From contig JACNFY010000019.1 of assembly GCA_014384375.1 (NCBI GenBank), positions 36,262 to 100,261 on the forward strand: a DNA stretch of 64,000 nucleotides, in the 5' to 3' direction. Below are positions 1 to 64,000 of this stretch, one piece after another. The translations under genes were made by a program, and so were the position numbers. The notes beneath the pieces are model-generated. The model was not told where the DNA came from, searched no databases, and worked only from the letters and a program-made list of their open reading frames with translations. The first letter of the stretch is position 1, and each line of letters starts with the position of its first letter. The DNA comes from Nanobdellati archaeon. Its GTDB lineage: Archaea > Nanobdellota > Nanobdellia > Woesearchaeales > GCA-2686295.

Positions 1-425
1 TCATTCACACCCATTACAGCGCTGAAATCAGTTCCTTTTCCAGGAGCGCTTATCAACACCTTCTTAGCGCCAGCTCTTATATGTTTTTCAGCATCCTCTT
101 TTTTTCTGAAAAATCCAGTGCTTTCAACAACTATGTCGATGTTTAGCTTTCTCCACGGAAGGTTCTCAGGATCTCTCTCTGAAAAAATCATTATCTCTTT
201 ATCATCAATTATCAGAGAGTTTTCTCTAGCTTCAACACTTCCCTTAAAAATCCCGTGAACAGAATCATACTTGAATAAATGGGCTAATGTTTTTGCATCT
301 GTCAAGTCATTGATAGCTACAAACTCAACACCGACTTCATTTGCTTTGTGAAAAGGATTAAGGACGCCCGCCTTAAGAACCATACGGCCTATTCTTCCAA
401 AACCGTTAATAGCCACCCTAACCAT
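1..425 (-). CDS. gap: Glyceraldehyde-3-phosphate dehydrogenase, class I (bacterial/eukaryotic type), N-terminal part; the 3' end runs off the window
   Basis: Hand translation of the reverse strand from the ATG at 425-423 gives MVRVAINGFGRIGRMVLKAGVLNPFHKANEVGVEFVAINDL. This contains the INGFGRIGR NAD-binding signature. The ORF is absent from the track because the window edge truncates it. Confidence 0.8.
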   Translation of the reverse strand, partial: MVRVAINGFGRIGRMVLKAGVLNPFHKANEVGVEFVAINDLTDAKTLAHLFKYDSVHGIFKGSVEARENSLIIDDKEIMIFSERDPENLPWRKLNIDIVVESTGFFRKKEDAEKHIRAGAKKVLISAPGKGTDFSAVMGVN

Positions 426-441
426 ATATCACACCTCTTTT

Positions 442-681
442 TTAAATCGTCGACTCTTTGAAATTTTCGTTTGTCTTCTTCCAAACCTCTTCGTAAGTTG
501 TGAGTTTCTTCTTAATAAGAATATCTGAGATTGCCTCTAACTGACTCCTGACAAGAGCTAGTTTATAAGTGTTTATCAACAAGAGCTCTTTGAGTTCCTG
601 TTTAGAAAGTTCAGTGATTTGTTTTTCTAAGTTTTTCTGCACCTCTTCTTTAGTTTCTTTGCTAAGAGCCAAGCTAATCAC
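442..681 (-). CDS. Hypothetical small coiled-coil protein (79 aa)
   Basis: ORF track entry. The sequence is K/E/L-rich and heptad-like with no recognisable motif. It lies on the same strand between gap and pcm. Confidence 0.35.
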   Translation of the reverse strand: MISLALSKETKEEVQKNLEKQITELSKQELKELLLINTYKLALVRSQLEAISDILIKKKLTTYEEVWKKTNENFKESTI

Positions 682-845
682 CCCTAAATGATATTGATAA
701 ATCTAAATATAAAAAGGTTTTGCTTTTTCTTGACCTAAAAAATATGTTAATATAGAAAAAAGGAAATAACCCCTGAAAAACTCACCTCTTTTGTTCCCAG
801 GAATTATTCCTCACGCTATTAGTGGAATTTTATTTATAAAGGTTT

Positions 846-1487
846 TCAATAGTCCCAGCCAGATTCACCCACGAGAGGAACAAACCTGCAATCGAATAAG
901 AACGCTCTTTCAAAATCGCCTTTTTTCTTTGTGAAAACAAATAATTCTTGAAAAGCTCTGTCGCCGATAGGAACTACAATTCTTCCACCTTCATTCAATT
1001 GCTCTTGCAATTGTTCAGGTATCTTGTGGCATGCAGCGGTTATCAATATTCCATCATATGGAAACCCTTCCTTGAATCCCCCTTCTCCATTACCTTCAAC
1101 GACTTTTACATTGGTATAACCAAGCTTTTTCAGGATTTTTCTGCTTTTTTCTACTAACTTATGGATTAGCTCAACTGTGTAAACTTTTTTTGCGATCTCA
1201 GCGAGAATAGCGGCTTGATATCCCGAACCAGCCCCAACCTCTAATACCTTCTCATTCCCTTTGAGTCTTAGTGCTTCTGTCATCGCTGCAACAACGTATG
1301 GCTGACTTACTGTTTGACCATAACCAATGGGTACTGGAAAGTCACCATAAGCTCTCTCTTTATGTTCCTCAGGTACAAACTCGTGTCTTGGAACTTTTTT
1401 CATGACTTTTAGAACAAGCTCATCCTTTATACCCCTTCTTCTGAGCTGGTTCTCAACCATACTCTCTCTCAAGGGTTCATAATTCAT
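846..1487 (-). CDS. pcm: Protein-L-isoaspartate O-methyltransferase
   Basis: Contains GQTVSQPYVVAAMTEAL and the SAM-binding motif VLEVGAGSGYQAAILAE. The 213-aa length is typical of PIMT. Confidence 0.85.
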   Translation of the reverse strand: MNYEPLRESMVENQLRRRGIKDELVLKVMKKVPRHEFVPEEHKERAYGDFPVPIGYGQTVSQPYVVAAMTEALRLKGNEKVLEVGAGSGYQAAILAEIAKKVYTVELIHKLVEKSRKILKKLGYTNVKVVEGNGEGGFKEGFPYDGILITAACHKIPEQLQEQLNEGGRIVVPIGDRAFQELFVFTKKKGDFERAFLFDCRFVPLVGESGWDY

Positions 1488-2536
1488 TTTTTCAAATAAA
1501 CAGTTCTAGTTGGGAAAGCCATTTCTATCTTGGCTTTTTCAAACCTCTTCTTTATCTCCATGTTGATGTTGTGCTTTGCATTGAGAATATTATCGAGGTT
1601 CTTAATCCAATATATTACTAAAAAGTTTAATGAGCTGTCTCCGAACTCTTTGAAGCTAACAATTGATCTGTTCTCTGTATCTTTATTCTTTAAAACCACA
1701 TCTTCCAGTATTTTCTTTGCTTCTTCCATCTTTCTCATTGGTGTATCATATTCAACTCCTATAGTTGCTTTAACTTTTCTGGATTTTTCTCTTGAAACAT
1801 TTTGTAGTATAGTGTCTGCAATCTTGGCGTTTGGAACTATTAATTGGAATCCATCCAAGGTTTCCATCTTTGTTGTTCTAAGGCCTATTTCTCTTACCCA
1901 ACCATCATAATCCTCTATTTTTATTCTGTCGCCAAGCTTAAAGGGCTTGTCTGTTAGTATTGACATACCTCCAAAGAGGTTTGCAAGCATGTCTTTGGCA
2001 GCTAATGCAAATGCTAAGCCTCCTATTCCAAGTCCTGCTATTAATGAAGTAACGTCGTACCCGAAGTTGTCAATAATTATGATTACAGCTATTACTATTA
2101 GTGTTACTTTGACAAGTCTTCTCACAACTGGTAGAAGGGCATCATCAAGCTCTGATTTTGTTTTAGAAGCAAGTGGTGTTATATAGTGAATCAGTAATGC
2201 ATCCACAAAGTAGATGACAAACCAGAAGATATTTATTGTTAGGATTATCTGTACAATGTTAGAGAATATTTTACTAATTGATGGGCTTAGATTAAGCGTT
2301 TTCAAGGCGATTATAAAGCCAATTATGAATATCAAGAAGACAAGGGGTTTTTCCATTGCTTCAACTAATATATCATCAATCTTTGTTTTGGAAATTTCTG
2401 CTTTCTTTCTCAACACTCTTTTACTGATGTAAAAAACCGCTCTTCCAACTATGAGTGAGCCAACAATTATAGCGAAGAATATCAAATAGTCGAATATTGT
2501 ATTTCCAAAGTATACATTGTCTAATATAGGTATCAT
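1484..2536 (-). CDS. Small-conductance mechanosensitive channel (MscS family)
   Basis: Three N-terminal TM helices are followed by LANLFGGMSILTDKPFKLGDRIKIEDYDGWVREIGLRTTKMETLDGFQLIVPNAKI, the MscS pore helix and beta-domain signature. It overlaps pcm by 4 nt. Confidence 0.8.
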   Translation of the reverse strand: MIPILDNVYFGNTIFDYLIFFAIIVGSLIVGRAVFYISKRVLRKKAEISKTKIDDILVEAMEKPLVFLIFIIGFIIALKTLNLSPSISKIFSNIVQIILTINIFWFVIYFVDALLIHYITPLASKTKSELDDALLPVVRRLVKVTLIVIAVIIIIDNFGYDVTSLIAGLGIGGLAFALAAKDMLANLFGGMSILTDKPFKLGDRIKIEDYDGWVREIGLRTTKMETLDGFQLIVPNAKIADTILQNVSREKSRKVKATIGVEYDTPMRKMEEAKKILEDVVLKNKDTENRSIVSFKEFGDSSLNFLVIYWIKNLDNILNAKHNINMEIKKRFEKAKIEMAFPTRTVYLKK

Positions 2537-2577
2537 AATGCTTTCTTATCAGAAGCTCTTTATATTTTTTATGGTAT

Positions 2578-2880
2578 TTACCGGATGCAGCCTTCCATCC
2601 AAGAAAGATACTCTTTGTTTACTCTAGCGTTTAACTTTATGATTGCAGGAATATCATACGAGTGAAGCTCTCTAATAGCATTCTTGGCTTCCTCCTCCCA
2701 TCTTTCAAGAGTTTTAACTAATAGAATTGCCTCTGTCTCCTCCTTTAGTTCTCCTTCCCATTCATAAATTGATTCAGCAGGCACAATATTTGCACACGCT
2801 ATTAACTTTTGCTTTAAGAGCTCCTTAGCTATCTTCTTGGCTTCCTTCTTATCCTTGCATGGCACGTAGTATAGAATCAT
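2578..2880 (-). CDS. cutA: Divalent-cation tolerance protein CutA
   Basis: MILYYVPCKDKKEAKKIAKELLKQKLIACANIVPAESIYEWEGELKEETEAILLVKT matches the CutA1 fold signature. I set the start at the internal ATG (2880-2878), which overlaps the upstream gene's stop (ATGA). The longer track ORF (to 3033) would overlap that gene in another frame. Confidence 0.75.
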   Translation of the reverse strand: MILYYVPCKDKKEAKKIAKELLKQKLIACANIVPAESIYEWEGELKEETEAILLVKTLERWEEEAKNAIRELHSYDIPAIIKLNARVNKEYLSWMEGCIR

Positions 2881-3437
2881 TTTTTGATCTTTTTGTAAGC
2901 TACGAATATGACTAAAAGAATCTCTATTAGAATAATTATTGGTCTGAGTATTCTGTGCAAATCGCTGAAATATCGACCAGTTCCTACGAAGATCGCAATT
3001 AATCCACCTATAAGAAAACCGGTTAATATCCATTCTTTCAAAGAATCTTTCTTATAGGGGAGATATATACTTAGTATGACTGCTACTAATCCTAGAATGC
3101 TTGACATTATGAAGACAAAGAACTCATAATTTTCTCTAACTTCGTCGTATTCATTCATGCAAGTTTCACACTTAAACTCTTTAACGCATCCCTCTTCGTA
3201 GATGGGTGTGAACTCTCCTCCTTGCTCCTGACAAACTTCTGCTTCTGCATCATCCACTTCAATAGGTGTACAGTTTAGTTTCTCTTGTAAGTAAGGAGCT
3301 TTTTGCATGTAGAGTTCTCTTTTGCAAAAGTCATCGTATTCAGGTCTTTCATAAAATGCGTTTATAAGGCTGAAAATAAAAATCCCAAATAATATGGCAA
3401 TGGCTGCAATTATTCCGAATTTTTTTACATTAATCAT
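2877..3437 (-). CDS. Hypothetical membrane protein with a Cys-rich extracytoplasmic loop
   Basis: The ORF is 186 aa. An N-terminal TM helix is followed by an acidic segment of about 80 aa with 7 Cys (CKRE..CTP..CQEQ..CVKEFKCETC), then 3 predicted TM helices. It has 4-nt overlaps with both neighbours. Confidence 0.5.
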   Translation of the reverse strand: MINVKKFGIIAAIAILFGIFIFSLINAFYERPEYDDFCKRELYMQKAPYLQEKLNCTPIEVDDAEAEVCQEQGGEFTPIYEEGCVKEFKCETCMNEYDEVRENYEFFVFIMSSILGLVAVILSIYLPYKKDSLKEWILTGFLIGGLIAIFVGTGRYFSDLHRILRPIIILIEILLVIFVAYKKIKK

Positions 3438-4600
3438 TTTATATAGAGGCTCTTCTCGTATAGTTTAAATACTTTGTTCAAGTCTTTCTGCTCGACAACC
3501 CTTCTTAGTTCCATCCTAGCAGAGGCTTTGGCAAGTCTCATTATCCCAAGGATTAATCTCGGGCTGATCTCCACTAAGAAGTTCTTTTCATCTTTTTTCA
3601 GTTTCGCCGAGAAGTCGACTATCTGCTTTTTCAATTTTTCATCGAAAGCTACATCCACAAATTGCGAAAACTCAACATAATCTCTCAAAAACAAGGAATC
3701 ATTTATTTCAAGGTTTTTCTCTCTCTCACTAACTATCTTCTTGGCTATGTCTACAAATTCTTTTGTTCCAGGTCTCCTGACAAAGAAGACCAAATGGAAT
3801 CGTGATAGCAATGCAGGGTCGAATGGAATCTGTTTCATCCATGTGTCAGGCGTCCTTCCAACAAATTGATCTCCTTTTGGATTAGCAGTTGCTAGTAGGC
3901 TGATTCTAGCATCGAGTTTTATGTGTTTGCTACCTTTGTCATAGGTTATGAAACCCTTCTCCATTGCGTTGAGCAATGCGCCTCTGTCTCTTGGTCTCAT
4001 TAGGTTTAGCTCGTCCACACAACAGATTCCTTCGTCAGCCATTGTTAGAAGTCCTTTTATTAGTTGATCTCCTTTAAACGTAGCGGTTAGACCTGCAGCG
4101 CTCGTTCCTGAGCCAAGGCCGTAGGATGATATAGGCGCAATATCGTCAATGGCTCTTAGTATGTCTGTCTTTCCTGTGCTAGGATCTCCAAGGAGCAGTA
4201 CATGAACCTTGTCAGTTGAGAATAATTGCAAGATAGCTGCTTCTTTTACTTCGTCAAGCCCAACTATGTGTGGTGCTAGGAATTCTTTTATCCTCTGCTC
4301 AGCTACGAGAGAAAATTCCTCATACTTTTTTTCTCTGACTTTCTGTTCTATTATGTCATTCCAGACATTTGTAATATTAGTTAATCCTTCTTCTTCAATT
4401 CCAAGATTTATGATTGGGAACTGCTTGTCTTCTATTAGTTTTTCAGATACCTTCAGGGATGAATAAGCAACACCTATTTTTCCTAGTTTCAGAATTTTCT
4501 TGACTTTTTTGAAGTCGCTATGTTCAAGATATTCTCTTAATTGTTCTAAGTCTTTTCTCTTCTTTATAGACAAAGGTAAAAGTAGTTTTAGGAATGACAT
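3434..4600 (-). CDS. MCM-family AAA+ ATPase, short form (388 aa) lacking the canonical N-terminal OB/Zn domain
   Basis: Walker A LLLGDPSTGKTDIL and GSGTSAAGLTA are present. Walker B and the following segment read ICCVDELNLMRPRDRGALLNAMEKGFITYDKGSKHIKLDARISLLATANP, and the arginine-finger region reads LLSRFHLVFFV. These are collinear with the MCM AAA+ core. Only about 95 aa with no Cys precede the core. Confidence 0.7.
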   Translation of the reverse strand: MSFLKLLLPLSIKKRKDLEQLREYLEHSDFKKVKKILKLGKIGVAYSSLKVSEKLIEDKQFPIINLGIEEEGLTNITNVWNDIIEQKVREKKYEEFSLVAEQRIKEFLAPHIVGLDEVKEAAILQLFSTDKVHVLLLGDPSTGKTDILRAIDDIAPISSYGLGSGTSAAGLTATFKGDQLIKGLLTMADEGICCVDELNLMRPRDRGALLNAMEKGFITYDKGSKHIKLDARISLLATANPKGDQFVGRTPDTWMKQIPFDPALLSRFHLVFFVRRPGTKEFVDIAKKIVSEREKNLEINDSLFLRDYVEFSQFVDVAFDEKLKKQIVDFSAKLKKDEKNFLVEISPRLILGIMRLAKASARMELRRVVEQKDLNKVFKLYEKSLYIK

Positions 4601-4754
4601 GACCCCTCTTACATAAACGAATTCTTATAAGCATATAAAGTTTTCGGGATTTCAATGTTAATATACACTTTTCCTCCATTTTTCCAAAACCTTTTTATAT
4701 ACACAACCCTATACTGTTATGGGGGAATTAGTAAGAGTATATTAATTCTGGAAA

Positions 4755-5027
4755 ATGGACGACTTCGACTTTGACAGATTGATGGAAATCCAGAGGATGA
4801 CTGCCTCTCGTATAAGGCAGGAATCTGAGGTAGATAATAAAATAAAGATTCTAGATATATTGAATGAGTTGACAGCCACAAAGGGAAAAAAGATTCAAGT
4901 CGAGGAAGTAATTATAGAGGCAGGTACTCAGGGCCTTGCAGAGTCTGAGGTTACAGCTACATTGGATGCTCTGAAGGAGGATGGCATGGTCATTGAACCA
5001 GAGACAGGATTTGTGCAACTGGCTTAG
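4755..5027 (+). CDS. Small winged-helix protein resembling the MCM C-terminal WH domain
   Basis: The 90-aa ORF is divergent from the MCM-like gene. Its C-terminus ATLDALKEDGMVIEPETGFVQLA resembles the LKxxGxIxEPxxGxxxx ending of MCM C-terminal winged helices. This is pattern-level evidence only. Confidence 0.45.
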   Translation: MDDFDFDRLMEIQRMTASRIRQESEVDNKIKILDILNELTATKGKKIQVEEVIIEAGTQGLAESEVTATLDALKEDGMVIEPETGFVQLA

Positions 5028-7324
5028 TATCCAAACAATGTCTTCTGAGAACTATTTTTGACTATATCGTCAAAGTTTGTGTTGTAGAAACTTAGCACTG
5101 TATCTGCTAGTGGTTTTAGCTGCTTCTCGATGTAGTGGTCATAATCAATCCTGCTCTTGTGAAGCTCTATTGGTTCAGGACCATTTACTGTGATAACATA
5201 CTCAATGATATTGCTCTTCAATTCTTTCAACATCCGAGCAGCTTTCACATGTGGAGGTGTGGTTTTTATGTAAGCATTTAAGTTCTTTCTAATCGCTTTT
5301 CTATACACCAATAGCTTATTGTATTTTCCTTTCTTTAAGTCATTCACAAATTTCTTCACATACTCTGCGACTTCCTTCTTGTGAAATATCTTCTCTAAGA
5401 GCTCAAGTTGGAACTTCTTAGCCAGTTCTGTCCAATCACGTCTAACAAACTCCAAGCCGACAAAGTCCATCTTTTCCTTGCCATTCTTGACAATTAGCCC
5501 TGCGTATCTCTTTTTGCTGCCTTTTTCAGAGTCACGAATTTTAGGCATTAAGAATCGTTTGTATACTTTTTCGAACTCTAACTCTAAGAAGCTTGGGCAT
5601 CCATACTTTTTTTGTATGTGTTGTGTGAAGAATTCGTTGATTTGTTTTTGTATTTCTAAACCTGTCTTGTTAGCTTCTTTCTCGCTTTTCACATTTAAAT
5701 TTACAAATACGCTGTCAGTGTCACCATAGATAACTTCATAGCCCATTTCTCCAATATTTTTAGCGGTCTGCTTTATGAAGTGTTGAGCGAAATATGTTAT
5801 TGCATTTGCCATGTCGATGCTGTGAAATCTGAAAATAGGATTTGCCATCACTCCAAACATGGAATTCATGACGACCTTGATAGCATAACTGCCAGTTGCG
5901 TCTTTCTTCTTTTTGATAATGTCTCTCGCTTTCCACAAACGCTGAATCATGTCTGATAGGATGCCATGTTCTTTTCTGAAACAAGCACCATTTGGAGCTT
6001 TAATCAGATTTTTTCCTTTGCAGTCTGGAACATATGTGAATGGATCAATGTTGAAAGTTCTTATGATGCTTGGATACAGGCTTTTGAAGTCACATACAAT
6101 AACGTAATCATATATGCCTGGTTTTGAGCTCATTACATAGCCGCCTTTGATTCTTTCCTTACGTTCTCCAAACTTTGCAGAAGGAGCGACATAGCCTTTT
6201 TTTCTCAAATCTCTCAAATAGAGAGAGTCAAAAGCTGAGATGCTTCCTTTAACCCTGTCTAGTTGTATTCCTGTGAGCAAGGATCGTTGGATTGTTAGTC
6301 CAAGCACTCCTGTTTTCTCGATGATGCCTGTAACTAGTTTTGAATCTTTCAAGTTATAATCAACCAGCTTCTGAGGGTTTTTCTTGAAAGCTTCTTCAAT
6401 CTCAGCACCTTTATTCTTATAACCTATCAACTTTTTTTCTCTAAGAATTTCCTCAGCAGCTGTGTCTAACTTATAGTTTACTAATTTCACAAAAGATATT
6501 TTTAGCAAATGAATGCCATCGAGTACCATTCTTCCAGCAAAATTAGCTGTTGAATCCCTGAAGAATGATTCCTGTCTTTTTATGAAGCAAGTGTCATCAT
6601 TTCTTCCAAGCTGGAAAGGGATGTTGTACTGTTTGAACTTATCATGCAACTTGCTCAAGTCGAAGTCTATTACATTCCAGCCAGTTATTATGTCAGGGTC
6701 AAGCTCTAGTAATTTTTTCTTGAATTTCTCTAGTAATTTTTTTTCATTCTTTACACAGATAGCATTTTTTAGTTTTTTATCAGATATTATTATTGCCTTT
6801 GCAAAGTTATCTGAGAACATTGATATTGAGTATAACTCTTTTCCATACCTGTCTGTTTCAATGTCAATTGACAACATCTTTAATTTAGGCTTCCAATCAG
6901 CAGAACTCAGTTCCGGTTCCTCATAAATCCTGTTCACAAATTCCCCTTTCTTGAAATCACCTTTGGTTTCCATAGATCCTTTGATGTCTTTGTCCATCAT
7001 GAAGCGATAGGCAAATCTGATATCTGCTTCATAACATTCGATATCTTTTTCTTCGAACCTCTTCCTGAATTCAGGCACGTTTTTAGGGATATTAAGAATT
7101 ATTTTAACAACAGGTTCTTCTTTGAAATTTTTTAAATCAGTCTCTTCATACTCAAAAGTGTTAGTCTTCAAGGCTTTGTTCAAATCCTTTTTCTTTATGT
7201 AGAAATAAGGCCTATAATGGTTTATTGTCAGAAATGATTCTCCGTTCTCCAATCTCCCAAACAGGTAGACATAAGCCTTGTTATCAACCACACGATAAGT
7301 AGGGTAGACTACGAATCCTTTCAT
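5024..7324 (-). CDS. polB: DNA polymerase, family B
   Basis: Exo I LSIDIETD, Exo II GWNVIDFDLSKL and Exo III YNLKDSKL are present. Pol motif A is CDFKSLYPSII, motif B is KVVMNSMFGV and motif C is YGDTDSVFV. No intein-like insertion was seen. Confidence 0.95.
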   Translation of the reverse strand: MKGFVVYPTYRVVDNKAYVYLFGRLENGESFLTINHYRPYFYIKKKDLNKALKTNTFEYEETDLKNFKEEPVVKIILNIPKNVPEFRKRFEEKDIECYEADIRFAYRFMMDKDIKGSMETKGDFKKGEFVNRIYEEPELSSADWKPKLKMLSIDIETDRYGKELYSISMFSDNFAKAIIISDKKLKNAICVKNEKKLLEKFKKKLLELDPDIITGWNVIDFDLSKLHDKFKQYNIPFQLGRNDDTCFIKRQESFFRDSTANFAGRMVLDGIHLLKISFVKLVNYKLDTAAEEILREKKLIGYKNKGAEIEEAFKKNPQKLVDYNLKDSKLVTGIIEKTGVLGLTIQRSLLTGIQLDRVKGSISAFDSLYLRDLRKKGYVAPSAKFGERKERIKGGYVMSSKPGIYDYVIVCDFKSLYPSIIRTFNIDPFTYVPDCKGKNLIKAPNGACFRKEHGILSDMIQRLWKARDIIKKKKDATGSYAIKVVMNSMFGVMANPIFRFHSIDMANAITYFAQHFIKQTAKNIGEMGYEVIYGDTDSVFVNLNVKSEKEANKTGLEIQKQINEFFTQHIQKKYGCPSFLELEFEKVYKRFLMPKIRDSEKGSKKRYAGLIVKNGKEKMDFVGLEFVRRDWTELAKKFQLELLEKIFHKKEVAEYVKKFVNDLKKGKYNKLLVYRKAIRKNLNAYIKTTPPHVKAARMLKELKSNIIEYVITVNGPEPIELHKSRIDYDHYIEKQLKPLADTVLSFYNTNFDDIVKNSSQKTLFGY

Positions 7325-7343
7325 TGTTTACAAGAAGAGTCTA

Positions 7344-7357
7344 AGATATTTAAAGTT
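7344..7357 (-). promoter_or_regulatory. TATA-like box upstream of polB
   Basis: The sequence agatatttaaagtt lies about 22-30 nt upstream of the polB ATG (7324) on the reverse strand. This spacing is typical of archaeal TATA boxes with short or absent leaders. Confidence 0.35.
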
Positions 7358-7366
7358 AGTGATAGT

Positions 7367-7380
7367 TATATTTATAAAAT
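7367..7380 (+). promoter_or_regulatory. TATA-like box upstream of ABCE1
   Basis: The sequence ttatatttataaaat lies about 25-35 nt upstream of the ATG at 7402. Confidence 0.35.
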
Positions 7381-7401
7381 AACGAGTTAAACTAATTAAT
7401 T

Positions 7402-9165
7402 ATGCCTAAAAGAATAATGGTTGTGAAAAAAGAGAAATGCAACCCTCAAGGTTGCGGTGGCTACCTTTGTATTAGAGTCAGCCCTAGTAATCGAGCAGGA
7501 AAAGATGCTATTGTAAAATCTCCTGATGGTAAGGTAATGGTTAATGAGGAAGTTATAACAGATGGTGATAGGATAGCTGCAAACAAGTGTCCATTCAATG
7601 CTTTGGAAATGGTCAATCTGCCTGAAGAACTTGACAAAGACCCTATACATCGCTACGGCAAGAATGGTTTTTCACTCTACAACTTGCCAACACCGATGTT
7701 TGGAAAGGTGGTTGGCATTGTTGGAAAAAACGGCATTGGTAAATCAACAGCTCTCAAGATACTTGCAGATGTTCTAAAGCCGAATCTTGGAAAGGTTGAA
7801 AAGGAGAATTATGAAGCTAGTCATGAAGAATTAATAGATTATTTCAAAGGAACTGAAGCTCAGGTTTTTTTTGAGAAGAGAAAAAAAAGTGAAATAAAAG
7901 TTGCTTACAAGCCACAACAAGTAGATTTGATTCCAAAACAGTTTTCAGGAACAGTGAAAGAACTGCTTGAGAAAACAGATGAGAAAAAAGCTATAGATGA
8001 AATTGCAGAAAAACTAGAGCTTACAAAAATAATAGATCGTAAAATAGGAGATATCTCAGGTGGTGAATTGCAAAGAGTGGCAATAGCAGCCACTGTTTTG
8101 AAAAAAGCAAATGTTTATTTCTTCGACGAGCCCACATCATACCTTGATATAAAGCAGCGATTAAAAATTTCAAAGTTCATAAGAAAGTTAGCTGATGAAA
8201 ACACCGCGGTTCTAGTTGTTGAGCACGACTTAATAATATTGGATTACATGACTGACTTCGTGCATTTGATGTATGGAAAGGAGGGGGCTTTTGGGGTTGT
8301 CTCCATGATAAAAACCACAAAGGCAGGGATAAATGTTTACCTTTCAGGATATTTGAAGGAAGAAAACATCAGATTTCGTGACCATAAAATAAAGTTTATG
8401 AAGAAACCTCCTGTTAAGAAAAAATCTGAGCATAAATTGGTTGACTGGGATGAATTAATGCATAAACAAGGAACATTCACCTTACAAGTAAACAAAGGAA
8501 CTCTCTACAGGACTGAAACAGTTGGAATCCTTGGAGAAAATGGTATTGGAAAAACAACTTTTGTTAGAATATTAGCAGGTGATATAAAAACAAAGGATAA
8601 GATAGAAAAATTAAAAGTAGCCTATAAGCCACAGTACCTGGAAGCAACTGATGAATTAGTTGCAGTTGTGTTGAAGAGAGCTGTTGATAAGCATAGCACA
8701 ACAATAATTAACTCTTTGAATCTGAAAGATTTAATGACTAGAAAATTATCAGAGCTTAGTGGTGGAGAGCTTCAGAGAGTTACGATTGCAAAATGCTTGG
8801 TAGAGGAGTCAAACATTATTTTGATGGACGAACCATCAGCTTATCTAGATGTTGAGCAGAGACTTGAAGTTTCGAAAGTTATAAGAAACATTATGGAACA
8901 CACTGGAAGATCTGCTTTGATAGTTGACCACGATTTATTGTTTGTTGATTATCTATCCGATGGACTACTAGTTTTTGATGGAGAATCTGCAATCAAAGGA
9001 ATTACTAATGGTCCGTTTGAGATGGAAGAAGGCATGAACATGTTCTTGAAAGACTTGGAGTTAACCTTTAGAAGAGATGAAGAGAATAATAGGCCTCGCG
9101 CCAATAAGGTTGGCTCACAGTTAGACAGAGAGCAGAAAGCCAAAGGTAAGCTTTATTATGTATAA
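7402..9165 (+). CDS. ABCE1 / RNase L inhibitor (ribosome recycling ATPase) with a degenerate N-terminal Fe-S domain
   Basis: There are two ABC cassettes, with Walker A GIVGKNGIGKST and GILGENGIGKTT and signatures ISGGELQRV and LSGGELQRV. The N-terminal ferredoxin-like domain reads KCNPQGCGGYLCIRVSP...NKCPFNALEMVNLP. Confidence 0.9.
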   Translation: MPKRIMVVKKEKCNPQGCGGYLCIRVSPSNRAGKDAIVKSPDGKVMVNEEVITDGDRIAANKCPFNALEMVNLPEELDKDPIHRYGKNGFSLYNLPTPMFGKVVGIVGKNGIGKSTALKILADVLKPNLGKVEKENYEASHEELIDYFKGTEAQVFFEKRKKSEIKVAYKPQQVDLIPKQFSGTVKELLEKTDEKKAIDEIAEKLELTKIIDRKIGDISGGELQRVAIAATVLKKANVYFFDEPTSYLDIKQRLKISKFIRKLADENTAVLVVEHDLIILDYMTDFVHLMYGKEGAFGVVSMIKTTKAGINVYLSGYLKEENIRFRDHKIKFMKKPPVKKKSEHKLVDWDELMHKQGTFTLQVNKGTLYRTETVGILGENGIGKTTFVRILAGDIKTKDKIEKLKVAYKPQYLEATDELVAVVLKRAVDKHSTTIINSLNLKDLMTRKLSELSGGELQRVTIAKCLVEESNIILMDEPSAYLDVEQRLEVSKVIRNIMEHTGRSALIVDHDLLFVDYLSDGLLVFDGESAIKGITNGPFEMEEGMNMFLKDLELTFRRDEENNRPRANKVGSQLDREQKAKGKLYYV

Positions 9166-9169
9166 AAAA

Positions 9170-10429
9170 TTAATTGCCAGATATTACTATCTGGCCTTTG
9201 TAGCTTCCTGATGTTAATCCTTCGCTTGCACTCACTTTGAAATCTATGTCTTTGTTCTGTCCTCTTGAAAGCAGTATAACATCTTGATAGCTAGCTGTCA
9301 ACGTAGTGCTTGTGACAAAGTTGTCTGTTGAGTATTCTATGTTTTGCAATGTTATGCTCTTTGCTCCGTTCACAAGATTAGTTCCTTTAACCTTTAGTTG
9401 TATGTTGGTGTTTCCAAGGTTTCTCACAGTCACTGTTTTTACAGAGCTATTACCTGCACTCATTTCAAATCCTAGCTTTGTATCAGCACTCATAGCTGCT
9501 AAGCTCATGTATTCAAACTCTGTATTTTTTGAAAATTCTTCTCCATTGCTTGTTATGACAGCAGTCAGATTGTAGTTCTTTGCTTCTTCATAGTATTCCA
9601 TAGAAACATTTCCTCTGAAAAAAGCATGAGTTTCATTGCTACTAGTTTTCACTAAGCTGACTTCTTCGGAACCAACGACTACTTTTGCGCTTTCTATCTC
9701 GCTGCTGTTATCCTCATCAAAAGCTTCGACTAATACTTCAAATGTTTTTGTGTTGCCAGCAACTGGCTTTATTTGAACACCTTCTTTTGATGAGTTGTCA
9801 TCTGCTAATATCCTTACGCTTAACACTTCAGGGTCGTTATTTGTTATGTTGACCTCAACTTCTATCACTATCTCTAATGAATTGTTCTCTTTAGAGCTTT
9901 CGTTGGTATAGAATATAGGTGTTCTTCCAACAAAATCTGCAGAGTTATTGTTTGTATCGACTATTCTTCGTAGACTTTGTCCTTCACTAACTCCTTGATG
10001 AGGAGTTCCTTCATAGAATTCAGCACCAATAGTTGCTGGGTCGCCCCAACCAATAGCATCGACTCTTGTTATACCATTCATCAATGTAACACCTGCATTA
10101 GTGTTAGATAGAGTTATGGCTTCTTCATAGTCTGCATCTGGCCAGGAGGAATTGTCCTTGTTTAGGCTGAAGTCATTGTCAGCTATCAACAAGTATCCTC
10201 CTGCCGAGATAGAGGTGTTAGGGGGGAGAACAGCATCTGTAAGAGAGGCTTTTGTGGCTAGTATCCATCCAGAAACATCCACTGCTTCACTACCATTATT
10301 GTAAAGCAGAACAGCTTCTCCGCCGTTTTCAGTGTTTATAGGGTTGTAAAGAACCTCTGAAATCATAACACTTGCAAAAACAGGTTGAGAAAACAACAGT
10401 AAAGCAAGCAGGACTATTTTCTTTTTCAT
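9170..10429 (-). CDS. Secreted lamin-tail-domain (LTD) protein with Ig-like repeats
   Basis: A signal peptide MKKKIVLLALLLFSQPVFA is followed by the LTD signature ISEVLYNPINTENGGEAVLLYNNGSEAVDVSGWIL...AGGYLLIAD. The rest is rich in N-x-S/T and beta-strand sequence. I chose the second ATG (10429) because GAGGGTGA lies 6 nt upstream; the track ORF starts at 10444. Confidence 0.65.
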   Translation of the reverse strand: MKKKIVLLALLLFSQPVFASVMISEVLYNPINTENGGEAVLLYNNGSEAVDVSGWILATKASLTDAVLPPNTSISAGGYLLIADNDFSLNKDNSSWPDADYEEAITLSNTNAGVTLMNGITRVDAIGWGDPATIGAEFYEGTPHQGVSEGQSLRRIVDTNNNSADFVGRTPIFYTNESSKENNSLEIVIEVEVNITNNDPEVLSVRILADDNSSKEGVQIKPVAGNTKTFEVLVEAFDEDNSSEIESAKVVVGSEEVSLVKTSSNETHAFFRGNVSMEYYEEAKNYNLTAVITSNGEEFSKNTEFEYMSLAAMSADTKLGFEMSAGNSSVKTVTVRNLGNTNIQLKVKGTNLVNGAKSITLQNIEYSTDNFVTSTTLTASYQDVILLSRGQNKDIDFKVSASEGLTSGSYKGQIVISGN

Positions 10430-10533
10430 AGCTATCACCCTCATATCCTGCCAACCGAAACCTTTTTTATTGGAATGTTCTGCTTAATAAGTGTTACGCA
10501 AGATTTTTCGGAAATATTTCAGAGATTTCGAAA

Positions 10534-11154
10534 ATGAAAACTTCAGAAAAAACATTTTTTACATTGGCAGTAGTCTTTCTAATAGCTGTAATAATCATTG
10601 CTCCACTAAGATTCTTTGTTTTCAATGAGAGCTATTATTATTCTCAGTTTGATAAAAACAATGTCAACGTTGATGAGCAAGAAGAAATCCTTGACAATCT
10701 CTTGTTGTTCTTCAAAGGAGAAGAAAGTCTTGCTTACTTCACAGAGGAAGAACAGTCACACTTAGAGGATGTGAAGGCTTTATTGAATAAATTCTTTTTT
10801 TCTTTATATATTTCTGTATTGCTTTTTTTTATTTCTATAATTATTTTATTCTTTATTAATAAGAAACAATTCAAGGATTATATACCTAAAATAGTGTTTC
10901 TTTCAGGACTTGTTTCTTTTACAATAATAGTGTTATTTTTCTTAGCTTCTCTGAATTTTTCTATGACATTTAAAGGATTCCACAAATTATTCTTCTCCCA
11001 AGGAAATTATCTTTTTCCAGAAAGTTCTTTGTTAATAACTCTTTTTCCAGCAGCTTTTTTCAAATCTTTCTTTCTAAGACTGATGTTGAGTTCTTTTCTA
11101 TTGTCAATAATAGCTATGGCTCTGCAGCTAATTCTTAATAAGATGAAGAAATAG
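10534..11154 (+). CDS. Integral membrane protein, DUF1461/TIGR01906-like
   Basis: An N-terminal TM helix is followed by YYYSQFDKNNV...ILDNLLLFFKGEE...FTEEEQSHLEDVKALL and three more TM helices. This pattern recalls the DUF1461 (Lit-like) family. Confidence 0.45.
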   Translation: MKTSEKTFFTLAVVFLIAVIIIAPLRFFVFNESYYYSQFDKNNVNVDEQEEILDNLLLFFKGEESLAYFTEEEQSHLEDVKALLNKFFFSLYISVLLFFISIIILFFINKKQFKDYIPKIVFLSGLVSFTIIVLFFLASLNFSMTFKGFHKLFFSQGNYLFPESSLLITLFPAAFFKSFFLRLMLSSFLLSIIAMALQLILNKMKK

Positions 11155-11156
11155 CT

Positions 11157-11717
11157 CTATGCTCTCCCTCTACTTTCACCATCTACTATGCCAGAAGCTG
11201 TTAGATGAGCAATTCTTAGAGCTTCTGGAACATAAGAGCGAGTGCAGGCAATTCTAAGAATCTCTTTTGCATCCTCCAAAGACGTATTTACATACTGCAC
11301 GTATACCTTATTAATCTTTACAGGCTTATCAAGCTCATCAATTATTTGCTTGTGCTTGTTCTTGCCAGCTTTTTCCATTGCTTCGAAGAACTTCTTATAA
11401 TCAGGATAATCTCTAATTATGTTAATAACTGGTAAATCTGTCTTTTTAGAGAGTTTCTTAATATCAATAATGTTGAAACCACCGACTGCTACACCATCAG
11501 TGAAAATTACTTGGAGTTGCGGTTTGAACTTACAATTGTTAATCATTTTTATTATTTTATCAGTTGAGTCATCACCATCCTGCTCCACATAGCAAGAAAC
11601 CAATCCATCCATGAAGTCACCGCCTCTGAAAATAGTGCCCACAACAAGAACTTTTCCCTTTTTTCCTTTTACAAAAGGGCCGTCATCAATGCCGATGACT
11701 CTTATCTGGTCTTTCAT
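11157..11717 (-). CDS. UPF0215/DUF99 family protein (endonuclease V-like fold)
   Basis: The sequence IRVIGIDDGPF...VLVVGTIFRGGDFMDGL...QVIFTDGVAVGGFNIIDIKKLSKKTDLPVI matches the conserved archaeal DUF99 pattern. Confidence 0.6.
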   Translation of the reverse strand: MKDQIRVIGIDDGPFVKGKKGKVLVVGTIFRGGDFMDGLVSCYVEQDGDDSTDKIIKMINNCKFKPQLQVIFTDGVAVGGFNIIDIKKLSKKTDLPVINIIRDYPDYKKFFEAMEKAGKNKHKQIIDELDKPVKINKVYVQYVNTSLEDAKEILRIACTRSYVPEALRIAHLTASGIVDGESRGRA

Positions 11718-11780
11718 GTTTTTGCTAACACCTTAAGATTTTTAAAGGTTTATCAATTTTAGATATTGAGGTGGTTTTAA

Positions 11781-12335
11781 ATGGTTTTAACAGGATCAAA
11801 CTATGAAGCTCTAAAAACAGGGAACTCAGCTCCTAATTTTTCTCTGCCAGCAACAGATGGTAAAACATACTCTCTTGAAGACTTTAAGAGAGCGAAGGCA
11901 TTGCTTGTTGTTTTTATGTGTAATCATTGTCCATATGTCATTCCAAAGATTGCTGAGCTAAAGAGGATAACTGCAGATTACAAGGACAAGGGATTGGTTG
12001 TTGTTGGAATAAACCCTAATGAAGACAAGAATTATCCTGAAGACAGCTTTGAGAATATGCAACGAATAGTTGAAAAAGAGAATATCAACTTTGTCTATTT
12101 AAGAGATGAAAGTCAAGAAGTAGCAAAGGCTTACGGAGCAGTATGCACCCCTGATCCTTTCTTATTCGATGAGAATTTCAAGCTGGTATTTCATAGCAGG
12201 ATTGATGACACTCACGGAGACGAACCAGCTAATAGGCATGAATTGTATAAAGCAATAGGTGAGTTCTTAGAAAAAGAGGATATAACACTTGAAGAACAAC
12301 CATCAACGGGATGTAGCATCAAGTGGTTATATTAA
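11781..12335 (+). CDS. Thioredoxin-fold protein (AhpC/TSA-redoxin family)
   Basis: Contains APNFSLPATDGKTYSLEDFKRAKALLVVFMCNHCPYV, a redoxin-type CxxC motif and layout. Confidence 0.7.
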   Translation: MVLTGSNYEALKTGNSAPNFSLPATDGKTYSLEDFKRAKALLVVFMCNHCPYVIPKIAELKRITADYKDKGLVVVGINPNEDKNYPEDSFENMQRIVEKENINFVYLRDESQEVAKAYGAVCTPDPFLFDENFKLVFHSRIDDTHGDEPANRHELYKAIGEFLEKEDITLEEQPSTGCSIKWLY

Positions 12336-12563
12336 CTATCTAGCAACAATAAGCGTGCTTGTAATCTTGACGTCGGGCATGGACCTTATATTCTCCATGA
12401 CAAATGTTCCTGCGTCCTCAGGAGTCTTAGCTTGGATCTTTGCAAGTATGTCCCACTCTCCAAATAGAATGTGTGCTTCGACAACTTCTTTATTGGACAA
12501 TAGTTTATCTAAACATTCTTGTTCATCACATTCAAGCAATCCAACCAATACATATGCTAACAT
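12336..12563 (-). CDS. Stand-alone Lrp/AsnC ligand-binding (RAM) domain protein
   Basis: The 75-aa sequence is MLAYVLVGLLECD...VVEAHILFGEWDILAKIQAKTPEDAGTFVMENIRSMPDVKITSTLIVA. This is the typical AsnC_trans_reg beta-alpha-beta-beta-alpha-beta pattern without an HTH. Confidence 0.6.
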   Translation of the reverse strand: MLAYVLVGLLECDEQECLDKLLSNKEVVEAHILFGEWDILAKIQAKTPEDAGTFVMENIRSMPDVKITSTLIVAR

Positions 12564-12617
12564 TTTATCAACCCCCAGAGCTATTTGTAAATGACACTTG
12601 TTTTAAAATCTTTTGTT

Positions 12618-13382
12618 TTAATTCTTGATTTTTCTGGCAAAAGTGAGAAAACCAGTATGACCAATATCCTTCATTCTCGGTCTAAGAACCTTTTCCTTCA
12701 CAGCCCATTCTCGTTCGATAACTTCAATTGTTCTTTCATAGAGAAATTTATCTGTTAAAGCTTTCACAAATCTTTCAACCTGGTTTATATTAGGGCTATA
12801 AGAGACAAGAAATCCACCAAGTTTCAAAACTTTCTCAGCTGTATTCACTGCTTTCCAAGGCTCTGTTACGTCAAGAATGAATATGTTAATGTTTTTTTCT
12901 TTTATATTTTTATTATTAAATATATCTCTTTTTTTTAGTTCTATATTTTTTATATTCAAAGTTTTTATATTTTTCTTAGCAATTTCAAGATGTTTGTCGT
13001 TTATATCATAGCTGATAACTTTTTTCACAATCATCGCAAGAAAACAAGCTAATCCACCAGAGCCAGTTCCAGCATCTAAAACTATTGAATCCTTGTTAAT
13101 GCCAGTGTTTGCTATGATTGCTCCGATGTCTTTCAAGGTTATTATCTGAGCTAATCTCTTGATTTGCTTGTAATAATCTATGAATGATGGTTCTAACACA
13201 AAGAACTCTTCCTTGCCAACTTTGACAGAGCTTTTCTTCAAATTATTTTTCTTTATCACTCCAAATTGTGTGTTGAAATCCTTGTCGTCATTAATCAAGT
13301 GTTTTTCAAATCTGGAAATAACTATCTTCCTCCCTTCAGCATCGACTTTTCTCTCTTTCTTGATTAGAAGTTTCTTTCCCAT
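12618..13382 (-). CDS. trmI: tRNA (adenine-N1)-methyltransferase, TrmI/Gcd14 family
   Basis: Contains PSFIDYYKQIKRLAQIITLKDIGAIIANTGI, the SAM motif LDAGTGSGGLACFLA, and the C-terminal RPRMKDIGHTGFLTFARK. Confidence 0.7.
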   Translation of the reverse strand: MGKKLLIKKERKVDAEGRKIVISRFEKHLINDDKDFNTQFGVIKKNNLKKSSVKVGKEEFFVLEPSFIDYYKQIKRLAQIITLKDIGAIIANTGINKDSIVLDAGTGSGGLACFLAMIVKKVISYDINDKHLEIAKKNIKTLNIKNIELKKRDIFNNKNIKEKNINIFILDVTEPWKAVNTAEKVLKLGGFLVSYSPNINQVERFVKALTDKFLYERTIEVIEREWAVKEKVLRPRMKDIGHTGFLTFARKIKN

Positions 13383-13391
13383 TTTAAATAG

Positions 13392-13464
13392 AGCAGGAGG
13401 GGGGATTCGAACCCCCGATCTAGTGCTCTGCAGGCACTCGCCTTAGCCGCTTGGCCACCCCTGC
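13392..13464 (-). tRNA. tRNA-Cys (GCA)
   Basis: The reverse complement folds as a cloverleaf: acceptor GCAGGGG/CTCCTGC, anticodon stem AGTGC/GCACT with loop CTGCAGA, T arm GGGGG-TTCGAAT-CCCCC, discriminator T. It is 73 nt with no encoded CCA. Confidence 0.9.
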
Positions 13465-13513
13465 ATCTGGAAAAATAAAACTAGTGCGTTTTATAAATCT
13501 TATTAGGAAAAAG

Positions 13514-13669
13514 TGGACCTGGAGGGATTCGAACCCCCGATCTACAGCTTAGAAGGCTGTCGCCTTATTTGTCCAAGGTTTTTCCTTTTTTCCCGTGGGG
13601 CTAAGCTTTAGCGCATGCCGCACTTCGGGATTAAGGAACGAAACCCTTGCCAGACTAGGCTACAGGTCC
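13514..13669 (-). tRNA. tRNA-Arg (TCT) interrupted by an 82-nt intervening sequence in the D-arm/anticodon-stem junction
   Basis: Exon 1 (13669-13645) reads GGACCTG TA GCCT AGTCTGGCA AGG. Exon 2 (13562-13514) reads CG ACAGC CTTCTAA GCTGT AGATC GGGGG TTCGAAT CCCTC CAGGTCC A. Joined, they give a perfect 74-nt cloverleaf. The junction is ambiguous within a duplicated AAGG. Confidence 0.75.
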
Positions 13670-13754
13670 ATGCTTAGCTTGTAGTTATTCTTGCTTTTAA
13701 AATCTTTCCTCTTAATAACTTTTATAAATGATTTATATCTTCTAAAGCTTTAAG

Positions 13755-16178
13755 ATGGGAGACCCCAGATTGAAGGGTAAGCATTGGAGTAAGGAGTTCG
13801 AGAAACCGCTTTATGAGAAGTGGAAGAAAGAAAATATTTATGCTTTTGATAAAAAGAGCAAGAGGAAGATATATTCGATAGACACTCCTCCTCCGTATGT
13901 TAACACACCAGTTCATATTGGTCAAGCAACTACTTATGTGCTAATGGATTTCTTTGCTCGTTTCCGAAGGATGATTGGTCGGAATGTTCTCTTCCCTTTA
14001 GGTCTTGACAGGAATGGTTTGCCAATTGAGATGGCTGCTGAGAAGAAATTCAACGTCAAATTAACTTCTTTACCTAGGAAAAAGGCGATAGAGTACTGTG
14101 AGAAGATTCTTGAGGAGAGCTCCTTGGCGTCTACAGAGACTTTTCTAAAATCAGGTATTAGCTTCAACTCTTGGAAGCTTGGTAATGAACCTGGTGATGT
14201 TTATCACACTGACTCTCCAGAGTATCGTTCTCTCACCCAAGAAACTTTTATAGATATGTGGAACAAAGGATTGATTTATGAAGACGATAGAGCTAATAAT
14301 TGGTGTCCTGGTTGTCAGACAACGATTGCCGATGCAGAGATTGAATACAAAGACTTGTCTGCTTTTTTTAATGATGTTAAGTTCAAGATTAAAGAGACTG
14401 GTGAGGAGATAATCATAGCCACCACCAGACCTGAATTGATATGCACTTGTGGCATGGTTATTTTTAATCCTAAGGATAAGAGGTATAAACACTTAGATGG
14501 AAAGACAGCTATAACTCCAATATATGAAAAAGAGGTGCCTATAAAGGCTCATCCTGCTGCTGAGATGGAGAAGGGAACAGGGATAATGATGATGTGCTCC
14601 TTTGGAGACGTTACTGATATAAGATTTTTCAGAGAGCAGGGCTTAGAGCCAGTTATAGCTATCAATAAAGATGGAACTATGAATAAGCATGCTGGTTTCT
14701 TGAAAGGTATCAATGCAAGAGAAGCCCAGAAGAAGATAGTAATGGAGTTATATAACAAAGGATTGCTTGTAAAGCAGAAAAAACTTGTTCACAGAACTCC
14801 TGTGTGTGAGAGAAGCAAAGATTCGATAGAGTTCATTAATATGAAGGAGTTCTATGTTAAGCAAGTTAAGTTCAAGGATAAGATGAGAGAGCTAACTAAG
14901 AAAATGAATTTCTACGCTCCAAGGAGTAGACAGATAATGCTTGATTGGATAGACTCTGTTAATATTGACTGGCCTGTCTCTAGAAGGAGGTATTACGCAA
15001 CAGAAATTCCTTTATGGTATGATGTGAGGAATGATTATACTGTTTTGCCTCCAAAAGGAAAGTATTATAGACCTTGGAAAGAGCGACCACCACAAGATTC
15101 TGTAGTCTTTGATAAGAAGAAAAAGAAGATAGGCCTGGTGAAAGAATTTCCTAAAAGTGACTGGGTTGGTGAAACTCGTGTCTTTGACACATGGTTTGAC
15201 TCGTCTATAACTCCTCTTTACATTCTTCGCTATTCAAGAGATGAAGCTTTCTTCAAAAGAGCTCATCCATGCTCATTGAGACCACAAGGAAAAGAGATTA
15301 TCAGAACATGGCTTTACTACACGGTTTTAAAGGATTACTTGTTGACAAGAAAACTAATATTTGAAGACGCTTGGATTAATTATCACATAGTTGATGAAAA
15401 AGGTCATAAGATGAGTAAGAGCAGGGAAAATGTTATTGATCCTCAAGATGTTATAAATAAGTTTGGCGCTGAGCCTTTCAGACTTTGGAGCGCTGTTGAG
15501 GGTAATCTTGACAGAACTGATTTTAGATGCTCATTTGATAGAATTAAAGGCGCTGTCAAAACTTTGACAAAACTTTGGAATGTTGCTCGCTTCATAAGCA
15601 TGTTCCCTAAGCCAAAAGGAAAGTATGAGTTATTAGAAGTTGACAAGTGGATAATTCATGAAGTAAATAAGCTGGTGAAACTGGCTAGAAAGAAGTATGA
15701 GGTTTATGACTTCCACAACCCTGCTATCAAGATAAAGCATCTTATATGGGAAGACTTTGCATCACATTACTTAGAGCTTGTTAAGAGCAGGGCTTACAAT
15801 CAAGATAATGCTTTTTCAAAAGAGGAGCAAAACGGAGCCTTGTTCACATTGAATTACTGTTTGGATACAATCTTGAAATTACTGGCACCATTAGTTCCAT
15901 TTATCACTTATAGGATTTACAAAGACTTAAGGAATAAAGATGTTCACTTCGAATCATTCCCTGAAGTTGAGCATGATTACAAGCCAAAGTTCTCCACAGA
16001 TGATGTTGTCTCTGTGAATGGCGCTATTTGGAAGTATAAGAAAGATAAGAATATGAGTTTAAGAGATGGGTTGAAAGAAGTGACTCTGCCTGAAAAGGTG
16101 AAATCCTTAGAGAAAGATTTGAAGGCCATGCATAATATAAAGAATGTTAAGTATGGTAAGAAGGTTAAAATTTCTTAG
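13755..16178 (+). CDS. valS: Valyl-tRNA synthetase
   Basis: A class Ia layout with DTPPPYVNTPVHIGQ (HIGH region), PLGLDRNGLPIE, the CP1 editing motif IIATTRPELICTCGMVIFNP and KMSKS (GHKMSKSRENVIDP). The 807-aa length and TTRPE motif favour ValRS over IleRS or LeuRS. Confidence 0.8.
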   Translation: MGDPRLKGKHWSKEFEKPLYEKWKKENIYAFDKKSKRKIYSIDTPPPYVNTPVHIGQATTYVLMDFFARFRRMIGRNVLFPLGLDRNGLPIEMAAEKKFNVKLTSLPRKKAIEYCEKILEESSLASTETFLKSGISFNSWKLGNEPGDVYHTDSPEYRSLTQETFIDMWNKGLIYEDDRANNWCPGCQTTIADAEIEYKDLSAFFNDVKFKIKETGEEIIIATTRPELICTCGMVIFNPKDKRYKHLDGKTAITPIYEKEVPIKAHPAAEMEKGTGIMMMCSFGDVTDIRFFREQGLEPVIAINKDGTMNKHAGFLKGINAREAQKKIVMELYNKGLLVKQKKLVHRTPVCERSKDSIEFINMKEFYVKQVKFKDKMRELTKKMNFYAPRSRQIMLDWIDSVNIDWPVSRRRYYATEIPLWYDVRNDYTVLPPKGKYYRPWKERPPQDSVVFDKKKKKIGLVKEFPKSDWVGETRVFDTWFDSSITPLYILRYSRDEAFFKRAHPCSLRPQGKEIIRTWLYYTVLKDYLLTRKLIFEDAWINYHIVDEKGHKMSKSRENVIDPQDVINKFGAEPFRLWSAVEGNLDRTDFRCSFDRIKGAVKTLTKLWNVARFISMFPKPKGKYELLEVDKWIIHEVNKLVKLARKKYEVYDFHNPAIKIKHLIWEDFASHYLELVKSRAYNQDNAFSKEEQNGALFTLNYCLDTILKLLAPLVPFITYRIYKDLRNKDVHFESFPEVEHDYKPKFSTDDVVSVNGAIWKYKKDKNMSLRDGLKEVTLPEKVKSLEKDLKAMHNIKNVKYGKKVKIS

Positions 16179-17545
16179 AGTTTCTTCACAACAGGTCCTT
16201 GTGCTGTGTCGTCAACATAGTATCCTTTCTTCTTTAGTTCTGCTCTTACCTTGTCTGCCTCTGCAAAGTTCTTCTCTTTCCTGTACTGTTCTCTTTCCTC
16301 GACTAACTTCATTATGCTTGGAGGAACTTTCTCTTTTTCAAATGTCATGAATCCAAGAACTGAATTTATTTTTTTCAAGAATTCAATAATTTCTTCTCCA
16401 TTCTTCTTGCTTATCTCTAACTTGTTAACATCTCTGATGAAATCATACAATGCAGCTATTGCTTGGGGTATGTCGAAGTCATCATCCATGTGCTTTTCAA
16501 ATTTATCACTGGTCTTCTTGATTAACTCTCTGACTTTCTTATTATCCTTGCCATCAGCTCTAGACACTTTTCTTATGAACTCGTTAATTCTTTCCAAGGC
16601 GTTCTTTGCTTGGTTAACGTTTTTCTCTGAGTATTCAATAGGTGTTCTGTAATGTGTTGAGGCATAGAAAAATCTTAATACTTTGGTGTTCCACTTTGAA
16701 AGCGCCTCTCTTATTGTTAAGAAGTTTCCAAGAGATTTTGCCATCTTCTCTTTTTCTATGTTTAAGAAAGCTGTGTGGAGCCAGTATTTGACAAGTGGTT
16801 TTTTCCCAGAGGATGCTTCCATCTGAGCAATCTCTGACTCATGATGTGGAAATATGAGGTCAACAGCTCCTCCGTGCAAGTCATACTGTGATCCGAAGAA
16901 CGTTTCTGTTATTGCGGTATCTTCAATATGCCATCCAGGTCTCCCTTTCTCCCACGGGCTGCTCCAGTAGGGCTCTTTTGGTTTTTGTTTTTTCCATAAT
17001 GAGAAGTCAGAGGGGTTCTTTTTATCCTCGTTCACAGCCACTCTAGCTCCTTCCTTTATCTTATCCAACGGTTGATGTGATAGTTTGCCATATTCTTTGA
17101 ACTTATCAATCTCGAAATACACACCATCACTTGTTTCATAGGCATATCCTTTTTCAAACAGGGTTTTTATTTGTTTAACAATTTGCTTAATATGATCAGT
17201 TGCTCTGGCATATTTGTCGACACTATCAATGCCAAGTGCTTCTACATCCTTATAGTATTCCTCTTCAAACCTCTTTGCCACTCTCTCTGCTTTCTGGCTC
17301 TGTTCATTAGCTCTCTTTATTATCTTGTCATCTATGTCTGTTATGTTTTGCAAGTAAAAAACATCGTACCCTCTGTATCTAAGATACTTTGCTATAACAT
17401 CAAACTGCACATAGGTTTTTGCATGGCCAATATGACTATAGTCATAAACTGTTGGTCCACACACAAACATGTTTACATTCTTACCTTTTAATGGTTCGAA
17501 GACTTCTTTCTTTCTTGTTAGTGTGTTGAAAACTTTCAGAGTCAT
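16175..17545 (-). CDS. cysS: Cysteinyl-tRNA synthetase
   Basis: Contains MFVCGPTVYDYSHIGHAKTY (HIGH), GWHIEDTAI and KMAKSLGN (KMSKS variant). It overlaps valS convergently by 4 nt. Confidence 0.92.
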   Translation of the reverse strand: MTLKVFNTLTRKKEVFEPLKGKNVNMFVCGPTVYDYSHIGHAKTYVQFDVIAKYLRYRGYDVFYLQNITDIDDKIIKRANEQSQKAERVAKRFEEEYYKDVEALGIDSVDKYARATDHIKQIVKQIKTLFEKGYAYETSDGVYFEIDKFKEYGKLSHQPLDKIKEGARVAVNEDKKNPSDFSLWKKQKPKEPYWSSPWEKGRPGWHIEDTAITETFFGSQYDLHGGAVDLIFPHHESEIAQMEASSGKKPLVKYWLHTAFLNIEKEKMAKSLGNFLTIREALSKWNTKVLRFFYASTHYRTPIEYSEKNVNQAKNALERINEFIRKVSRADGKDNKKVRELIKKTSDKFEKHMDDDFDIPQAIAALYDFIRDVNKLEISKKNGEEIIEFLKKINSVLGFMTFEKEKVPPSIMKLVEEREQYRKEKNFAEADKVRAELKKKGYYVDDTAQGPVVKKL

Positions 17546-17641
17546 TCTAGCTATTGTTTTTCTTTACGGTTTTTATATTTTTGCAAAACAAATGAAATAT
17601 TATTCGCAATATTTATAAATAATCAATTCGTTTAGGAATCC

Positions 17642-18643
17642 ATGAAAGAGTCTAGGGTTGCTAAGTATTTTCTTGTTGCTCTATTACTTGTTTTTTTGTA
17701 TCTAGCGGTCCTTACTGTTATGCCTGTCATAAAGAGTATTATACTGGCACTTGTGTTGTCATTCGCTTTCTATCCCTTCTACAAGCTTATTAACAGGTAT
17801 GTCAAGTCTAAGGGCTTTAGTGCTGCCATAATGATTATCCTGATAATCTTGTTGATAATTATTCCAGGTGCTTTAATTGTCAATTCTTTGATAAAACAAA
17901 CATATTCAACTTATACATTGGTTCAAAACTTTGATTTCAGCTCTCTTAATAGGTTTGTGCCAGATTTTTTATCAGAGACTGTTGATGCTAACATATACAT
18001 TGAAGACGTAATTTTCAAAGTAAGAAACTTTATCATAAACTACACACCTGACCTTATAGGCTCGATAGCAGAGATAATGCTTGGATTGTTCATAATGTTT
18101 TTTGTAATGTTCTACGCTTTTAGAGATGGTGATAAATGGGTTTCAGAAATAGGGAAAAAGCTTCCGATGAAGAGAGAATACACCAGCAAATTATTGTCAA
18201 ACACTGAGAAAGTTACAGGAGGAGTTTTATATGGCTATGTGTTGACTGCTGTTATACAAGGATTCCTTGGAGGATTGATATTCTTCATACTTGGGATTTC
18301 AAACCCTATCTTTTGGGGTTTTGTAATGGCGATACTGGCCGCTATCCCTTTTTTAGGAACACCTATAATATGGGTTCCTGCATCTTTGATTGAGTTGTTT
18401 ACAGGACATTATGTGAAAGGAATTATTCTGCTAATATTCGGATTCTTTATATTGATAAACATAGATAATATTATAAGACCGAAACTTATAGGTAGCAGAG
18501 CAAAGGTTCACCCTGCAATAATACTGATTGGTGTTATTGGTGGATTGGGAGTGTTTGGGTTTACTGGAATAATACTTGGACCATTAATCTTAACATTGTT
18601 AATTGTTATCGTGAAATTCTTTGCGTTAGAATTCGAGCATTAA
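17642..18643 (+). CDS. AI-2E family transporter (UPF0118/PerM)
   Basis: About 8 TM helices, with FRDGDKW...GGVLYGYVLTAVIQGFLGGL and IPFLGTPIIWVPA, as is typical of PerM/AI-2E proteins. Confidence 0.8.
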   Translation: MKESRVAKYFLVALLLVFLYLAVLTVMPVIKSIILALVLSFAFYPFYKLINRYVKSKGFSAAIMIILIILLIIIPGALIVNSLIKQTYSTYTLVQNFDFSSLNRFVPDFLSETVDANIYIEDVIFKVRNFIINYTPDLIGSIAEIMLGLFIMFFVMFYAFRDGDKWVSEIGKKLPMKREYTSKLLSNTEKVTGGVLYGYVLTAVIQGFLGGLIFFILGISNPIFWGFVMAILAAIPFLGTPIIWVPASLIELFTGHYVKGIILLIFGFFILINIDNIIRPKLIGSRAKVHPAIILIGVIGGLGVFGFTGIILGPLILTLLIVIVKFFALEFEH

Positions 18644-19641
18644 GACATGTTTCTTAAGTATTGCTTTAGCTTTAGTCTTACTTTTTCCTTCATCTCTTGG
18701 TCTAATGATAATTTATCAACTTCTTTGTCCCAGTTAACATTTGGAATTGTTGTTAAACTTCCTAAGAAATTCCTGCCAGTTTTCTTTGCCTGATTTTCTA
18801 TTTCTTTTGCACTTTTACTTCTGAACTCTCTTATTATTGGGAACTTTGATATTGAATTAGTGCCAGCTTCAAGCAGTAATGGAATCCTGTCAATCTTATC
18901 CTTCCAGATACCCATCTGGATGTCAATCTTTGGGAATGCAATTCTAGTTTTTGCAACGTACCAAGCATGGTATTCCTTGCTCGGAGATTCTTTGTTTTCA
19001 AATAAAGTTCCTTTGACAGGGTTCAATGCATACAAGTGAATTTTCTTAATGTTGTTTTCCTCTATGAATTCTTTCAAAGTTTCAAAGTCATCCTTGGTTT
19101 CTCCAAGACCTAGTATTAATGTCATAGCGTTTTTCAAGCCTAGCAAGGTTGAATTGTTAAACATCTTAACGTATGGTTCCATTGGTTTTGAAGGACAAAC
19201 TTTTTTGTGTAATTCTCTATTAACAGTTTCTATGGAGCCGACTACTCCTTTGATATATGGTTGATATTCTTTTAGATGGCTTTTTGGTATTGGTCCTAAA
19301 CTAACCCAGATTTTTTCTTCAATAATTTGATTTATGACTTCAAGCATTTCAGTTATATCAGGTTTTTGGTAAGCATTCACTCCTCCTGTGAAGAATCCTA
19401 TCTTCCAACCAAGATGCTTACAAATAATGGTTTCAGCGTATAATGACTCCTTTGACCTAACTGCTCTATCATCACCATCATCTCTGTTCTTCTTTTTCTG
19501 AGTGCTCATATAACAGAAAGCACAATCCTTTATTGCACATGACCAGCTGAAGAATAATGCTCTTTCAAACCAAGTATTGTTTGGAAAGTTATCTCTATAA
19601 ACTCTGTTTGCTTGTTTTATCAGATTATTTAGTTCATTCAT
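18640..19641 (-). CDS. Radical SAM-type protein (BioB/ThiH-like TIM barrel)
   Basis: A Cys cluster near the N-terminus reads FSWSCAIKDCAFCYMS, followed by GGVN and LGLGET motifs as in the BioB/HydE/ThiH group. The spacing here is CX4CX2C rather than CX3CX2C. Confidence 0.6.
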   Translation of the reverse strand: MNELNNLIKQANRVYRDNFPNNTWFERALFFSWSCAIKDCAFCYMSTQKKKNRDDGDDRAVRSKESLYAETIICKHLGWKIGFFTGGVNAYQKPDITEMLEVINQIIEEKIWVSLGPIPKSHLKEYQPYIKGVVGSIETVNRELHKKVCPSKPMEPYVKMFNNSTLLGLKNAMTLILGLGETKDDFETLKEFIEENNIKKIHLYALNPVKGTLFENKESPSKEYHAWYVAKTRIAFPKIDIQMGIWKDKIDRIPLLLEAGTNSISKFPIIREFRSKSAKEIENQAKKTGRNFLGSLTTIPNVNWDKEVDKLSLDQEMKEKVRLKLKQYLRNMS

Positions 19642-19672
19642 TTAGACAAAGAAAAAAAGTTTGTTTAAAAAA

Positions 19673-21484
19673 TTAAGTATTACGTTTAAGCTTTTCAATC
19701 AGCTCAATAAATGTTGCAACACTCCATGCCTGAGCTATGCAACCCTCAGACTTTTGCTCACTAGCAGAGCTTATCTCTGCAGAATGACCTATGAATCCAG
19801 AGTATAACAACTCCTCTTCGTTAGCATGGTATATATAGTCAATAAAGTGATGATACTTCTTCTTATCAAGAGAATGCATACAGATAGCTGCTAAGTTGTT
19901 AACCCAATACCAACTATCCCCTCTATGATAACTGAGATTATTATGACCTGTATAATTTGCTTGGAACAGAGGATTTTTCTTATCAATCGAGGAGAACCCT
20001 CCCCAGTCAAGCCACAACCCTCTTATGGCTTTGTTGAATACAATCATCCACTCATACTTTCTTAAAAGTTCTGGATAAACGTAGTAAGCGATGAATACAT
20101 TTGGCCTAATAGTTTTGTCTCCAAGCCTGTCAAATAAATCTCCTTTTTTAAAGAATTCTTTCTTTATGTGTTTAACAAACAATTTTTCCAAAGTGCCATA
20201 GCCAAAGTATGTAAGCCTTAAGTGTTTGCAAAGCACTTGCATCAGTTTAAAGAGCGATAAGAAGAGGGCTTGTATCTCTATACAGGCTCCTGGTCTGCCA
20301 TCATCTTTGTTTACAGCAGTATCCATCCATGTCTCGTTGACATCGTTGTACATGATGTAATCTTTCATGTATCTCGCCATCTGCTCCTCTATGCAGAAGT
20401 GTAGTTTATGTTTTATCTTGATAAAATCATCTTTGGAGAAATAATCTTCCAAGCATTTCTTCTCCTCTAAAATTGTTAAGAAGTCGTATAATCTTTTGAA
20501 GAGCCAACCAATAGCATCAGCGCTGTTTAGGTTTGAGCTTGGTAATTTATTAGGAATCCTTCCAGTCTCATCAATTGCATTTAAATAATTCATAAGTCTA
20601 TTCTTTACAAATTCGAATCTCTCCTCAATCATGAATGCCTTTAATGATATTAGTTCATCCCTAGCCCAGAACTGATAGAACCAAGGAAGACCTGCAAATA
20701 CTCCTTCTAGTCTATGATTTCCTTTACCAATAATTGTTCTTAAGCTGTCAAGGGCATAAATTGCTGCATTGGATGTTAGGTTTTCCTTTCTGCAAACACT
20801 CTTTTTTCTTAAATGTAAGATGTTTTTCAAGACTGACTCGTTTGTAAAACCAGACTTAACATAACTAAGCGCTTCTTTTCTACTCTCAGAGAATGTTATG
20901 AATAACTTCAGGTTACCATCACATTTTATCCTCATGGCTTTGTAGATGTAGAAATCATGCTTTGTGCTTCTAACCTTGTCATAAAGATATTCTCTTCTCT
21001 CCCAATCTCCAATGATTTCATAATCCTTAACCCCTTTGATAGCTAAGTATTTTCTGTGTTTCTTGTAATGAATAAGTATTGTGTCATCTTCCTCTTCAAT
21101 CACGTAAATTCTTTTTTTATCATCAAAGTCGAACATATCTCTAAAGTCAAGATCGAGATTTATATAACCTGAATAGTTCTTAACCTCATATATAAGGGCT
21201 GTTGCAGTCAAGGAAAATATCTCTTCTGAATCGCCGTATCTTCTAACTACATGGGTAAAGTTGTTTTCAATCTCAGTTATATCTTTGTCTAGATAGATGT
21301 TCTCCACAGACTTGTACATGTTCCAATTTTTATCTAAGTGGAATAATCCTTGCATATGGGTTATATTCCACTTGCTACCAAGAGACAAATATGACCCTGC
21401 TTTATCTGTGAGAAGAAAATATCCCTCACCCTCTTTTTTTACAGCTCGACCTCCGAGCTTATGAATTATCTTCATCCTTTCCAA
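19673..21484 (-). CDS. Amylo-alpha-1,6-glucosidase / glycogen debranching enzyme family protein
   Basis: The C-terminal (alpha/alpha)6 region carries GLPWFYQFWARDELISL, EIQALF and YHRGDSWYWVNN, which are GDE_C-type motifs. Confidence 0.75.
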   Translation of the reverse strand: MERMKIIHKLGGRAVKKEGEGYFLLTDKAGSYLSLGSKWNITHMQGLFHLDKNWNMYKSVENIYLDKDITEIENNFTHVVRRYGDSEEIFSLTATALIYEVKNYSGYINLDLDFRDMFDFDDKKRIYVIEEEDDTILIHYKKHRKYLAIKGVKDYEIIGDWERREYLYDKVRSTKHDFYIYKAMRIKCDGNLKLFITFSESRKEALSYVKSGFTNESVLKNILHLRKKSVCRKENLTSNAAIYALDSLRTIIGKGNHRLEGVFAGLPWFYQFWARDELISLKAFMIEERFEFVKNRLMNYLNAIDETGRIPNKLPSSNLNSADAIGWLFKRLYDFLTILEEKKCLEDYFSKDDFIKIKHKLHFCIEEQMARYMKDYIMYNDVNETWMDTAVNKDDGRPGACIEIQALFLSLFKLMQVLCKHLRLTYFGYGTLEKLFVKHIKKEFFKKGDLFDRLGDKTIRPNVFIAYYVYPELLRKYEWMIVFNKAIRGLWLDWGGFSSIDKKNPLFQANYTGHNNLSYHRGDSWYWVNNLAAICMHSLDKKKYHHFIDYIYHANEEELLYSGFIGHSAEISSASEQKSEGCIAQAWSVATFIELIEKLKRNT

Positions 21485-22496
21485 AGATTATTTGTGAGTC
21501 TTCACCAACATTGAGTTTTTTGTAAGCACTCTTAACTTTAGCGTATCCTGCTACCAACGACTCTTTTAATTGAGCGTCTTCCACTAATGAATTCTCCCCT
21601 ATAATACTGTTTTTGATAATGGAGTTTTTAATCTTTGCGTTTTTTGCGATTGAAACATAAGGGCCGATGATTGAATTCTCTATTTTTGCACCTTTCTCTA
21701 CAAACACAGGTTTTATTATTAAGCTTCCTTTGATACCATCAAATTTCTTTTGTCGCATCTTTTTCAACAGATAGCGGTTCGTAGCAAGCAATGTTTCTGG
21801 TTTACCGCAATCCTCCCACACATTGACTTTTTCTGCTACGAATTTGAATCCTCTTTTAATCATAATGTTAAAAGCATCGACAAGGTAGAATTCTTCCTTT
21901 AGTTGCATGTTGTGCTCTATTAAGTAATCTATAGCTTTAAACAATGCTTTGTAATCCTTAATATAGTATAATCCAATATTTGCAAGGTTTGAAGGTGGAT
22001 TCTTAGGTTTTTCGACAATCTTTTCAATGTGTCCTTTCTTGTTTGGGAAGACAATTCCGAATCTTTCAGGATCTTCGTGCTCCTTCACATATATGACACC
22101 ATCAGCTCTTGTTCTTTTTATCTTCTTCAAGTTCTGATCGCTCAATGTGTCTACAAACCAGATAAGAACATCCTCTTTTATGTACTGCTCTGCAAGCTTT
22201 ATTGCGTGAGCTTGTCCTTTTAGTTCTTTCTGAACAATAAATCTTGTTTTGAAATCATAATTCTTTGTTACATAGTCTTCTATCTGGTTTCCAAGATAGC
22301 CAACAATGAATATTACTTCACTGACTTTTACTTTTTTTAGCTCATCAAGAATATAGGCAAGAACAGGTTTTCCAGCGACATGAAAAAGTGGTTTAGCTCG
22401 AGTGTGGGTATGAGGCCTTAGCCTTGTTCCCTTTCCTGCTGTAGGAATTATTACTTGCACTGTATAACACGAGAAATCGTGGTGGTTTATAAACAT
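21459..22496 (-). CDS. Sugar-phosphate nucleotidyltransferase with C-terminal left-handed beta-helix
   Basis: The N-terminus IIPTAGKGTRLRPHTHTRAKPLFHVAGKPVL carries the GxGTRL motif. C-terminal hexapeptide repeats (IENSIIGPYVSIAKNAKIKNSIIKNSIIGENS) follow. It overlaps the debranching-enzyme gene. Confidence 0.75.
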   Translation of the reverse strand: MFINHHDFSCYTVQVIIPTAGKGTRLRPHTHTRAKPLFHVAGKPVLAYILDELKKVKVSEVIFIVGYLGNQIEDYVTKNYDFKTRFIVQKELKGQAHAIKLAEQYIKEDVLIWFVDTLSDQNLKKIKRTRADGVIYVKEHEDPERFGIVFPNKKGHIEKIVEKPKNPPSNLANIGLYYIKDYKALFKAIDYLIEHNMQLKEEFYLVDAFNIMIKRGFKFVAEKVNVWEDCGKPETLLATNRYLLKKMRQKKFDGIKGSLIIKPVFVEKGAKIENSIIGPYVSIAKNAKIKNSIIKNSIIGENSLVEDAQLKESLVAGYAKVKSAYKKLNVGEDSQIIFGKDEDNS

Positions 22497-22505
22497 TATG
22501 GAACT

Positions 22506-23540
22506 TTATTTAGCAATTTCAGTTTCTATTTTTTCTAAATCGCAGAAATCGGATGTGAAATTATAAGCACCTGCATTTAAGAAGACAATTTTGTCACCGA
22601 CTTTTGGGTTTTTTAAGTAAACCCTGTATCTGAACAGATCCATCGAACAAGGAGTTATGCCTTTTATCACATAAGGATATCCTTTGCTTTTTTCTAATTC
22701 TCCTTCAACAAGCAATTTTACAGGCACAGTCAAGGCATCCAAGTCGCTGTTATAAACAGAAGCATTAACAATTATGTTATTCTCATAAACACCTATTATT
22801 TCTGTCACCAACTTTGCGCTTGGACCAGCAATAAATCTTCCTGGCTCTATTATCATCTTGATGTTAAAGCTGTTAATCCAGTCCTTGAATTCTTTTATTT
22901 TTTCAAATATTACTTTTATGACATCAACATTGGTGTTTGCATACTCTGAAGGTAATCCTCCGCCAATGTTTACAACATCCATGATTTTGAGGGATTCTTC
23001 GTCTAGGATTTCAGATAATTCATACTTCAGGTTCCATTCACTCATATTCTGAGTTTTTCTGTGGAAATGAACTCCTAAAGTTGATATTTTGTCATTGTTC
23101 CTTAGTTCTTTTAATCTCCTATTAATGACTTCTGAATTCATGCCAAAAACAAAGTATCTCTCTGTCCTTATTGAGTGCTCTTTTAGTTTAACTCTTAATA
23201 ACAGGTTAATATTGACATTGTTTTTGTTTAGAAATTCAAGTAACACATCAAGATCAGACTCGTTATCAACAACGAAATAGCTTATTTTCATATCGATTAG
23301 TTCTTTAATTGATTCAATTGTCCAACCCTGTGCAAGGAAAATAATCCTTGACATGTCTTTGATATGTTTCAGTTCGTTAACCAAGTGCACACTAAACATA
23401 CAATCTGTTTCTTTCTCAAGAATCTTAGCAACTTCTTGGTTTGTCTTGGAACTATAAGAAACACTATCTGCTAATTCTTTTACCTTGTTGTGCTGTTCTA
23501 AAACCTTGCTTTTAGAAACTATGAATTTAGGACTTGACAT
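22506..23540 (-). CDS. PLP-dependent decarboxylase, Orn/Arg/DAP decarboxylase family (fold type III)
   Basis: The PLP-Lys region is SYSSKTN. HFH, NIGGGLP, EPGRFIAGPSAKL, TPCSMDLF and NAGAYNF are collinear with the ODC/ADC/LysA family. The 344-aa length is short for the family. Confidence 0.7.
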   Translation of the reverse strand: MSSPKFIVSKSKVLEQHNKVKELADSVSYSSKTNQEVAKILEKETDCMFSVHLVNELKHIKDMSRIIFLAQGWTIESIKELIDMKISYFVVDNESDLDVLLEFLNKNNVNINLLLRVKLKEHSIRTERYFVFGMNSEVINRRLKELRNNDKISTLGVHFHRKTQNMSEWNLKYELSEILDEESLKIMDVVNIGGGLPSEYANTNVDVIKVIFEKIKEFKDWINSFNIKMIIEPGRFIAGPSAKLVTEIIGVYENNIIVNASVYNSDLDALTVPVKLLVEGELEKSKGYPYVIKGITPCSMDLFRYRVYLKNPKVGDKIVFLNAGAYNFTSDFCDLEKIETEIAK

Positions 23541-24528
23541 TTTTCTTTAACTCTTCTAATGAGATTCTCTTCATCATCTGCTTCTTTTGGGGTTTTAGTA
23601 ATCCTTCCTCATCCAATTGCTCTAAGGCTTTAATCATAGCAAGTGGAAACATTACAGTGACGTCACCGATGACCGTGGCTACATCGCTGTCATCCTTAAC
23701 TTTTCCCCACGATTTTGCTTCATCAGTTGTAGCTCCTGACATGCTACCACTTGTTTTATGAGCGGTTGTGATGTAAACTGCGTATTCTGCTCCGCCATGG
23801 AGTAAGGTACAAAGGATTGCGTGATGCTTTGATACGCTGCCTCCAAGAGCGATGACTCCTTTCTTCTCATCAAAGCTGGTAGTGAATAATATGTTACCAA
23901 AATCCTGCACTACATCAACTACAAAATCCTTGTGCTTCTGCTGAAACAAATATAGGTGGAATCCGAATGCTCCATCTGTTATTGCAGGACAGAAAATAGG
24001 AACCTCGTTCCTTGCTGCTTGATAAAGGATTGAGTTCTCATCATTCAACATTAAACCAATCTCTCTCAATAAATCTGAAACACCCCATCTCTTCTGCTTT
24101 GCGTAGAGCTTGTTAAGAATAGGCATTATCCTGTCCTCGAAATTCATATAGCTTTCATTCTTTATGAACAGATTACCAATTCTATTAATACCTTGCTCGT
24201 GAAGCTCAACATCATCACTATCAAATTTTCCAATGATAAATTTCTCTCCTGTGGCTTTCATAATATCTTCTTCAATTCCGCCAACTGTTGTAACTATGAC
24301 ATCTGCCATTCCTAAGCTGATTATTTGTGCGAAGAAACCTCTCAAGCCTGATGTTACCATGTTAGATGTGAATGTTAAGAATATCTTTGCAGAGTTCTTC
24401 TTCATCTTCACAATTACATCAGATGCCTTGCTTAGTTCTATACTTTGAAAACCAAGGTTTTGAAAACCTTCAACCATCTCCTTGACTTTCATTCCTTTTT
24501 TCCATTTAAAATCAGATACAGTCTTCAT
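23527..24528 (-). CDS. dys: Deoxyhypusine synthase
   Basis: FLTFTSNMVTSGLRG, PAITDGAFG and GGSVSKHH are deoxyhypusine synthase motifs. The gene overlaps the downstream decarboxylase by 14 nt. Confidence 0.9.
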   Translation of the reverse strand: MKTVSDFKWKKGMKVKEMVEGFQNLGFQSIELSKASDVIVKMKKNSAKIFLTFTSNMVTSGLRGFFAQIISLGMADVIVTTVGGIEEDIMKATGEKFIIGKFDSDDVELHEQGINRIGNLFIKNESYMNFEDRIMPILNKLYAKQKRWGVSDLLREIGLMLNDENSILYQAARNEVPIFCPAITDGAFGFHLYLFQQKHKDFVVDVVQDFGNILFTTSFDEKKGVIALGGSVSKHHAILCTLLHGGAEYAVYITTAHKTSGSMSGATTDEAKSWGKVKDDSDVATVIGDVTVMFPLAMIKALEQLDEEGLLKPQKKQMMKRISLEELKKNVKS

Positions 24529-24565
24529 AATAGAATCACCTGTGTAGATTAAATAAAAGTTTAGA

Positions 24566-24610
24566 TTAAGAACTAGCTTTTACAGAATTGAAAAATGCTT
24601 TAGTTCTTAA
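24566..24610 (-). promoter_or_regulatory. Perfect 10-bp inverted repeat (TTAAGAACTA ... TAGTTCTTAA, 25-nt spacer) between the E1-like gene stop and the dys start
   Basis: Seen directly in the sequence. On the reverse strand it is followed by a T-rich run. It may be a terminator or an operator. Confidence 0.25.
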
Positions 24611-24649
24611 AATCATAGTGATTAGTTGTAAGTAGAAGTTTTTAAATCT

Positions 24650-25546
24650 TTAGTTCCCAACATACTTTGAGTAGAGACTTCTAGCTTCTTTCTCACTCTT
24701 GGCTTTGATTAATGCTCTGCCGTCTTTGAAGACACTTACTCTATCATTTATTACTCTGAAATCCTTTTGTCCAGCTCCTTTTATCTGATATGTATTTCTG
24801 CCGCATAGCTTTACTGCTTTCGAGCCTTTTTTTCCATCAAGGTATTCATAGACACCATTGCAAGCAGCACAGTTTTTTCTTTGTTTTACTTTGATTTTTT
24901 CGAAACGATTTTCACACACATCAATCCTTACCATTTCTCTTGAAACTGGTTTTCCTAATAGAATTTTGATCGCATTTATAGTTTGTAAAGAGCCAACAAC
25001 TGTTGTTGTAGCCCCAAAAACTCCTGCAGTTTCACAAGTTTCTAAGCCGCGAGCATCCTTAAATATACATCTGAAGCACACATTGTTGGGGAAGAAGTTC
25101 ATCATAGTTCCGTTTTTCCTTATACCTGCAGCGTAAATCCAAGGTTTTTTGTTCTTTAGGCAGTAATCATTGATTAAGAATCTTGTTTCAAAATTGTCTG
25201 TGCAGTCCAGAATCAAATCAGCATTTTTTAGAATATTAATATTCTCAAAACTTAAATCTTTACAGTAACTCCTTATTTTTATTTTACTATTGATCTTTTT
25301 CAATTTCTTCTCAGCAACTAATGCTTTTGGCTTACCAATATCCTCTTCGTTGTAAAGAAGCTGTCTCTGAAGATTATTTAGTTCGACAACATCCCTGTCA
25401 ATGACAATCAGGTTGATTCCTGCTCTAGCAAGCAACTCAGATGAAACAGTGCCAATAGCTCCGACACCTACTACAGCCACTGTTTTTTTCTCTAAGGTTT
25501 CTTGACCACTATTTCCTATAATAATTTCCTGTCTAGAATATCTCAT
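24650..25546 (-). CDS. E1-like ThiF/MoeB/UbaA family adenylyltransferase
   Basis: Contains RYSRQ, the nucleotide-binding motif VAVVGVGAIGTVSSELLARAGI, DRDVVELNNLQRQ and two CxxC pairs (CFRC, CAAC). Confidence 0.8.
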   Translation of the reverse strand: MRYSRQEIIIGNSGQETLEKKTVAVVGVGAIGTVSSELLARAGINLIVIDRDVVELNNLQRQLLYNEEDIGKPKALVAEKKLKKINSKIKIRSYCKDLSFENINILKNADLILDCTDNFETRFLINDYCLKNKKPWIYAAGIRKNGTMMNFFPNNVCFRCIFKDARGLETCETAGVFGATTTVVGSLQTINAIKILLGKPVSREMVRIDVCENRFEKIKVKQRKNCAACNGVYEYLDGKKGSKAVKLCGRNTYQIKGAGQKDFRVINDRVSVFKDGRALIKAKSEKEARSLYSKYVGN

Positions 25547-26205
25547 TTTTTCTTAACAATAAACAAAGAATGGTCTTTCTCATATGGATCTAATACCCTG
25601 TAATCAACTATTGTAATCCTCTTTTCAAGTTCTTTCATAACTTGCCTGTAAACATCCCTTGGCTTCTTAGTAACATCTATGCTTCTCGATTTAAGCGCTA
25701 ACAATCCAAAGCTATCTTTTTTCAGGTAGGCGTTGCAGTTTTTTAGAAATATTTGAACCTGGTTTTTCTGCGCAATATCTTGATAAACAATATCTGCTTG
25801 TGTTACTAGTTCCTTGTATTCCTCTGGATGATTACAGTCAGCGAGTATTGGAGCGATGTTTTTTCTCTGCTCTGCCAAGCTGACTAAGTCGCGAGTAACC
25901 TGAGGAGCAATGTCAATAGCGAATATGAAACCTTTATTGCCAACAATATCTGAGACAAATGAAACTGTATAACCATGAGAAGCACCAAGGTATAGAACAA
26001 CAGAGCCTTCCTTAAAGCCAATCTGTGACAGGCCTTTCAACAAACCAGCTGCTAACTTACTCCTCTTAGGATCCCATTCCCTATAGGAAACTCCTCCTTC
26101 AACAACTATTTTCTCTTCGAAAAAAGAATTTTTATCCAAACTCTTTGTGTACAACTTTTTCTTGTCGATGAATATGTTCGGGAATTTTTTATTGAAGAGT
26201 TTCAT
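25543..26205 (-). CDS. flpA: Fibrillarin-like rRNA/tRNA 2'-O-methyltransferase
   Basis: Contains YREWDPKRSKLAAGLLKGL and VLYLGASHGYTVSFVSDIV. It has 4-nt overlaps with nop5 upstream and the E1-like gene downstream. Confidence 0.9.
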   Translation of the reverse strand: MKLFNKKFPNIFIDKKKLYTKSLDKNSFFEEKIVVEGGVSYREWDPKRSKLAAGLLKGLSQIGFKEGSVVLYLGASHGYTVSFVSDIVGNKGFIFAIDIAPQVTRDLVSLAEQRKNIAPILADCNHPEEYKELVTQADIVYQDIAQKNQVQIFLKNCNAYLKKDSFGLLALKSRSIDVTKKPRDVYRQVMKELEKRITIVDYRVLDPYEKDHSLFIVKKK

Positions 26206-26936
26206 TTCAACTTCTCCTCTAGTTCCTTCTTTAACTTGTCGCCTATGAATTTTCCTTTGAAATAATCTGCTTTTAAAGCGATGCTTATCTTGTTAGCCAG
26301 ACTCCGTGAGTATTTTCCTCTATTAGCTTTCTTGGCAGAAGCAACGAGTGGATGTTGAAGGATTATGCCGTGTTTTGGAGGCTTTGCTCCTGTTCTTAAG
26401 TGTCTGAACAGTGCTTTCTCTGCTCCAAGCATCTGTATAGTGGATGAAGGCATCATTGCTAACTTTTTCAATGAACCTGCTTCTTCTATGAGTTTTGCTC
26501 CTAAGAGAGTGCCTGTTATTGTGAACAGGTTCTTGCAATGCGAATTCATAACTTCTTCAAGGTATGACTTAAGTTCATCCCTTAAGTTGTATAGCGAATT
26601 TATCCTTAAAGCCAACTCCATCATTGGTTTCAAATCTTTGTTTAACAAGTTTTTACCCATCGACTCCTTTAGCTTCATCTCCTGCGTCAATTCCTTCCTT
26701 TTCTTTCTAAGAATTAGCTTGACAAAGGATTCGTTGTCAGAGACTTTTTTCGAGAATTCTGGGAGGTATAGTTCATACCAATTTCTCAGTCTCTTAGTCA
26801 GCACATTGGTTATTTTCGCTAGTTCATCTATGTTACTTATAGTGTGAATTACAAAGTCATCTTCTGACACTGATTCTCTTATCCTCTTCTTTGTCAAGAA
26901 GATGTTTTTTTCCCTTAGTTTTTTGAAATCTACCAT
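26202..26936 (-). CDS. nop5: Nop5 (Nop56/58) C/D box RNP core protein, short form (244 aa)
   Basis: The NOSIC-like segment is RLRNWYELYLPEF. The Nop domain reads AGSLKKLAMMPSSTIQMLGAEKALFRHLRTGAKPPKHGIILQHPLV. Only about 50 aa precede the NOSIC-like segment. Confidence 0.85.
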   Translation of the reverse strand: MVDFKKLREKNIFLTKKRIRESVSEDDFVIHTISNIDELAKITNVLTKRLRNWYELYLPEFSKKVSDNESFVKLILRKKRKELTQEMKLKESMGKNLLNKDLKPMMELALRINSLYNLRDELKSYLEEVMNSHCKNLFTITGTLLGAKLIEEAGSLKKLAMMPSSTIQMLGAEKALFRHLRTGAKPPKHGIILQHPLVASAKKANRGKYSRSLANKISIALKADYFKGKFIGDKLKKELEEKLK

Positions 26937-26953
26937 TGTTTGAAGGATAATAG

Positions 26954-26967
26954 ATATATATTTAAAG
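26954..26967. promoter_or_regulatory. Shared AT-rich TATA-like element between divergent nop5 and aRF1
   Basis: The sequence atatatatttaaag lies about 25-35 nt from the aRF1 ATG (26991) and about 20-30 nt from the nop5 ATG (26936). The whole intergenic region is only 54 nt. Confidence 0.35.
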
Positions 26968-26990
26968 CTTTATAGATAATTTTCTTTACT

Positions 26991-28100
26991 ATGAGAGAAG
27001 AAAAAGTATCTGCAAAAGCCAGGTTCAAGCTTAAGCAGTTTGTTAAGGAATTGGAAGGCTATAAAGGACGTCATACAGAATTGATTAGTGTATACATTCC
27101 TGAAGGCTATGATTTGAATAAGATTATGAATCACCTATTCCAGGAGCAGGGAACTGCTTCTAATATCAAGAGCAAAGCAACTAGGGATAATGTTCAGACA
27201 GGATTGGAGAAGATGATGCAGCATCTGAAATTGTTTCCTAAAACTCCTCCTCACGGTTTGGCTATATTCTCAGGCAATGTCGCTGAGAGAGAAGGTCAGC
27301 AGGATTTTAAGGTGTGGAGCATTGAACCGACAGTACCTTTAAAGCAGCGATTGTACAGATGTGACAAAGAATTTGTGTTAGAACCTCTGAGAGAGCAGGT
27401 TGACGATAAGAGTGTTTATGGGTTGGTGGTTATGGATAAGAGAGAAGGAAATATTGCTTTGCTTAAAGGAAAAACAATAATTCCTTTGAATAAGGCAAAA
27501 TCCGCTGTTCCAGGTAAGACGCGAGCTGGTGGACAGAGTAGTGCTCGTTTTGAGCGCTTGAGAGAAGGCGCTGCAAAAGATTTCTATAAGAAAATAGGTG
27601 ATATGATGAAAACAGAATTCCTTGAGAATAAAAACTTGAAGGGGATAATAGTAGGTGGACCAGGTCATACAAAGAACGAGTTTGTTGACGGCAACTTTAT
27701 AACAGACCAGGTAAAGCAGAAAATAATTGCTTTGAAAGACCTTTCTTATACTGGCGAGTTTGGCTTACAAGAGTTGCTTGACAAGTCAGATGATATACTT
27801 TCAGAAGAGGATGTTGTTGAGGAGAAAAAGATAATGCAGAAATTCTTTAATCTGCTAGCGAAAAAGCCTGGTACGGTTAACTATGGTAAGGATCATGTCA
27901 TGGCTGATCTGAAGATGGGAACAGTGGAAACAGTGCTGTTATCAGAAGTATTGGAGGATGAAGTTATAGAGGAATTCGAGAAAGAAGCAGAGAAGATGAA
28001 TTCAGAGGTTGTTATTATTTCCACTGATACTAGAGAAGGTGTGCAACTGAGAGATATGGGCAAAGTAGCTGCTATACTAAGATATGAAGTTCAAAGATGA
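26991..28100 (+). CDS. prf1: Peptide chain release factor aRF1
   Basis: The NIKS motif (GTASNIKSKATRD) and the GGQ motif (TRAGGQSSARFERLRE) are both present. Confidence 0.9.
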   Translation: MREEKVSAKARFKLKQFVKELEGYKGRHTELISVYIPEGYDLNKIMNHLFQEQGTASNIKSKATRDNVQTGLEKMMQHLKLFPKTPPHGLAIFSGNVAEREGQQDFKVWSIEPTVPLKQRLYRCDKEFVLEPLREQVDDKSVYGLVVMDKREGNIALLKGKTIIPLNKAKSAVPGKTRAGGQSSARFERLREGAAKDFYKKIGDMMKTEFLENKNLKGIIVGGPGHTKNEFVDGNFITDQVKQKIIALKDLSYTGEFGLQELLDKSDDILSEEDVVEEKKIMQKFFNLLAKKPGTVNYGKDHVMADLKMGTVETVLLSEVLEDEVIEEFEKEAEKMNSEVVIISTDTREGVQLRDMGKVAAILRYEVQR

Positions 28101-28753
28101 ATTTAGCAGAGAAAGCATATAAAGAGTTATATCCGGAAAAAATTCTTGATAGAAAAATAGAACTCAAATATTCTCGTCGTTTCAAGTCTTATAATGCTAA
28201 TGTGAGATATAATCCTAAGAAGATAATTTTCAGTCTTTCTAATGATTGGAAGGATGTTTTTGGGGAGATCCAGATTGGCTTGATTCAGAGTTTGCTGTTG
28301 AAAATATTCAAAGAGAAGAGAAAAACAATAAATATGGAATTATATGACAAGTTTATAAAGAATATTCCTAAGTTCTCAATCCCTACAAATGTTGACCTTG
28401 TTTTAGAGGAATCCTTTGATAGGATGAACAAAAAATACTTCTTTGACTTCTTGGAGAAACCAAACCTTGTGTGGGGTCAAGAGTCTTTTAGAAAGCTTGG
28501 CAGCTATGAATACGCTACTGATACGATAATCATTAGCAAAGTGTTAAAAGGTGAGAAAGAGTTATTGGACTATGTTATGCATCATGAAATGCTACATAAA
28601 AAGCTTAAATTTAATTCTAAGAATGGCAGAAATTATCACCATACATCAGAGTTCAAGAAGAGAGAGAAAGAGTTTGAAGATAAAGAGATTGAGAAAAAAC
28701 TAACTGCTTTCTTGAGGAAAAAACGTTTGAGAAAAGCTTTTAGATTCTTCTGA
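28097..28753 (+). CDS. HExxH zinc-metalloprotease-like protein (SprT/DUF45-like)
   Basis: The sequence YVMHHEMLHKKL...NYHHTSEF gives HExxH plus a downstream His. The gene overlaps aRF1 by 4 nt (ATGA). Confidence 0.45.
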   Translation: MNLAEKAYKELYPEKILDRKIELKYSRRFKSYNANVRYNPKKIIFSLSNDWKDVFGEIQIGLIQSLLLKIFKEKRKTINMELYDKFIKNIPKFSIPTNVDLVLEESFDRMNKKYFFDFLEKPNLVWGQESFRKLGSYEYATDTIIISKVLKGEKELLDYVMHHEMLHKKLKFNSKNGRNYHHTSEFKKREKEFEDKEIEKKLTAFLRKKRLRKAFRFF

Positions 28754-28816
28754 GCCAAATCATAACATATTTAAATAGACTTTTTTTCCTCAGAATTATA
28801 TCATTATGGTGATATC

Positions 28817-29215
28817 ATGGCAGAAATAAAGCATAAGAGTGTTGGAAGCTTACAAAAAGGGAACTATGTTATCCTTGAAGGTGCAGCGTGCATCGTTTCA
28901 GACATCAAAATTTCTAGACCTGGAAAGCATGGTCATGCAAAAGTCAACTTGACAGCAGTCGGGATGATTGACGAAAAAAAGAGGAACACTGTTATGCCCG
29001 GTCATGATAACATAGAGGTTCCTATCATTGACAAGAAGAATGCTCAGGTGTTGAGCGTGAGCGGAAACTCGGCTAATGTCATGGACATAGACACATATGA
29101 GACTTTCGACCTAGCAATACCTTCTGAGTTAAAAGGGCAAGTGAATGAAGGAGCTACCGTGGTTTATTGGGTTGTACTTAATGATAAGATTCTGAAACAA
29201 GTAAAGAGTGAATAA
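28817..29215 (+). CDS. eif5a: Translation initiation factor 5A (aIF5A)
   Basis: The hypusination loop ISRPGKHGHAKV is present and the 132-aa length is typical. Confidence 0.92.
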   Translation: MAEIKHKSVGSLQKGNYVILEGAACIVSDIKISRPGKHGHAKVNLTAVGMIDEKKRNTVMPGHDNIEVPIIDKKNAQVLSVSGNSANVMDIDTYETFDLAIPSELKGQVNEGATVVYWVVLNDKILKQVKSE

Positions 29216-29281
29216 ACATGGTCAAACAACAGAAATTAGAAATTTCTGAGCTTAACCAAAAAAACATTGGAGGTGTTTATT

Positions 29282-29443
29282 TTGGTTAAATTTCCTGAAG
29301 CAGAAGCAAGGCTTTTTCATAACATATTTATTTGTAAGAAATGCAAGTCTAAGATAAGAGCTCCAAATCTAAAAGTCTCAGAGGGTAAAGTTTCTTGCAG
29401 GAAATGTGGCTCAAAGGCACTAAGATCTGTTAGGAAGAAATAG
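29282..29443 (+). CDS. rpl40e: Ribosomal protein L40e
   Basis: Absent from the ORF track because it is only 53 aa. Hand translation gives (M)VKFPEAEARLFHNIFICKKCKSKIRAPNLKVSEGKVSCRKCGSKALRSVRKK. This has the FPEAEAR start and the CxxC...CxxC zinc ribbon of L40e. A TTG start at 29282 lies 7 nt after GGAGGTG (29269-29275). Confidence 0.8.
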   Translation: MVKFPEAEARLFHNIFICKKCKSKIRAPNLKVSEGKVSCRKCGSKALRSVRKK

Positions 29444-29479
29444 TAAATCTTTTATACTTCTTTTTTTCTTAAATTAAAA

Positions 29480-30649
29480 ATGAGTTTTTTATCTTTTGTA
29501 ATAGAGTACAAATTTGTTATCTTGTTTTATGTTCTCATAATAGCTATTGTCGTCGTAAACAAGAAGAAATTTGATTTTCAGGCAAAGTTTATTGCGTTAT
29601 ACAGAACACAGGTTGGCATAAAGTTGATGCATAAGTTCTCTGATTGGCTTGGAGGTTTTATAAGAGGATTTGGTTATGTAGGAATCTTTATTGGTTATGC
29701 TGGCATGGTTTTGATTCTCTACTTTATACTTGAGGGTTTTTACAAATTGATATTTGTTCCTGAAGCTCCTGCAACATTAGCACCTGTAATACCAGGTGTG
29801 CCAATACCTGGTAGTCCTATCTTTGTTCCATTCTGGTACGGTATAACTGCTTTATTTGTTGTTGTAGCTGTGCACGAGTTCTGCCATGGCATTGTATCTG
29901 CCGCTCACAATATAAAGGTTAAGAACTCAGGTATTGTGTTTTTCGGTCCTTTGATAGGCGCCTTTGTAGAACCTGATGAGAAGGAGTTGAAGAAGAAGAG
30001 TTGGTGGGCTCAAGAATCATTGTTCGCTGCTGGTCCAGTCGCAAATGGGGTGCTTTCAGTTGTAGTTATGTTATTGTTATTGTTTTTGTTATTTCCCATG
30101 ATGAGTAGCTTTGTCACTCCGACAGGCTTCTTTTTTGAAGATGTTACAGAGGATTATCCTGCTTTGGCTGCTGGAGTGCAGCCTAAGACGGTGTATTCAA
30201 CGATCAATAATGTGCCTGTGAACAACGCTTCTTACCTTAATGAGCTGTTGAACAATATCAAGCCTGGAGACCCAGTGGTGATAGGTAATGAAAACTTGAC
30301 GCATACTGTTATCACTACAGAGCATCCTGATAAGCCAGAGAAAGCATTTCTAGGAATTATAGGTTTACAGTCAAAGCACGCTCTTAAGGACTCTGCCCAG
30401 CAGTGGAAGTTTGATGTCTTAACTGTTATATCGAAATTTTTGCAGTGGGTTTTCATACTAAGTTTGGGTATTGGCTTAGCTAACCTTTTACCGCTTGGAC
30501 CTGTGGATGGTGGGAGAATGCTTCATCTGACACTGAAAAAATGGTTTGGTGAGAAGAGAGCAATGGTTGTTTTCTCGAAGATAACCGTGCTGTTGCTTGC
30601 TTTGATAATTATTCTGGTTATAGTGCCAATATTCAAGGCAGTTATTTAG
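29480..30649 (+). CDS. Site-2 protease family (M50) membrane metalloprotease with PDZ-like insert
   Basis: Contains HEFCHG (HExxH in a TM helix) and NLLPLGPVDGGRM (the LDG motif), plus multiple TM helices. Confidence 0.8.
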   Translation: MSFLSFVIEYKFVILFYVLIIAIVVVNKKKFDFQAKFIALYRTQVGIKLMHKFSDWLGGFIRGFGYVGIFIGYAGMVLILYFILEGFYKLIFVPEAPATLAPVIPGVPIPGSPIFVPFWYGITALFVVVAVHEFCHGIVSAAHNIKVKNSGIVFFGPLIGAFVEPDEKELKKKSWWAQESLFAAGPVANGVLSVVVMLLLLFLLFPMMSSFVTPTGFFFEDVTEDYPALAAGVQPKTVYSTINNVPVNNASYLNELLNNIKPGDPVVIGNENLTHTVITTEHPDKPEKAFLGIIGLQSKHALKDSAQQWKFDVLTVISKFLQWVFILSLGIGLANLLPLGPVDGGRMLHLTLKKWFGEKRAMVVFSKITVLLLALIIILVIVPIFKAVI

Positions 30650-31290
30650 GCTTTAATCTTTAGATAAACAAAGAAAAGAAGCAATATTATTATCTCTATG
30701 ACTATTATTAGTAGTAGTGGAAAGATGTATATGCACAGGAATGACTTCACCATTGATATCTTGTGGAGCTTTGCGACTCCGTAGATTCTTAGGTAAAGAG
30801 TGTAGATTGCTGCTATTATGGTTATGATTGCTGAGATTATGAAGATTAACAGAAAAAAGTTGTTCTTTAACAGAATAGTTGCTGATAGGAATATCATCGT
30901 TATAACGAAGAAGGGTGTTGCCAAGTAGTCAGGCGTCAAGCCATAGATCATGGCTTTGTAAGTGTCCTCGAACTTGTTATCATCTGAGAACATCCTTATG
31001 AAAAAATTAGTCAATGCAGGTCTAATGAAACTGATAAACAAGACAAAAATAGTGGTCAGGATATAAACCGAGATATAATTGGCTAATGATAAGTTAATAT
31101 CAAATCCGAATCTTGCAAATGTGTGTTTGAAATAGTAGAAAACCATGAATAGCTGGGTTATCAAAAGAAACACAACAATGTAACGTATTGGATGTTTTAG
31201 TCCTTTCTCCTTCTTTACTTTTTCAAAGAAATTACTTGGACTTACCAGTACGTGCTTTACCTTTCTTGCGAAGTTTTTCATTCTTTTCAA
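30646..31290 (-). CDS. Multi-pass membrane protein, Yip1-domain-like
   Basis: An N-terminal cytosolic segment VLVSPSNFFEKVKKEKGLKHP is followed by 5 TM helices, as in Yip1/DUF1282 proteins. The assignment is weak. Confidence 0.4.
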   Translation of the reverse strand: MKRMKNFARKVKHVLVSPSNFFEKVKKEKGLKHPIRYIVVFLLITQLFMVFYYFKHTFARFGFDINLSLANYISVYILTTIFVLFISFIRPALTNFFIRMFSDDNKFEDTYKAMIYGLTPDYLATPFFVITMIFLSATILLKNNFFLLIFIISAIITIIAAIYTLYLRIYGVAKLHKISMVKSFLCIYIFPLLLIIVIEIIILLLFFVYLKIKA

Positions 31291-31588
31291 AGTACTCCTT
31301 TACCTTTGCTATAACCTTTGGAGAAGCATTACTGCCAAGGATATAATAAACCTTCTCAGCCATCTCACCCCAAGAATAATCACCTTTTTCCTGTTTTATG
31401 TTATCCACTGTAAACTCTCCTGTGTCAACACCTTTTTTCAAATGATAATAGATAACTCTCTGACTAACCTTTGGAAACAACTCAAGATAAGCCTTGTGTA
31501 TCTCGTAGCCGTAAGCTTTCTTCATAAAATAGAGAATCTCAACTATGTTCTGCCTTACAACGCTTCCAACAGGTCTTCCAGCACTCAT
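31232..31588 (-). CDS. Winged helix-turn-helix transcriptional regulator (PadR/ArsR-like)
   Basis: Contains VRQNIVEILYFMKKAYGYEIHKAYLELFPKVSQRVIYYHLKKGVDTGEF, which gives the helix-turn-helix-wing pattern. Confidence 0.5.
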   Translation of the reverse strand: MSAGRPVGSVVRQNIVEILYFMKKAYGYEIHKAYLELFPKVSQRVIYYHLKKGVDTGEFTVDNIKQEKGDYSWGEMAEKVYYILGSNASPKVIAKVKEYFEKNEKLRKKGKARTGKSK

Positions 31589-31647
31589 GATTATTTCAAT
31601 ATTGAAAATAATTATATAAATTTTTTGGATTAGAATTCTTTTTGTTT

Positions 31648-33045
31648 TTAGAATTGCAGAGGTGTTGGATAAGAACCATCTTGGAAGCAGGCTCTGCAGT
31701 ATGACTTTCCAGGAACGGCCTCCATCATTCCTTTTGGACTTAGATATCCTATGGAATTAACGCCTAGATGTGCTGCGATTTGTTGCAGTTCATCTATGTT
31801 GCTAACATCTTTTATACTTAGACTATTTACTAGTAATTCCTCATTAGTTTTCATGTCAATGCCGTAGAAGCAAGGATTTATTATTGGTGGTGAGCTTACT
31901 CTCCAGTGGAGCTCTCTTGCACCAGCTCCCCAAAGCATCTCAGCAACTCCTTTTGAAGTGTTTCCTCTAACGATTGAGTCATCAACAACAACCAAACTTT
32001 TTCCTTGCACTATGCTCTTAACAGGATTAAACTTTCTTGCTACTCCTTTTTTCCTTGCTATATTTGTGTTAAGTATAAATGTTCTTCCAGTATGATGATT
32101 TCTTATGATACCAATATCATAAGGTATTCCTGATTCTTGAGAGTATCCTATAGCAGCAGAGTTTCCAGAATCAGGTACACTTACCACAACTTCAGCTCCA
32201 GGTGCAGGGTGTTCCTTTGCAAGAGTTCTTCCAAATCCTTTTCTAATTTTGTCAACATCAACACCTTCAGTTCTACTATCTGGTCTTGAGAAGTAAACAT
32301 ATTCAAAAATACACGGTGCTAACTTTGTTGTATTTGGGAGACTATCATACTTAATCCCTGTTTTGTTTATAGTTACTATTCCACCAGGTTCTACTGGGCC
32401 TAACTCCTCTACATCAGCTTCTTTTTCTTCTCTTAATATGTCAAAAGCACAGGTTTCAGAAGCCAATACATATGCGCTGTCTATTTTAGCTACCTCTAGC
32501 GGTCTGAAACCCCAAGGATCACGAACACCTATCAACTCATCATCTCTCATTATTATAACTGAATATGCACCGACTATCTCAGAGAATGAGTTCTTTATTT
32601 TACCTTGTATTGTATCTCCTTCAGCATGGTTTATCAAGAATCCAAAAATCTCTGAATCAATTTTTGTGGTGAACACAGCTTTTTTAGCTTGTAATTCTGC
32701 TCTTAAGAATTCATAGTTTGTTATATTACCATTATGAACTGTGGCAATCTCTCTGTCATCTTCGAGAGTAAAGTTAAATGGCTGAGTACATTCTGGTCCA
32801 TATTCATCACGAACTGTTGAATACCTATTTCCTCCAATTGCTATTTTTCCTTCTAATCCTTCCAATGATTTTTCATCTGGCCAAATTTCTTGGACAAGAC
32901 CAAGATGTTTATCAACTTTTATCTTTTCTCCATTATAGATTGCTATACCTGCGCCCTCACGACCCCTGTGCTGTAATGCAAATAGACCTGCATGGGTGTA
33001 GACTGCAGCTCTTTCAGAATTAAAAACTCCAAAGATCCCACACAT
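31648..33045 (-). CDS. purF: Amidophosphoribosyltransferase
   Basis: The N-terminal nucleophile is MCGIFGV. The PRTase motif is SLVVVDDSIVRGNTSK. A C-terminal Cys motif CRAC is present. Confidence 0.92.
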   Translation of the reverse strand: MCGIFGVFNSERAAVYTHAGLFALQHRGREGAGIAIYNGEKIKVDKHLGLVQEIWPDEKSLEGLEGKIAIGGNRYSTVRDEYGPECTQPFNFTLEDDREIATVHNGNITNYEFLRAELQAKKAVFTTKIDSEIFGFLINHAEGDTIQGKIKNSFSEIVGAYSVIIMRDDELIGVRDPWGFRPLEVAKIDSAYVLASETCAFDILREEKEADVEELGPVEPGGIVTINKTGIKYDSLPNTTKLAPCIFEYVYFSRPDSRTEGVDVDKIRKGFGRTLAKEHPAPGAEVVVSVPDSGNSAAIGYSQESGIPYDIGIIRNHHTGRTFILNTNIARKKGVARKFNPVKSIVQGKSLVVVDDSIVRGNTSKGVAEMLWGAGARELHWRVSSPPIINPCFYGIDMKTNEELLVNSLSIKDVSNIDELQQIAAHLGVNSIGYLSPKGMMEAVPGKSYCRACFQDGSYPTPLQF

Positions 33046-33136
33046 TATATATTTGAGAAAGAGAATTGTTATTTAAACTTTACTGTAGGGTAGTCATTAG
33101 ATAAAGTTTTAAAACTAGTTTTCTTTCTCTGAAATC

Positions 33137-34066
33137 ATGTACCTTTACTTTTTGAACAAGCAAAATCTGGATTTGAGTGTTGCTGAAGTACTTGCACTTG
33201 CAAACTCTGAGAAGTACGAATTAGTAAATAATTGTCTTCTTATAGATGAACTTGTTGATTATAAGAGATTAGCTTATACAAAGAGAATCTACAAGTTACT
33301 CTTCTTGACTGATAAAAAAAATTTGCTTAAAGACTTGAAATCCTTCAACTTCAACAAGGTTTACAAGAAGAGCTTCAAGCTGTCCTTGGTTAATAGCCCT
33401 GGTTATGATGTTGGAGAGCTGGCAGATATAATCTGGGATAATCTGAAGAATCCTAAGGCAGACATGAAGAATCCTAAAACTATTCTCGAAATAATCTTTT
33501 CTCAAAAAATATTTGCTTGTTTAAGACTGTGGGAGAACAAAGAGAAATTTGAAGAGAGAAAAGCTCATCTAAGACCTTACAATCACCCAACTTCTCTACA
33601 TCCAAGACTTGCTAGGTGTCTAGTTAATTTATCTACTTCAAATCAAGTAGTAGATACTTTCTGTGGCTCAGGAGGCATATTGATAGAAGCAGGATTAATT
33701 AGTTTGAAAGCAGTTGGCTATGACACTGATGAAATAATGCTTAAGAGAGCAAAGAAGAACCTTGATTCTTTCAAGATAAAAAATTACGAACTTCATAACA
33801 AGGATGCTTTAAAGGTTAATAAGAAATACAAATCAATAGTTACTGATTTGCCTTATGGTAAGAATTCAAGAGTGAAAGATTTGGAAAAAACATACTTTGA
33901 GTTCTTGAATAATTCTTTCAACTTTGTTGAGAAAATGATTCTTGTGTTTCCAGATTTTGTTAATGGAAAAAAATTAATTAAAAAAACAGGTTGGAAAATA
34001 AAAAACAATTTTAGTTATTATATTCATAAGAGTTTGACAAAAGAAATATTTGTCTTAATTAAATAG
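33137..34066 (+). CDS. THUMP-type RNA (guanine-N2) methyltransferase, Trm11/TrmG10-like
   Basis: SAM motif I is VDTFCGSGGILIEAG and motif IV is TDLPYG. The N-terminal region of about 140 aa is of THUMP-like length. Confidence 0.55.
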   Translation: MYLYFLNKQNLDLSVAEVLALANSEKYELVNNCLLIDELVDYKRLAYTKRIYKLLFLTDKKNLLKDLKSFNFNKVYKKSFKLSLVNSPGYDVGELADIIWDNLKNPKADMKNPKTILEIIFSQKIFACLRLWENKEKFEERKAHLRPYNHPTSLHPRLARCLVNLSTSNQVVDTFCGSGGILIEAGLISLKAVGYDTDEIMLKRAKKNLDSFKIKNYELHNKDALKVNKKYKSIVTDLPYGKNSRVKDLEKTYFEFLNNSFNFVEKMILVFPDFVNGKKLIKKTGWKIKNNFSYYIHKSLTKEIFVLIK

Positions 34067-35962
34067 ACTTAAGAAATTCTTTGCTGTGCGCAGAGCCATA
34101 GCAGCTTCTTCAATATCTATCTCTTCCTCTTTCTCAACTTTCCTTCTTATGTGGTGGATCTTCTTTATCTCTTCTATGAATGGTATTCTTACGCTGGATT
34201 TCAAACTATTGATAGCTTCTGTGAAAGATGTTGCTTCTGTGCCTACAACTTCTTTGTGTTTCTTTTTCAAGGCATCGTATATTGCGTCATCGCTTAGTAC
34301 GGCAAGTTTCTTTATCATCTCAAGTGCTTGACCCATTTTGTCTGCTTTGGCTTCTTCAGGTGTTTCCTTTATTTCTTCTGTTGGTTCTGGCTTTGTTGTT
34401 ATTTCCTCTGCTGCAGGTGTTTCTTCTTGTGGTTGTGGTGTAATAGGTGCTTCTTCTGTTTTTTCTGTTTCAATAGGCATCTCCTGTTGTGTTGTTGGAG
34501 TTGTTTCTTCTGGTTTTTTCTCTTCTTCTTTTGCTTCAAACTGAGGGAATATGAAATCATCTTCTTCTGAACCTTCTTCTAACTCTACAGGCTTTTCGGT
34601 TTCTTCAGGTTTTTCTTCTGGTTTAGGCAGTTCTTCCTTAGACACTTCCCCTTCAGGCTCTTCAGTTTTAACTTCTTCTTTTTCTTCTGGTAATGGTTCT
34701 TCAGAAGGTTCAGTCGTTATTATTTCTTCTCCAAGTTCTTCTGTTTTTATCGGCTCCTTTTCAGGCTCTTCTGTCCAGTCACTTTTCTTCTCACTGATGG
34801 GTTCTTCTGTAGTTTCTTCACTCTCTTTGGTCCACTCAGCTTCTTTTTCTTCTTTGCCTTCTTGTTTTTCATAAGCTTCAATATCGTCTAGGAATGCTAT
34901 GTCATCTTCAATATTGATAGGTTCTACTTCAGGCGTCTCTTCTGCTTTCTCGCTCGGAGCTGGCCTTGGGACATCTTCTTTTATTGGTTCTTCTTCAATT
35001 TCTTCCTTATGTTTTCTGATAATCCTATTTGCAAACAAGAGGTATATCTTTCCTTTTGTCATGCTAATAAAGACTTTTACTGGTTTTTCAAGGAATCCTT
35101 CAACTCTTTTTGTTATTCTAGCGATTTCTTCGCACTCTTTATCGTTCAGTTTCTGTTTCTCTCCTTCTTCTTTCAAGGCTTTCTTCACTAGGTTGTTATC
35201 TTTTATGTCCCTTACATATTGATGTTCTTGGAAATTTATCTTAGTGTTTTTTATGGTTAGAGTTCCTTTTGAAAAGACCATTACATCTTTATCGAATTCT
35301 TCATGGTAGTCTTGGAATCCAAGGAATGTTTTAACAACGATTTCTTCTTCATCGCTGTATGATTGCGCAGATACTTCTGTTTCTATCATTCTTTGAACTA
35401 TGACAGCCGTTTTCTCTTCTCCGTGAATGTCATTCTGTTTTCTGTACTTTAACGCTCTTGGAGTGTACAGTGATAGCCATGAGTTCCTGATGGCTTTTAT
35501 CAATGAGGTTTTTCCTTTCACGTTTTGAAAGATGCTTTCGTTGTTCTCAGAATCATCTACGTAGTTAGGGCTTCCTACCACTGTTAGGAATGGTTTGTCA
35601 ATTGTTGTTACGAGTTTCGCGATGTCTATGTGGTCCATGTCAATAGCTAATGTTTCGTAAGCTTCCAATAGCTCGTTCTCTTCTTTCTCTGAGAGATCAT
35701 ATCCAGAGAAAAGCTCCTTTATCTTTGCATAGGCTTCCTCTAATGATTCGTCGTTTGAGTAATCAGCTTCGCTGAGAATCTTGCTTATCTGTGGTTTGAG
35801 ATTGTTTTTCTCCATAAAGTCATCGAACAAAGAACTCTTTATGACAAAGCATATGGGAATGTTAAGCTTTTTATTAAACAGCTCTGCCAGGTCAACGGCT
35901 CTGAAGCCAGCAATATCTGTATCTGACCTGTTAATTTTGTTAAGAGTTAATATGTTATCCAT
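34055..35962 (-). CDS. PEP-utilising-enzyme N-terminal (PPDK_N)-like domain protein with a long acidic E/P/T/K-rich linker
   Basis: Residues 1 to about 320 are collinear by eye with PPDK_N/PEP synthase ATP-grasp domains (LIKAIRNSWLSLYTPRALKYRKQNDIHGEEKTAVIVQRMIE) but lack GGK and RSSA-type motifs. Residues from about 330 to 545 are low-complexity acidic sequence. Confidence 0.5.
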   Translation of the reverse strand: MDNILTLNKINRSDTDIAGFRAVDLAELFNKKLNIPICFVIKSSLFDDFMEKNNLKPQISKILSEADYSNDESLEEAYAKIKELFSGYDLSEKEENELLEAYETLAIDMDHIDIAKLVTTIDKPFLTVVGSPNYVDDSENNESIFQNVKGKTSLIKAIRNSWLSLYTPRALKYRKQNDIHGEEKTAVIVQRMIETEVSAQSYSDEEEIVVKTFLGFQDYHEEFDKDVMVFSKGTLTIKNTKINFQEHQYVRDIKDNNLVKKALKEEGEKQKLNDKECEEIARITKRVEGFLEKPVKVFISMTKGKIYLLFANRIIRKHKEEIEEEPIKEDVPRPAPSEKAEETPEVEPINIEDDIAFLDDIEAYEKQEGKEEKEAEWTKESEETTEEPISEKKSDWTEEPEKEPIKTEELGEEIITTEPSEEPLPEEKEEVKTEEPEGEVSKEELPKPEEKPEETEKPVELEEGSEEDDFIFPQFEAKEEEKKPEETTPTTQQEMPIETEKTEEAPITPQPQEETPAAEEITTKPEPTEEIKETPEEAKADKMGQALEMIKKLAVLSDDAIYDALKKKHKEVVGTEATSFTEAINSLKSSVRIPFIEEIKKIHHIRRKVEKEEEIDIEEAAMALRTAKNFLSLFN

Positions 35963-36019
35963 AGTCGAGATAATGATATGAGATTATTTAAACTTTATGA
36001 TTTTTCAGGAGTTAAAATT

Positions 36020-36805
36020 CTACTCCAAGAACTTCTTTGCTTCATCCACTGTTTTGTCGTGGTGGATTATTGCTTGTATGGCTTTTGTCAGACTAAATGG
36101 TTTGTCGTGCTGCCATATGTTTCTTCCGATTGCTAATCCGCTTGCTCCTATCTGCATTACTTCATGGGTCTTGTGCAGGAATTCTATTGGCTCTAGTTTG
36201 CTCCCTCCGGATATCACTACTTTTGTTCTGCCTGCGTTCTTCATAACCCATTTGAAACCTTCGAAGTCTCCGTTGTATTTTATCTTGACTATGTCAGCTC
36301 CTAGCTCTGCAGCTACTCTTGCGCAGTACGCTAGTAGGTTAGTGTTCATTGGGTCAGGAACGAACTTTCCTCTTGGATAGGCCCATATAATAGCTGGTAA
36401 GCCATAATCATGGGCTGTGTCGACAATTTTGCTGAACTCTGCCATCATCTCATCTTCGTTCTCGCTTCCATTGTAGATTGTGTAGCCAACTGCGTCTGCT
36501 CCAAGCTTTATAGCTCTTTCAACGGTGCATAGTTTTTTTGATATGGGTTCCATCTTTGTAATGCTTGTTTGGCCGTTTAGCTTCACGATGAGAGGGATGT
36601 CTTTGTAGTAGTCCTGGTAGTATTTTTCAGCCAGTCCATGTTGTAGTATTACACCGTTGTAGTGTCCTTCTAATGCGATGTCAAGAATGTAATTTGGATC
36701 AACATTTTTCATGTTTAAATCACTAGGACCATGTTCTAGTCCCTGGTCGTACGCTAGAAAGATTGCTTTTCCGTTAGTAAGAAGTTTGTTGATATGGATA
36801 GTCAC
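36020..36805 (-). CDS. fba: Class I fructose-bisphosphate aldolase, archaeal DhnA type
   Basis: Contains FLAYDQGLEHGP, VKLNG, DIVKIKY and GLAIGRNIWQ. The 261-aa length fits DhnA/FbaB family TIM barrels. Confidence 0.75.
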   Translation of the reverse strand: MTIHINKLLTNGKAIFLAYDQGLEHGPSDLNMKNVDPNYILDIALEGHYNGVILQHGLAEKYYQDYYKDIPLIVKLNGQTSITKMEPISKKLCTVERAIKLGADAVGYTIYNGSENEDEMMAEFSKIVDTAHDYGLPAIIWAYPRGKFVPDPMNTNLLAYCARVAAELGADIVKIKYNGDFEGFKWVMKNAGRTKVVISGGSKLEPIEFLHKTHEVMQIGASGLAIGRNIWQHDKPFSLTKAIQAIIHHDKTVDEAKKFLE

Positions 36806-36839
36806 TCTCTCACCCCTTTCCTAAATAAAGTATTTTCTT

Positions 36840-37844
36840 TTATATATAAACTTTTCTTATAGTGGTCTTTTTTATAACTCTTCTATCTTTCTTAAGTCTC
36901 TTAATCATCTCTCTTTTTGATAATAATATGTTCTTTGCACCGTAGTTCTGAATGATTGACTCGGCGTTTATAGCTGCCATTCTCAAGCATTCTTCTATTT
37001 TTTTGTTCATTATCATCCCTGCAACGAGTGTTGATGCAAATGCATCACCTGCACCTGTGGTTTCTTTTATTTTTAGTTTTTTTGCAGGTTTAACATGGTA
37101 AAATGTTTTGCCGTTATAGCAATGTGCTCCTTTAGCGCCGTTTGTCACAACGACTGCTTCCATATTAGGAAGCTTTAATCTCTTTACCAAGTCAGCAATG
37201 TCTCCTTTTCCTACAATTAATTCGGCTTCTTTCTTGTTCAACACCAAGACAGTTGTGTTGTTGAGGATTCTTTTAAGATATGAAAATCCTTTCTCAGCAA
37301 GGTATGATGATGGGTTGAAAGCAAGCTTTATATTTTTCTTTGCAGCATATTCTGCTAGTCTCTTCATTGTTTCGAAGCTCTTTCCCATCATGCTGGCAAA
37401 ATAGAACCACTTTGTCTTCAGTTTTCCGAGATGTATCTCTTTGAATCTGAGGTTGTTGTTACACCCTTTGTAGGTTAAGATTGTCCTATCTTCCTCGATG
37501 GAGTCTAATATTATTGAGTAGCCTGATATATCTCCTAGAGTGCCTAGAAAGTCAACTTTTTCCTTTTTTAAGAGTTTGAAGATTTTCAATCCGTTCTCAT
37601 CTCTGCCAATCTTTCCCATGTAACCTGTTTCCAAGCTAAGCCTTGAGAAAGCAACAGCGGTGTTTGTTCCTCCACCGCCAATCATGAAGTCTAATTTTGT
37701 TATAAGAATCTTAGTGCCGAGTGGATAAGCCAATAGTTCTTCAACTTCTTTCTTGCTCTTAATCTCAATAAGCTCGGAATCTGTCTTTGCAAACACATCT
37801 AGAGTGTTAGAACCAACAGTTATTACGTCGTACAAATCTAGCAC
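36840..37844 (-). CDS. PfkB/ribokinase-family sugar or nucleoside kinase
   Basis: The N-terminus is VITVGSNTLDVF, and GGGGTN is present. The C-terminal signature is TTGAGDAFASTLVAG. Its position next to fba suggests, but does not prove, a PfkB-type phosphofructokinase. Confidence 0.75.
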   Translation of the reverse strand: MLDLYDVITVGSNTLDVFAKTDSELIEIKSKKEVEELLAYPLGTKILITKLDFMIGGGGTNTAVAFSRLSLETGYMGKIGRDENGLKIFKLLKKEKVDFLGTLGDISGYSIILDSIEEDRTILTYKGCNNNLRFKEIHLGKLKTKWFYFASMMGKSFETMKRLAEYAAKKNIKLAFNPSSYLAEKGFSYLKRILNNTTVLVLNKKEAELIVGKGDIADLVKRLKLPNMEAVVVTNGAKGAHCYNGKTFYHVKPAKKLKIKETTGAGDAFASTLVAGMIMNKKIEECLRMAAINAESIIQNYGAKNILLSKREMIKRLKKDRRVIKKTTIRKVYI

Positions 37845-37905
37845 CTCTTTCTGATATTGTTATTTTTTTATTTAGTATAAATAATTAACGGAGAATTAAA
37901 AAGTA

Positions 37906-38517
37906 TTATAGTGCCTCTTCTGGTGGAGGGATTCCTGTTACGTGTCTGAAGGGTCTTGGTTCTTTAACAGGCGTTTTTAGTCTCAAGAATCTTTTCATCT
38001 CTTTATTAAAATCGTAACATTTTTTGTATAACTCTAACTTGTGAGCTTCCCAGTAAGGTTTGTAGATTCTTTTTCTGAAAAATTTATCAAAGTGCCTCAT
38101 AAGCCAGTGATTACTCCACCTGTTTTGGTAATCTAGTTGTAGCCATGCATCACAATACATAACAACAGAACCTCTCCAAGTTTTGTATTTTTTTCCATTA
38201 ACTATCACTTCAGCAGGTGTCATGTGAAGGGTTCTATAATCAAGCTTTATGAAATACCTAACGTACTTGCTGTTGTTAGGTAATAGTTGGACACGCCACC
38301 ATGCTCTATGCTCTTTCTCACCTTTTGGATATATGATTCTTTCATAATAGAAGTACTCCCAAGTCTCACCACCTTCAGGATCAGACCATCCGTTCTCTGA
38401 CAAGAAGTCATGAGCTGTTCTGTATAACTCTTTCATATGGAATGTGTCTATGAATTCAAGTTCCCACTTAGCAACGAAAATATCTCTCTCGTCTCCGGGT
38501 CTTAAAAATTTTGCCAT
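37906..38517 (-). CDS. Hypothetical protein, Trp/Tyr-rich (203 aa)
   Basis: A clean ORF with a codon pattern like its neighbours and 10 Trp residues. I recognise no motif. Confidence 0.5.
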   Translation of the reverse strand: MAKFLRPGDERDIFVAKWELEFIDTFHMKELYRTAHDFLSENGWSDPEGGETWEYFYYERIIYPKGEKEHRAWWRVQLLPNNSKYVRYFIKLDYRTLHMTPAEVIVNGKKYKTWRGSVVMYCDAWLQLDYQNRWSNHWLMRHFDKFFRKRIYKPYWEAHKLELYKKCYDFNKEMKRFLRLKTPVKEPRPFRHVTGIPPPEEAL

Positions 38518-38552
38518 AGAATAAATTCCGTTTTATTAATATATAAATATTA

Positions 38553-39215
38553 CTATTCTAGGTCAAGAGCCATTACTATTGTTCGCCAGATAAAATATCC
38601 TAATGGAGCAGGTTTTGTTTTCAAAGAAATCTTTCCTTTTTTGATAGCTTCAAATACAGAGTTCAAGTCTTTTTTTGAGTCGATAAGAGAGCAGGTCATA
38701 CCCAGCTGTACAAGGTGATGGGTATCTGAGTTTCCAATCATTGGCAGTGAATGTTTTCTAGCAATATTTACAGCTTTCTTATTCAGATTGAGGAATGGAA
38801 GGTAGAAATGAGAATATTCGATAGCGTCGAATAAGTCGATGTTCTCAACCAGTTTTTTTCCAAGGCAACTAGGTCTTTTGAAGAAGGGGTGGGGAGCGAT
38901 TATTAAGACATTATTCTTTTTCCTAAACTCTCTTAAATCTTCAAATGTGTTGAGTTTCTCTGCCTGTTCCTGTATAACGTTGTAAATCAAAACCTCTTTT
39001 CCTTCAATGTATCTTTCAACTCCAGGTATTAATAAGATACCTTTCTTCTTTGCATAATCAGCTATTTCTTTGTTATAGAAAACGTCTTTGTGGAGGGTAA
39101 AAGCTAAAACTTCAAAACCAAGTTTTGCAGCGTGATCAATCAGTTCTTTAGAAGAATACTTTAATTTATGGGTTTTATCTTCTCCAGCGTGTAAGTGTAG
39201 GTCTGCTTTGAGCAT
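38553..39215 (-). CDS. PHP-domain metal-dependent phosphoesterase
   Basis: The N-terminal DLHLHAGED and the later GNSDTHH are PHP His/Asp motifs. Confidence 0.65.
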   Translation of the reverse strand: MLKADLHLHAGEDKTHKLKYSSKELIDHAAKLGFEVLAFTLHKDVFYNKEIADYAKKKGILLIPGVERYIEGKEVLIYNVIQEQAEKLNTFEDLREFRKKNNVLIIAPHPFFKRPSCLGKKLVENIDLFDAIEYSHFYLPFLNLNKKAVNIARKHSLPMIGNSDTHHLVQLGMTCSLIDSKKDLNSVFEAIKKGKISLKTKPAPLGYFIWRTIVMALDLE

Positions 39216-39267
39216 ATCTGTAGGTTTTTGGTCAAGGTTTAAATAAGTTTCTCGATTTCCAGGAATT

Positions 39268-39798
39268 ATGAGTTTTAAATTAACTATTCATGATGACAAA
39301 GGACGAGTTAGTATATCTCAAAATATTAGGGGAAGTCTTGGTATTGGAAAAGGATATGTTATACAGTTAGAGTATTTGATTGATAAGGCTTTGATTGTCT
39401 CTGATTATGACGTTCTTGATTATCAATATAGGTTTCAAACAACACTAGCTGCTAGAAAATATTTTGGGTTAACATACAAAGACACTTTTGAAGCAAATAT
39501 TTTTCTACTAAATGAATCTCCGATAATATCTTTGGATTATGTACTATTTAAACCGGGTAATGATGGAAGATTCTATATACCTCTAAAGACTAGACGTCTT
39601 TTAAGCCTTGACAGGCATTCTTCTATAAGTTTAGACTCTGTAATGACAGAAGACCCTAATATAAATAAGGAATTACTGAATAGTTGTCCAGTAGTTTTAG
39701 ACCATCAGAATAGAGTAAAATTTTGCGATGAGTATGGTAAAATTTTAAGAAGATTAGATTGGTTTACTGCAACTGTAATGAAAGGTGGTATAATCTAA
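39268..39798 (+). CDS. Hypothetical protein with repeated AbrB/MraZ-like (swapped-hairpin) motifs
   Basis: Three spaced D-x-x-G/N-R-(hydrophobic) motifs occur: DDKGRVSIS, GNDGRFYIPLKTRRLL and DHQNRVKF. They resemble the DxxGRxxIP motif of MraZ/SpoVT-AbrB domains. Pattern-level evidence only. Confidence 0.35.
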   Translation: MSFKLTIHDDKGRVSISQNIRGSLGIGKGYVIQLEYLIDKALIVSDYDVLDYQYRFQTTLAARKYFGLTYKDTFEANIFLLNESPIISLDYVLFKPGNDGRFYIPLKTRRLLSLDRHSSISLDSVMTEDPNINKELLNSCPVVLDHQNRVKFCDEYGKILRRLDWFTATVMKGGII

Positions 39799-40877
39799 TC
39801 AAGCCATGTCTCCTGATTCTTGAGCTTCTCTGGCAGATAGTTTGATATGACAAAGTTTAATCCGTGCTTTGCAAGTGCTTGTTGCTCTGCTCTCACGCGC
39901 ATTTGCATTAACTGTTTTAGAGCGCGTTCCCACTTCTTATGATGTTGTACAAAAGGGTCATTTTTGATACCATCCTTTATCCTCTTTACATCCACGTCTT
40001 TTAGAGGGTGAGTTGGTAGCTTGTAGTCGATTATGTCCTGAGGGGTTATGCCTATGAACTTTGCCTGTGGGACGCAGAAATATCTGTTTATGTGCGCTGC
40101 ATTCCCACTACCAACCTTTAATGTTCTGTAGATGTTTAAGAATCCGTAAGGGTCACCATCTGTGAATACAAGTACTGGTAATTTTAATTTGTCACTCAGT
40201 CTTCTTATAAATCGTCTGCATGCTCTTGTTGGCACTCCTCCCATGCTTATCAAAATGCAGTTGGCTTTTTTCCAGTAATTATGCTTTACAAGCCTCTGAA
40301 ACATACCTGCTGTTTCTATCGCTAATATGAATTTCGCGTTTGTCTCAAACTTTAACTCTTCAACATTTGATGGTATAGAGTATGCTCCGCTTCCGAACTT
40401 TGTGCAGTCAATCCTTATCTCCTTGCCAGTGTCTAGGTTTTTGTCTATCACAATGAGTTTTCCTGCAATCTCTCCTCCTTTCTCCTCTGGTATAAAGCCA
40501 AGTTGCTCCCTGTTAACTTCGAACATCGCCTCCACATCATCCATTACTGTGTCTGACTCTGTCTGTTCTTTGAATCGAGCGTCTCCCCAGTTCTTGCTCA
40601 CATAGTAAGCCTCTCTTTTTGTGGCTATATCATCAGTTTCAATCAGGTCTTTGGAAAAAGACATCATCTTAAGTGTTTGTGCGAATGTCTTAACTGTTGA
40701 AGCTGTCAAGGTTCTTGATTTCATGCTTCCGTTTAACTCAAAGAAGCCATCTCCAGAGTCATATCTTACATTGCTTAGAGCTCTGATTGGTGATTTCAGG
40801 ACTGGCTTGTTCTTGCGTTTTATGTTTCCATATATGTCCTTTGCTTTTTCAGTTATTTTCTTCTGGACTTCGCTCAT
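39795..40877 (-). CDS. top6A: DNA topoisomerase VI subunit A (Spo11-like)
   Basis: The catalytic Tyr region is KREAYYVSKNWG and the Toprim motif is VFTDGDPYG. Confidence 0.9.
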   Translation of the reverse strand: MSEVQKKITEKAKDIYGNIKRKNKPVLKSPIRALSNVRYDSGDGFFELNGSMKSRTLTASTVKTFAQTLKMMSFSKDLIETDDIATKREAYYVSKNWGDARFKEQTESDTVMDDVEAMFEVNREQLGFIPEEKGGEIAGKLIVIDKNLDTGKEIRIDCTKFGSGAYSIPSNVEELKFETNAKFILAIETAGMFQRLVKHNYWKKANCILISMGGVPTRACRRFIRRLSDKLKLPVLVFTDGDPYGFLNIYRTLKVGSGNAAHINRYFCVPQAKFIGITPQDIIDYKLPTHPLKDVDVKRIKDGIKNDPFVQHHKKWERALKQLMQMRVRAEQQALAKHGLNFVISNYLPEKLKNQETWLD

Positions 40878-42594
40878 CTTTCTCCTCTTCTTTTTCTTCC
40901 TTTCCTATATTTGCGAATTCTTCATCATACTCAACATTCTTTGTTTCATCAAACTTAACATCTTCCACGTGTCCGCGGTGTTTCTCTAGCAGTTCTTCAA
41001 GTAATTCGACAATATTCTTTTCTTCTACATCTGAGTATTGCAGGATCTCTTTCAAAGCTTCAGCAACCGATGGGATATACTTCTCGATGTAGCTTCTCTT
41101 TTTCAACTCGTCATGGACTTTTCTTTTTTTTGACACATATCTGTAAAGATTCCTGCCTAGCTCCTGTAATGCTAGTTTGATTTCCTTTATTATCTCAGGA
41201 TAGTGTGCTATTGCTTCCTTTGCCTCGCTTGTGAATGGCACCCATACAGAAGCTATGTGAACAAGGATAACACACGGTCCTTGTGGCATATTGTTCCCTG
41301 ACTGGTGTAAGCCATAGCTTCTCCAAGATGTCTTGGATATAGAGTCTGTTATTGCACATGCTCCTTGCTGGTAAAGTAATGGAACCTTGTTTGCAAACCT
41401 CAATAGTTGTATAGAGCCATCTGTTTGTAGTGTTCCTCCGTAGGCTAATGCTGTTTCTATGACAAAAGGATTTCCCCTATATACAGATGGAGGTCTTGTC
41501 ACGCTTGTGTAGAACTCTGCATTGACTTCTTTTTTTAAGCCTTTCTCCAGGAGCTCTGCTCCTATGGGGCTTATACAGTTTGTTGGAGGCATCATTATCT
41601 TTGTGTTTCTTATAGCTTCTATCAGTTTCTCGGCTGCCTCCATTGATATTCTTGATGGTTTGGCTTTTGGAATAACAAACGCTTTTTCCAGTATATTATT
41701 TGCACTCTTGCTACCTACTCTTGAGAATTCTCTTTGAAGGAACAGCTTAATCGTTTTTTCCTTCGTCCATTTAAGCATCTTTAGAAGTATCCCTAACTCT
41801 ACACCATAAGGGTGTGGTTTTATCTCTGCTGGTTGGAACGGTAACTGCTCGCTGGCTCTTGGGAATATTATCTGTTCACCTTTTGGATTAACATATATTA
41901 TCATTGCGTGAGGATTTATTATCGCTGTCTGCTTTAGATATTCATCAACAGATTGACCGCCTTTCAGATAACTCCCTTCAAGATCAATCTCTATCTTTGT
42001 TCCGTGGTCTTTGCTCCATTCCAGTACTTCATCCTTTGCAATTGCTGGTTTGTTCTTCTGAGTGTCTATCTTCAATTCATAGTAATGAGCTGGGTGTGTT
42101 TCACCTATCTTGCTTTTTATCTTGGCTGCTCTTCCAGTTGTTAATTGTCCATACATAACACTGGCTGATATGCCTATTCCTTGCTGGCCGCGATTCTGTT
42201 TCAAGCTGTGAAACTTTGAGCCATAGAGTAGTTTTGCGAATATCTTTGGAATCTGACTCTTTACAATACCTGGTCCGTTATCTTCGATTGAGATTCTAAA
42301 GCGGTCATTTCCCATATCAGTTACTACTATTTCCAGTTCAGGTAGTATTCCTGCTTCATCACAGGCGTCGAGAGCGTTATCAACTGCTTCTTTCACAGTT
42401 GTTAGTAATGCTTTTCTCTTATTATCAAATCCTAATAGGTGTCTGTTTTTTTCAAAGAACTCTGCTATGGATATCTCTCTCTGTTTCTTTGCTAGTTCAT
42501 GAGCTTTTGCAGCTTTTTTTTGTGGTTTAGAAGTCTTGTTATCTTCTTCTTTTGGTTCATTAAAAGCATCTAAGCCAATAGTTGTCTCTGTCAT
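40849..42594 (-). CDS. top6B: DNA topoisomerase VI subunit B (GHKL ATPase)
   Basis: The Bergerat fold N box is VKEAVDNALDA, the G1 box is EDNGPGI and the G2 box is GQQGIGIS. An acidic C-terminal tail is present. Confidence 0.9.
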   Translation of the reverse strand: MTETTIGLDAFNEPKEEDNKTSKPQKKAAKAHELAKKQREISIAEFFEKNRHLLGFDNKRKALLTTVKEAVDNALDACDEAGILPELEIVVTDMGNDRFRISIEDNGPGIVKSQIPKIFAKLLYGSKFHSLKQNRGQQGIGISASVMYGQLTTGRAAKIKSKIGETHPAHYYELKIDTQKNKPAIAKDEVLEWSKDHGTKIEIDLEGSYLKGGQSVDEYLKQTAIINPHAMIIYVNPKGEQIIFPRASEQLPFQPAEIKPHPYGVELGILLKMLKWTKEKTIKLFLQREFSRVGSKSANNILEKAFVIPKAKPSRISMEAAEKLIEAIRNTKIMMPPTNCISPIGAELLEKGLKKEVNAEFYTSVTRPPSVYRGNPFVIETALAYGGTLQTDGSIQLLRFANKVPLLYQQGACAITDSISKTSWRSYGLHQSGNNMPQGPCVILVHIASVWVPFTSEAKEAIAHYPEIIKEIKLALQELGRNLYRYVSKKRKVHDELKKRSYIEKYIPSVAEALKEILQYSDVEEKNIVELLEELLEKHRGHVEDVKFDETKNVEYDEEFANIGKEEKEEEKDERSPEENN

Positions 42595-42683
42595 ATTTTT
42601 GTGGTCTTTTGTTATCTTAATAAAACTTTCTACTCTTAATGAGTTAGAAATATTTAAATATTTTTTTAATTAAAAGTATTTGT

Positions 42684-43202
42684 ATGGCTTACTTAGAGTT
42701 GGTTTCTTTTATAAAGGAACAATTGCAGCAGGGAAAAGATGCTAGAACTATAAGGGATTACCTTATTAGAAGAAATGTTGATATAAGAGCTATTGACGCA
42801 GCATTTGATGAAGTTTTTGGTGCCAAACCAGTTCATGAAACTAATAAATCAATTGAGAAGTTTGTCATCGCAGGATTCATATTGTTAGTGTTGGTATTTA
42901 TAGGTGTTGGTGTTAATCTCTATTACAAACTCTCTTTCACTACAGATGCAGGGCCAATTATAGAACAACCATTTCCAGAGACAACACCTGAAACTGTTTT
43001 AACAGAAGAGGAATTCAAGGAAGAAACACAAGAACAAATCCAATATGAAATAAAGATATGTGATTTTCAAGAGCCTGAAGCAAAATATCAATGCTATCTC
43101 TCAAAGTTTGAGAAAGACGAGATTCAATGCCATGAGATTGAAGATGTTGACGAACAAGAATTCTGCTATATAGCTCAAGACTTGTATGTGTTAAACGCTT
43201 AA
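42684..43202 (+). CDS. Hypothetical single-pass membrane protein
   Basis: The 172-aa ORF has one TM helix (FVIAGFILLVLVFIGVGVNLYY) and an acidic Cys-containing ectodomain. Confidence 0.45.
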   Translation: MAYLELVSFIKEQLQQGKDARTIRDYLIRRNVDIRAIDAAFDEVFGAKPVHETNKSIEKFVIAGFILLVLVFIGVGVNLYYKLSFTTDAGPIIEQPFPETTPETVLTEEEFKEETQEQIQYEIKICDFQEPEAKYQCYLSKFEKDEIQCHEIEDVDEQEFCYIAQDLYVLNA

Positions 43203-43741
43203 AATTCAGTCATTCTCTGCTGTTTTAATTTTCTTCTATACTTTTCAAGCTTTCTATAAACACCAGAGTGGGTGGCTCCCTCTAGTAACATTTCAACAGC
43301 GTTTCTCGCCATAGTCACGTTTTCAGCCAAGCCTATTATCGAGACTGTTTTTCCATAAACAGAAATGTATGTCTCTGTAAGACTCTCCATTATCTCTCGG
43401 GATTTTCCTTTCTTTCCGATAACCCTTCCACGAACTCTTTCAAGCTGTTTTTTCTTATCAGAAAACTCATTAAGAGACAGGATATCCATTACATAGTCTT
43501 GTTTTAGAAGGAGCTTTGCTATATCAGGACTGAAGCCTCTTCCAATAGCAAGTACTAATTCTCTTATAAGATATAGCTTCACTGCGTCTTTTCCTGTAAG
43601 TGTAACTGTCCCTTCTTTCGAATCAACTTCGATCTTTGTTTTGGTATATTCTTCAAGCTCTTTCTTAGTTGTTCCATTTTTGCCTATGAGCACAGCTATT
43701 CTTGCCTTAGGAATCTTTAGCTCATGCATGTATTCGTTCAT
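43199..43741 (-). CDS. KH-domain RNA-binding protein (archaeal Dim2/Pno1-like)
   Basis: Two KH GxxG loops are present (IGKNGTTKK and IGKKGKSRE). The gene lies downstream of a RIO kinase, as in many archaea. Confidence 0.75.
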   Translation of the reverse strand: MNEYMHELKIPKARIAVLIGKNGTTKKELEEYTKTKIEVDSKEGTVTLTGKDAVKLYLIRELVLAIGRGFSPDIAKLLLKQDYVMDILSLNEFSDKKKQLERVRGRVIGKKGKSREIMESLTETYISVYGKTVSIIGLAENVTMARNAVEMLLEGATHSGVYRKLEKYRRKLKQQRMTEF

Positions 43742-43774
43742 GATACGCAGTGAAAGAAGAGGGTTATAAAAACT

Positions 43775-44464
43775 TTATTGAACACTTTTTAGCAGATTAT
43801 CAACTTTTTTCTCGCTTAAAAGCTTCTTGAAGAATCTCCTAATATTGTTTATATCCCTTTCATATAATTCTTTTGCATTAGGAGCTTTTGTAAGTGTGGC
43901 CTGTGAGAAGTCTATGAATATAGGTTTTTCATCATGGTTTAAGATGTTGAACTCTGACAGGTCTGCGTGAACTAATCCTTGTTCCCTTAGTTTTTTCACG
44001 TTTTGAACGATTTTTTTCATGAACAACTCCGGATTTTTTGGAATAGCATCTTTCAACATTGGTGCAGGTTCTCCAATCATCTCCATAAGGATTATGTTGT
44101 TCTTGAAAGCTATTGGTGTGGGAACCTTTATCGCTTCCTGTGCTATCATAAGGTTTTTGAATTCTCTCTGGGTCCATGAGAACACAGTTGCTCTTCGCTG
44201 TTTCTTGAGTTTTAAGTATCTTGGGTCAGCTGCTATATATTGGTACATTTTGTTAAAGTTGCAGTTCTCTAACCTGTATATCTTTACTATTATTATCCCA
44301 TCATCTTTTGTATTAGCCGAGAAAATATTGGCTTCCTTTCCAGTCAAGATAGGTTCAAGTAACTCTTCAAAATGACCTTTGCTGCTTAGCTTGAATAATG
44401 TTCTTAGAGAAAACTCTGAGAAGACATTCTTGTAGACCTTCCACTCTTCCTTGTATTTAGGCAT
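43775..44464 (-). CDS. rio1: RIO-type serine/threonine protein kinase (Rio1-like, no N-terminal wHTH)
   Basis: Contains TGKEANIF, the catalytic loop LVHADLSEFNIL and the metal-binding IDFSQA. Confidence 0.8.
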   Translation of the reverse strand: MPKYKEEWKVYKNVFSEFSLRTLFKLSSKGHFEELLEPILTGKEANIFSANTKDDGIIIVKIYRLENCNFNKMYQYIAADPRYLKLKKQRRATVFSWTQREFKNLMIAQEAIKVPTPIAFKNNIILMEMIGEPAPMLKDAIPKNPELFMKKIVQNVKKLREQGLVHADLSEFNILNHDEKPIFIDFSQATLTKAPNAKELYERDINNIRRFFKKLLSEKKVDNLLKSVQ

Positions 44465-44527
44465 TTAAAGAAAGAAAAAAGTTTGATATAAAAATGTTGT
44501 TAGAAAAAAGAAGTTAAAATAAAAAAA

Positions 44528-45739
44528 TTATAAGTCGTCGCCTGTCACTATTGTAAGTCTGTTTGACTTGGCTTTTGTTTCCATCGCTACTAGGAACTTG
44601 ATGTATGCTCTCTCTGCTGTACTCACTAATTCTTTGTCGATAACACCATCCAGTACAATTGCATATATTCCTGTTCTCAAACTCTTAATTGTACTCTGCA
44701 GTTCTGAAACTGGGACTTTTCCAAGTATGTTTAGGTCATCGTCAAGTACATATGCGCCTCTTGTTCCTATTAAGTCTTCAAGCATCTCACTGAAGTTTTG
44801 TTTCTCGTCCTCCTTCAATCTTTTCTTAGTATAAGTTTTTTCTTCTTTTTTAGGGGCTTCTTTTTCTTCTACTTTCTTCTCAGGAGTTTTTTCTTCTTTT
44901 TTAGGGGCTCTTGATTCCATCTTTGCTTGTTCTGATGCTATCTTTCCTCTCAAAGCTTTATGGATTTCTTTCTTAGTTAGCTCCTCAACTTCTTTCCCAT
45001 CAGGAGCTTTCGTCACAAAATCAATCTCTGCTACTGTTAGAAGTTCCTTGATGATGAGATCTCCTCCTCTGTCTCCGTCAACAAAGGCTGTGACTGTTTT
45101 CTTCTTGCTCAAATCAATAATCGTTTCAGGAACGCTTGTTCCATTCAAAGCGATAACATTTTTGAAACCATGCTTTAGCAAGTTCAGGACATCTGCTCTT
45201 CCCTCTACTGCTATTATGTCGTCGCTTTCATCAATTGCAGGTCCTGCTGGAAGTCTCTCCTTTCCGAACTCTTGAATCTCCATAACCCTTACAGAGTAAG
45301 CTACTTCATCAGCCAGTTCTTGGCTGTCAGGCAGCACTCCTTCCATCAGGTTCTTCAAGAGCTCTTTTGCCCTGTCAACCACTTGATGTCTCTTTGATAT
45401 TCTTATATCTTCAATCTTTTCTACTTTTGTCTTTGCATTGCAAGGACCTATTCTCTGGATTATCTCAAGAGAAGCTCCTACAATAGCTGTTTCTGCTTTA
45501 TCAAGAGAGGATGGTATTATTATTTCACCATTTGTTTTTCCTCCTTTTGTCTCTATATTCACTTCGATTCTTCCTATCCTTCCTGATCTCTGGAGCTCTC
45601 TAAGCTCCAAATCAGACCCTAATAGTCCTTCTGTTTGTCCAAATATTGCTCCTATAACATCAGGTTTATCTACAATACCCTCTATCTGTATTGTTGCGTG
45701 AATGATGTATTTTGCTGATACTTGTGCAATTTTTGCCAT
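44528..45739 (-). CDS. dnaG: Archaeal DnaG (Toprim-domain primase-like protein)
   Basis: The N-terminus is AKYIIHATIQIEGIVDKPDVIGAIFGQTEGLLG. The Toprim motifs are VEGRADVLNL and VDGDRGGDLI. A K/E-rich insert is present. Confidence 0.85.
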   Translation of the reverse strand: MAKIAQVSAKYIIHATIQIEGIVDKPDVIGAIFGQTEGLLGSDLELRELQRSGRIGRIEVNIETKGGKTNGEIIIPSSLDKAETAIVGASLEIIQRIGPCNAKTKVEKIEDIRISKRHQVVDRAKELLKNLMEGVLPDSQELADEVAYSVRVMEIQEFGKERLPAGPAIDESDDIIAVEGRADVLNLLKHGFKNVIALNGTSVPETIIDLSKKKTVTAFVDGDRGGDLIIKELLTVAEIDFVTKAPDGKEVEELTKKEIHKALRGKIASEQAKMESRAPKKEEKTPEKKVEEKEAPKKEEKTYTKKRLKEDEKQNFSEMLEDLIGTRGAYVLDDDLNILGKVPVSELQSTIKSLRTGIYAIVLDGVIDKELVSTAERAYIKFLVAMETKAKSNRLTIVTGDDL

Positions 45740-45974
45740 TTTTATTCCTCCAAAAGTTTGTCTTTTGGGGTTCCAAAAACATTTAGTTTTTGATAACCTC
45801 CTTTTGTCAGCAAATCACAATTATAGAAGTACTATTCCAATCTTTCTAAGGAACGTGATGATTTGTGATTAATACTTCTTCTAGAACAAGCATTTCTTAA
45901 ATGAATGATCATGATTGATAAATAATGAATGATGAGCTTGTTCTTGAGTGATTTGATGAACATTATTAATATTA

Positions 45975-46140
45975 TATGTGTTGCCCGATGCACTAACCCC
46001 CAGTTTCATAGCCTGACGATCGTCGTGCTCGAATGGGTACTCTCTGTGTCGGGCTGAATCGTGTGAGAGTGTCTCAATCTCATCGCTGAGCTTATGCTCT
46101 GCTCGAAAAGGGACTCATTCACACCCAAACTGGAAATTAT
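45975..46140. ncRNA. Candidate structured non-coding RNA of unknown class (GC-rich intergenic island)
   Basis: By hand count, 45981-46130 is about 52% G+C while the adjacent 45841-45960 is about 29%. No ORF of 60 aa or more is present. Several complementary segments and two similar units about 74 nt apart occur. Strand and class are undetermined. Confidence 0.35.
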
Positions 46141-46163
46141 AGGCGATTTATAAACGTATCGTT

Positions 46164-47513
46164 TTATGTTAGAACACAACCGCTTAGTTTTGCAAGGTTA
46201 TCTAGTGTCTGTTCTCCAGTATGTTTTTGGCCGTTAACCTCCCATGTTGGGTATCCTGATATCCTTTCATTTCGGCATATTTCTGTTTGTGCTCTCGGAT
46301 TTCCCTCTATTGAGCACTCGACATATGTTATGTGCTCCCAAGCATCTCCGAACATCCTCTTCTGAGCTGCACAGTGGCTACACCAGTAAGCACCAAACAT
46401 CTTAGCTCCTTTTTCACTGAGACACTTTGCAAAGGTTACTATTGAGTCCTCCTCTAAAGGCTCTTCTGTAGTTTCTTCCTCTTCTATGCATATCTCTGTT
46501 TCTGGTGTTTCAAAGCAGTTGATTATCTCTGCGTTGCTTCTTAACTCTTCAATATATACCCTGAATTTTTCCTTCTGTTTTTCGAATAGTAAGTTCGTTT
46601 TCAGTTGCCCTTCCACTTCCTCTAATGAAAATGTTCTCTCAGGAGTTTTTTCAAGTGTTTGTATTAAATGATAGCCAAACTGAGTTTTCACTACACTTGC
46701 TTCTCCGACCTCGTTGTTAAACGCTGTATCCTTGTATTCTTGGACAAAGTTAGAGTCTCTTGTGAATGCAGGATACTCTCCACAAGTATCCTTGCTTCCA
46801 GGATCTTCTGAGTATTCTTCTACCAGTTCGCAGAACTTCTCTTTGTCTTCTTCAAATGCTGTTTTCACCTCATCCATTATTGCTAGGGCTTCTTCATCTG
46901 TTCTGCTCTCAGTTGAGATTAGGATGTGTCTTGCCCTAACGCTTTCAGGAACTGTGAATAGTTCAGGATTTAACTCGTAGTAATTGAATATTTCCTCATC
47001 GCTAACTTCCAAATCATAGAATAAAGTTTCATTTAGAAATAAAAAAACTCTTAGTTGGTCCTTGAATTCTTCGAGTGTGAATCCTTGTGTAGCTACGTTT
47101 TCACTTAGCTGCTCAATCGTAATGTTGTTCTCTGCAAGTATCCTGTTTATCTCGTTATCAACCTCTGTACCTGCTTTCCTAGCTTCAGCTTGTAATAGCT
47201 TCTTGTCAATCAACTGTGATAATACAGTGTTTTCGTCAAGCACTTGCTGTAACTGTGGTGGTAACCTGCTAGCTTCTTTTAACAGCTCTTCTTCATATAT
47301 TAATTCGCCGTTAACAACACCAACGACTTTTCCTTTGGTTTCTGCTTCGATTCCTGAATATTTTGCTACAATTATAATAACAACTATGGCTATTATTCCT
47401 ATTATTGGGTAGATGTTTTTCTTAGGTTGTTTCTTTGTAACTCTCTTAGTTTTTTTAGAACTTTTACGTGTGGATGAGGTTCTTCCTCTTTTCTTTTTAG
47501 CCAATGAAATCAC
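46164..47513 (-). CDS. Membrane-anchored parvulin-type PPIase fused to a VKOR-associated thioredoxin-like domain
   Basis: The order is an N-terminal TM anchor, a SurA-N-like helical region, a PpiC domain (RARHILI...FGYHLIQ) and a C-terminal domain. That C-terminal GAKMFGAYWCSHCAAQKRMFG...ITYVECS...ISGYPTWEVNGQKHTGEQ closely resembles the Trx-like domain fused to bacterial VKOR. Confidence 0.7.
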   Translation of the reverse strand: MISLAKKKRGRTSSTRKSSKKTKRVTKKQPKKNIYPIIGIIAIVVIIIVAKYSGIEAETKGKVVGVVNGELIYEEELLKEASRLPPQLQQVLDENTVLSQLIDKKLLQAEARKAGTEVDNEINRILAENNITIEQLSENVATQGFTLEEFKDQLRVFLFLNETLFYDLEVSDEEIFNYYELNPELFTVPESVRARHILISTESRTDEEALAIMDEVKTAFEEDKEKFCELVEEYSEDPGSKDTCGEYPAFTRDSNFVQEYKDTAFNNEVGEASVVKTQFGYHLIQTLEKTPERTFSLEEVEGQLKTNLLFEKQKEKFRVYIEELRSNAEIINCFETPETEICIEEEETTEEPLEEDSIVTFAKCLSEKGAKMFGAYWCSHCAAQKRMFGDAWEHITYVECSIEGNPRAQTEICRNERISGYPTWEVNGQKHTGEQTLDNLAKLSGCVLT

Positions 47514-47636
47514 CTATATTATTTCTTCACCCCTTCCTGAGAAATGTTATTTTTCCTTTTATATAAAACTTTTGTTTGTAAGACCACTCTTTAGTTTACA
47601 TAAATATTTATATTAGTTATTCTCTAAAATTGTTAT

Positions 47637-48956
47637 ATGTATGACATAGTGATTGGTAGGAATGAGAAGGATAGGAAAAAATTCGGAACTGATGGCACTA
47701 TTCTTATTGGGAAACACTATGTTAAGATGGGACGAACCAGTTCTTTAGCTAACAAGATATTTCTTGACATGATTCGTTCCCACGTAGTGTTTGTGTGTGG
47801 TAAGAGGGGAAGCGGTAAAAGTTATACTATGGGTGTTATTGCAGAAGGAGTCGCTGATCTTCCAAAGGAGATAAAGCAGAACATATCTATAATCATGCTG
47901 GATACTATGGGTATTTATTGGACTATGAAATATCCTAACAAGAAGGATAAAGACTTATTGGATGACTGGGTGTTGGAAGGCAAGGGTTTAGATGTCAAGA
48001 TATATACGCCAACAGGTTACTATTCTGATTATAAAAAGAAAGGCATACCTACAGATGCTCCTTTCTCTGTGAAGCCATCTGAGCTTGATGCAGATGATTG
48101 GAATATAACCTTTGGTATAAATCCTCATGAGCCAATAGGTGTCTTGATAGAGAGAGTGATTTATGAGCTTAAGGATTCTGGAAAAGAGTATGATATCGAT
48201 GATGTAATAAAAGCTATAAATAATGATAAAGATGCAGATAATGCAGTGAAGGATGCTGCCAAAAACCAGTTTTTGAACGCTAAGAACTGGGGTGTTTTTG
48301 ACAAGAAAGGAACACCTTTAAAGGAGCTAGCCAGAGGCGGACAAGTGACTGTATTGGATGTTTCTTGCTATGCAACCATGCCGGGCTCTTGGAATATAAA
48401 GAATCTCGTGATTGGATTAGTCTCTGAGAAATTATTCATAGAGAGGATGATATCTAGGAAGAATGAGGAGTATCAGGAGATACATAAGTCTGTGAACTAT
48501 TTTGGTGATGAACAAGCTGCCAAGCAGGAATTTCCGCTTGTTTGGTTGGTTATTGATGAGGCTCATGAGTTCCTACCTTTAAAGGGAAAGACAATGGCTA
48601 CAGATCCATTAGTAACCATTCTTAGAGAAGGAAGACAGCCAGGTATCTCGCTTATACTGGCAACACAGCAGCCAGGAAAGATACACACCGACGTTATGAC
48701 ACAGTCAGATACAGTTATATCTCATAGGATAACTGCAAGGATTGACACTGAAGCTTTAGGTATGTTGATGCAGTCATACATGCGTGAAGGACTTGATGTA
48801 CAACTGGATAACCTTCCAAGGTTAAAGGGAGCTGCTATAATCTTTGATGATACTAATGAGAAGATGTATCCTATGAGGATAAGACCAAGATTTACTTGGC
48901 ATGGAGGAGAAGCACCTTCTGCTCTGCATAAAAAAGAGGATTTGTTCGAGGAGTAG
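47637..48956 (+). CDS. HerA/FtsK-like P-loop ATPase (DUF87-type)
   Basis: Walker A is VCGKRGSGKSY and Walker B is VWLVIDEAHEFLP. ILATQQPGKI is also present. Confidence 0.65.
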   Translation: MYDIVIGRNEKDRKKFGTDGTILIGKHYVKMGRTSSLANKIFLDMIRSHVVFVCGKRGSGKSYTMGVIAEGVADLPKEIKQNISIIMLDTMGIYWTMKYPNKKDKDLLDDWVLEGKGLDVKIYTPTGYYSDYKKKGIPTDAPFSVKPSELDADDWNITFGINPHEPIGVLIERVIYELKDSGKEYDIDDVIKAINNDKDADNAVKDAAKNQFLNAKNWGVFDKKGTPLKELARGGQVTVLDVSCYATMPGSWNIKNLVIGLVSEKLFIERMISRKNEEYQEIHKSVNYFGDEQAAKQEFPLVWLVIDEAHEFLPLKGKTMATDPLVTILREGRQPGISLILATQQPGKIHTDVMTQSDTVISHRITARIDTEALGMLMQSYMREGLDVQLDNLPRLKGAAIIFDDTNEKMYPMRIRPRFTWHGGEAPSALHKKEDLFEE

Positions 48957-48958
48957 CA

Positions 48959-50143
48959 ATGCATTACAGAGAGTATTTTCGTGCTACAGGAATAAACATG
49001 CTGTTCACTTTCTGCATATTTCTGTATTATCCAATTTTGTCACCTTTTGTGAAGGGTCTTGGACTTGATGATTTTCAGACAGCGCTTGTTTTTTCTATTC
49101 TTCCACTTGCAATAATTTTTTCCTCGCCAATCATGGGTCGATTGGCTGATGATATAGGCAGGACTAGGGTTATAATACTAGGAATTATGATTGAGATTTC
49201 TGCCATGGCTCTCTACATTCTTGGCAGCAATTGGCTACTTATAGCGATCGCTAGGTTTCTAGATGCTGTAGCTGTAGCAGGTGTTACACTAGTGGCTTTG
49301 GCGAAGATAGAGGATGCATTGTCAGATAAGGAAAGAGGAAAGTACGCTGGTTGGAGTTTCAGTCTTACTCATATAGGGGCGGTAGTTGCACCTGTAGTTG
49401 GAGGGATTTTGGCAGACAAGCTCTTCATAAGAGCACCGTTTATCCTAGCAGCGGTGTTGCTATTAGCTTTAGCATTTTTTCTTGCTTTCAGAACTAGGAA
49501 GCTTTCAAAGAAAGTTGACAAGAGAGCTTTCAACTTGGTCGATGAGTTAAAGACTTTTCTTTCAATCAAGCCTTTAAAGGGAATGGCTGTTCTCGGAATA
49601 GTTATGCATGCCACAAACCCTGCGATGCTGGTCTTCCTGCCGTTGTATATTGTTGAAAGACTTGGTTTGAGCTACACGTATGTAGGAATAGCACTATTTT
49701 TTCTTGGAATAACTCATGTTTTTCAGTTCTACTTTGGTAGCTTAAATGATAAGTTTGGTAGGGCAACAATGACTTTGTTTGGATGCTTCTTGTTTGCATT
49801 ATTTCTCTTCTTACTATCAACTACTCATGCTTATTGGCTTATACTCTTATTACTTTTGTTTCAAGGGACAGGAGGTGCTATCTGGAATGTTTCTGCATGG
49901 ACTTTAATGTCTGATATCGGCGAGAAGATAAACAAGGAAGGAGAAATAGTTGGTTCCTACATGTCGATAGCTAAGATGGGTAGCTTCATAAGTTTCCTAT
50001 TCAGTGGTTTGATAGTGCAGGTCTTTAGCATAGAAGTTTTGTTTATGTTCAATGCCTTTTTGATTGCTATAGGTATGCTTATTGCCTCTTTTTATTTCGA
50101 CAAACACCATATTCTTCCGAAAAAAGTTGCTAAACTATCATAA
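48959..50143 (+). CDS. MFS transporter
   Basis: About 12 TM helices, with the MFS loop 2-3 motif GRLADDIGRTRV. It starts 2 nt after the ATPase stop. Confidence 0.8.
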   Translation: MHYREYFRATGINMLFTFCIFLYYPILSPFVKGLGLDDFQTALVFSILPLAIIFSSPIMGRLADDIGRTRVIILGIMIEISAMALYILGSNWLLIAIARFLDAVAVAGVTLVALAKIEDALSDKERGKYAGWSFSLTHIGAVVAPVVGGILADKLFIRAPFILAAVLLLALAFFLAFRTRKLSKKVDKRAFNLVDELKTFLSIKPLKGMAVLGIVMHATNPAMLVFLPLYIVERLGLSYTYVGIALFFLGITHVFQFYFGSLNDKFGRATMTLFGCFLFALFLFLLSTTHAYWLILLLLLFQGTGGAIWNVSAWTLMSDIGEKINKEGEIVGSYMSIAKMGSFISFLFSGLIVQVFSIEVLFMFNAFLIAIGMLIASFYFDKHHILPKKVAKLS

Positions 50144-50271
50144 ATCAAAGATTTATGGGAGTCTACAAAGACTATGGTCTTTGAGATTCAAAAACTATGT
50201 TTTTGTAATTTCCCAAAATTTTCAGAAAATGTTGATAAACCTTTATAAATCGAAAACCATTTTTTTCTTTC

Positions 50272-50580
50272 ATGCCATTTTCAAAATCTTTTCCAAAAAC
50301 AGTTGATAAGAGCCCATATCCCAGATGGGAGGAGATATATCTTTCTGATGAAGAGGAAAAAGAGACAGAGAAGAGATGCAGGCACGAGAATATAGCTCTA
50401 ATGAAAGAGTGTATTGAAGATGCTAAGAAGATATTCTCAGAGAAGAAATTGAAGGACTTCCAGTCAGATGTTATAAATGCTGCAATAGCTTTGTTCGAGA
50501 AGAGAGCTTCTCACTCTGTTTATTGGAAGGAAAACAAGGCTAAGGAGAAGTTTGACAAGTTATTCAGGGAAAAAGATTAG
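50272..50580 (+). CDS. Hypothetical small protein (102 aa)
   Basis: ORF track entry. The sequence is charged and helical with no recognisable motif. Confidence 0.4.
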   Translation: MPFSKSFPKTVDKSPYPRWEEIYLSDEEEKETEKRCRHENIALMKECIEDAKKIFSEKKLKDFQSDVINAAIALFEKRASHSVYWKENKAKEKFDKLFREKD

Positions 50581-51515
50581 ACAAATTTTTTCTTAACAGT
50601 TCTTTTCTCTAGTTTCTCCCATTTCAAGTCTCCTTTTTCAACATACCAGAGAGTTGCTTTTAAGAAGTAGAATATCGATCTACATATGTCTGTCTGCGTT
50701 AATATACCTTTTAGTTCATCATTCTCAGTTATTAGAAGCCTTCTAACATTATCAGTTACCATTATTCTATTAGCTTCGAATATGTTAACGTCTACGTCAA
50801 TTGTCATCACAGGATATATCATTACATTGTCTACAAATAATTTGTTGCATTTTTCAGGGTCTTCAACTATTTTAGCAACAACATCATACTCGGTGATTAT
50901 ACCAGCTACTTTGGTTCCGTCTAAAATAATTATTGACCCTATATCTTTTTCAGCCATCCTCTTTTTTGCATCTGCGAATTTAGATCCTTTTCTTATACTT
51001 ACAACGTTCTTACTCATCATTTGTTCTACATTTAACAGATCAGAGGTTTTTGCTTCCAGAGAGTTGTAGAATTTATCAAACAACCTTACAAAGTCTGTTT
51101 GGGTGACTATCCCTACCATCTTTCCATCTTTCTCTACAACTAGCTTTCTGAAATTATTTTTCACAAGAATCGGGACAGCTTCAACCACCTTTGTCTCTGG
51201 GTTTATAGTGACTAATTTTGGAGACATAAGATTATTAACTTTGAGGTTATCAAATTTTTTCTTATCCAAAGGTGCTTTTTTCAGAAAATCCCTCTCAGTT
51301 ATCACACCAATAGGGCGTTCTTCGTCTTTCACAACAACACAAGAAACTTTTTCACCGACTATTATTTCTGCTGCGTTAGATAGTTTTTCATTTTTCTGTA
51401 TAGAGATAACATACTTAGACATTATCTCAGAAACAGGGGTTTTGAGAACTCCATCTATACATTTCTTTAATCCTTCCTCTATCTTCTTTTTTTTGAAACT
51501 ATCTAAAAACCCCAT
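50577..51515 (-). CDS. CBS-domain protein (four CBS repeats)
   Basis: Four repeats of the CBS pattern occur (e.g. VMSKYVISI...VSCVVVKDEERPIGVITERDFLKK and GIVTQTDFVR). Confidence 0.8.
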   Translation of the reverse strand: MGFLDSFKKKKIEEGLKKCIDGVLKTPVSEIMSKYVISIQKNEKLSNAAEIIVGEKVSCVVVKDEERPIGVITERDFLKKAPLDKKKFDNLKVNNLMSPKLVTINPETKVVEAVPILVKNNFRKLVVEKDGKMVGIVTQTDFVRLFDKFYNSLEAKTSDLLNVEQMMSKNVVSIRKGSKFADAKKRMAEKDIGSIIILDGTKVAGIITEYDVVAKIVEDPEKCNKLFVDNVMIYPVMTIDVDVNIFEANRIMVTDNVRRLLITENDELKGILTQTDICRSIFYFLKATLWYVEKGDLKWEKLEKRTVKKKFV

Positions 51516-51516
51516 C

Positions 51517-51753
51517 TTATTTTTTCTTATAATGACCCTTTTTGTGGATTGCTAAGCTGTCCAGATATTCTTCTTCTCCTATTGGTGCTTTGGTCATACT
51601 GATGAGAGACGCTATAAACATAATAACAAATACAATCATAAAAGCCCACGCCCAACTTTTGAATATTGGATGGTTTATGAAAAAAGCGCTTATAATAAAC
51701 CCAAACATTGAGAACAGCATAAAACCACTTGAAATCGGAGCAACCTTGAACAT
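51517..51753 (-). CDS. Small membrane protein (78 aa)
   Basis: Two predicted TM helices. I preferred this frame to the overlapping 51527..51763 frame, which lacks hydrophobic segments. It lies 1 nt upstream of the CBS gene. Confidence 0.4.
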   Translation of the reverse strand: MFKVAPISSGFMLFSMFGFIISAFFINHPIFKSWAWAFMIVFVIMFIASLISMTKAPIGEEEYLDSLAIHKKGHYKKK

Positions 51754-51808
51754 TTATCATCACCTCTTTTCTATAGTGTACTCTATTATCTAGTTTAAAT
51801 ATTTTCCG

Positions 51809-52894
51809 TTAGAAATGCACAAATTTTACTTTATCAATCTGTTTCTTGGCTTTCTCAAGTTTCTTATTGAAGTCTTTCATGAGAGCCACCATTTTTTCAC
51901 TGGCAATCTCTTTTATCTCGCCTGCACTCATTCGGCCTGATTTGTACTCCTTATATATTTTGTTTAGCTCTTTATCATCCTCTATTAAGTGTTGTTTTAA
52001 TAGCTCGAAAACCATGCATTTCTCGACCTCTGCTCCGAGTCTGCGGTGTTCCTCCAGAGTTGGTCTTCCACCACTAACAGCCTTCATTATCTTTCTCCTA
52101 ACAGATTTTTCATCCTCTGGAATAGTAATGCATGACTCTGGTTTTGACTTTGACATCTTCACACTTCCATCCAGGGAGGGAGTGTATTTATGGTAAAGAG
52201 AGCTTGGAAAGAAGAACCTCTTACTCTTCATCCTGTTAACAACATCCCTGCTCAGCCTTATATGTGGATCCTGGTCAATTCCTACAGGAATTATTCCGGG
52301 CATTCTCTCCTTAAACTGTGGGTACAGAACATCTCCGACCTGTGTGACTGCACTCATAATTCTGCCAGGATCTGCAGCTCCATAGATTGCTTTGAACTCA
52401 TTAAGGGTTATCTTCTTTGCAGCTTCATAAGCGAAGTGAACTACCTCCTTATTGTCTGACTGAAAATAAAATACTGTCTTCTTAGGGTCTAAGCCCAGCG
52501 CTATATAAGCAGGTATGTGGAAGTCCATAGCCCTTTTTCTGCCTTCCTCCAGAGGAACTCCTCGCGCTGCCTGAGCCTCCAAATCAGCTACTAAGATGTA
52601 AGTCTTGGCTCCGTGCTCTTGGAAGTATTTCAGATTTTCAACAACCAGCTTGTTACCTAAGTGTAATTCTTTGTTGGTAGGCATTATGCCACTTAAAGCG
52701 TAGAAAGGGTTTTTCTCTTTTATGCAACGAGCGATTATCTTCAAATCCCTGCCTGCAAAAACAACTCTTCTTCTCATAATTCTGCTAGGTTTAGGAAAGC
52801 CACGGCTATTAAAAACTTCTAATCCAAAGTCTTTGATAAGCTTCTCATAATCCTTGACCAGCTCAGAGCCGTAAGGATCGATAATTTTTGTCAT
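51809..52894 (-). CDS. trpS: Tryptophanyl-tRNA synthetase
   Basis: The N-terminus is IDPYGSELVKDYEKLIKDFG, typical of archaeal and eukaryotic TrpRS. The HIGH-type motif is ELHLGN and KMSKS is present. Confidence 0.85.
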   Translation of the reverse strand: MTKIIDPYGSELVKDYEKLIKDFGLEVFNSRGFPKPSRIMRRRVVFAGRDLKIIARCIKEKNPFYALSGIMPTNKELHLGNKLVVENLKYFQEHGAKTYILVADLEAQAARGVPLEEGRKRAMDFHIPAYIALGLDPKKTVFYFQSDNKEVVHFAYEAAKKITLNEFKAIYGAADPGRIMSAVTQVGDVLYPQFKERMPGIIPVGIDQDPHIRLSRDVVNRMKSKRFFFPSSLYHKYTPSLDGSVKMSKSKPESCITIPEDEKSVRRKIMKAVSGGRPTLEEHRRLGAEVEKCMVFELLKQHLIEDDKELNKIYKEYKSGRMSAGEIKEIASEKMVALMKDFNKKLEKAKKQIDKVKFVHF

Positions 52895-53598
52895 AATATA
52901 TCGCCTTTTGCTTTGGTTAATATAAATTTTTTTATTGTAGCATCAACTAATAGGTCAATAGTGTTTATATTTGGAAGATTTTTTTTTCCAAGCATAACTG
53001 CAAACTCTGTACATCCCAGAATTATTTTTTTTGCACCTTTTTCTAAGTATTTTTCACAAATTTTTTTAGTAATTTTTATCTGTTCTTCTTTTTTGAATCC
53101 TTTATTAAAATTGAAAATAGCCTTTGATAATGTTTCTAATTCTTTCTCATTTGGCTTAAAAGAACTGATTTCTTGGAACTCATATAGCCCGCCCTTGATA
53201 GTTAGTGGTGTTCCAATTACTAACACTTTCTGGATATTATTTTTAATAAGGAATTTTTTTATTTCTTCTTTAAGATCCAGTATGGTTGTGTTGATTCTTT
53301 TTTGGAATTTATCATGAAATAAATGTATTGTATTACAAACCATAACTATGAAGTCTACTTCGAAATTGTGTAATTCTCTTAATCCAGAAATATAGTTTTC
53401 TAAATCTTTCTCTGAAATTTTGTTTCCTATTAGTTCAGGAGCAGGAATACTATTGATAATTATTTGAGGAAAATCTTGGTTATTATTGATTAACTCTCTA
53501 ACTTGTAATTCAGTTATGAGTTTATTATAAAATTCTCCGGTAGCTTCAGGTCCAATGCCTCCTAAGACACCTATTTTACATGTGCCACCGAGAACCAC
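52891..53598 (-). CDS. Aspartate/glutamate racemase family protein
   Basis: Contains GVLGGIGPEATGEFYNKL and the two catalytic Cys regions MVCNTIH and LGCTEF. Confidence 0.8.
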   Translation of the reverse strand: MVLGGTCKIGVLGGIGPEATGEFYNKLITELQVRELINNNQDFPQIIINSIPAPELIGNKISEKDLENYISGLRELHNFEVDFIVMVCNTIHLFHDKFQKRINTTILDLKEEIKKFLIKNNIQKVLVIGTPLTIKGGLYEFQEISSFKPNEKELETLSKAIFNFNKGFKKEEQIKITKKICEKYLEKGAKKIILGCTEFAVMLGKKNLPNINTIDLLVDATIKKFILTKAKGDIL

Positions 53599-53735
53599 CT
53601 TTTAGAGGACTATCTAAGAAAAAGTCGGGTCTATCCCCAAAAACAATCACTTTTTATGTTCATGAGGAGAAGAGAGTTTTTTTCTTATATAAATCTTTCT
53701 CTAAATGGCAAAAATTTTTCGGATTTAATTACGCA

Positions 53736-53749
53736 AAATATTTAAATAG
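53736..53749 (+). promoter_or_regulatory. TATA-like box, with an AAGGAGGT RBS (53777-53784), upstream of the three-gene cassette
   Basis: The sequence aaatatttaaatag lies about 45 nt upstream of the ATG at 53791. A strong Shine-Dalgarno AAGGAGGT lies 6 nt before that ATG. Confidence 0.35.
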
Positions 53750-53790
53750 AAATATCTAACTTATATTAACTGCTTAAAGGAGGTAGCCAT

Positions 53791-54246
53791 ATGAATTCTT
53801 TAGCTTTAGGAGGTGTTTTGAAGCGAATATATGAACATTTTGACATGCAATCTTTTTCAAATAGGTTGAGGGTTCAGAAGGTAATATACCTTTTACAAGG
53901 TGTAGGTATTAATTTAGGATATTCCTACTCTTGGTACATCTATGGGCCTTATTCTACTGGATTAACAAGAGATGCATTTCAGATTACTAATTTTAAAAAT
54001 GTTAAACCAATTGGATTTGTTGAACCAAGCACAGAGAAGAAATTTCAGGAGTTCACTAAAAAAATTAAACAAAAAAATGATTTTTGGTTAGAAGTTGCTA
54101 GTTCAATACATTTTTTGAAAGAGTTATACCCAAATAAAACAAAGTCAAGCATAATCAATGAGATTCAAAATAAAAGAACTAAGTTTAACAATAAGAAAGA
54201 TAAAATACTTCAAGTTTGGGAAGATATAGAGGGTTGGATTATATGA
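53791..54246 (+). CDS. Panacea/SocA-like (DUF4065-type) domain protein, putative antitoxin component
   Basis: RLRVQKVIYLLQGVGINLGYSYSWYIYGPYSTGLTRD resembles the KLQKLLYxAQ...WxxGPVxxxLY core of DUF4065/GepA/SocA proteins. Pattern-level evidence only. Confidence 0.45.
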   Translation: MNSLALGGVLKRIYEHFDMQSFSNRLRVQKVIYLLQGVGINLGYSYSWYIYGPYSTGLTRDAFQITNFKNVKPIGFVEPSTEKKFQEFTKKIKQKNDFWLEVASSIHFLKELYPNKTKSSIINEIQNKRTKFNNKKDKILQVWEDIEGWII

Positions 54247-54455
54247 GAAACCTTAAAATAATTTTTGATCCTAGAACAGACGCAAATAAAATTAATGAGA
54301 AAGTTGTTCAATTAAAAGATGAAGAAAAGATAGAGTCTCCTGTTGGGGCCTTATTCTCGATGTTAGGTGATTCTCTGGAAAAAAAGGAAAAGGTTTACAA
54401 AACTAAGAAATCTATAAAATCTAGGAAAGAGATTCCAAAATTACAGTTTCTTTAA
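54243..54455 (+). CDS. Hypothetical 70-aa protein (acidic centre, K/R-rich tail), middle gene of the cassette
   Basis: I set the start at the ATG 54243-54245, which overlaps the upstream stop TGA 54244-54246. The track ORF begins 27 nt earlier inside the upstream gene. No recognisable motif. Confidence 0.4.
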   Translation: MRNLKIIFDPRTDANKINEKVVQLKDEEKIESPVGALFSMLGDSLEKKEKVYKTKKSIKSRKEIPKLQFL

Positions 54456-54458
54456 AAA

Positions 54459-54848
54459 ATGCCTCAGTTAAACCAGAGAGAAATCAAAATAACCAAGTGT
54501 GATACGAATGGTAAACTTGCCAAAATAGGTTGTCCTCATCACTTTTATATAATTCTTTCTATGAATAAATACAATCAAATAGCTAGTGAATTGTTGGGCG
54601 TTCCATTAACCTCGAAAATAAATGATTTCACTCTTAATTATGGGCTAGATATAACAAATGATGATATAGAAGGAGATTTTGCTCTTGATAAACAAACTTT
54701 TATACTTTGTGACCGTCCTTGTCGAATTAGTAAATCTGACCTTGGAACTATGAAAACTGACGGGTCAAGGATAAGTAAAGAATTATTCACGAGAATTGTT
54801 GATAATATTTCACATTTTATTAGATATGGCAAGAGATTAGGAGCCTAA
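54459..54848 (+). CDS. Divergent MazF/PemK-like toxin-fold protein
   Basis: HHFYIILSMNKYNQIASELLGVPLTSK, FILCDRPCRISKSDL and ISKELFTRIVDNISHFI are collinear with E. coli MazF segments RPAVVLSPFMYNNKTGMCLCVPCTTQ, ALADQVKSIAWRAR and APEELQLIKAKINVLI. It starts 3 nt after the upstream stop. Confidence 0.55.
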   Translation: MPQLNQREIKITKCDTNGKLAKIGCPHHFYIILSMNKYNQIASELLGVPLTSKINDFTLNYGLDITNDDIEGDFALDKQTFILCDRPCRISKSDLGTMKTDGSRISKELFTRIVDNISHFIRYGKRLGA

Positions 54849-54897
54849 TTAGATACTTCTCTTTATTACTTAGTTTTACGTTTCTAAAAATAAGAAG

Positions 54898-54913
54898 AAT
54901 AAATTTAAATATT
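54898..54913 (+). promoter_or_regulatory. TATA-like box upstream of the RM gene
   Basis: The sequence aataaatttaaatatt lies about 22-37 nt upstream of the ATG at 54935. Confidence 0.3.
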
Positions 54914-54934
54914 AATCCTTAATAATTAATTCTT

Positions 54935-57556
54935 ATGGGGGACAAAGAGGCTGCCAAACAGCAGATTCAGCTACTTATTGACAAGTATGAGAAAGTTAAA
55001 TCTGAAGGGAAGATTAAAAGTTATAATGAAGAACGAACAAAGCAAGAGTTCATACGTCCCTTATTTGAAGCTTTAGGTTGGGATTTTACTGAAGATGTTT
55101 TACCAGAAGACAAGGCTTCAAGAGGAAGAGTTGATTATTCTTTTAGAATTAATGAATTTCCTAAATTCTTTTTAGAAGCAAAAAAACTATCTGCAGATTT
55201 AGAAGATCAACAATGGGCAGAACAAGTAATAAATTATGCTTGGCATAGAGGAATAACCTGGGCTATTTTAACTGATTTTGAAGGATTAAAAATATTTAAT
55301 GCTGAATGGAAATCAGGAAATATATGGCAAAATCAATTAGGACCTACAATCAAGTATCATCAGTATATCTCTAGATTTGATGAACTCTGGTGTCTTTCAA
55401 GAAAGAGTATGAAAAAAAGGGAATTAGATATTTACGCTGAAAAACACTATAAAAAAATAAAAAAGTCACCTGTAGGAAAGCAAATTCTTATTGATTTAAT
55501 GCATTGGAGAGATATTTTATCTAGTAATATAACTCTAAAAAATCAAGGAAAAATTTTAAGTGAAGAGGATTTAGATGAAGCTGTTCAGAGAATTCTGGAT
55601 AGACTCATATTTATACGTTTCTGTGAAGATAAAGAGTTAGAAGAAAAAATACTTCAAACACACTTAAGAGACTGGCGAGACCATCAGAAAAAGCACTTTG
55701 TTATTATTTTAAGAGACATTTTTGAATATTTTAATGAAGTATATAACGGTAAGTTATTCCGTCCTCATCTTTGTGACGATTTAATGATCGATGATGAAAT
55801 ACTAGAAGAAATAATAGGAGGGCTTCATCATACAAAAGACAGAAATATTTTCTATAATTTTGCGGATATAGAAGCTGATGTTCTTGGGAATATGTACGAG
55901 CAATATTTGGGACACATATTGAAAAAAACTGTTAAGAAAGCTAAAATAAAGAAAGTAAAAAGTCACAGAAAAGAGCACGGTATTTATTTTACACCAACTT
56001 ATATTGTAGATTATATTGTTAAAAATACTTTAGGAGAGCTATTAAAGGATAAGAAAGTTAATGCAGAAAAAATTAAAGTTTTAGACCCTGCTTGTGGCTC
56101 AGGCTCTTTCTTAATAAAAGTATTTGATTATTTAGAAAAACACTTTAAAGAAAAAGCAAGTGTTCAGCAAGAATTAGAATTTGCAAGAAAAACTAAAATA
56201 TTAACAAATAATATTTTTGGAGTTGATCTAGATCCTAAAGCTGTCGAAATAGCACAACTTAATCTTTTATTAAAAACTACTGAAAAGAAACATAGACTTC
56301 CAGATATTGAAGAAAACATTAGAGAAGGAAACAGCTTGATTGATGATTCTCAAATAGCAGGAAATAAAGCTTTCAAATGGGAAGAAAAATTCAAAGAAAT
56401 AATGAATGAAGGAGGTTTTGATGTTGTTATTGGGAATCCACCTTACTTCAATATTAAACAGGATGACATATTGAAAAAAGCTAAAGATTTCTCATTATTG
56501 TTATCAGGTGTTCTTAATGCGGCAACGCTCTTTCTAAAAAAAGGAATTGATTTATTAAAAAATGGTGGTTTTTTGGGTTTTATTATTCCCAAATCTTTCT
56601 TAATAGTTGACTCGTGGTATCCTATAAGAAAAATAATCTTGGAAAACTATAACATAAAGAGTGTGTATGATGTTGGAATCGCTTTTGAAGAAGTTGGGCT
56701 TGAACAAGTAATAATAATTCTTCAAAAAGATAAAAGTTCTAAAAACAATATAAATATAATTAGAGAAGGAGAACAAATTAACATAATTCCACAAAATTTC
56801 TTTGAAAAAAAAAGGGTAATACTTACTTCATTAGATAAAGAAAAATATCCTCTGATTTTGAAAATGGAAATGAATTCTACAAAACTAAGTGAGTTTAGTG
56901 ATATGCCAAGAGGTCTTACAGTTAAGTCTTCTGAATACATATTAGCACCTTCTAGTGATATTGTACAAGTTCTTGGTGGAACAAATGTTGAAAGATACAG
57001 AAAGAAAGAGGGAAGTAAAAGAAAACCAAACAGATATTTAGATAAACAGAACCAAAAAATCTTACAAAAGAAATTTATTTTTGAAAAAGAAAGACTCATT
57101 TATCAAAATATTGCTTCAAGTGTACCAAGAATAGTTGCAACAATAGAAAATAAAAAATTACCAACAGACGATACTTTAAATAACTTGACATGTCAAAAAT
57201 CTGATTTATCGATTAAATATATTTTAGCTATATTAAATTCTAAATTAACCACTTTCTATCTCAGATATGCAATAATAAATTGTTCCGTTCTTACAGTTCA
57301 TCTTGATAAACCATATCTAGGCAAGGTTCCTATTAAAATTATTCCAAAATCGCAGCAAGAATTAATAAGTAGTTTTGTTGACAAGATGCTCTCGCTTAAC
57401 AAACGCTTTAACGAACTTGGCGACAAACAAACAGATGAAAGAGCAAAGATAGAAGAACAAATTAAAAAAACAGATGAAGAAATTGACAGATTAGTTTACA
57501 AGATTTATGGAATAACTAAAGAGGAGCAGAGGATTATTGAGGAGAGTTTGAAATGA
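54935..57556 (+). CDS. Type IIG (Eco57I/TaqI-like) single-chain restriction endonuclease / N6-adenine DNA methyltransferase
   Basis: An N-terminal PD-(D/E)xK-like nuclease motif reads RVDYSF...FFLEAKK. Methyltransferase motif I is VLDPACGSGSFL and motif IV is VVIGNPPYF. A C-terminal region of about 350 aa has the length and position of a target-recognition domain. Confidence 0.85.
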   Translation: MGDKEAAKQQIQLLIDKYEKVKSEGKIKSYNEERTKQEFIRPLFEALGWDFTEDVLPEDKASRGRVDYSFRINEFPKFFLEAKKLSADLEDQQWAEQVINYAWHRGITWAILTDFEGLKIFNAEWKSGNIWQNQLGPTIKYHQYISRFDELWCLSRKSMKKRELDIYAEKHYKKIKKSPVGKQILIDLMHWRDILSSNITLKNQGKILSEEDLDEAVQRILDRLIFIRFCEDKELEEKILQTHLRDWRDHQKKHFVIILRDIFEYFNEVYNGKLFRPHLCDDLMIDDEILEEIIGGLHHTKDRNIFYNFADIEADVLGNMYEQYLGHILKKTVKKAKIKKVKSHRKEHGIYFTPTYIVDYIVKNTLGELLKDKKVNAEKIKVLDPACGSGSFLIKVFDYLEKHFKEKASVQQELEFARKTKILTNNIFGVDLDPKAVEIAQLNLLLKTTEKKHRLPDIEENIREGNSLIDDSQIAGNKAFKWEEKFKEIMNEGGFDVVIGNPPYFNIKQDDILKKAKDFSLLLSGVLNAATLFLKKGIDLLKNGGFLGFIIPKSFLIVDSWYPIRKIILENYNIKSVYDVGIAFEEVGLEQVIIILQKDKSSKNNINIIREGEQINIIPQNFFEKKRVILTSLDKEKYPLILKMEMNSTKLSEFSDMPRGLTVKSSEYILAPSSDIVQVLGGTNVERYRKKEGSKRKPNRYLDKQNQKILQKKFIFEKERLIYQNIASSVPRIVATIENKKLPTDDTLNNLTCQKSDLSIKYILAILNSKLTTFYLRYAIINCSVLTVHLDKPYLGKVPIKIIPKSQQELISSFVDKMLSLNKRFNELGDKQTDERAKIEEQIKKTDEEIDRLVYKIYGITKEEQRIIEESLK

Positions 57557-57702
57557 AATTATAAAAAACAGAATTTCTAATGTTATCATTGGTATTTTGT
57601 GCTTCAGATTCTAACTACGGATGGTAGCAAAGCCCTTAAATGCCAAAAGGCTTATATATAATAAAACCAATATACTTAATAAAATTTATTATGAGGTAAA
57701 AA

Positions 57703-57909
57703 ATGAATTTTATCAATATTATGCAAAGATGGTCTTTTGAAGTTTTGGGTTTGTTGTTAATAATTATACCTGGAATAATTTTGTTAAGGAATGTCTTGGG
57801 CGGAAATACAAGCAATTGGAGTGTTTATGTAATTTTAATTGCTTTTGGAGGATTATTGTCTGGATTTAAATCTATTTATAATAATATTATGCGTTACTTT
57901 GGAAGATAA
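57703..57909 (+). CDS. Small membrane protein (68 aa)
   Basis: Two predicted TM helices. GAGGTAAAAA precedes the ATG. Confidence 0.35.
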   Translation: MNFINIMQRWSFEVLGLLLIIIPGIILLRNVLGGNTSNWSVYVILIAFGGLLSGFKSIYNNIMRYFGR

Positions 57910-58002
57910 AGAATATTTTGTTCTTATTCTAGACAAATAAATTTCCTCTTAAATCAAAACTTTTATAAACAAAATATTAATATCTTTGGTCAGGTGGTAA
58001 TT

Positions 58003-58401
58003 ATGACTATTGTAGGGTTTAATTTTACAAAGTTAGTGGCTGAAAAGAAGAGGCCTGTGAAAGGAAAAATCAATATTAAGAATAATGTTTCTATAAAGAA
58101 TATTTCAGAGTCAAAGCTAGCTATTGATGCTAAGAAGAAAGCTTTGAAATTTGATTTTGTTTACACTTCAAGTTACGAGCCCGGTGTAGGTCTTATAGAG
58201 ATAGAGGGAGAAACAATCTTTCTAGCTGATGAAAAAGTTGCTAAAGAGACTTTGAGTAAATGGAAGAAAGAGAAGAAAGCGCCTTCTCAAATAATGCGTG
58301 AGTTGATGAATCACATCTTAACAAGATGTAATGTTGAAGCAATTGTATTGAGCAAGGATATCAATCTTCCAGCGCCGATACCTCTTCCAAAAATGAAGTG
58401 A
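58003..58401 (+). CDS. Hypothetical protein (132 aa) with a weak SecB-like sequence pattern
   Basis: I set the start at the ATG at 58003, 5 nt after AGGTGGT. Alternating beta-like segments and the C-terminal NHILTRCNVEAIVLSKDINLPAPIPLPKM recall the SecB segment [29 protein letters not shown]. The resemblance is weak. Confidence 0.4.
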   Translation: MTIVGFNFTKLVAEKKRPVKGKINIKNNVSIKNISESKLAIDAKKKALKFDFVYTSSYEPGVGLIEIEGETIFLADEKVAKETLSKWKKEKKAPSQIMRELMNHILTRCNVEAIVLSKDINLPAPIPLPKMK

Positions 58402-58486
58402 TTAACTTTCTTTTTTTCTCTTTTCCAAAAATTTATAAAGAGTAATTTATTGCCAATTCATCGAGTAAGAAAGGAGGCTGGTAAGA

Positions 58487-60763
58487 ATAGCTGATGAGAT
58501 AAAACTAAAGGTTGCAGAATCAATACAAGATGATGTTAACAAAGGAATAGTTAGGATAGATAGTTCTTTCTTAAGAGAGCTCGATATAAGGTCTGGGAAC
58601 ATAGTGGAGATAAAAGGTGAGAGAACAACTGTTGCTATTGCAGACCGCTCATTACCAGGAGATATGGGGTTGAATATTATAAGGATGGACGGTCTTATAA
58701 GAAGGAATGCTAAGACAACCATTGGTGAAATGGTCACTATAAAGAAAGCTGATGTTAAGGAAGCAAAGAAAGTCACCATAGCTCCTGCCAGAAAGGGAAT
58801 CATGATTAAAGCAAGTGCTGAAGTTTTCAAGCAAGGACTTCTCGGAAGAGCAGTCACGAAGGGAGACATTGTATCCTTGGGAGGAACAAGGAGAAGAAAG
58901 AACACAATGGCTGAAAGTCCTTTCTTTCAGGATATGTTCTCAATGCTTGATGACACTATGATGGGATTTGGTCTTGGAGATCTGAAGTTCATAGTTGTTG
59001 ATGCACAACCAAAACAAGCGGTTCTTATAACAGAGCACACCCATGTAAATTACAGTCCTGAATCAGTCGAATTTGAAGAGGAGAGGATTATAGACATAAC
59101 ATATGAGGATGTTGGTGGGTTAGGGTCAGAGATAAAGAAAGTCAGAGAGATGGTTGAGCTGCCATTGAAGCATCCTGAGGTGTTTGAGAGGTTAGGAATA
59201 GAGCCTCCGAAAGGGGTCCTTTTACATGGTCCGCCAGGAACGGGTAAAACATTGCTTGCAAAAGCAGTTGCGAATGAGACAAACGCTAACTTCATACTTA
59301 TTAATGGTCCTGAGATAATGAGCAAGTACTATGGGCAAAGCGAAGAAAACTTGAGAAAAAAATTTGAAGATGCTGAGAAGAATGCTCCTTCAATCATATT
59401 CATCGATGAGATTGATGCTATCGCATCGAAAAGAGAGGAGAGCAAGGGAGAAGTTGAGAGAAGAGTGGTTGCTCAATTGCTAGCTTTGATGGATGGCTTG
59501 AAGAGTCGTGGAAAAGTGGTTGTGATTGCGGCCACAAATATTCCAAATTCTTTGGATCCTGCATTAAGAAGACCAGGACGCTTTGATAGAGAGATAGAGA
59601 TAGGTGTTCCACAGAAAGAGGGAAGACTTGATATTCTCAAGATTCACACAAGAAACATGCCTCTTGGAAAGAATGTGAGTCTGAAGAAAATGGCAGAAGT
59701 AACGTATGGGTTTGTAGGTGCAGACCTTGCATCGCTTGCCAAAGAGGCTGCTATGATAGTTTTGAGGAGAATTTTGCCTGACCTTAAATTGGATGAGGAG
59801 GAGTCAGTACCCGGTGAGGTACTTGAAAAATTAAGATTAACTCACGATGATTTCAAAGAAGCGCTTAAGGTTGTAAGGCCTTCAGCTATGAGGGAAGTGC
59901 TTATCGAGATTCCTAATGTTAAATGGGAGGATATTGGTGGACTTGAGGATGTGAAGCAGGAGTTGATAGAGGCAGTTGAGTGGCCCCTAAAGAAGGGAGA
60001 AGCGTTCTCAAGACTTGGCATAAAGCCACCTAAAGGAGTGCTTATATACGGAGCTCCAGGAACAGGAAAAACATTGCTAGCAAAAGCAGTTGCTACTGAA
60101 TCAGAAGCTAATTTTATACTTATCAAAGGCCCAGAGCTCTTGAGTAAATGGGTTGGAGAGAGCGAGAAAGCTGTTAGGAAGATATTTCAGAAAGCAAGGC
60201 AGACATCACCAACGATAATATTCTTTGATGAATTGGATGCGATGGCTCATAAAAGAACTCAGGGTTCAGATTCGCGTGTGAATGAAAGGGTTGTGAATCA
60301 GCTGTTAACAGAGATGGATGGTTTGCAAGACCTAAGTGATGTTGTGATAATAGCCGCTACCAACAGACCTGATATGGTTGATACAGCTTTATTGAGACCT
60401 GGAAGATTTGACAGGATAGTTCTGACACCTGTGCCTGACAAAAAGACAAGAGAGGCCATATTCAGGGTTCACATCAAAGGTATGCCTCTTGCTAAGGATT
60501 TTAATATAAAGAAATTAGTGGAAAAAACAGAGAACTATGTTGGCGCAGATATAGAAGCTATATGCAGAGAAGCAGCAATCATGGCATTGAGGGATGATAT
60601 CAAGGCAAAGACAGTCAAGATGAAATACTTTGAAAAAGCACTTGAAAAGGTCAGACCTTCCGTGACAAAGGATATAGAGAAAGCATACGTCAAACTTAGA
60701 GATCAGTTCACCAGAGCAAGAGCCAAGAGCATGCAAGAAGAGAAACCTAGCTATTATGGATAA
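58487..60763 (+). CDS. cdc48: CDC48/VCP-type AAA+ ATPase (N domain plus D1 and D2)
   Basis: Two Walker A motifs ([26 protein letters not shown]) and two Walker B motifs ([16 protein letters not shown]) are present. N-domain sequence [47 protein letters not shown] lies upstream of the track start (GTG 58604). The frame is open from 58469, but no ATG, GTG or TTG is available, so the start is uncertain. Confidence 0.9.
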
Positions 60764-60787
60764 AAACATACAAAAATCTAGATTTTT

Positions 60788-60818
60788 GAAGTTTGAAATT
60801 TTTGAAATTCCAAACTTT
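60788..60818 (+). promoter_or_regulatory. Hairpin-forming inverted repeat between the cdc48 stop and the gatD TATA-like box
   Basis: GAAGTTTGAAATTT (60788-60801) pairs with AAATTCCAAACTTT (60805-60818), giving 14 positions with one mismatch and one G-U and a 3-nt loop. It is followed at once by TTATATAC, about 27 nt upstream of the gatD ATG. It may be a cdc48 terminator and/or a gatD promoter element. Confidence 0.3.
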
Positions 60819-60846
60819 TATATACTTCTTTTTTTATTATTGTTTC

Positions 60847-62145
60847 ATGGCTAAAGCTGGTGATAAAGTCAAAATTTTCTATAAAAAAGAGGTTGTTGAA
60901 GGAGTTCTTATGCCTGAAGAGGATCCAAAGTTTGTATTTGTCAAGCTGGATAGTGGTTATAATATTGGTCTGAAGAAAAGCTTTGTCAAGAGAACAGAGA
61001 TGGTTAAGAAGAAGGTAAAGTCAAAACAAGCAACTAAAAAAGTGACTACAAAAAGAGGTTTGCCAACCATTTCAATACTGCACACAGGTGGTACTATTGC
61101 CTCAAAAGTCGATTATGAAACTGGAGCAGTGATTGCGAGGTATTCTCCTGAAGAAATCCTTAGTATGTTTCCTGAACTAAAACAAATAGCGAATATTAAA
61201 TCTCGTTTAGTAAGAAATATGTGGTCAGAAGATATGAGATTTGCTCATTATAATATGCTTGCTAAAGAAGTGAAAAAGGAAATAAATGGAGGCTCGAATG
61301 GAGTCATTATAACTCACGGGACAGATACTTTACACTACACTTCTGCAGCTTTGAGTTTTGCACTTGAAAATCTGCCTGTTCCTGTAATACTTGTTGGTTC
61401 ACAGAGAAGTTCTGATAGGGGAAGTAGTGATGCAGCTGTAAACCTAATTTCTGCAGCATTATTCATATCAACAAGGAAAGACTTTGCAGATGTTGCAGTT
61501 TGTATGCATGAAAATACTGATGATGATACTTGTATTATATTGTCTGGAACAAAATGTAGAAAGATGCATTCATCTAGAAGAGATGCTTTTAGAGCTATCA
61601 ACACAACTCCCTGGACTATTATCAACTGGAAAAAGAGAAAGATTAAGATTATCTCAACTGACTATAACAAGCCAAGCAAGAATAAACTTAAGATTTTGCC
61701 TTTTAAAGAAAACTTAAAAGTTGGATTGATGAAGGTACACACACAAATGTATTCAGAACAGTTTAAATTTTATAAAGGATACGCTGGCTTGATAATAGAG
61801 GGAACAGGAATAGCCGGGAACATACCTGTAAATGAGATTGATGATTTCACAAAGGAAAATACAAAGATAGCCAAAGCAATTCAATCATTAGTTAAGAGTG
61901 GGACAGTTGTAGCAGCAGCAACTCAGACTATATACGGAAGAATAGATATGAATGTCTATACAACTGGAAGAAAGATGCAGGATCTTGGAATAATAGGAAA
62001 TTATTTAGACATGATTCCTGAAACAGCATTCATAAAGCTTGCGTGGCTATTATCAAATCACAAAAAGAAAGTCAAAAAATTATTTATGAAAAACTTACGT
62101 GGCGAAATTTCTAACAGAACTGAGAAAGAAACTTATTTAGTATGA
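60847..62145 (+). CDS. gatD: Glutamyl-tRNA(Gln) amidotransferase subunit D
   Basis: The asparaginase-like motifs ILHTGGTIAS and ITHGTDTLHYT are present with the typical GatD N-terminal domain MAKAGDKVKIFYKKEVVEGVLMP. I set the start at the ATG at 60847; the track's 18 extra F/Y-rich residues come from the hairpin and promoter region. Confidence 0.9.
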   Translation: MAKAGDKVKIFYKKEVVEGVLMPEEDPKFVFVKLDSGYNIGLKKSFVKRTEMVKKKVKSKQATKKVTTKRGLPTISILHTGGTIASKVDYETGAVIARYSPEEILSMFPELKQIANIKSRLVRNMWSEDMRFAHYNMLAKEVKKEINGGSNGVIITHGTDTLHYTSAALSFALENLPVPVILVGSQRSSDRGSSDAAVNLISAALFISTRKDFADVAVCMHENTDDDTCIILSGTKCRKMHSSRRDAFRAINTTPWTIINWKKRKIKIISTDYNKPSKNKLKILPFKENLKVGLMKVHTQMYSEQFKFYKGYAGLIIEGTGIAGNIPVNEIDDFTKENTKIAKAIQSLVKSGTVVAAATQTIYGRIDMNVYTTGRKMQDLGIIGNYLDMIPETAFIKLAWLLSNHKKKVKKLFMKNLRGEISNRTEKETYLV

Positions 62146-62381
62146 TTCCAATAAAGGATTTTCTAAACAAAATTAAATGGGACTCTAACTTAAGCGAAGA
62201 AGATTATACTATTTACTATTTTGACAGGATTGAAAATAAATTGTTAGAATTAAGATACAAAGATATAAAAAGATTGGAAGGAAACTTTATTATAACAAAT
62301 ATTAATAATAAAGAAATAAATGTTCCTCTTCATAGGATAAGAAAGGTTGAGAAAGAAGGTGTTGTTGTTTGGCAAAGATAG
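62142..62381 (+). CDS. DUF504/UPF0248-like small protein (MJ1316-type RNA cyclic-end recognition domain family)
   Basis: The 79-aa sequence is PIKDFLNKIKWDSNLSEEDYTIYYFDRIENKLLELRYKDI...IPLHRIRKVEKEGVVVWQR. The WD...Y.I.Y.DR...IP.HRI....G..VW pattern matches that family. It has an ATGA overlap with gatD and a 13-nt overlap with gatE. Confidence 0.6.
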   Translation: MIPIKDFLNKIKWDSNLSEEDYTIYYFDRIENKLLELRYKDIKRLEGNFIITNINNKEINVPLHRIRKVEKEGVVVWQR

Positions 62382-63796
62382 ACTATAATAAAATTGGTTT
62401 CAAATGTGGTATTGAGGTTCATCAGCAATTAGAGGGGAAAAAATTATTCTGTAATTGTCCGACTGAGATTAGGAAAGACAAGCCTGACTTCACATTTGAC
62501 AGAAGGCTAAGAGCTAGTGCAGGAGAGTCAGGAGAGGTTGATGTTGCGGCTTCTTATGAACAGCAGAAGAACAAACTCTTTACATATTGGGCTTATGATG
62601 ACGTCAATTGCTTGGTGGAGATGGATGAGGAACCTCCAGAGCCGATAAATCAAGAAGCATTGAAGACAACGATTCAAGTGGCTAGAATGCTCAACTGCGA
62701 GTTAGTTGACAAGATACAAGTAATGAGGAAAACAGTTGTTGACGGCTCAAACACATCAGGATTCCAAAGAACAGCCTTGGTTGGCAGAAACGGTTTTGTG
62801 GAAATGAATAAGAAAAAAATTGGTATTCCAACAGTATGTCTTGAAGAAGAAGCCTGTCAAGTGATGAAAAGAACTAAGGATCATGATGTTTACAACCTTT
62901 CGAGATTGGGAATTCCACTGATAGAGATAGCTACTGATCCTGACATAGGAAGTCCAGAGGAGTGCAGGGAAGTTGCTGCAAAGATAGGTATGATTCTAAG
63001 AAGTACAGGTGCTTGCAAACGTGGAATTGGAAGTATTAGACAAGACGTTAATATCTCAATTAAAAGAGGTGCTAGAACAGAGATAAAAGGCTTTCAAGAT
63101 TTAAGAAGCATACCAAAAGTTATTGATAATGAGATAAAGAGACAGCAAGAGTTAATCAAGAAAAAGAAGAAGATAAACAAGGAAGTCAGGAAAGCAGAGT
63201 CAGACTTCACAACAAGTTATTTAAGACCGATGCCTGGCGCTGCAAGGATGTATCCAGAGACAGATATAGAGACTATAATTCCTAAAGAAGTAAAGTTTGA
63301 AAAGATAGAAACAATGGATGACAGGATAAAGAGATATAAAAAGAATTATGGTCTGAATGATGACCTTGCAAAGTTAGCAGTGAAATTTGAGAATAAAGAA
63401 GGATTTGTTTTAGAAGGTTATTTTAAGAAGTATAAAGATGCAAAGTTCGTCGTTCAGTTCTTTACATCCACACCAAAGGAACTGAAGAAGAGATACAATG
63501 TTATCATAGATCCAAGACCCATAGCTGAGAAAGTCTTAGATAAGGTAAGTTCTGAAGAGTTGCCTAAGGGCTCTGTTGTAGAACTGCTCGCTGATTATGG
63601 TAAGACGAAGAAGTTAAACTTCGGCAAATTTAAAGGTATTTCAACGGACAAGTTGGAAAAAGAGATAAAAAAGATAGTTGAGAAGAACAAAGGCGCTCCT
63701 GTAGGTGCATTAATGGGAATAATAATGGGTAAGTTCCGCGGCAAAGTCGATGGAAAGCAAGCAATGAAAATATTAAAGAAGCACCATAAGTTCTGA
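62369..63796 (+). CDS. gatE: Glutamyl-tRNA(Gln) amidotransferase subunit E, short form (475 aa)
   Basis: The N-terminus is DYNKIGFKCGIEVHQQLEGKKLFCNCPT, which is GatE-type. VDGSNTSGFQRTALV and LRPMPGAARMYPETDI are also present. The TTG start at 62369 is the only start codon in the open frame and lies 7 nt after GAAGGTG. Confidence 0.85.
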   Translation: MAKIDYNKIGFKCGIEVHQQLEGKKLFCNCPTEIRKDKPDFTFDRRLRASAGESGEVDVAASYEQQKNKLFTYWAYDDVNCLVEMDEEPPEPINQEALKTTIQVARMLNCELVDKIQVMRKTVVDGSNTSGFQRTALVGRNGFVEMNKKKIGIPTVCLEEEACQVMKRTKDHDVYNLSRLGIPLIEIATDPDIGSPEECREVAAKIGMILRSTGACKRGIGSIRQDVNISIKRGARTEIKGFQDLRSIPKVIDNEIKRQQELIKKKKKINKEVRKAESDFTTSYLRPMPGAARMYPETDIETIIPKEVKFEKIETMDDRIKRYKKNYGLNDDLAKLAVKFENKEGFVLEGYFKKYKDAKFVVQFFTSTPKELKKRYNVIIDPRPIAEKVLDKVSSEELPKGSVVELLADYGKTKKLNFGKFKGISTDKLEKEIKKIVEKNKGAPVGALMGIIMGKFRGKVDGKQAMKILKKHHKF

Positions 63797-63841
63797 TTTT
63801 AAAGATTAATTTTTTATAGATTAATTTCTTTTTCCTTTGCA

Positions 63842-64000
63842 ATGATAGGAATTATTTTATTCTTAGTTTTATTTATAGTAGTGGTATTATTTTCTTTCTA
63901 CAAATTCTACTTCTTAAGAGATCCCGCAAGAAAAGTACCTATAGGGGGGGAGAATATTGTTAGTCCAGCAGATGGAAAGATAATAATGGTGAAAAAGTTT
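63842..64000 (+). CDS. psd: Phosphatidylserine decarboxylase-like proenzyme, N-terminal part (runs off the window)
   Basis: Hand translation gives MIGIILFLVLFIVVVLFSFYKFYFLRDPARKVPIGGENIVSPADGKIIMVKKF. A TM anchor is followed by the RDPxR...SPADG motif of archaeal-type PSD. Confidence 0.7.
   Translation, partial: MIGIILFLVLFIVVVLFSFYKFYFLRDPARKVPIGGENIVSPADGKIIMVKKF

Follow-up and report, generated by a model that had tools for sequence, protein, structure and literature searches.

The locus analyzed here, which is part of a window of 64,000 nucleotides (the whole stretch of DNA examined) from a Nanobdellati archaeon, is likely to hold members of two separate gene families. One is a chromosomal, single-copy, accessory mini-MCM, and the other is a stand-alone, acidic winged-helix (WH) protein of 90 amino acids (aa), WH90, whose gene is tied by genomic position to that of the DNA polymerase PolB. 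Both families appear to be undescribed so far, and both belong to one DPANN order, whose records are labeled Woesearchaeota/Nanoarchaeota. As judged from sequence, mini-MCM is an accessory MCM paralogue with a basic N-terminal domain of ~95 residues in place of the OB/zinc collar, and WH90 is a separate copy of the MCM post-lid region, i.e. linker helix and winged helix.

Organization of the locus

The mini-MCM gene (3434..4600, minus strand) encodes a protein of 388 aa, composed of a family-specific N-terminal domain, an MCM AAA+ module, and an AAA lid. The start of the WH90 gene (4755..5027, plus strand) lies 154 nt upstream on the opposite strand, and the divergent intergenic region (4601..4754) contains two back-to-back BRE/TATA-like promoters. 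At its other end, WH90 is convergent with the gene for PolB (5024..7324, minus strand; 766 aa, assigned by Pfam), the sole family-B polymerase of this genome, and the stop codons of the two genes overlap by 4 nt.

Three genes follow mini-MCM on the minus strand, encoding a Cys-rich membrane protein of 186 aa (2877..3437), CutA (2578..2880; 100 aa), and an MscS-type mechanosensitive channel identified by Pfam (1484..2536). The original prediction considered the coupling to the first two of these an odd operon for a replicative helicase. The 4-nt overlaps that it described are real: the membrane-protein gene starts in an ATGA that it shares with the stop of mini-MCM, and CutA likewise starts in an ATGA overlap once its start is corrected to 2880. 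The 151-aa ORF originally called for CutA, in which PF03091 matches residues 54-147 at 5.6e-30, is spurious, and 100 aa fits the size of the orthologues (100-103 aa). However, the arrangement is specific to the window's family of archaea, and other clades carry different genes downstream of mini-MCM. CutA is found 3' of mini-MCM in most loci, but within this family only, and the membrane protein is kept in loci L012, L014, L016, L017, and L024 and missing from L011, L013, L020, and L025. The membrane protein, for which searches of Pfam and PADLOC returned zero matches, is a variable passenger and no core partner of mini-MCM. MscS recurs 3' of mini-MCM in 17 of the 80 mini-MCM loci kept, some of them outside the window's family.

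Mini-MCM retains only the AAA+ module and lid of MCM

The P-loop AAA+ module of mini-MCM (aa 102-291; 3728..4297, minus strand), delimited by Pfam and motif alignment, matches PF00493 across residues 102-291 at 8.4e-43 (146.5 bits, for a cut-off of 23.3 bits). The AAA lid (aa 304-385; 3446..3691, minus strand), which includes sensor-2 P347-R348, matches PF17855 at 1.4e-11 (45.1 bits, for a cut-off of 27.4). In the 682-position NCBIfam model NF040949, mini-MCM spans positions 230-592 only, and its score of 169.6 bits is far under the curated full-length cut-off (940 bits). The module displays Walker A (GDPSTGKT), Walker B (DE196/197), sensor-1 (N240), and an SRF arginine finger (R267). Eight residues (K144, G177, D196, E197, K222, N240, R267, and R348) are invariant in 63/63 family members. 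These Pfam and NCBIfam matches and invariant catalytic residues bear out the earlier view that the 388-aa protein is an MCM reduced to AAA+ module and lid. As assessed by Foldseek against the PDB, the best 50 matches of its AF2 model (pLDDT 91.5) are all MCM chains.

The genome encodes its own full-length MCM, a protein of 672 aa with an OB domain, on another contig (G000:C20:1565-3571), which is what the proposed search of the rest of the genome had been meant to find. Mini-MCM is 35% identical to this protein across 302 residues, and shares with it and with the other canonical archaeal MCM compared, that of Saccharolobus solfataricus (Sso; PDB 3F9V/4FDG/6MII), both Pfam domains, Walker A/B, sensor-1, the SRF arginine finger, sensor-2, and the PS1 hairpin. 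Unlike canonical MCM, mini-MCM lacks the N-terminal helical, zinc, and OB domains, and there is no winged helix in cis; the protein terminates directly after the lid, at a point that corresponds to residue ~584 of own MCM. Two hairpin elements also differ in length. The external-hairpin segment before Walker A is deleted (12 residues relative to own MCM, 11 relative to Sso MCM), and the h2i hairpin (aa ~173-182) is 6 residues shorter than in either protein. The h2i nevertheless persists as a short hairpin, with AF2 strands at 173-176 and 179-182; across the family, G177 is invariant and positions 176 and 182 are mostly basic. It lies between Walker A and B. The NAMEKGxITxxKG block that had been taken for an h2i-like region comes after Walker B and is the PS1 hairpin region instead. 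The PS1 hairpin (aa 217-230; AF2 strands 217-222 and 225-230) equals that of Sso MCM in length. Position 228, equivalent to Sso K430, is K, Q, or R, with K/R in just 35/63 members.

The N-terminal ~95 residues (4316..4600, minus strand) form, according to AF2, a small basic α/β domain consisting of helices 12-21 and 27-38, strands 42-47 and 61-66, and a long helix 71-96. Across 63 members this novel domain has a median pI of 9.4 and 0 Cys; P9, K38, P62, and N81 are near-invariant. When compared with the MCM N-terminal domain by hhalign, mini-MCM gives zero confidence before residue ~97. No MCM_OB or zinc N-terminal domain was found in mini-MCM, and the only MCM_OB in the genome is that of the full-length MCM. 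Alignment, Cys count, and MCM_OB search thus agree with the prediction that the OB/zinc domain is absent and that some 95 Cys-free residues precede the core.

The mini-MCM family is almost confined to one order

Mini-MCM belongs to a family of >700 members, typically of ~385-400 aa; the longer ones carry N-terminal extensions. Among 401 genomes of the phylum, 69 encode mini-MCM, 67 in the same order and two in the same class, with none beyond. The family is encoded in 198 GTDB species genomes, and it is missing from ~3/4 of the genera sampled in the order. Each genome has one copy, which keeps its synteny inside genus and family; the contigs reach 1.8 Mb, and the gene is vertically conserved within one order. 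Most of the 80 loci kept are titled Woesearchaeota or Nanoarchaeota, and the remainder chiefly "uncultured Methanosarcinales", titles that we take to be mislabels.

Mini-MCM neighborhoods are heterogeneous. CutA and MscS are found here; elsewhere the neighbors are genes of replication, repair, or housekeeping, namely herA with mre11, oapABC/arvABC, or a pair that encodes an HTH and a predicted PIN-like protein. No order-wide conserved functional context was apparent among the neighborhoods compared, and no defense-system match was obtained for mini-MCM.

WH90 is homologous to the post-lid region of MCM

WH90 aligns with positions 614-680 of NF040949 (E 3.2e-7) and 614-679 of the viral MCM family PHROG 10371 (E 3.3e-6). 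BLASTP finds it 36% identical to own-MCM residues 614-669 (E 2e-8). When the WH90 family is compared with Woesearchaeal full-length MCMs by hhalign (96.9% probability, E 1.3e-10), the alignment reaches the last MCM residue, and the homology starts at the equivalent of own-MCM residue ~594 and takes in all of the C-terminal region that follows the lid. In Pfam, at E ≤ 0.01, the window's WH90 has no match, but one family member has a precomputed PF21120 match. The AF2 model (pLDDT 89) shows a long helix (3-43) and, after it, a winged helix with helices 49-58 and 63-75 and a β wing. Foldseek relates it to WH domains that include that of MthMCM (2MA3), those of Mcm4/7, and that of Rpa2; 2MA3 superposes with an rmsd of 1.1 Å across 60 columns. 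The resemblance of the 90-aa protein to the C-terminal WH of MCM is thus upheld both by sequence searches and by structure prediction, which had been suggested as a check.

WH90 also departs from the MCM winged helix (PF21120). It is a separate gene, its N-terminal helix is 8 residues longer, and it is strongly acidic (pI 4.4), with a net charge of -8 vs -1 for the own-MCM C terminus; the family median is -6. Searching 1.84 billion representative proteins with a family profile yielded ~110 family clusters at 50% identity, mostly of 85-95 aa, and WH90 is a stand-alone ORF in every family member. The next ranks hold a few short or multi-WH proteins, then the C termini of proteins of 689-1214 aa; a 541-aa protein of similar rank is an intein-bearing MCM.

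PolB, not mini-MCM, is the conserved neighbor of WH90

The conserved genomic partner of WH90 is PolB, with the two genes arranged tail to tail. Among 40 WH90 loci from other families, PolB lies ≤3.7 kb downstream in 30, is convergent in 29, and has its stop codon ≤50 nt from that of WH90 in ~12. ABCE1, the next gene along, is in range in only 11 of the 40. This adjacency could be partly inherited synteny, and WH90 is missing from most genomes of the order that carry PolB. Being convergent, WH90 and PolB are not co-transcribed. By comparison, mini-MCM adjoins WH90 in a single one of these 40 loci (lineage G421), and with this one addition the two genes are divergent neighbors in all 11 genomes of the window's family.

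The original prediction regarded the 90-aa protein as a candidate for the detached WH of mini-MCM. A strong form of this idea, which we consider possible but improbable, is that the two genes are halves of one ancestral N-terminally truncated MCM, separated by fission and inversion between lid and WH, and that their products would still form one complex in which the WH regulates the ring ATPase in trans. The adjacency in the window's family and in G421, under conserved back-to-back promoters, fits this scenario, as do the opposite charges of acidic WH90 and basic mini-MCM and the complementary ends of the proteins (mini-MCM to own-MCM ~584, WH90 from ~594 to the last residue). However, domain boundaries are natural break points, which makes complementary ends weak evidence. 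Sso MCM also offers a functional precedent, its ATPase and helicase activities being modulated by the WH in cis (PMC4357721). Neither family extends beyond the order that they share, and the two co-occur above expectation in the 401-genome sample (odds ratio 5.4, kinship ignored). Nevertheless, although 28 genomes have both, 41 of the 69 mini-MCM genomes have no WH90 and 37 of the 65 WH90 genomes have no mini-MCM. A fused mini-MCM-WH protein was not found, the long mini-MCM members being N-terminally extended and the 452-aa matches being multi-WH proteins. Finally, WH90 obtains its best scores with the WH of Woesearchaeal cellular MCMs, an affinity that the AAA+ core of mini-MCM does not share. 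Together with the prevalence of PolB as neighbor, these findings make the detached-WH claim true at best within the window's family, and favor two separate families.

A possible but rather unlikely role on substrates other than DNA

The lost external hairpin, the shortened h2i, and the relaxed position 228 of mini-MCM would also fit an MCM-derived AAA+ ATPase with another substrate, which might for example remodel proteins or RNPs, or work with the ArvABC (OapABC) vesiculation GTPase module or with membrane proteins. In 16 of the 80 loci the genes oapA/arvA, oapB, and oapC directly follow mini-MCM in the same orientation, and in Haloferax ArvA drives the formation of extracellular vesicles (PMC10927574). 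In the window, mini-MCM is translationally coupled to the membrane-protein gene, with CutA and MscS next in line, and its weak secondary Pfam/NCBIfam matches are to Mg-chelatase and MoxR-type ATPases. We find this reading rather unlikely. The PS1 hairpin is of canonical length with an invariant K222, the h2i hairpin is kept with its invariant glycine and mostly basic flanking positions, and only replicative MCMs are among the best structural matches. In addition, recurrent neighbors include DNA enzymes (PolB, herA, and mre11), the membrane protein is unconserved, and the oapABC genes of the window's genome are located on C1, away from mini-MCM.

The predicted divergent promoters

Of the two BRE/TATA-like promoters in the intergenic region, that at ~4632-4651 is assigned to mini-MCM and that at ~4680-4702 to WH90. 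Both blocks are near-invariant in the 11 genomes of the window's family, although the proteins there are just 63-80% identical. The motif cGAAAAcTTTATAT is found again at other sites of the genome, and we therefore read it as a general promoter-like consensus rather than a specific regulon signal.

Since the WH90 gene borders this strongly conserved region and Foldseek also relates its fold to CAP/MarR-type regulators, WH90 might be a small winged-helix transcription factor for the divergent promoter and/or polB, its likeness to the MCM WH reflecting ancestry only. This is very improbable in view of its acidity, and archaeal MCM WHs are truncated WHs without the two typical wings (PMC4357721). 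Moreover, the conserved blocks correspond to the motif that recurs elsewhere, and in most genomes it is the 3' end of polB that WH90 adjoins, rather than the polB promoter.

Relationship to mobile-element MCMs

Extra archaeal MCM copies often derive from mobile elements. MCM1/2 of Thermococcus kodakarensis, for example, are extra paralogues of integrated-element type (PMC3239210). The original prediction allowed for a paralogue of plasmid/virus type, and mini-MCM does match viral MCM PHROG 10371 at 3.3e-50. In our tree the mini-MCMs form a single clade (UFBoot 100) with a long stem, which lies outside the clade of Woesearchaeal cellular MCMs (UFBoot 100); the latter are short-branched and conserved. 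The phylogeny that had been called for places mini-MCM next to the MCMs of pMETVU02, pTN3, and TPV1 with a UFBoot of 78 only, in a grouping of long branches. Because the clade sits, albeit weakly, beside mobile-element MCMs, its ancient origin could still lie in such an element.

That mini-MCM is at present a leftover or domesticated plasmid or virus replication helicase is very unlikely, and is largely refuted by its chromosomal, syntenic, non-viral occurrence. The family is encoded on none of the IMG/VR contigs, the phage and plasmid searches gave no close homologue, and BFVD contains nothing closer than the cellular MCMs in the PDB. Phage and plasmid MCMs are 24-34% identical to mini-MCM, vs 35% for the host MCM. 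Those of pTN3, TPV1, HFTV1, and Methanocaldococcus plasmids resemble mini-MCM in being extra copies with long branches, but every one retrieved is full-length (608-886 aa in its longest open frame), has N-terminal regions as well as a C-terminal WH, and resides on a mobile element, whereas mini-MCM was found on none. Its flanks are housekeeping genes of uniform GC, with no integrase among the identified ones.

Canonical MCM coexists with mini-MCM

An MCM_OB match, in MCM-sized or intein-extended frames, is present in 62/64 other mini-MCM-positive genomes. The two genomes that lack it are 91-93% complete and have positive congeners. All 32 relatives that are ≥90% complete have a full-length, intein-bearing, or split MCM. 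Considering these counts and the canonical MCM on another contig, mini-MCM is an accessory paralogue and not a split or minimal replicative helicase, which had been one of two alternatives proposed; the canonical full-length MCM remains the replicative helicase. Although N-terminally truncated Sso MCM keeps helicase activity in vitro and mini-MCM lies near PolB in the window, the notion that mini-MCM, with or without WH90, replicates the genome of this lineage is refuted by the canonical MCM in the same genome, and the absence of mini-MCM from most sampled genera of the order and the conservation of the cellular MCMs also speak against it.

Proposed roles of mini-MCM and WH90

The two-family reading leads to a mechanism that, taken alone, is tentative and somewhat short of evenly probable. 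The arginine finger of MCM works in trans between subunits, and because this residue and sensor-2 are invariant, mini-MCM is probably a ring ATPase, likely hexameric. It would probably travel along DNA by means of the retained PS1 hairpin and the short h2i. The h2i is required for unwinding by archaeal MCM, and with a shortened h2i and no external hairpin, mini-MCM could be no helicase at all. Its probable role is that of an auxiliary motor which acts away from origins, in repair or restart associated with replication. This would make mini-MCM a prokaryotic counterpart of eukaryotic accessory MCMs, for example MCM8/9, which are recombination/repair motors. The analogy is functional only, in that both are motors beside the replicative helicase, and the adjacency of herA and mre11 in some Woesearchaeal lineages offers a parallel. 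There is no specific sequence relationship, and MCM8/9 retain the N-terminal OB domain.

An MCM core with an unusual N terminus is not without precedent. BcMCM, encoded by a Bacillus cereus prophage, combines an MCM AAA+ core with a foreign N terminus, which is large, primase-like, and zinc-binding, and is a 3'-5' helicase (PMC2715239). Mini-MCM, by contrast, is archaeal and chromosomal, with a small Cys-free N-terminal domain.

WH90 is probably co-expressed with mini-MCM in the window's family. We judge it too acidic for DNA binding, and it most likely acts in trans as a protein-protein adaptor or regulator that would contact PolB and/or MCM-type rings. A precedent for a small WH docking on replicative polymerases is the Rpa2 WH of Pyrococcus abyssi in its complexes with PolD and primase (PDB 9F26, 9F2A, and 9F29). 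WH90 differs in that its sequence homology is to the MCM WH, not to RPA, and in that its putative partner is PolB rather than PolD/primase. These Rpa2 structures are the best Foldseek matches of WH90 (TM 0.62-0.67, rmsd 1.6-1.7 Å, E ~6e-3), for a WH fold that is generic.

An MCM motor without collar or winged helix

Two divergent ORFs flank a 154-nt spacer in the window, one on the minus strand encoding a 388-aa protein (mini-MCM, 3434-4600) and one on the plus strand encoding a 90-aa protein (WH90, 4755-5027). The WH90 gene is convergent with that of PolB (5024-7324, minus strand), and the stop codons of both overlap. Downstream of mini-MCM are genes for a Cys-rich membrane protein of 186 aa, sharing an ATGA overlap with the mini-MCM gene, for CutA, with an ATGA overlap at its start, and for an MscS channel. 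ORF listing confirmed the arrangement of the 388-aa ORF, divergent 90-aa ORF, PolB, membrane protein and CutA that had been described from the DNA alone. The longest-ORF form of CutA (151 aa, window 2578-3033) overlaps the membrane-protein gene by 157 nt, and the true start is the ATG at 2880, giving 100 aa as in all orthologues. The source genome, with an assembly of 1.27 Mb (95% complete, ∼36% GC), is archaeal and of the DPANN type; the window spans 36262-100261 of its contig C18. Among 11 genomes compared, conservation of the 154-nt spacer is far above that of the flanking genes. Two BRE/TATA-like boxes stand back to back within it, the mini-MCM ATG having its box ∼35 nt upstream and the WH90 ATG ∼55 nt upstream. 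Because this motif recurs at other sites of the source genome, we read it as a general promoter-like consensus, and a special regulon signal was rejected. Co-expression of the pair in the taxonomic family of the source archaeon (the window's family) appears plausible.

Archaea and eukaryotes use MCM as their core replicative helicase, of which the N-terminal collar, the external hairpin, and the winged-helix (WH) domain are regarded as integral parts. The 388-aa protein is an MCM AAA+ core with its lid, and no other part is recognizably MCM. Pfam identifies the MCM P-loop domain (residues 102-291, 8.4e-43) and MCM lid (residues 304-385, 1.4e-11), and the NCBIfam MCM model aligns only over its positions 230-592 of 682, scoring 170 bits against a 940-bit cut-off. 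The closest solved relatives are Sso MCM structures 3F9V and 4FDG (E about 5e-34), and the best 50 PDB matches of the AF2 model (pLDDT 91.5) are all MCM chains. In a 63-member family alignment, Walker A (GDPxTGKT), the Walker B DE, sensor-1 N240, the SRF arginine finger R267, and sensor-2 P347-R348 are invariant. The PS1 (pre-sensor-1) hairpin has canonical length and an invariant K222, and the site matching Sso K430 is K, Q, or R. The block beginning NAMEKG, previously taken for a helix-2 insert (h2i)-like region, belongs to the PS1 region instead; the actual h2i is 6 residues shorter than in canonical MCM, retaining a short hairpin with an invariant G177. An 11-12-residue deletion removes the external-hairpin segment directly before Walker A.

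The first ∼95 residues, which contain no Cys and are basic (median pI 9.4), are conserved across the family and are modeled by AF2 as a small α/β domain followed by a long linker helix. When aligned by hhalign with 19 Woesearchaeal full-length MCMs, mini-MCM shows zero confidence before residue ∼97, and residues 1-95 match nothing in Pfam, NCBIfam, or PHROGs. On these grounds we rejected a relic of the MCM N-terminal domain; the segment is a family-specific domain with no recognizable trace of the OB/zinc collar.

WH90 is an MCM-type winged helix forming its own family

WH90 matches the extreme C terminus of two independent MCM profiles (NF040949, positions 614-680; PHROG 10371, 614-679), and is 36% identical to residues 614-669 of the genome's own MCM (E 2e-8). 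In hhalign (96.9%, E 1.3e-10), the WH90 family aligns with Woesearchaeal MCMs from residue 594 through to their C-terminal end. Its best scores are with Woesearchaeal cellular MCM WHs (20-37 bits), viral and plasmid MCMs scoring at most 26 bits. The AF2 model (pLDDT 89) has a long helix (residues 3-43) followed by a winged helix, for which Foldseek retrieves WH domains, namely the WH of P. abyssi Rpa2 in its PolD- and primase-bound form, cullin WHB, Mcm4/7 WH, and MthMCM 2MA3, the last with an rmsd of 1.1 Å over 60 columns. Because Foldseek E-values are only about 1e-2, the fold match is generic and the sequence evidence carries the MCM assignment. A profile search of 1.84 billion representative proteins retrieved about 110 clusters, mostly of 85-95 aa, followed by a few short or multi-WH proteins and then by the C termini of 689-1214-aa proteins; a 541-aa match of similar rank was, when checked, an intein-bearing MCM fragment. 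Its members are strongly acidic, with a median pI of 4.4 and a net charge of -8, which argues for protein binding over DNA binding. WH90 is thus a real MCM-type C-terminal domain that forms its own family.

A fused mini-MCM-WH ancestor was rejected, since the longer mini-MCM members are N-terminal start-codon extensions, and WH-profile matches of 452 and 416 aa are both multi-WH proteins. Among proteins from the profile search, P0260 and P0266 (452 aa) and P0257, P0259, and P0273 (152-163 aa) have two to five tandem MCM-type WHs without an ATPase domain, matching PF21120, MCM_C, and RPA_C-like domains. They are another, uncharacterized use of the MCM WH module.

WH90 is associated with PolB

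In the window's family, the divergent mini-MCM/WH90 pair is present in all genomes, with PolB behind WH90, at times after a 2.4-kb insertion. In the sister genus g2 of that family, this insertion is a ∼2.4-kb gene encoding 782-811 aa (L012:7781-10129 and L025:3099-5534), which breaks the tail-to-tail overlap seen in the window. A stand-alone WH gene occurs in about 60 of 301 genomes of the window's order, in many families. Of 40 WH90 loci from other families, 30 have PolB no more than 3.7 kb downstream. The two genes are convergent in 29, with stops at most 50 nt apart in about 12, and mini-MCM is adjacent in one only (G421). In distant clades, WH90 was not found beside mini-MCM in the extracted loci L005-L010 and L015, nor in 69 of 80 genome loci. 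ABCE1, the next gene past PolB, is within range in only 11 of the 40 loci, so the adjacency of WH90 and PolB outlasts general synteny. The source genome has a single PolB, that of the window, and also PolD, with DP2 on contig C23. Taken together, gene order points to PolB, not mini-MCM, as the conserved partner of WH90.

An alternative is that mini-MCM and WH90 are the products of a split gene and form one complex in the window's family. The invariable pairing there is as this would predict, and within a sample of 401 genomes of the phylum, where all WH90 carriers are in the window's order, the two genes co-occur (both in 28, mini-MCM only in 41, WH90 only in 37) with an odds ratio of 5.4, not corrected for phylogeny. 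We consider such a complex rather unlikely in that family, and it cannot be the general rule. The original prediction that the 90-aa gene is a detached MCM WH holds for its descent from an MCM-type WH, as supported by profiles and hhalign, but not for a part detached generally from mini-MCM.

In one locus (L103, G046:C15, about 2635-4977), the PolB beside WH90 is encoded by two ORFs of 432 and 367 aa, both matching the window's PolB. In L113 and L115, greedy gene calling gives only a 431-434-aa PolB ORF, although the tblastn spans there extend as far as the end of the locus. Some lineages may have a split or frameshifted PolB.

Mini-MCM coexists with a canonical MCM

A canonical 672-aa MCM (744 bits, model positions 5-681) is encoded on contig C20 of the source genome and is its sole MCM_OB match. 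Of 41 relatives, 32 have genomes that are at least 90% complete; each of these has an MCM-family match, and the matches listed include full-length, intein-bearing, or split canonical MCM. MCM_OB was found in 62 of the 64 other mini-MCM-positive genomes; the two remaining carriers are MAGs 91-93% complete, with congeners that have MCM_OB. Because canonical MCM coexists with mini-MCM, the idea of a split or minimal replicative helicase is refuted, and mini-MCM is an accessory paralogue.

In a relative with a 100% complete genome of three contigs, canonical MCM is encoded by two adjacent same-strand ORFs ∼10 nt apart (G038:C1:372045-374041), of 355 aa (model positions 11-350) and 333 aa (355-681), being either a naturally split MCM or a frameshift. 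In G013 and G018, the N- and C-terminal halves are on separate contigs. Many canonical MCM genes of Woesearchaeal relatives (G019, G025, G029, G031, G231, G245, and others) occupy open frames of 1100-1700 aa in which the MCM match is interrupted, consistent with an AAA+ domain that carries at least one intein. In the protein P0282, an intein splicing domain adjoins the MCM P-loop.

Distribution and phylogeny of mini-MCM

Databases contain more than 700 members of the mini-MCM family, about 385-400 aa long and on contigs of up to 1.8 Mb, and 198 GTDB species genomes encode it. Among 80 loci kept, most titles are Woesearchaeota or Nanoarchaeota, the others, chiefly "uncultured Methanosarcinales," being taken to be mislabels. 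In the 401-genome sample, mini-MCM is present in 69 genomes, always in single copy, with 67 in the window's order, two in the same class, and none beyond.

The proposed plasmid/virus-type paralogue was not borne out, and we rejected mini-MCM as mobile-element cargo: no IMG/VR contig encodes it, a BFVD search found no closer relative, PADLOC gave no defense match, the family is nearly confined to one order, and phage/plasmid MCMs are distant (24-34% identity by tblastn, vs 35% for the host's own MCM), the ten fetched all being full-length (608-886 aa in the longest open frame). In an IQ-TREE phylogeny of the AAA+ core (304 columns, LG+G4), mini-MCMs, including the divergent G039 form, are monophyletic (UFBoot 100) on a long stem, outside the tight clade of Woesearchaeal cellular MCMs (UFBoot 100). 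A recent duplication of the host MCM as their source is excluded in this phylogeny. The position beside long-branch plasmid/virus MCMs has only 78% support and is prone to long-branch attraction.

Gene neighborhoods of mini-MCM

Across the 80 loci, the operon of mini-MCM, CutA, and MscS, with the membrane protein variably present, is specific to the window's family. The GTPase gene oapA (ArvA) follows mini-MCM on the same strand in 16 loci, oapB being found in 11 and oapC in 13. ArvA of Haloferax drives extracellular-vesicle formation, and the oap operon was first named for its position beside the replication origin (PMC10927574). HerA-like (12 loci) and putative Mre11-like (8 loci) genes, named from sequence alone, lie ∼2 kb or more upstream. 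In ∼15 loci of other families (L035:1737-2962 and ∼14 more), a gene for a 186-aa protein with a weak UPF0175-like HTH and one for a 233-aa protein with no Pfam match are divergently upstream, a pair that resembles a toxin-antitoxin system. The recurrent neighbor families showed neither an integrase nor any other hallmark of mobile elements.

Possible functions of mini-MCM and WH90

Between MCM subunits, the arginine finger works in trans. Because it is invariant in mini-MCM, as is sensor-2, the protein would be expected to assemble into rings and hydrolyze ATP at subunit interfaces. Given its canonical PS1 hairpin and its short h2i, translocation on DNA is probable. The missing collar and external hairpin and the trimmed h2i suggest that it may have lower processivity or translocate on double strands, rather than unwind origin-loaded forks. 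An auxiliary role in replication restart or repair, with MCM8/9 as a functional parallel, would fit the PolB and herA/mre11 neighborhoods.

In cis, the WH domain modulates both the ATPase and the helicase activity of MCM (PMC4357721). WH90, acidic and derived from this cis-modulating domain, would probably act in trans, as an adaptor or regulator linking PolB with MCM-type rings. The further claim, that it physically couples PolB to these rings and that mini-MCM, WH90, and PolB constitute an auxiliary helicase-polymerase machine, strikes us as distinctly improbable. In such an adaptor system, PolB would be the replicative or a repair polymerase, the ring would be the cellular MCM in most lineages and mini-MCM in the window's family, and the machine would be a compact one serving reduced DPANN genomes in restart or repair synthesis. 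If true, MCM modules (motor and WH) would here be naturally spread over separate genes, and there would be a helicase-polymerase coupling factor, such links being poorly understood in archaea.

Relation to known MCM proteins

Extra MCM copies on mobile elements are already known. So are MCM AAA+ cores with foreign N termini, as in BcMCM (PMC2715239). Full-text literature searches aimed at both families found no description of a 390-aa MCM that is chromosomal, order-wide, and equipped with an N-terminal domain of its own, nor of a stand-alone MCM-WH family tied to PolB. New here are the test showing mini-MCM to be accompanied almost everywhere by canonical MCM, the recognition of WH90 as an independent family, and its association with PolB. 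Mini-MCM is a natural experiment in which the motor, under clear purifying selection, has been kept in about 200 species-level genomes with neither collar nor external hairpin nor WH; it shows which parts of the MCM motor are self-sufficient and offers a compact 388-aa model protein. A free acidic MCM-type WH gene beside PolB in many families is a testable lead on communication between polymerase and MCM-type helicase in archaea. Annotations of these genes vary between "AAA family ATPase," "hypothetical protein," and "DNA replicative helicase MCM"; surveys of DPANN replisomes should not take them for the replicative MCM.

Candidate origin regions

In the source genome, oapA/arvA, oapB, and oapC are on contig C1 (6144-7556, minus strand), ∼4 kb from a second, divergent Orc1/Cdc6 paralogue (C1 886-1941, 187 bits). 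Contig C23 carries the main Orc1/Cdc6 (437 bits), adjoining the PolD DP2 gene. Both regions are candidate origins. In the window, cumulative GC skew reaches a minimum near 52-54 kb and rises thereafter, gene orientation switches from minus to plus at ∼53.7 kb, and GC falls to 0.28-0.30 at 54-58 kb, where there is an 873-aa ORF (54935-57556). The segment 53600-58000 could be a replication origin or terminus, or reflect merely strand bias.

Follow-up and report, generated by a model that had tools for sequence, protein, structure and literature searches.

The G+C-rich island that lies downstream of a PpiC-type gene and upstream of dnaG in the Woesearchaeales DNA analyzed here (the window, 64,000 nucleotides) is very probably the gene of a two-hairpin box H/ACA guide sRNA of about 150 nt, encoded on the minus strand behind its own TATA promoter in this order of DPANN archaea. 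The RNA is of a known kind that has been missed by databases in this group of tiny archaea and, by sequence comparison, is the Woesearchaeal orthologue of the known but un-catalogued H/ACA RNA of Nanoarchaeum equitans. Its complementarity to rRNA indicates that its most likely function is to guide the conversion of uridine to pseudouridine at two key positions in the large rRNA, in helix 69 and in the A-loop. Within the corresponding RNP, L7Ae would be bound to the kink-turn in each upper stem and Cbf5-Nop10 to each lower stem and the 3' box; the internal-loop strands would pair with 23S rRNA on both flanks of an unpaired uridine, which Cbf5 would isomerise to pseudouridine. Transcription, RNA ends, RNP assembly and the pseudouridines are all inferred from the sequence.

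The island occupies part of a 424-nt gap (45740-46163) between two minus-strand ORFs, one with Toprim/DnaG assignment (44528-45739) and one with SurA_N and PpiC domains (46164-47513), and the long dnaG to PpiC interval described in a first-pass annotation of the window is thus borne out. Its G+C content is 0.52 at 46000-46099 versus 0.30-0.31 in the adjacent 250 nt (45750-45999). The tandem unit of about 74 nt noticed earlier corresponds to a 17-nt direct repeat, 82% identical, formed by TGCTCGAATGGGTACTC (46026-46042) and TGCTCGAAAAGGGACTC (46100-46116) with a start-to-start distance of exactly 74 nt, and each of the four complementary segments that had been pointed out is present in the sequence. 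Both strands fold better than shuffled controls (z of -2.8 and -2.9). Covariance-model scanning against Rfam, a check that the annotation had suggested, was run and gives no family match in the element, either at gathering score or up to E = 10, and no tRNA is found there by ARAGORN. The GC island, the repeat, the inverted repeats, the folding z-scores and the Rfam and tRNA null results together confirm the original observation. The same region had been called ORF-free, which is not literally correct, mechanical ORFs of 42-57 aa overlapping the island, but the homologues differ from one another by 1-nt indels, which excludes coding and leaves the non-coding character intact. Known families were also considered: neither covariance models nor ARAGORN match SRP RNA, RNase P RNA, a tRNA or split tRNA, or any other Rfam family within the element. 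The RNA is neither SRP RNA nor RNase P RNA, because both were detected elsewhere in the genome, in agreement with the earlier failure to match it to these or to tRNA.

The search for homologues and covariation, likewise suggested beforehand, reveals an element that is conserved in relatives. A MAFFT alignment of 35 homologues (A3) was made without fitting to structure, and the two-hairpin structure was written onto it by hand. In this alignment 86.3% of the cells are paired, against 30-44% when the partners are slid by 1-3 columns; both sides change in 27 of the 38 pairs, and none of 500 shuffles reaches any of these measures. The consensus fold obtained with RNAalifold agrees with the stems of the first hairpin. 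Within each hairpin the order of elements is a lower stem (P1), a large internal loop (the pocket, with strands PS1 and PS2), a second stem (P2), the motif 5'-(N)GA-GC...GC-NRU-GA-3' and a small apical stem-loop. The two related units of about 74 nt are therefore these two hairpins, read from the opposite (minus) strand.

Hairpin A, the 5' module, extends over 46061-46124 on the minus strand as delimited by A3 covariation and RNAalifold. Its P1 pairs 46119-46124 with 46061-46066, and all six pairs change on both sides with 98.6% of the cells paired, as seen in the variants GUGUGA/UCACAC, GCACAA/UUGUGC and UAUACA/UUGUAU. The pocket consists of PS1 (46113-46118) and PS2 (46067-46072); P2 pairs 46105-46111 with 46073-46079, with double changes in five of seven pairs, and the apical stem-loop covers 46088-46099. 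This hairpin is lineage-variable, being missing in G014 and divergent in G012. Hairpin B (45983-46054, minus strand), the 3' module and universal core, can be aligned with stem 2 of the H/ACA sRNA from N. equitans. Its P1 (46049-46054 with 45983-45988) is nearly invariant, the pocket is made of PS1 (46038-46048) and PS2 (45989-45998), P2 (46031-46037 with 45999-46005) displays double changes in four of six pairs together with many U-G pairs, and the apical stem-loop is found at 46015-46024. A second register of this P2 (ACCC/GGGU) was tried and rejected, being unsupported outside the genus, with A at column 141 in most sequences. The two small hairpins recognized in the first-pass annotation are the apical stem-loops, its GCCCGA/TCGGGC pair is P1 of hairpin B, and its repeated word TGCTCGAA corresponds, in reverse complement, to the kink-turn strand UUCGAGCA. 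The pseudoknot proposed from the crossing of this pair by CCAGTTT (46000-46006) and AAACTGG (46127-46133) did not survive the comparison: the 7-nt pair is exact in the own sequence, but one of its arms falls upstream of the presumed 5' end of the RNA, and relatives do not keep the pair, so that we consider it a chance match.

Both hairpins carry what is, by its consensus, a canonical kink-turn, with a GC/GC C-stem, a 3-nt bulge and predicted tandem sheared G.A pairs. In hairpin A (46080-46104, minus strand) the 5' strand reads C-G-A-G-C, its GA being located at 46103-46104, and the 3' strand (46080-46086) consists of GC, the bulge GAU and GA. Among the 35 homologues the G and A of the 5' strand are conserved in 29 and 34 sequences and those of the 3' strand in 35 and 33, respectively, with a bulge of the form N-R-U and a GC/GC C-stem. 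The kink-turn of hairpin B (46006-46030, minus strand) is built in the same way, from C-G-A-G-C (GA at 46029-46030) and from GC, the bulge UAU and GA (46006-46012); here the 5'-strand A is found in 35/35 and the G in 31/35 sequences, both 3'-strand positions in 35/35, the bulge is N-A-U and the C-stem again GC/GC. The archaeal H/ACA motif has been described as comprising P1, pocket and P2, a kink-turn with 9-10 nt between its distal G:A and the base of P2, an ANA box and an n+15 +/- 1 rule (PMC7075261), and the box spacing in archaea is given as 14-15 nt (PMC2377435). Counted by hand in A3, the distance between the distal G:A and the base of P2 is 9-10 nt for hairpin A and 9 nt for hairpin B, which agrees with the former description.

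The boxes occupy the places that this motif foresees. A hinge box follows hairpin A at 46055-46057 (minus strand) and is positioned 15 nt past the first PS2 nucleotide of that hairpin in 34 of 35 sequences; it reads ACA in 20, UCA in 10 and CCA in 4 of the 35. Hairpin A P1 gains two to four more pairs in most relatives, and the hinge box thus abuts the stem. The own genome is among those with UCA, a departure from ANA that counts against the identification as a guide. The 3' ACA box (45979-45981, minus strand) begins one nucleotide past P1 of hairpin B, has the form R-ACA in 29/35 sequences and is found 14 nt past the U of the PS2 motif UAGU in 34/35. Spacings of 15 and 14 nt fit both the 15 +/- 1 rule (PMC7075261) and the 14-15 nt range (PMC2377435). 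The element therefore combines a hairpin with P1, pocket and P2, a kink-turn, and, except for the sequence of its own hinge, an ANA box at about 15 +/- 1 nt.

The whole RNA corresponds to 151 nt at 45975-46125 on the minus strand, as matched by a covariance model (R1) that was built from 12 homologues (alignment A1) and scores 166.9 bits at G000:C18:82236-82386. Its ends were placed from the promoter and box positions, the 5' end at about 46125 and the 3' end a few nucleotides past the ACA box (about 45976). The alignment of relatives reveals an archaeal TATA box, TTTATAAA, inside a conserved CGATAYGTTTATAAA at 46147-46154 (minus strand), its center about 25 nt upstream of the presumed 5' end. 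When loci in reverse orientation are turned, CGATAYGTTTATAAA is kept about 25 nt upstream of the first helix in the minus-strand sense. A TATA-like motif occurs 18-36 nt upstream in 34 of 35 homologues, compared with 7.6% of random positions in the same loci, and a strict TATA 8-mer in 25 of 35 against a background of 1.6%. Moreover, G-U and U-G pairs are frequent in the minus sense (UG at columns 96-139 in 23 sequences, GU at columns 28-43 in 15). As many of these conserved pairs would be A-C on the plus strand, they and the TATA box together designate the minus strand as the RNA strand. The RNA gene would accordingly be transcribed from its own TATA promoter.

By BLAST, a 201-nt stretch covering the element is single-copy in the own genome and is matched at 73-82% identity by sequences from its genus, its family and two further families. 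The R1 model finds a single copy in each of 134 genomes out of 151 sampled across Woesearchaeales (108 of the 116 high-quality ones) and also matches 23 genomes from other orders of the class. A pattern scan of genome records retrieved more than 120 contigs, most of them labelled Candidatus Woesearchaeota, Nanoarchaeota or Nanoarchaeia. The DnaG N-terminus is encoded downstream on the same strand, 109-325 nt away, in 33 of 38 loci from many families, and the gene upstream of the sRNA varies (RIO kinase, KH protein, PpiC and others). Between sRNA and dnaG, 24 of the 38 loci contain the inverted repeat AGAACAAG...CTTGTTCT, located in the window at 45936-45944 and 45883-45891, the loop measuring 41-117 nt with a single exception among these loci. 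The mismatches of this repeat are mostly G-U in the minus sense (eight, versus two that fit the plus strand, by hand count). Co-transcription of the sRNA with dnaG is possible.

Proteins of the H/ACA RNP are encoded in the same genome: Cbf5 (C1:31299-32243) with DKCLD, TruB_N and PUA domains and Nop10 (C17:10671-10811) were identified with Pfam, and L7Ae (C32:501-770) was located by tblastn with an approximate L7Ae query sequence and confirmed with Pfam. Searches with PF04410 for the fourth core protein, Gar1, gave no match in 11 genomes of this lineage or, with E up to 10, in the own genome, and did detect the control archaea; the PF04410 model may miss a divergent Gar1, and the own genome is about 95% complete.

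We then looked for rRNA targets of the two pockets. The own assembly contains 23S rRNA only as a 3' end, at the start of contig C2, and for this reason the rRNA operons of two genomes of the same genus were scanned, every uridine in 16S and 23S rRNA being scored against both pocket strands for all 12 guides, with the boundaries left free. For hairpin A, GGGUGU-UC-ACCCAUY in helix 92 (the A-loop) ranks first (mean score 11.9, next 8.9), and for hairpin B the leading site is GUAACUA-UA-ACUCUCU in helix 69 at U1917 (mean 10.1, next 8.7). With the boundaries fixed by H/ACA geometry, none of 300 column-permuted guide sets reaches either score. Bipartite complementarity of 8 bp or more around an unpaired UN, as expected of an H/ACA guide, is therefore present. 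The loop numbering used here for the helix 69 and helix 92 sites is what we take to be that of E. coli.

In the main register of hairpin B, PS1 (A)GAGAGU pairs with A1919-CUCUC(U) (1919-1925) and PS2 UAGU with A1913-C-U-A1916, which leaves U1917-A1918 unpaired at n+15. The pairing is short (4 + 6-7 bp), and helix 69, recovered from further genomes, is invariant across the order, so that no guide-target co-variation is assessable there. The numbers 1915/1917 and 2552-2556 are those given in PMC2584109 and PMC12123411. In a second register, the adjacent GUUA of hairpin B pairs with U1911-AAC1914 and U1915-A-U1917-A (UAUA) stays unpaired. A 'UVUN' arrangement of this kind allows both helix 69 pseudouridines in SL2 of Haloferax volcanii sR-h45 (PMC7075261), and by analogy the second register could also yield Psi1915.

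In hairpin A, PS2 ACACUC is complementary to GGGUGU, which ends at U2554, and PS1 AAUG(G/A)GU to A2557-CCCAUU. U2555-C2556 remains unpaired in this register; with the A-U2554 pair open, the 5'-most unpaired U is U2554. Helix 92 varies at a few stem positions, and in the 23 genomes for which both partners are known, 11-13 of the 13 guide positions pair with the genome's own helix 92. Two changes are compensatory, C2560U with guide G to A in G010 and C2560G with guide G to C in G107, and C/U and A/G variation of the guide opposite G and U preserves wobble pairing. The own genome has an uncompensated A-C mismatch in PS1, the same guide A occurring in G003 and G004, and G140 and G156 have a single guide-target mismatch each. 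To our knowledge an A-loop pseudouridine has not been established in any archaeon. Two other candidate targets were rejected. A match of 12-15 bp between hairpin B PS2 and 16S rRNA around position 1300 of G001 would use up the P2 stem, and the 16S hairpin concerned differs in G004 without compensation; complementarity of hairpin A to Ec 2586, the region targeted by SL1 of sR-h45, was not found.

Among described systems the closest is the H/ACA sRNA of N. equitans (Randau 2012, Genome Biol 13:R63, PMC3491384), given as 159 nt in the text and listed at genome positions 339411-339574. It was detected by RNA-seq as a discrete and abundant species, has two hairpins with two identical kink-turn bulges, a hinge of ACA, a box A promoter and a T-stretch terminator, and lies between tyrS and a hypothetical gene; RNAsnoop targets are listed as 16S U234 and as 23S U614 and 16S U796 (PMC3491384 Additional file 2). 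Hairpin B shares with its stem 2 an identical CACGAGAGU, GUUAGUG, the hinge ACA, the GCCCG/CGGGC lower stem and the GGGCAACA tail with AACA. As the 3' hairpins of our RNA and of the published 159-164-nt RNA align with identical guide strands, lower stem and boxes, we consider the two orthologous. They come from the same class of archaea and are of similar size (about 150-160 nt), each with two kink-turn hairpins, an ACA-based hinge and its own box A/TATA promoter. On the other hand, the 5' hairpins do not align and their pockets differ, the genomic context is tyrS and a hypothetical gene there and dnaG here, and the targets published from RNAsnoop are not the helix 69 and A-loop sites predicted here, a discrepancy that counts against our assignment. 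No Rfam family exists for either RNA. The proposal of a candidate novel structured RNA thus holds for a structured, conserved, non-coding RNA without Rfam match but not for a new kind of RNA, the candidate being a box H/ACA guide sRNA.

Other archaeal guides parallel the 3' hairpin in function. H. volcanii sR-h45 (PMC7075261, PMC5029457) is also a double-hairpin H/ACA RNA whose 3' hairpin serves helix 69 (Ec 1915/1917), and the 'UVUN' requirement of its SL2 resembles the unpaired UAUA in the second register of hairpin B. Unlike the RNA described here, its 5' hairpin guides Psi2605 (Ec 2586 region, between H90 and H93) and not the A-loop, a 56-nt spacer separates the hairpins instead of 6 nt, and sequence similarity between the two was not detected. 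Motif III of Pab40/Pf7 and Afu-4 from Thermococcales and Archaeoglobus (HgcG, RF00064; PMC2377435, PMC2584109) likewise direct pseudouridylation in the loop of helix 69; they possess a kink-turn and have their ACA box at a spacing of 14-15 nt, and in vitro they make only one of the two helix 69 pseudouridines (PMC2584109). They are three-motif RNAs, and the Woesearchaeales RNA is without Rfam match even at E = 10. The 3' hairpin of yeast snR10 guides the A-loop pseudouridine Psi2923 (PMC2879522), in the same loop as the hairpin A match. snR10, a eukaryotic snoRNA, has H and ACA boxes, lacks a kink-turn and is unrelated in sequence. We take yeast Psi2923 to be Ec U2554, and the uridine designated by the canonical rule in hairpin A, U2555, lies one position 3' of the snR10 site.

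Two readings would deny that the island encodes a minus-strand structured RNA of this class, and we regard both as practically dismissed by the comparative data. A plus-strand RNA, folded as a pseudoknot or as a three-way junction closed by CCAGTTT/AAACTGG, is suggested by the minimum free energy structure of that strand, which uses this exact 7-nt pair as closing helix (z = -2.79); the closing pair is nevertheless not kept in relatives, many conserved G-U pairs become A-C, and the conserved TATA spacing suits minus-strand transcription. It is just as hard to believe that the island is what remains of a decayed gene, a small ORF or a box C/D sRNA. The short ORFs of 42-57 aa that overlap the region speak for the former two, against which stand the 1-nt indels among homologues and the helices with compensatory changes. 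For a C/D sRNA (box C RUGAUGA, box D CUGA, guides of about 12 nt) there are weak, sub-threshold plus-strand matches within 45861-45989, including 45925-45989, but these reach 12-23 bits compared with gathering scores of 37-61, fall almost entirely outside the element and have no D box (CUGA) at the right spacing.

Two further explanations accept the minus-strand structure and contest its function; both appear improbable to us, though less so than those above. Instead of guiding in trans, the element could act in cis, as a regulatory structure in the 5' leader of dnaG mRNA, as its steady position ahead of dnaG behind a variable upstream gene would suggest, some loci leaving little room for a separate dnaG promoter. 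Set against this are the full set of H/ACA hallmarks and the rRNA complementarity with co-variation, as well as the N. equitans orthologue, which is flanked by tyrS and a hypothetical gene and accumulates as a separate species of about 160 nt; a guide RNA could equally well be transcribed together with dnaG and then released by processing. It is no more probable that an L7Ae-binding double kink-turn RNA sits on 23S rRNA as an assembly chaperone or scaffold without pseudouridylation, for example as an RNP that is inactive for want of Gar1. The failure to detect Gar1 agrees with such a role, and the 5' hairpin of yeast snR10 has a processing role separate from modification (PMC2879522). However, Cbf5 with its PUA domain and Nop10 are retained, the rigid box spacing of 14/15 nt and the kink-turn spacing of 9-10 nt are constraints of a catalytic geometry, and archaeal Cbf5-Nop10-L7Ae is active in vitro without Gar1, which 'may facilitate turnover' (literature summarised in PMC2377435). 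These data favor the guide sRNA.

For the guide sRNA we tentatively put forward a wider picture, possible though rather doubtful as a whole, in which Woesearchaeales would use a minimal H/ACA system without Gar1 and with one two-hairpin guide, the 5' hairpin would install an A-loop pseudouridine (U2555/U2554), and the guide would be co-transcribed with the dnaG mRNA and processed away from it, a conserved long-loop hairpin (AGAACAAG...CUUGUUCU) separating the two. We know of no H/ACA RNA outside eukaryotes (snR10) that targets U2555/U2554 of the A-loop.

The understanding of H/ACA RNP function is unchanged by this finding. What is gained is that a housekeeping RNA found in almost all Woesearchaeales genomes, but missing from Rfam and from annotations, now has an annotation, a covariance model and target assignments. 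The only H/ACA RNA known from Nanoarchaeum would have its likely target moved to helix 69, which is the most conserved of all ribosomal pseudouridylation sites, and an archaeal A-loop pseudouridine is predicted. The results also raise the questions of whether these reduced archaea do without Gar1 and what ties the guide gene to dnaG.

Examination of the homologous loci of the H/ACA sRNA (L002–L079) reveals that the linkage of this gene to dnaG is widely retained: in 33 of 38 loci, drawn from many families of the order, the sRNA gene (window 45975–46125) has the Toprim/DnaG gene (44528–45739) downstream of it and in the same orientation. The upstream neighbour, unlike dnaG, differs between loci. 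On the other hand, the two-hairpin orthologue of Nanoarchaeum equitans is not adjacent to dnaG. The spacer between the sRNA and dnaG contains an inverted repeat, AGAACAAGC...GCTTGTTCT in minus-strand sense (window 45883–45891 and 45936–45944), which has no match in Rfam and encloses a loop poor in G and rich in UCAU. This repeat is kept in 24 of the 38 loci, in more than one family, with a loop length of 41–117 nt (one locus excepted). Its mismatches are mainly G-U when read in the minus sense, and a single compensatory change is found in one locus (L077). It could correspond to a processing hairpin, a termination hairpin or a portion of a dnaG leader.

Among the public metagenome-assembled genome records that contain the Woesearchaeal H/ACA RNA (within loci L115–L191), many, from binchicken assemblies, bear the name 'uncultured Methanosarcinales archaeon', and a single record is entered as 'Alphaproteobacteria bacterium'; these organism names look to be wrong or placeholders. 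Elsewhere in the window, Rfam gives a partial tRNA match on the minus strand (13522–13575; 34.3 bits, model positions 8–63) that adjoins tRNA-Cys (13391–13464) and for which ARAGORN makes no tRNA call. The match may reflect a tRNA that is atypical, interrupted by an intron or fragmentary.

Concerning the predicted target, the source genome (G000) retains a 3' part of the 23S rRNA (contig C2, positions 1–170), the remainder of the rRNA operon being missing from the assembly. This fragment carries about 45 additional nt (GAAGTATTTGTTGCTGGCAACAAATGCCCAGTAACTTGTTACTGTAT) within the hairpin immediately 5' of helix 92, missing in the rRNAs of the same-genus genomes G001 and G004, which could represent a small expansion segment or an insertion adjoining the A-loop. 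As for the protein partners, Gar1 (PF04410) was not detected in the whole genomes of G000 and 10 relatives. Cbf5, Nop10 and L7Ae are nevertheless present, and the pattern suggests a possible H/ACA RNP devoid of Gar1 or else a highly divergent Gar1.

In the sRNA, the apical loop of hairpin B, the predicted helix 69 guide, is 25–60 nt longer in three genomes (G008, L007:1399–1608; G004, L008:1536–1740; G017, L055:1501–1679), each insert containing one or two additional hairpins, one of which displays a conserved loop, (A/U)UUCGCUA(C). In some families conservation is limited to hairpin B. The absence of hairpin A in G014 (L110, contig C82) and the different pocket sequences of this hairpin in G012 (L111, contig C26) indicate that the predicted A-loop guide is an accessory module.

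Follow-up and report, generated by a model that had tools for sequence, protein, structure and literature searches.

The window, the whole stretch of 64,000 nucleotides that was analysed, belongs to a metagenome-assembled genome (MAG) of the DPANN/Nanoarchaeota, so that the archaeal host assumed in an earlier note on this DNA is correct. It carries a cassette of three consecutive genes, ORF1, ORF2 and ORF3, followed by a restriction-modification (RM) gene (Table 1). All coordinates and junctions that the earlier note had assigned to the cassette proved exact. The start codon of ORF2 overlaps the stop codon of ORF1 in an ATGA junction, and a gap of 3 nt separates the ORF2 stop from the ATG of ORF3. 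Together with the tight junctions that recur at other loci, this geometry supports the proposal of a single, translationally coupled three-gene unit.

Table 1. Genes and candidate expression signals of the cassette and its downstream neighbour (positions in the window).
Feature	Position	Strand	Details
TATA-box-like TTTAAATA	53741..53748	+	archaeal type, ~43-50 nt 5' of ORF1, read directly
Second TATA-like candidate TTATATTAA	53761-53769		upstream of ORF1
Shine-Dalgarno-like AAGGAGGT	53777..53784	+	6 nt 5' of the ORF1 ATG, read directly
ORF1	53791..54246	+	ATG 53791, TGA 54244-54246, 151 aa
ORF2	54243..54455	+	ATG 54243-54245, TAA 54453-54455, 70 aa
ORF3	54459..54848	+	ATG 54459, 129 aa, putative endoribonuclease toxin
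Type IIG restriction-modification enzyme	54935..57556	+	873 aa, neighbour outside the unit

One TATA-like box and one ribosome-binding site had been expected ahead of ORF1. Both were found, as TTTAAATA and AAGGAGGT, along with the additional candidate TTATATTAA. GGAGGT or GAGGTG stands at the position equivalent to AAGGAGGT in most homologous loci, and boxes resembling TTTAAATA, a candidate TATA box, also lie 5' of ORF1 in four of them (L008, L009, L014 and L019). No comparable signal was seen before ORF3, and a weak GAGG occurs 9 nt 5' of ORF2. An autoregulatory operator was considered and rejected: neither the palindrome at 53702-53727 nor the top-scoring inverted repeats upstream surpassed shuffled sequence in 15 of the 18 loci, the window among them, and no operator-like palindrome above chance was found upstream of ORF1 in the cassette of the window.

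The cassette sits beside the RM gene in a low-GC islet flanked by housekeeping genes. Its GC content of 0.27-0.31 over ~52.8 to 58.2 kb, against ~0.36 for the window, bears out the earlier description of an AT-rich island. Searches for insertion scars around the islet found no flanking direct repeats, tRNA or integrase. The downstream gene does encode a type IIG enzyme, as shown by Pfam matches to Eco57I (1.7e-37), N6_Mtase (4e-29) and TaqI_C (5e-15) and by the PADLOC model REase_MTase_IIG (6e-111); it is, however, a frequent neighbour and not part of the unit. An AT-rich spacer of 86 nt separates it from ORF3, and it probably has its own promoter. Unrelated RM genes adjoin the triad or lie near it in L001 and L004 and are absent near most other triads; RM or AbiEii genes are found near the triad in some other loci.

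ORF1 is a free-standing homologue of the C-terminal, toxin-binding domain of DarG. Aligned by hhalign, its family matched Mesorhizobium DarG at 97.7% (E 1.8e-12; residues 22-151 against 182-341), ORF1 also matched DarG HMMs, and tblastn gave a match to a DarG gene. The AlphaFold2 (AF2) model of ORF1 had a pLDDT of 97, and its sole structural match in a Foldseek search of the PDB was the DarG C-terminal domain, in the form of the M. tuberculosis protein from the DarTG complex (7yk3_D, prob 0.99, TMq 0.62). According to PMC13621843, which cites a structural study of the complex, this domain binds and inhibits DarT, and DUF4065 proteins are stated there to be homologous to it. ORF1 aligned to the C-terminal half of DarG only and gave no Macro domain match in Pfam. 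It matched neither SecB nor any transcription-factor family, by Pfam or by fold. The family, labelled YwgA at JGI, has at least 628 relatives and no Pfam model.

Sequence-profile searches of the PDB with the ORF1, ORF2 and ORF3 families returned nothing meaningful. Against viral structures, Foldseek gave the ORF1 model weak matches only, the best being a protein of Sulfolobus polyhedral virus 2 (prob 0.77). A tblastn search of phage genomes with ORF1 gave no match, and scans of viral contigs contained no relatives of ORF1 or ORF3.

The earlier note had assigned ORF1 to the DUF4065/Panacea domains on the strength of a QK...GP core. The membership did not stand, since none of 48 ORF1-family proteins (15 close ones at E<=10 and 33 distant ones at E<=1) matched PF13274 and the nearest relative is the DarG C-terminal domain. 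The core itself did stand: in hhalign, the (R/K)xQK...YGP stretch of ORF1 aligned with genuine DUF4065 proteins. Set against 11 phage proteins, seven of them annotated as DUF4065, SocA or GepA, the profile of 108 ORF1-family sequences matched at 79% (E 1.6e-5) over the N-terminal 61 columns only. Among the 11 is the DUF4065 gene of phi52237, a prophage for which PMC8832971 names a PanAT pair. The kinship of ORF1 to Panacea/DUF4065 thus appears, from these alignments, to be remote and confined to the N-terminal core.

ORF3 is a divergent protein of the PemK/MazF family, as had been proposed. The window protein itself gave no match to PF02452 at E<=10 in a direct Pfam profile search. Five homologues (P0003, L007, L008, L019 and L014; 42-65% identical) scored 27.7-38.0 bits on this model, over profile positions 2-108/109, where the cut-off is 23.1 bits. 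Furthermore, the window protein matched PHROG 1936, ‘MazF-like growth inhibitor’ (E 0.0015), and weakly the NCBIfam MazF model (E 0.11). The assignment is less new than the earlier note had made it, as NCBI already names the protein a PemK/MazF family toxin. The collinearity with MazF that had been read by eye was reproduced by hhalign against the E. coli protein (E 4e-4), which placed H28 opposite R29 and T51 opposite T52; Arg29 and Thr52 are what we take to be the catalytic residues of E. coli MazF. The N-terminal GD(I/L)xxV motif is indeed absent from ORF3.

The close ORF3 family shows no variation at His28, Thr51, Ser52, Asp85, Arg86, Pro87 and Arg89, which argues for a maintained active site. 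The invariant D85 lies in a C-D-R-P-C-R strand, whose C-D-x-P element is presumably Kid-like. Structural prediction was less informative: because too few admissible homologues were available, the AF2 model was based on an alignment of three sequences and reached a pLDDT of 44. Kid and MazF structures rank first and supply eight of the 11 best PDB matches of this poor model (best E 0.15, prob 0.69), so that the fold match is only suggestive, and the ORF3 family profile found no MazF match among PDB sequences. A divergent subclade (L024, L028, L032 and L065) lacks the DRPCR strand; this loss, and the replacement of Arg by His, imply that some ORF3 members may be inactive or act differently. We consider it probable that ORF3 is a growth-inhibiting toxin. 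One NCBI model of ORF3, from a single MAG, is 95 aa long and lacks the conserved N-terminal strands and His28.

ORF2 is a genuine but rare family of 67-78 aa without known relative, with 11 full-length relatives among 1.84 billion representative proteins. Its conserved core comprises S-x-x-F-S-M-x-x-D-A-x-E-K and K-I-F-K-I-K-K...I-P-x-x-x-F-L. The earlier note had recognised nothing in this protein, and our searches concur: no similarity to Pfam, PDB, PHROG or MazE was found, and the ORF2 profile matched Lys-rich ribosomal tails only in the PDB. The protein is itself Lys-rich, with a net charge of +6 and a pI of 9.7 in the window clade. The idea that ORF2 resembles MazE was rejected, as hhalign with the E. 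coli protein gave E 0.4, and so was that of a fragment split from longer ORF1-like proteins, as no similarity was found and ORF1-like lengths are equal across partner classes. MazE has an acidic tail, unlike the strongly basic ORF2 of the window clade. ORF2 turns acidic in the divergent subclade, alongside the changes in ORF3, and such a flip of charge is easier to reconcile with a partner that is protein than with DNA. Among 16 related loci, the charge of ORF3 correlated negatively with that of ORF2 (r = -0.54) and of ORF1 (r = -0.41), values that are not decisive.

Of 71 non-redundant loci of the ORF1 family, 20, from other metagenomes, repeat the order ORF1-ORF2-ORF3 with junctions of -25 to +3 nt; it is this recurrence with tight junctions that takes the arrangement beyond chance. 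ORF2 and ORF3 stand together in all 20 complete non-redundant triads. The trio was also recovered with an ORF3 homologue as the starting point. Only three ORF3 homologues were found independently of ORF1, and the single contig among them that was long enough upstream again shows ORF1 and ORF2. In one lineage the toxin-like gene has been lost selectively: ORF3 is truncated in L017 and deleted in L009, with ORF1 and ORF2 intact, as would be expected of a decaying module whose harmful component is ORF3. A profile scan of genome contigs gave one distant locus, L013.

Relatives of ORF1 also stand upstream of other partners. These include ParE-like toxins (PF15781, 4.7e-11) that follow a different middle gene, a PIN-like protein, HD-domain proteins, and three or more families that are unknown; where the partner is PIN-like or HD, the middle gene is missing. 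The alternative partner families showed no mutual homology by hhalign, and the ParE-linked middle protein matched no known antitoxin family (Pfam antitoxin models, E. coli MazE).

The trio can be compared with several known systems. PanAT loci resemble it in having a small helical antitoxin-type protein just 5' of the toxin, MazF-like toxins, archaeal occurrence and three-gene forms, and the PanAT antitoxin, like the ORF1 family, is encoded next to a wide range of unrelated partners. Kurata et al. 2022 (PMC8832971) verified the pairing of Panacea with EndoA/PemK/MazF-like PanT toxins, and reported both the presence of Panacea in archaea and PanAT loci with three genes. As these points were already published, the novelty claimed in the earlier note was overstated. 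The architecture of the trio itself was not described in the literature found on YwgA, on DarG together with Panacea, or on MazF in DPANN, and there is no mention of DarG or of tripartite systems in the NetFlax paper. The differences from PanAT are also clear: no ORF1 member reaches the DUF4065 model, the likeness being limited to the N-terminal columns given above; the third genes of PanAT loci are sporadic and confined to a small fraction of genomes (PMC8832971), whereas the middle gene of the trio is obligatory; and Panacea is known from viruses, whereas ORF1 relatives were absent from the two viral collections searched.

DarTG shares with the trio the DarG C-terminal domain, matched by ORF1 over its entire length in both profile and predicted fold. 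ORF1 differs from DarG in having no macrodomain, hence no enzymatic (type IV) arm, and its partner is of PemK/MazF type rather than DarT (DUF4433), with an extra small protein between the genes. MazEF and Kis-Kid (PemIK) likewise combine a PemK/MazF toxin with a small gene tightly 5' of it, but ORF2 lacks similarity to MazE or Pfam antitoxins, ORF3 has His in place of the catalytic Arg and misses the GD(I/L)xxV motif, and a third gene lies upstream. TAC and paaR-paaA-parE are three-gene toxin-antitoxin operons. In TAC, as among the PemK-type and ParE-type triads of ORF1 relatives, one accessory family is common to several antitoxin-toxin pairs. The accessory gene is last in TAC and paaR operons and first here, and ORF1 is neither SecB-like nor a transcription factor.

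Our preferred reading, which we hold tentatively and at a little under an even chance, takes the trio for a type II-like toxin-antitoxin or defence module of three components, with ORF3 neutralised jointly by ORF1 and ORF2. It would probably serve as an abortive-infection or addiction element within a small defence islet. ORF1 would be transcribed and translated from one promoter and one strong ribosome-binding site, ORF2 would be translated by stop-start coupling at the ATGA junction, and ORF3 by re-initiation just past the ORF2 stop. Coupled in this way, ORF1 and ORF2 should be synthesised in quantities no smaller than that of ORF3. The latter is predicted to be a ribosome-independent endoribonuclease of the PemK/MazF fold, with a conserved Thr51/Ser52 loop, His28 in the place of Arg29 and the Kid-like strand, and an antitoxin in two parts would keep it inactive through protein-protein binding. 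If synthesis were to stop, because a phage takes over or the island is lost, or if a partner were degraded, ORF3 would be released and would cut cellular RNA.

We propose that ORF1, a free homologue of the domain that clamps DarT, forms one half of the antitoxin as a globular neutraliser or adaptor, and we think it moderately likely to contact ORF3 or an ORF2-ORF3 complex. ORF2, found only with the ORF3 family, would supply the toxin-specific contact; we propose that it is a small partner dedicated to this toxin, as co-antitoxin or bridge, and a direct contact with ORF3 seems to us somewhat probable. Whether full neutralisation requires both proteins is nearly balanced in our estimate, leaning slightly against. 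The two-gene PanA/MazF-like pairs and the ORF1 relatives without a middle gene imply that ORF1 alone or ORF2 alone could suffice.

Another explanation, which we consider rather unlikely, is that ORF2 and ORF3 form an ordinary two-gene type II pair, in which ORF2 would be the labile antitoxin, and that ORF1 is a dispensable addition, such as a chaperone-like stabiliser, an infection sensor or a regulator. ORF2 does resemble the MazE/PemI antitoxins in size and in its position just before the toxin gene, and it is strictly linked to ORF3, where ORF1 relatives have many partners. The second type of triad, in which an ORF1 relative precedes another middle gene and a ParE-like toxin, is moreover the pattern expected if one accessory gene had joined several pre-existing pairs, as SecB-like chaperones have in TAC systems (PMC8832971). 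However, neither ORF2 nor the ParE-linked middle protein matches a known antitoxin family, and ORF1 is homologous to a domain known to bind and block a toxin directly. ORF1 relatives elsewhere lie directly 5' of toxin-like genes with no middle gene, and the contig reached from the ORF3 side again carries both ORF1 and ORF2 upstream, although this is one contig among three independent homologues.

Less probable still is that ORF1 is the sole antitoxin, a direct binder of the PanA or DarG C-terminal type, and that ORF2 plays an accessory part, for instance as a small protein that binds nucleic acid and regulates the operon. Such a role for ORF1 would accord with its homology to DarG and its distant relation to Panacea, and PanA neutralises MazF-like toxins in verified systems that need two genes only (PMC8832971). 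The high pI of ORF2 would also be in keeping, as nucleic-acid binders are often very basic. Three observations speak against this arrangement: ORF2 is present in every complete triad, where PanAT third genes are rare; no conserved operator was found upstream of the cassette; and the acidic flip of ORF2 in the divergent subclade, together with the ORF3 changes, fits a protein partner better. Finally, it is very improbable that the trio is no toxin-antitoxin system at all and that ORF3 is a catalytically altered, non-toxic MazF-fold protein for RNA binding or regulation within some other conserved complex: the His in place of the catalytic Arg, the position of the window protein below Pfam thresholds and the missing DRPCR strand of one subclade would allow it, but the seven invariant residues, the selective loss of ORF3 in one lineage, the defence- or TA-rich neighbourhoods of the cassette and the homology of ORF1 to an antitoxin domain all argue otherwise.

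ORF1-ORF2-ORF3 looks like a new three-part version of the familiar toxin-antitoxin module. In current annotation, both ORF1 and ORF2 carry the label ‘hypothetical’, and one deposited ORF3 model is 34 residues short. The ORF1 family was missed by the DUF4065 model that underlies the published Panacea survey. A broader view, which we offer as a possibility short of likely, is that the stand-alone YwgA/DarG-CTD-like proteins are a second, unrecognised partner-swapping family of antitoxins or adaptors, sister to Panacea. In DPANN and other archaea, these would form the basis of obligate modules of three genes, with the antitoxin split into a shared globular domain and a toxin-specific small protein, and would control PemK/MazF here and ParE elsewhere. 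If so, the toxin-clamping domain of DarG would also exist as a free protein, reused with unrelated toxins as Panacea is, and the set of general-purpose antitoxin domains would grow. It would also provide a clean, obligatory three-part type II module in which the antitoxin function is divided over two polypeptides, with a bearing on how partners are exchanged in evolution. As the genomes of DPANN archaea are very reduced, an islet of toxin-antitoxin and RM genes that has been kept in one of them informs on their economy of defence.

The best reading of the cassette is a type II-like toxin-antitoxin or abortive-infection module with three components. Direct reading of the sequence confirmed the layout, coordinates and overlap that the earlier note had described for its three open reading frames, with the ORF2 ATG and the ORF1 TGA sharing two bases in an ATGA overlap. 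Beyond the elements upstream of ORF1, a weak GAGG precedes ORF2, while no comparable signal was found before ORF3 in the window sequence, which is consistent with re-initiation past the ORF2 stop. A scan for promoters of bacterial type gave no surplus of sites, as expected for an archaeal host.

Coordinates of the cassette, its neighbours and related loci
Feature	Coordinates	Strand	Detail
Asp/Glu racemase gene	window 52891-53598	-	just upstream of cassette; GC about 0.27-0.30
TTTAAATA box, archaeal-type	window 53741-53748	+	upstream of ORF1
AAGGAGGT	window 53777-53784	+	6 bases 5' of ORF1
ORF1	window 53791-54246	+	151 aa; stop TGA 54244-54246
ORF2	window, ATG 54243-54245, stop 54453-54455	+	70 aa
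ORF3	window 54459-54848	+	129 aa in one MAG record; truncated 95 aa in the other
Type IIG RM gene	window 54935-57556		873 aa in one MAG record; 715 aa in the other
Small ORF, hydrophobic	window 57703-57909		68 aa; no Pfam match
Small ORF	window 57994-58401		135 aa; no Pfam match
Cassette without ORF3	L009:2669-3399
Cassette with truncated ORF3	L017:283-1286
Three-gene cluster beside triad	L008:108-1301	-
AbiEii-family gene beside triad	L008:3231-4010
ParE-type triad (also L031, L043, L050, L054, L059)	L033:3459-4672
ORF1 relative with HD protein (also L088, L090-L093)	L083:3471-5400
ORF1 relative with PIN-like protein	L013:3181-4175

ORF1 homologues in other assemblies lie on contigs with the identical three-gene order, encoding proteins of about 153, 66-78 and 129-148 aa, the junctions ranging between an overlap of 25 nt and a gap of 2 nt. 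Another 80 loci came from a metagenome scan, and 71 ORF1 groups remained after near-duplicate removal. When ORF2 and ORF3 profiles were run against all six-frame ORFs of these loci, both genes were located directly downstream in 20 of the 71 groups (19 by profile, with L065 added by BLAST clustering; L020, whose contig ends inside the cassette, was counted apart). Starting from the ORF3 side, with the homologue P0003, again recovered ORF1-ORF2-ORF3 with the identical ATGA overlap. The co-occurrence elsewhere for which the earlier note had proposed a search was thus found from both sides, and the trio is real and conserved. Its sole exception is a lineage of two close sister loci, L009 and L017, in which ORF1 and ORF2 are intact and decay is confined to the third gene: ORF3 is absent from L009, where a GreA gene follows directly, and C-terminally truncated in L017. 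The L009 ORF2 carries a 6-residue read-through tail. The bacterial-type neighbours of L009 (GreA, Lgt) suggest that the cassette also occurs outside archaea.

The AT-rich island and the adjoining downstream restriction-modification (RM) gene named in the earlier note were both present. GC content is 27-31% across ~52.8-58.2 kb, including the cassette, against ~36% for the window, and a type IIG RM gene starts 86 nt past the cassette. One flank holds the Asp/Glu racemase gene and a gene for a class I (Trp/Tyr) tRNA synthetase, the other a CDC48-type ATPase gene. Since the racemase gene is also low in GC, the low-GC stretch begins before the cassette and is wider than the toxin-antitoxin and RM genes; between the RM and CDC48 genes (window 57600-58400), low-GC sequence holds two small ORFs. 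RM genes neighbour the triads of the window, L001 and L004, which are independent of one another, and AbiEii lies near that of L008, in agreement with a defence-island setting. As the RM genes are of differing types and absent at other loci, they fall outside the unit. The L008 triad is flanked by a compact three-gene cluster (products of 185, 70 and 127 aa, the last rich in Cys-x-x-Cys pairs) as well as by AbiEii, and the region looks like a toxin-antitoxin/defence-rich islet. Proteins identical to those of the cassette appear in the NCBI records for two DPANN/Nanoarchaeota MAGs, which call ORF1 and ORF2 'hypothetical protein' and ORF3 'type II toxin-antitoxin system PemK/MazF family toxin'.

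That last family is ordinary and already annotated. The window ORF3 alone has no Pfam match, and its family profile found no MazF by sequence in the PDB. Nevertheless, five homologues with 42-65% identity to it exceed the PF02452 gathering cut-off (27.7-38.0 bits vs 23.1) and cover that profile almost entirely. The window protein itself matches the PHROG 'MazF-like growth inhibitor' family (E 0.0015) and, more weakly, NCBIfam MazF (E 0.11). With hhalign, a 19-sequence ORF3 alignment matched E. coli MazF (query verified against the K-12 record) at E 4e-4, residues 25-58 against 26-59, and an 8-sequence alignment was collinear with MazF from residue 27 to 118. Structure prediction was poor (pLDDT 44) because only three sequences were admissible; eight of the 11 best PDB matches of this model are Kid or MazF, none significant alone. 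On these sequence comparisons the proposed PemK/MazF assignment holds despite the Pfam miss. Close family members share, among other invariant residues, His28, Tyr38-Asn39, Gly47, Thr51-Ser52 and Asp85-Arg86-Pro87-x-Arg89. Thr51 lies opposite MazF Thr52 and His28 opposite MazF Arg29, both residues with known roles, that of Arg29 being catalytic. The usual N-terminal GD(I/L)xxV motif is indeed missing, replaced by R-E-I-K-x-T. The 95-aa NCBI model omits the conserved N-terminal strands along with His28; the 129-aa model is therefore correct. In a divergent subclade (L024, L027, L028, L032, L065) the DRPCR strand is missing and there is an insertion.

ORF1 had been called Panacea/DUF4065. Its N-terminal core aligns with DUF4065 proteins, but family membership does not hold: PF13274 was matched by none of 15 close relatives (E<=10) and none of 33 distant ones (E<=1). 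PADLOC and NCBIfam DarG profiles instead match ORF1 through the DarG C-terminal half (3.8e-9 and 5e-7), and tblastn against 72,556 plasmids gave a sole match, a Mesorhizobium macrodomain protein gene adjoining a DUF4433 (DarT) gene. A 108-sequence ORF1 alignment matched this DarG with 97.7% probability (hhalign, E 1.8e-12; ORF1 22-151 against 182-341). The very confident AlphaFold model (pLDDT 97, pTM 0.91) has one real PDB match, namely DarG in the structure of the M. tuberculosis DarTG complex (7YK3; prob 0.99, TMq 0.62). PMC13621843 states that this domain of DarG inhibits DarT by binding it, and that DUF4065 proteins share homology with the domain. Against eleven phage homologues of the prophage phi52237 DUF4065 protein (seven annotated DUF4065, SocA or GepA; the phi52237 PanAT pair is named in PMC8832971), the ORF1 family aligned at 79% probability (E 1.6e-5) over the N-terminal 61 columns only, the QK...YGP core. 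On the DarG matches and this partial similarity, we class ORF1 as a free-standing DarG-C-terminal-domain-like protein, distantly related to Panacea. Its large family, which no Pfam model covers, numbers at least 628 relatives in a word-limited search, many JGI-labelled 'YwgA'.

ORF2 belongs to a rare but real family of small proteins: all 11 relatives that turned up when 1.84 billion representative proteins were scanned in full are 67-78 aa long, match end to end and are unfused. In line with the earlier note, no family match was found in Pfam, PHROG, PADLOC, NCBIfam or the PDB. A central segment, S-x-x-F-S-M-x-x-D-A-x-E-K, is conserved, and a basic tail, K-I-F-K-I-K-K...I-P-x-x-x-F-L, is kept in the window's clade. 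The window ORF2 is basic (+6, pI 9.7), and its counterparts in the divergent subclade, in which ORF3 changes too, are acidic. ORF2 matched neither E. coli MazE nor any part of longer ORF1-like proteins.

The 50 non-triad groups have genes of other families immediately downstream of the ORF1 relative. Before near-duplicate removal these comprised, without known match, C2 (about 129 aa, 13 loci), C3 (about 120 aa, 12), C5 (about 205 aa, 8) and C8 plus C9 (181-189 and 245-247 aa, 2), together with HD-domain proteins (450-500 aa, 8) and one weakly matching PIN-like protein (164 aa; Pfam PIN, E 0.0035). The latter, in a Candidatus Wolframiiraptor MAG, follows a distant ORF1 relative after 17 nt with no middle gene. 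No two partner families were related by hhalign. The HD proteins (HD plus HD_assoc_2) lie directly downstream of distant ORF1 relatives, an arrangement resembling the ywfO-ywgA pair of Bacillus subtilis, and may form a toxin-antitoxin-like or defence pair of their own. Behind C3, which is unrelated to ORF2, there is in most cases an overlapping ParE-like toxin gene (PF15781, E 4.7e-11, above cut-off), giving a second three-gene design that parallels the PemK-type triad.

In the proposed mechanism, ORF3 would be a putative RNase toxin held inactive through binding by the upstream, translationally coupled ORF1 and ORF2. We tentatively favour, at somewhat under even chances, a split antitoxin in which ORF1 is predicted to be a shared globular clamp or adaptor and ORF2 the toxin-specific element, because ORF1 descends from a toxin-binding domain and ORF2 is obligatory and specific to the ORF3 toxin family. 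The leading alternative, in which ORF2 and ORF3 form a simple pair and ORF1 is an add-on resembling those of toxin-antitoxin-chaperone modules, agrees well with the parallel ParE triads, but neither ORF2 nor C3 bears any antitoxin-family signature, and we consider it less likely than the split antitoxin. With ORF2 obligatory, ORF1 as sole antitoxin is improbable, and a non-toxic role for ORF3 is the least probable reading. No operator was detected upstream of the cassette, and neither that search nor charge correlations decided between these models.

The suggestion of an undescribed architecture stands in part. MazF-like toxins paired with Panacea, archaeal Panacea and Panacea loci of three genes have already been published (PMC8832971), whereas our literature search found no description of the ORF1-ORF2-ORF3 design in DPANN archaea, of an obligatory ORF2-type middle protein, or of a stand-alone DarG-C-terminal-domain family as a partner-swapping upstream gene. 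The partner range of the ORF1 family is the behaviour by which Panacea was defined as 'hyperpromiscuous' (PMC8832971). ORF1 residues 23-137 also weakly match PDC-M19A (E 0.0031), the first protein of the PADLOC candidate phage-defence system PDC-M19, so the DarG-C-terminal-domain-like domain may occur in further candidate defence systems.
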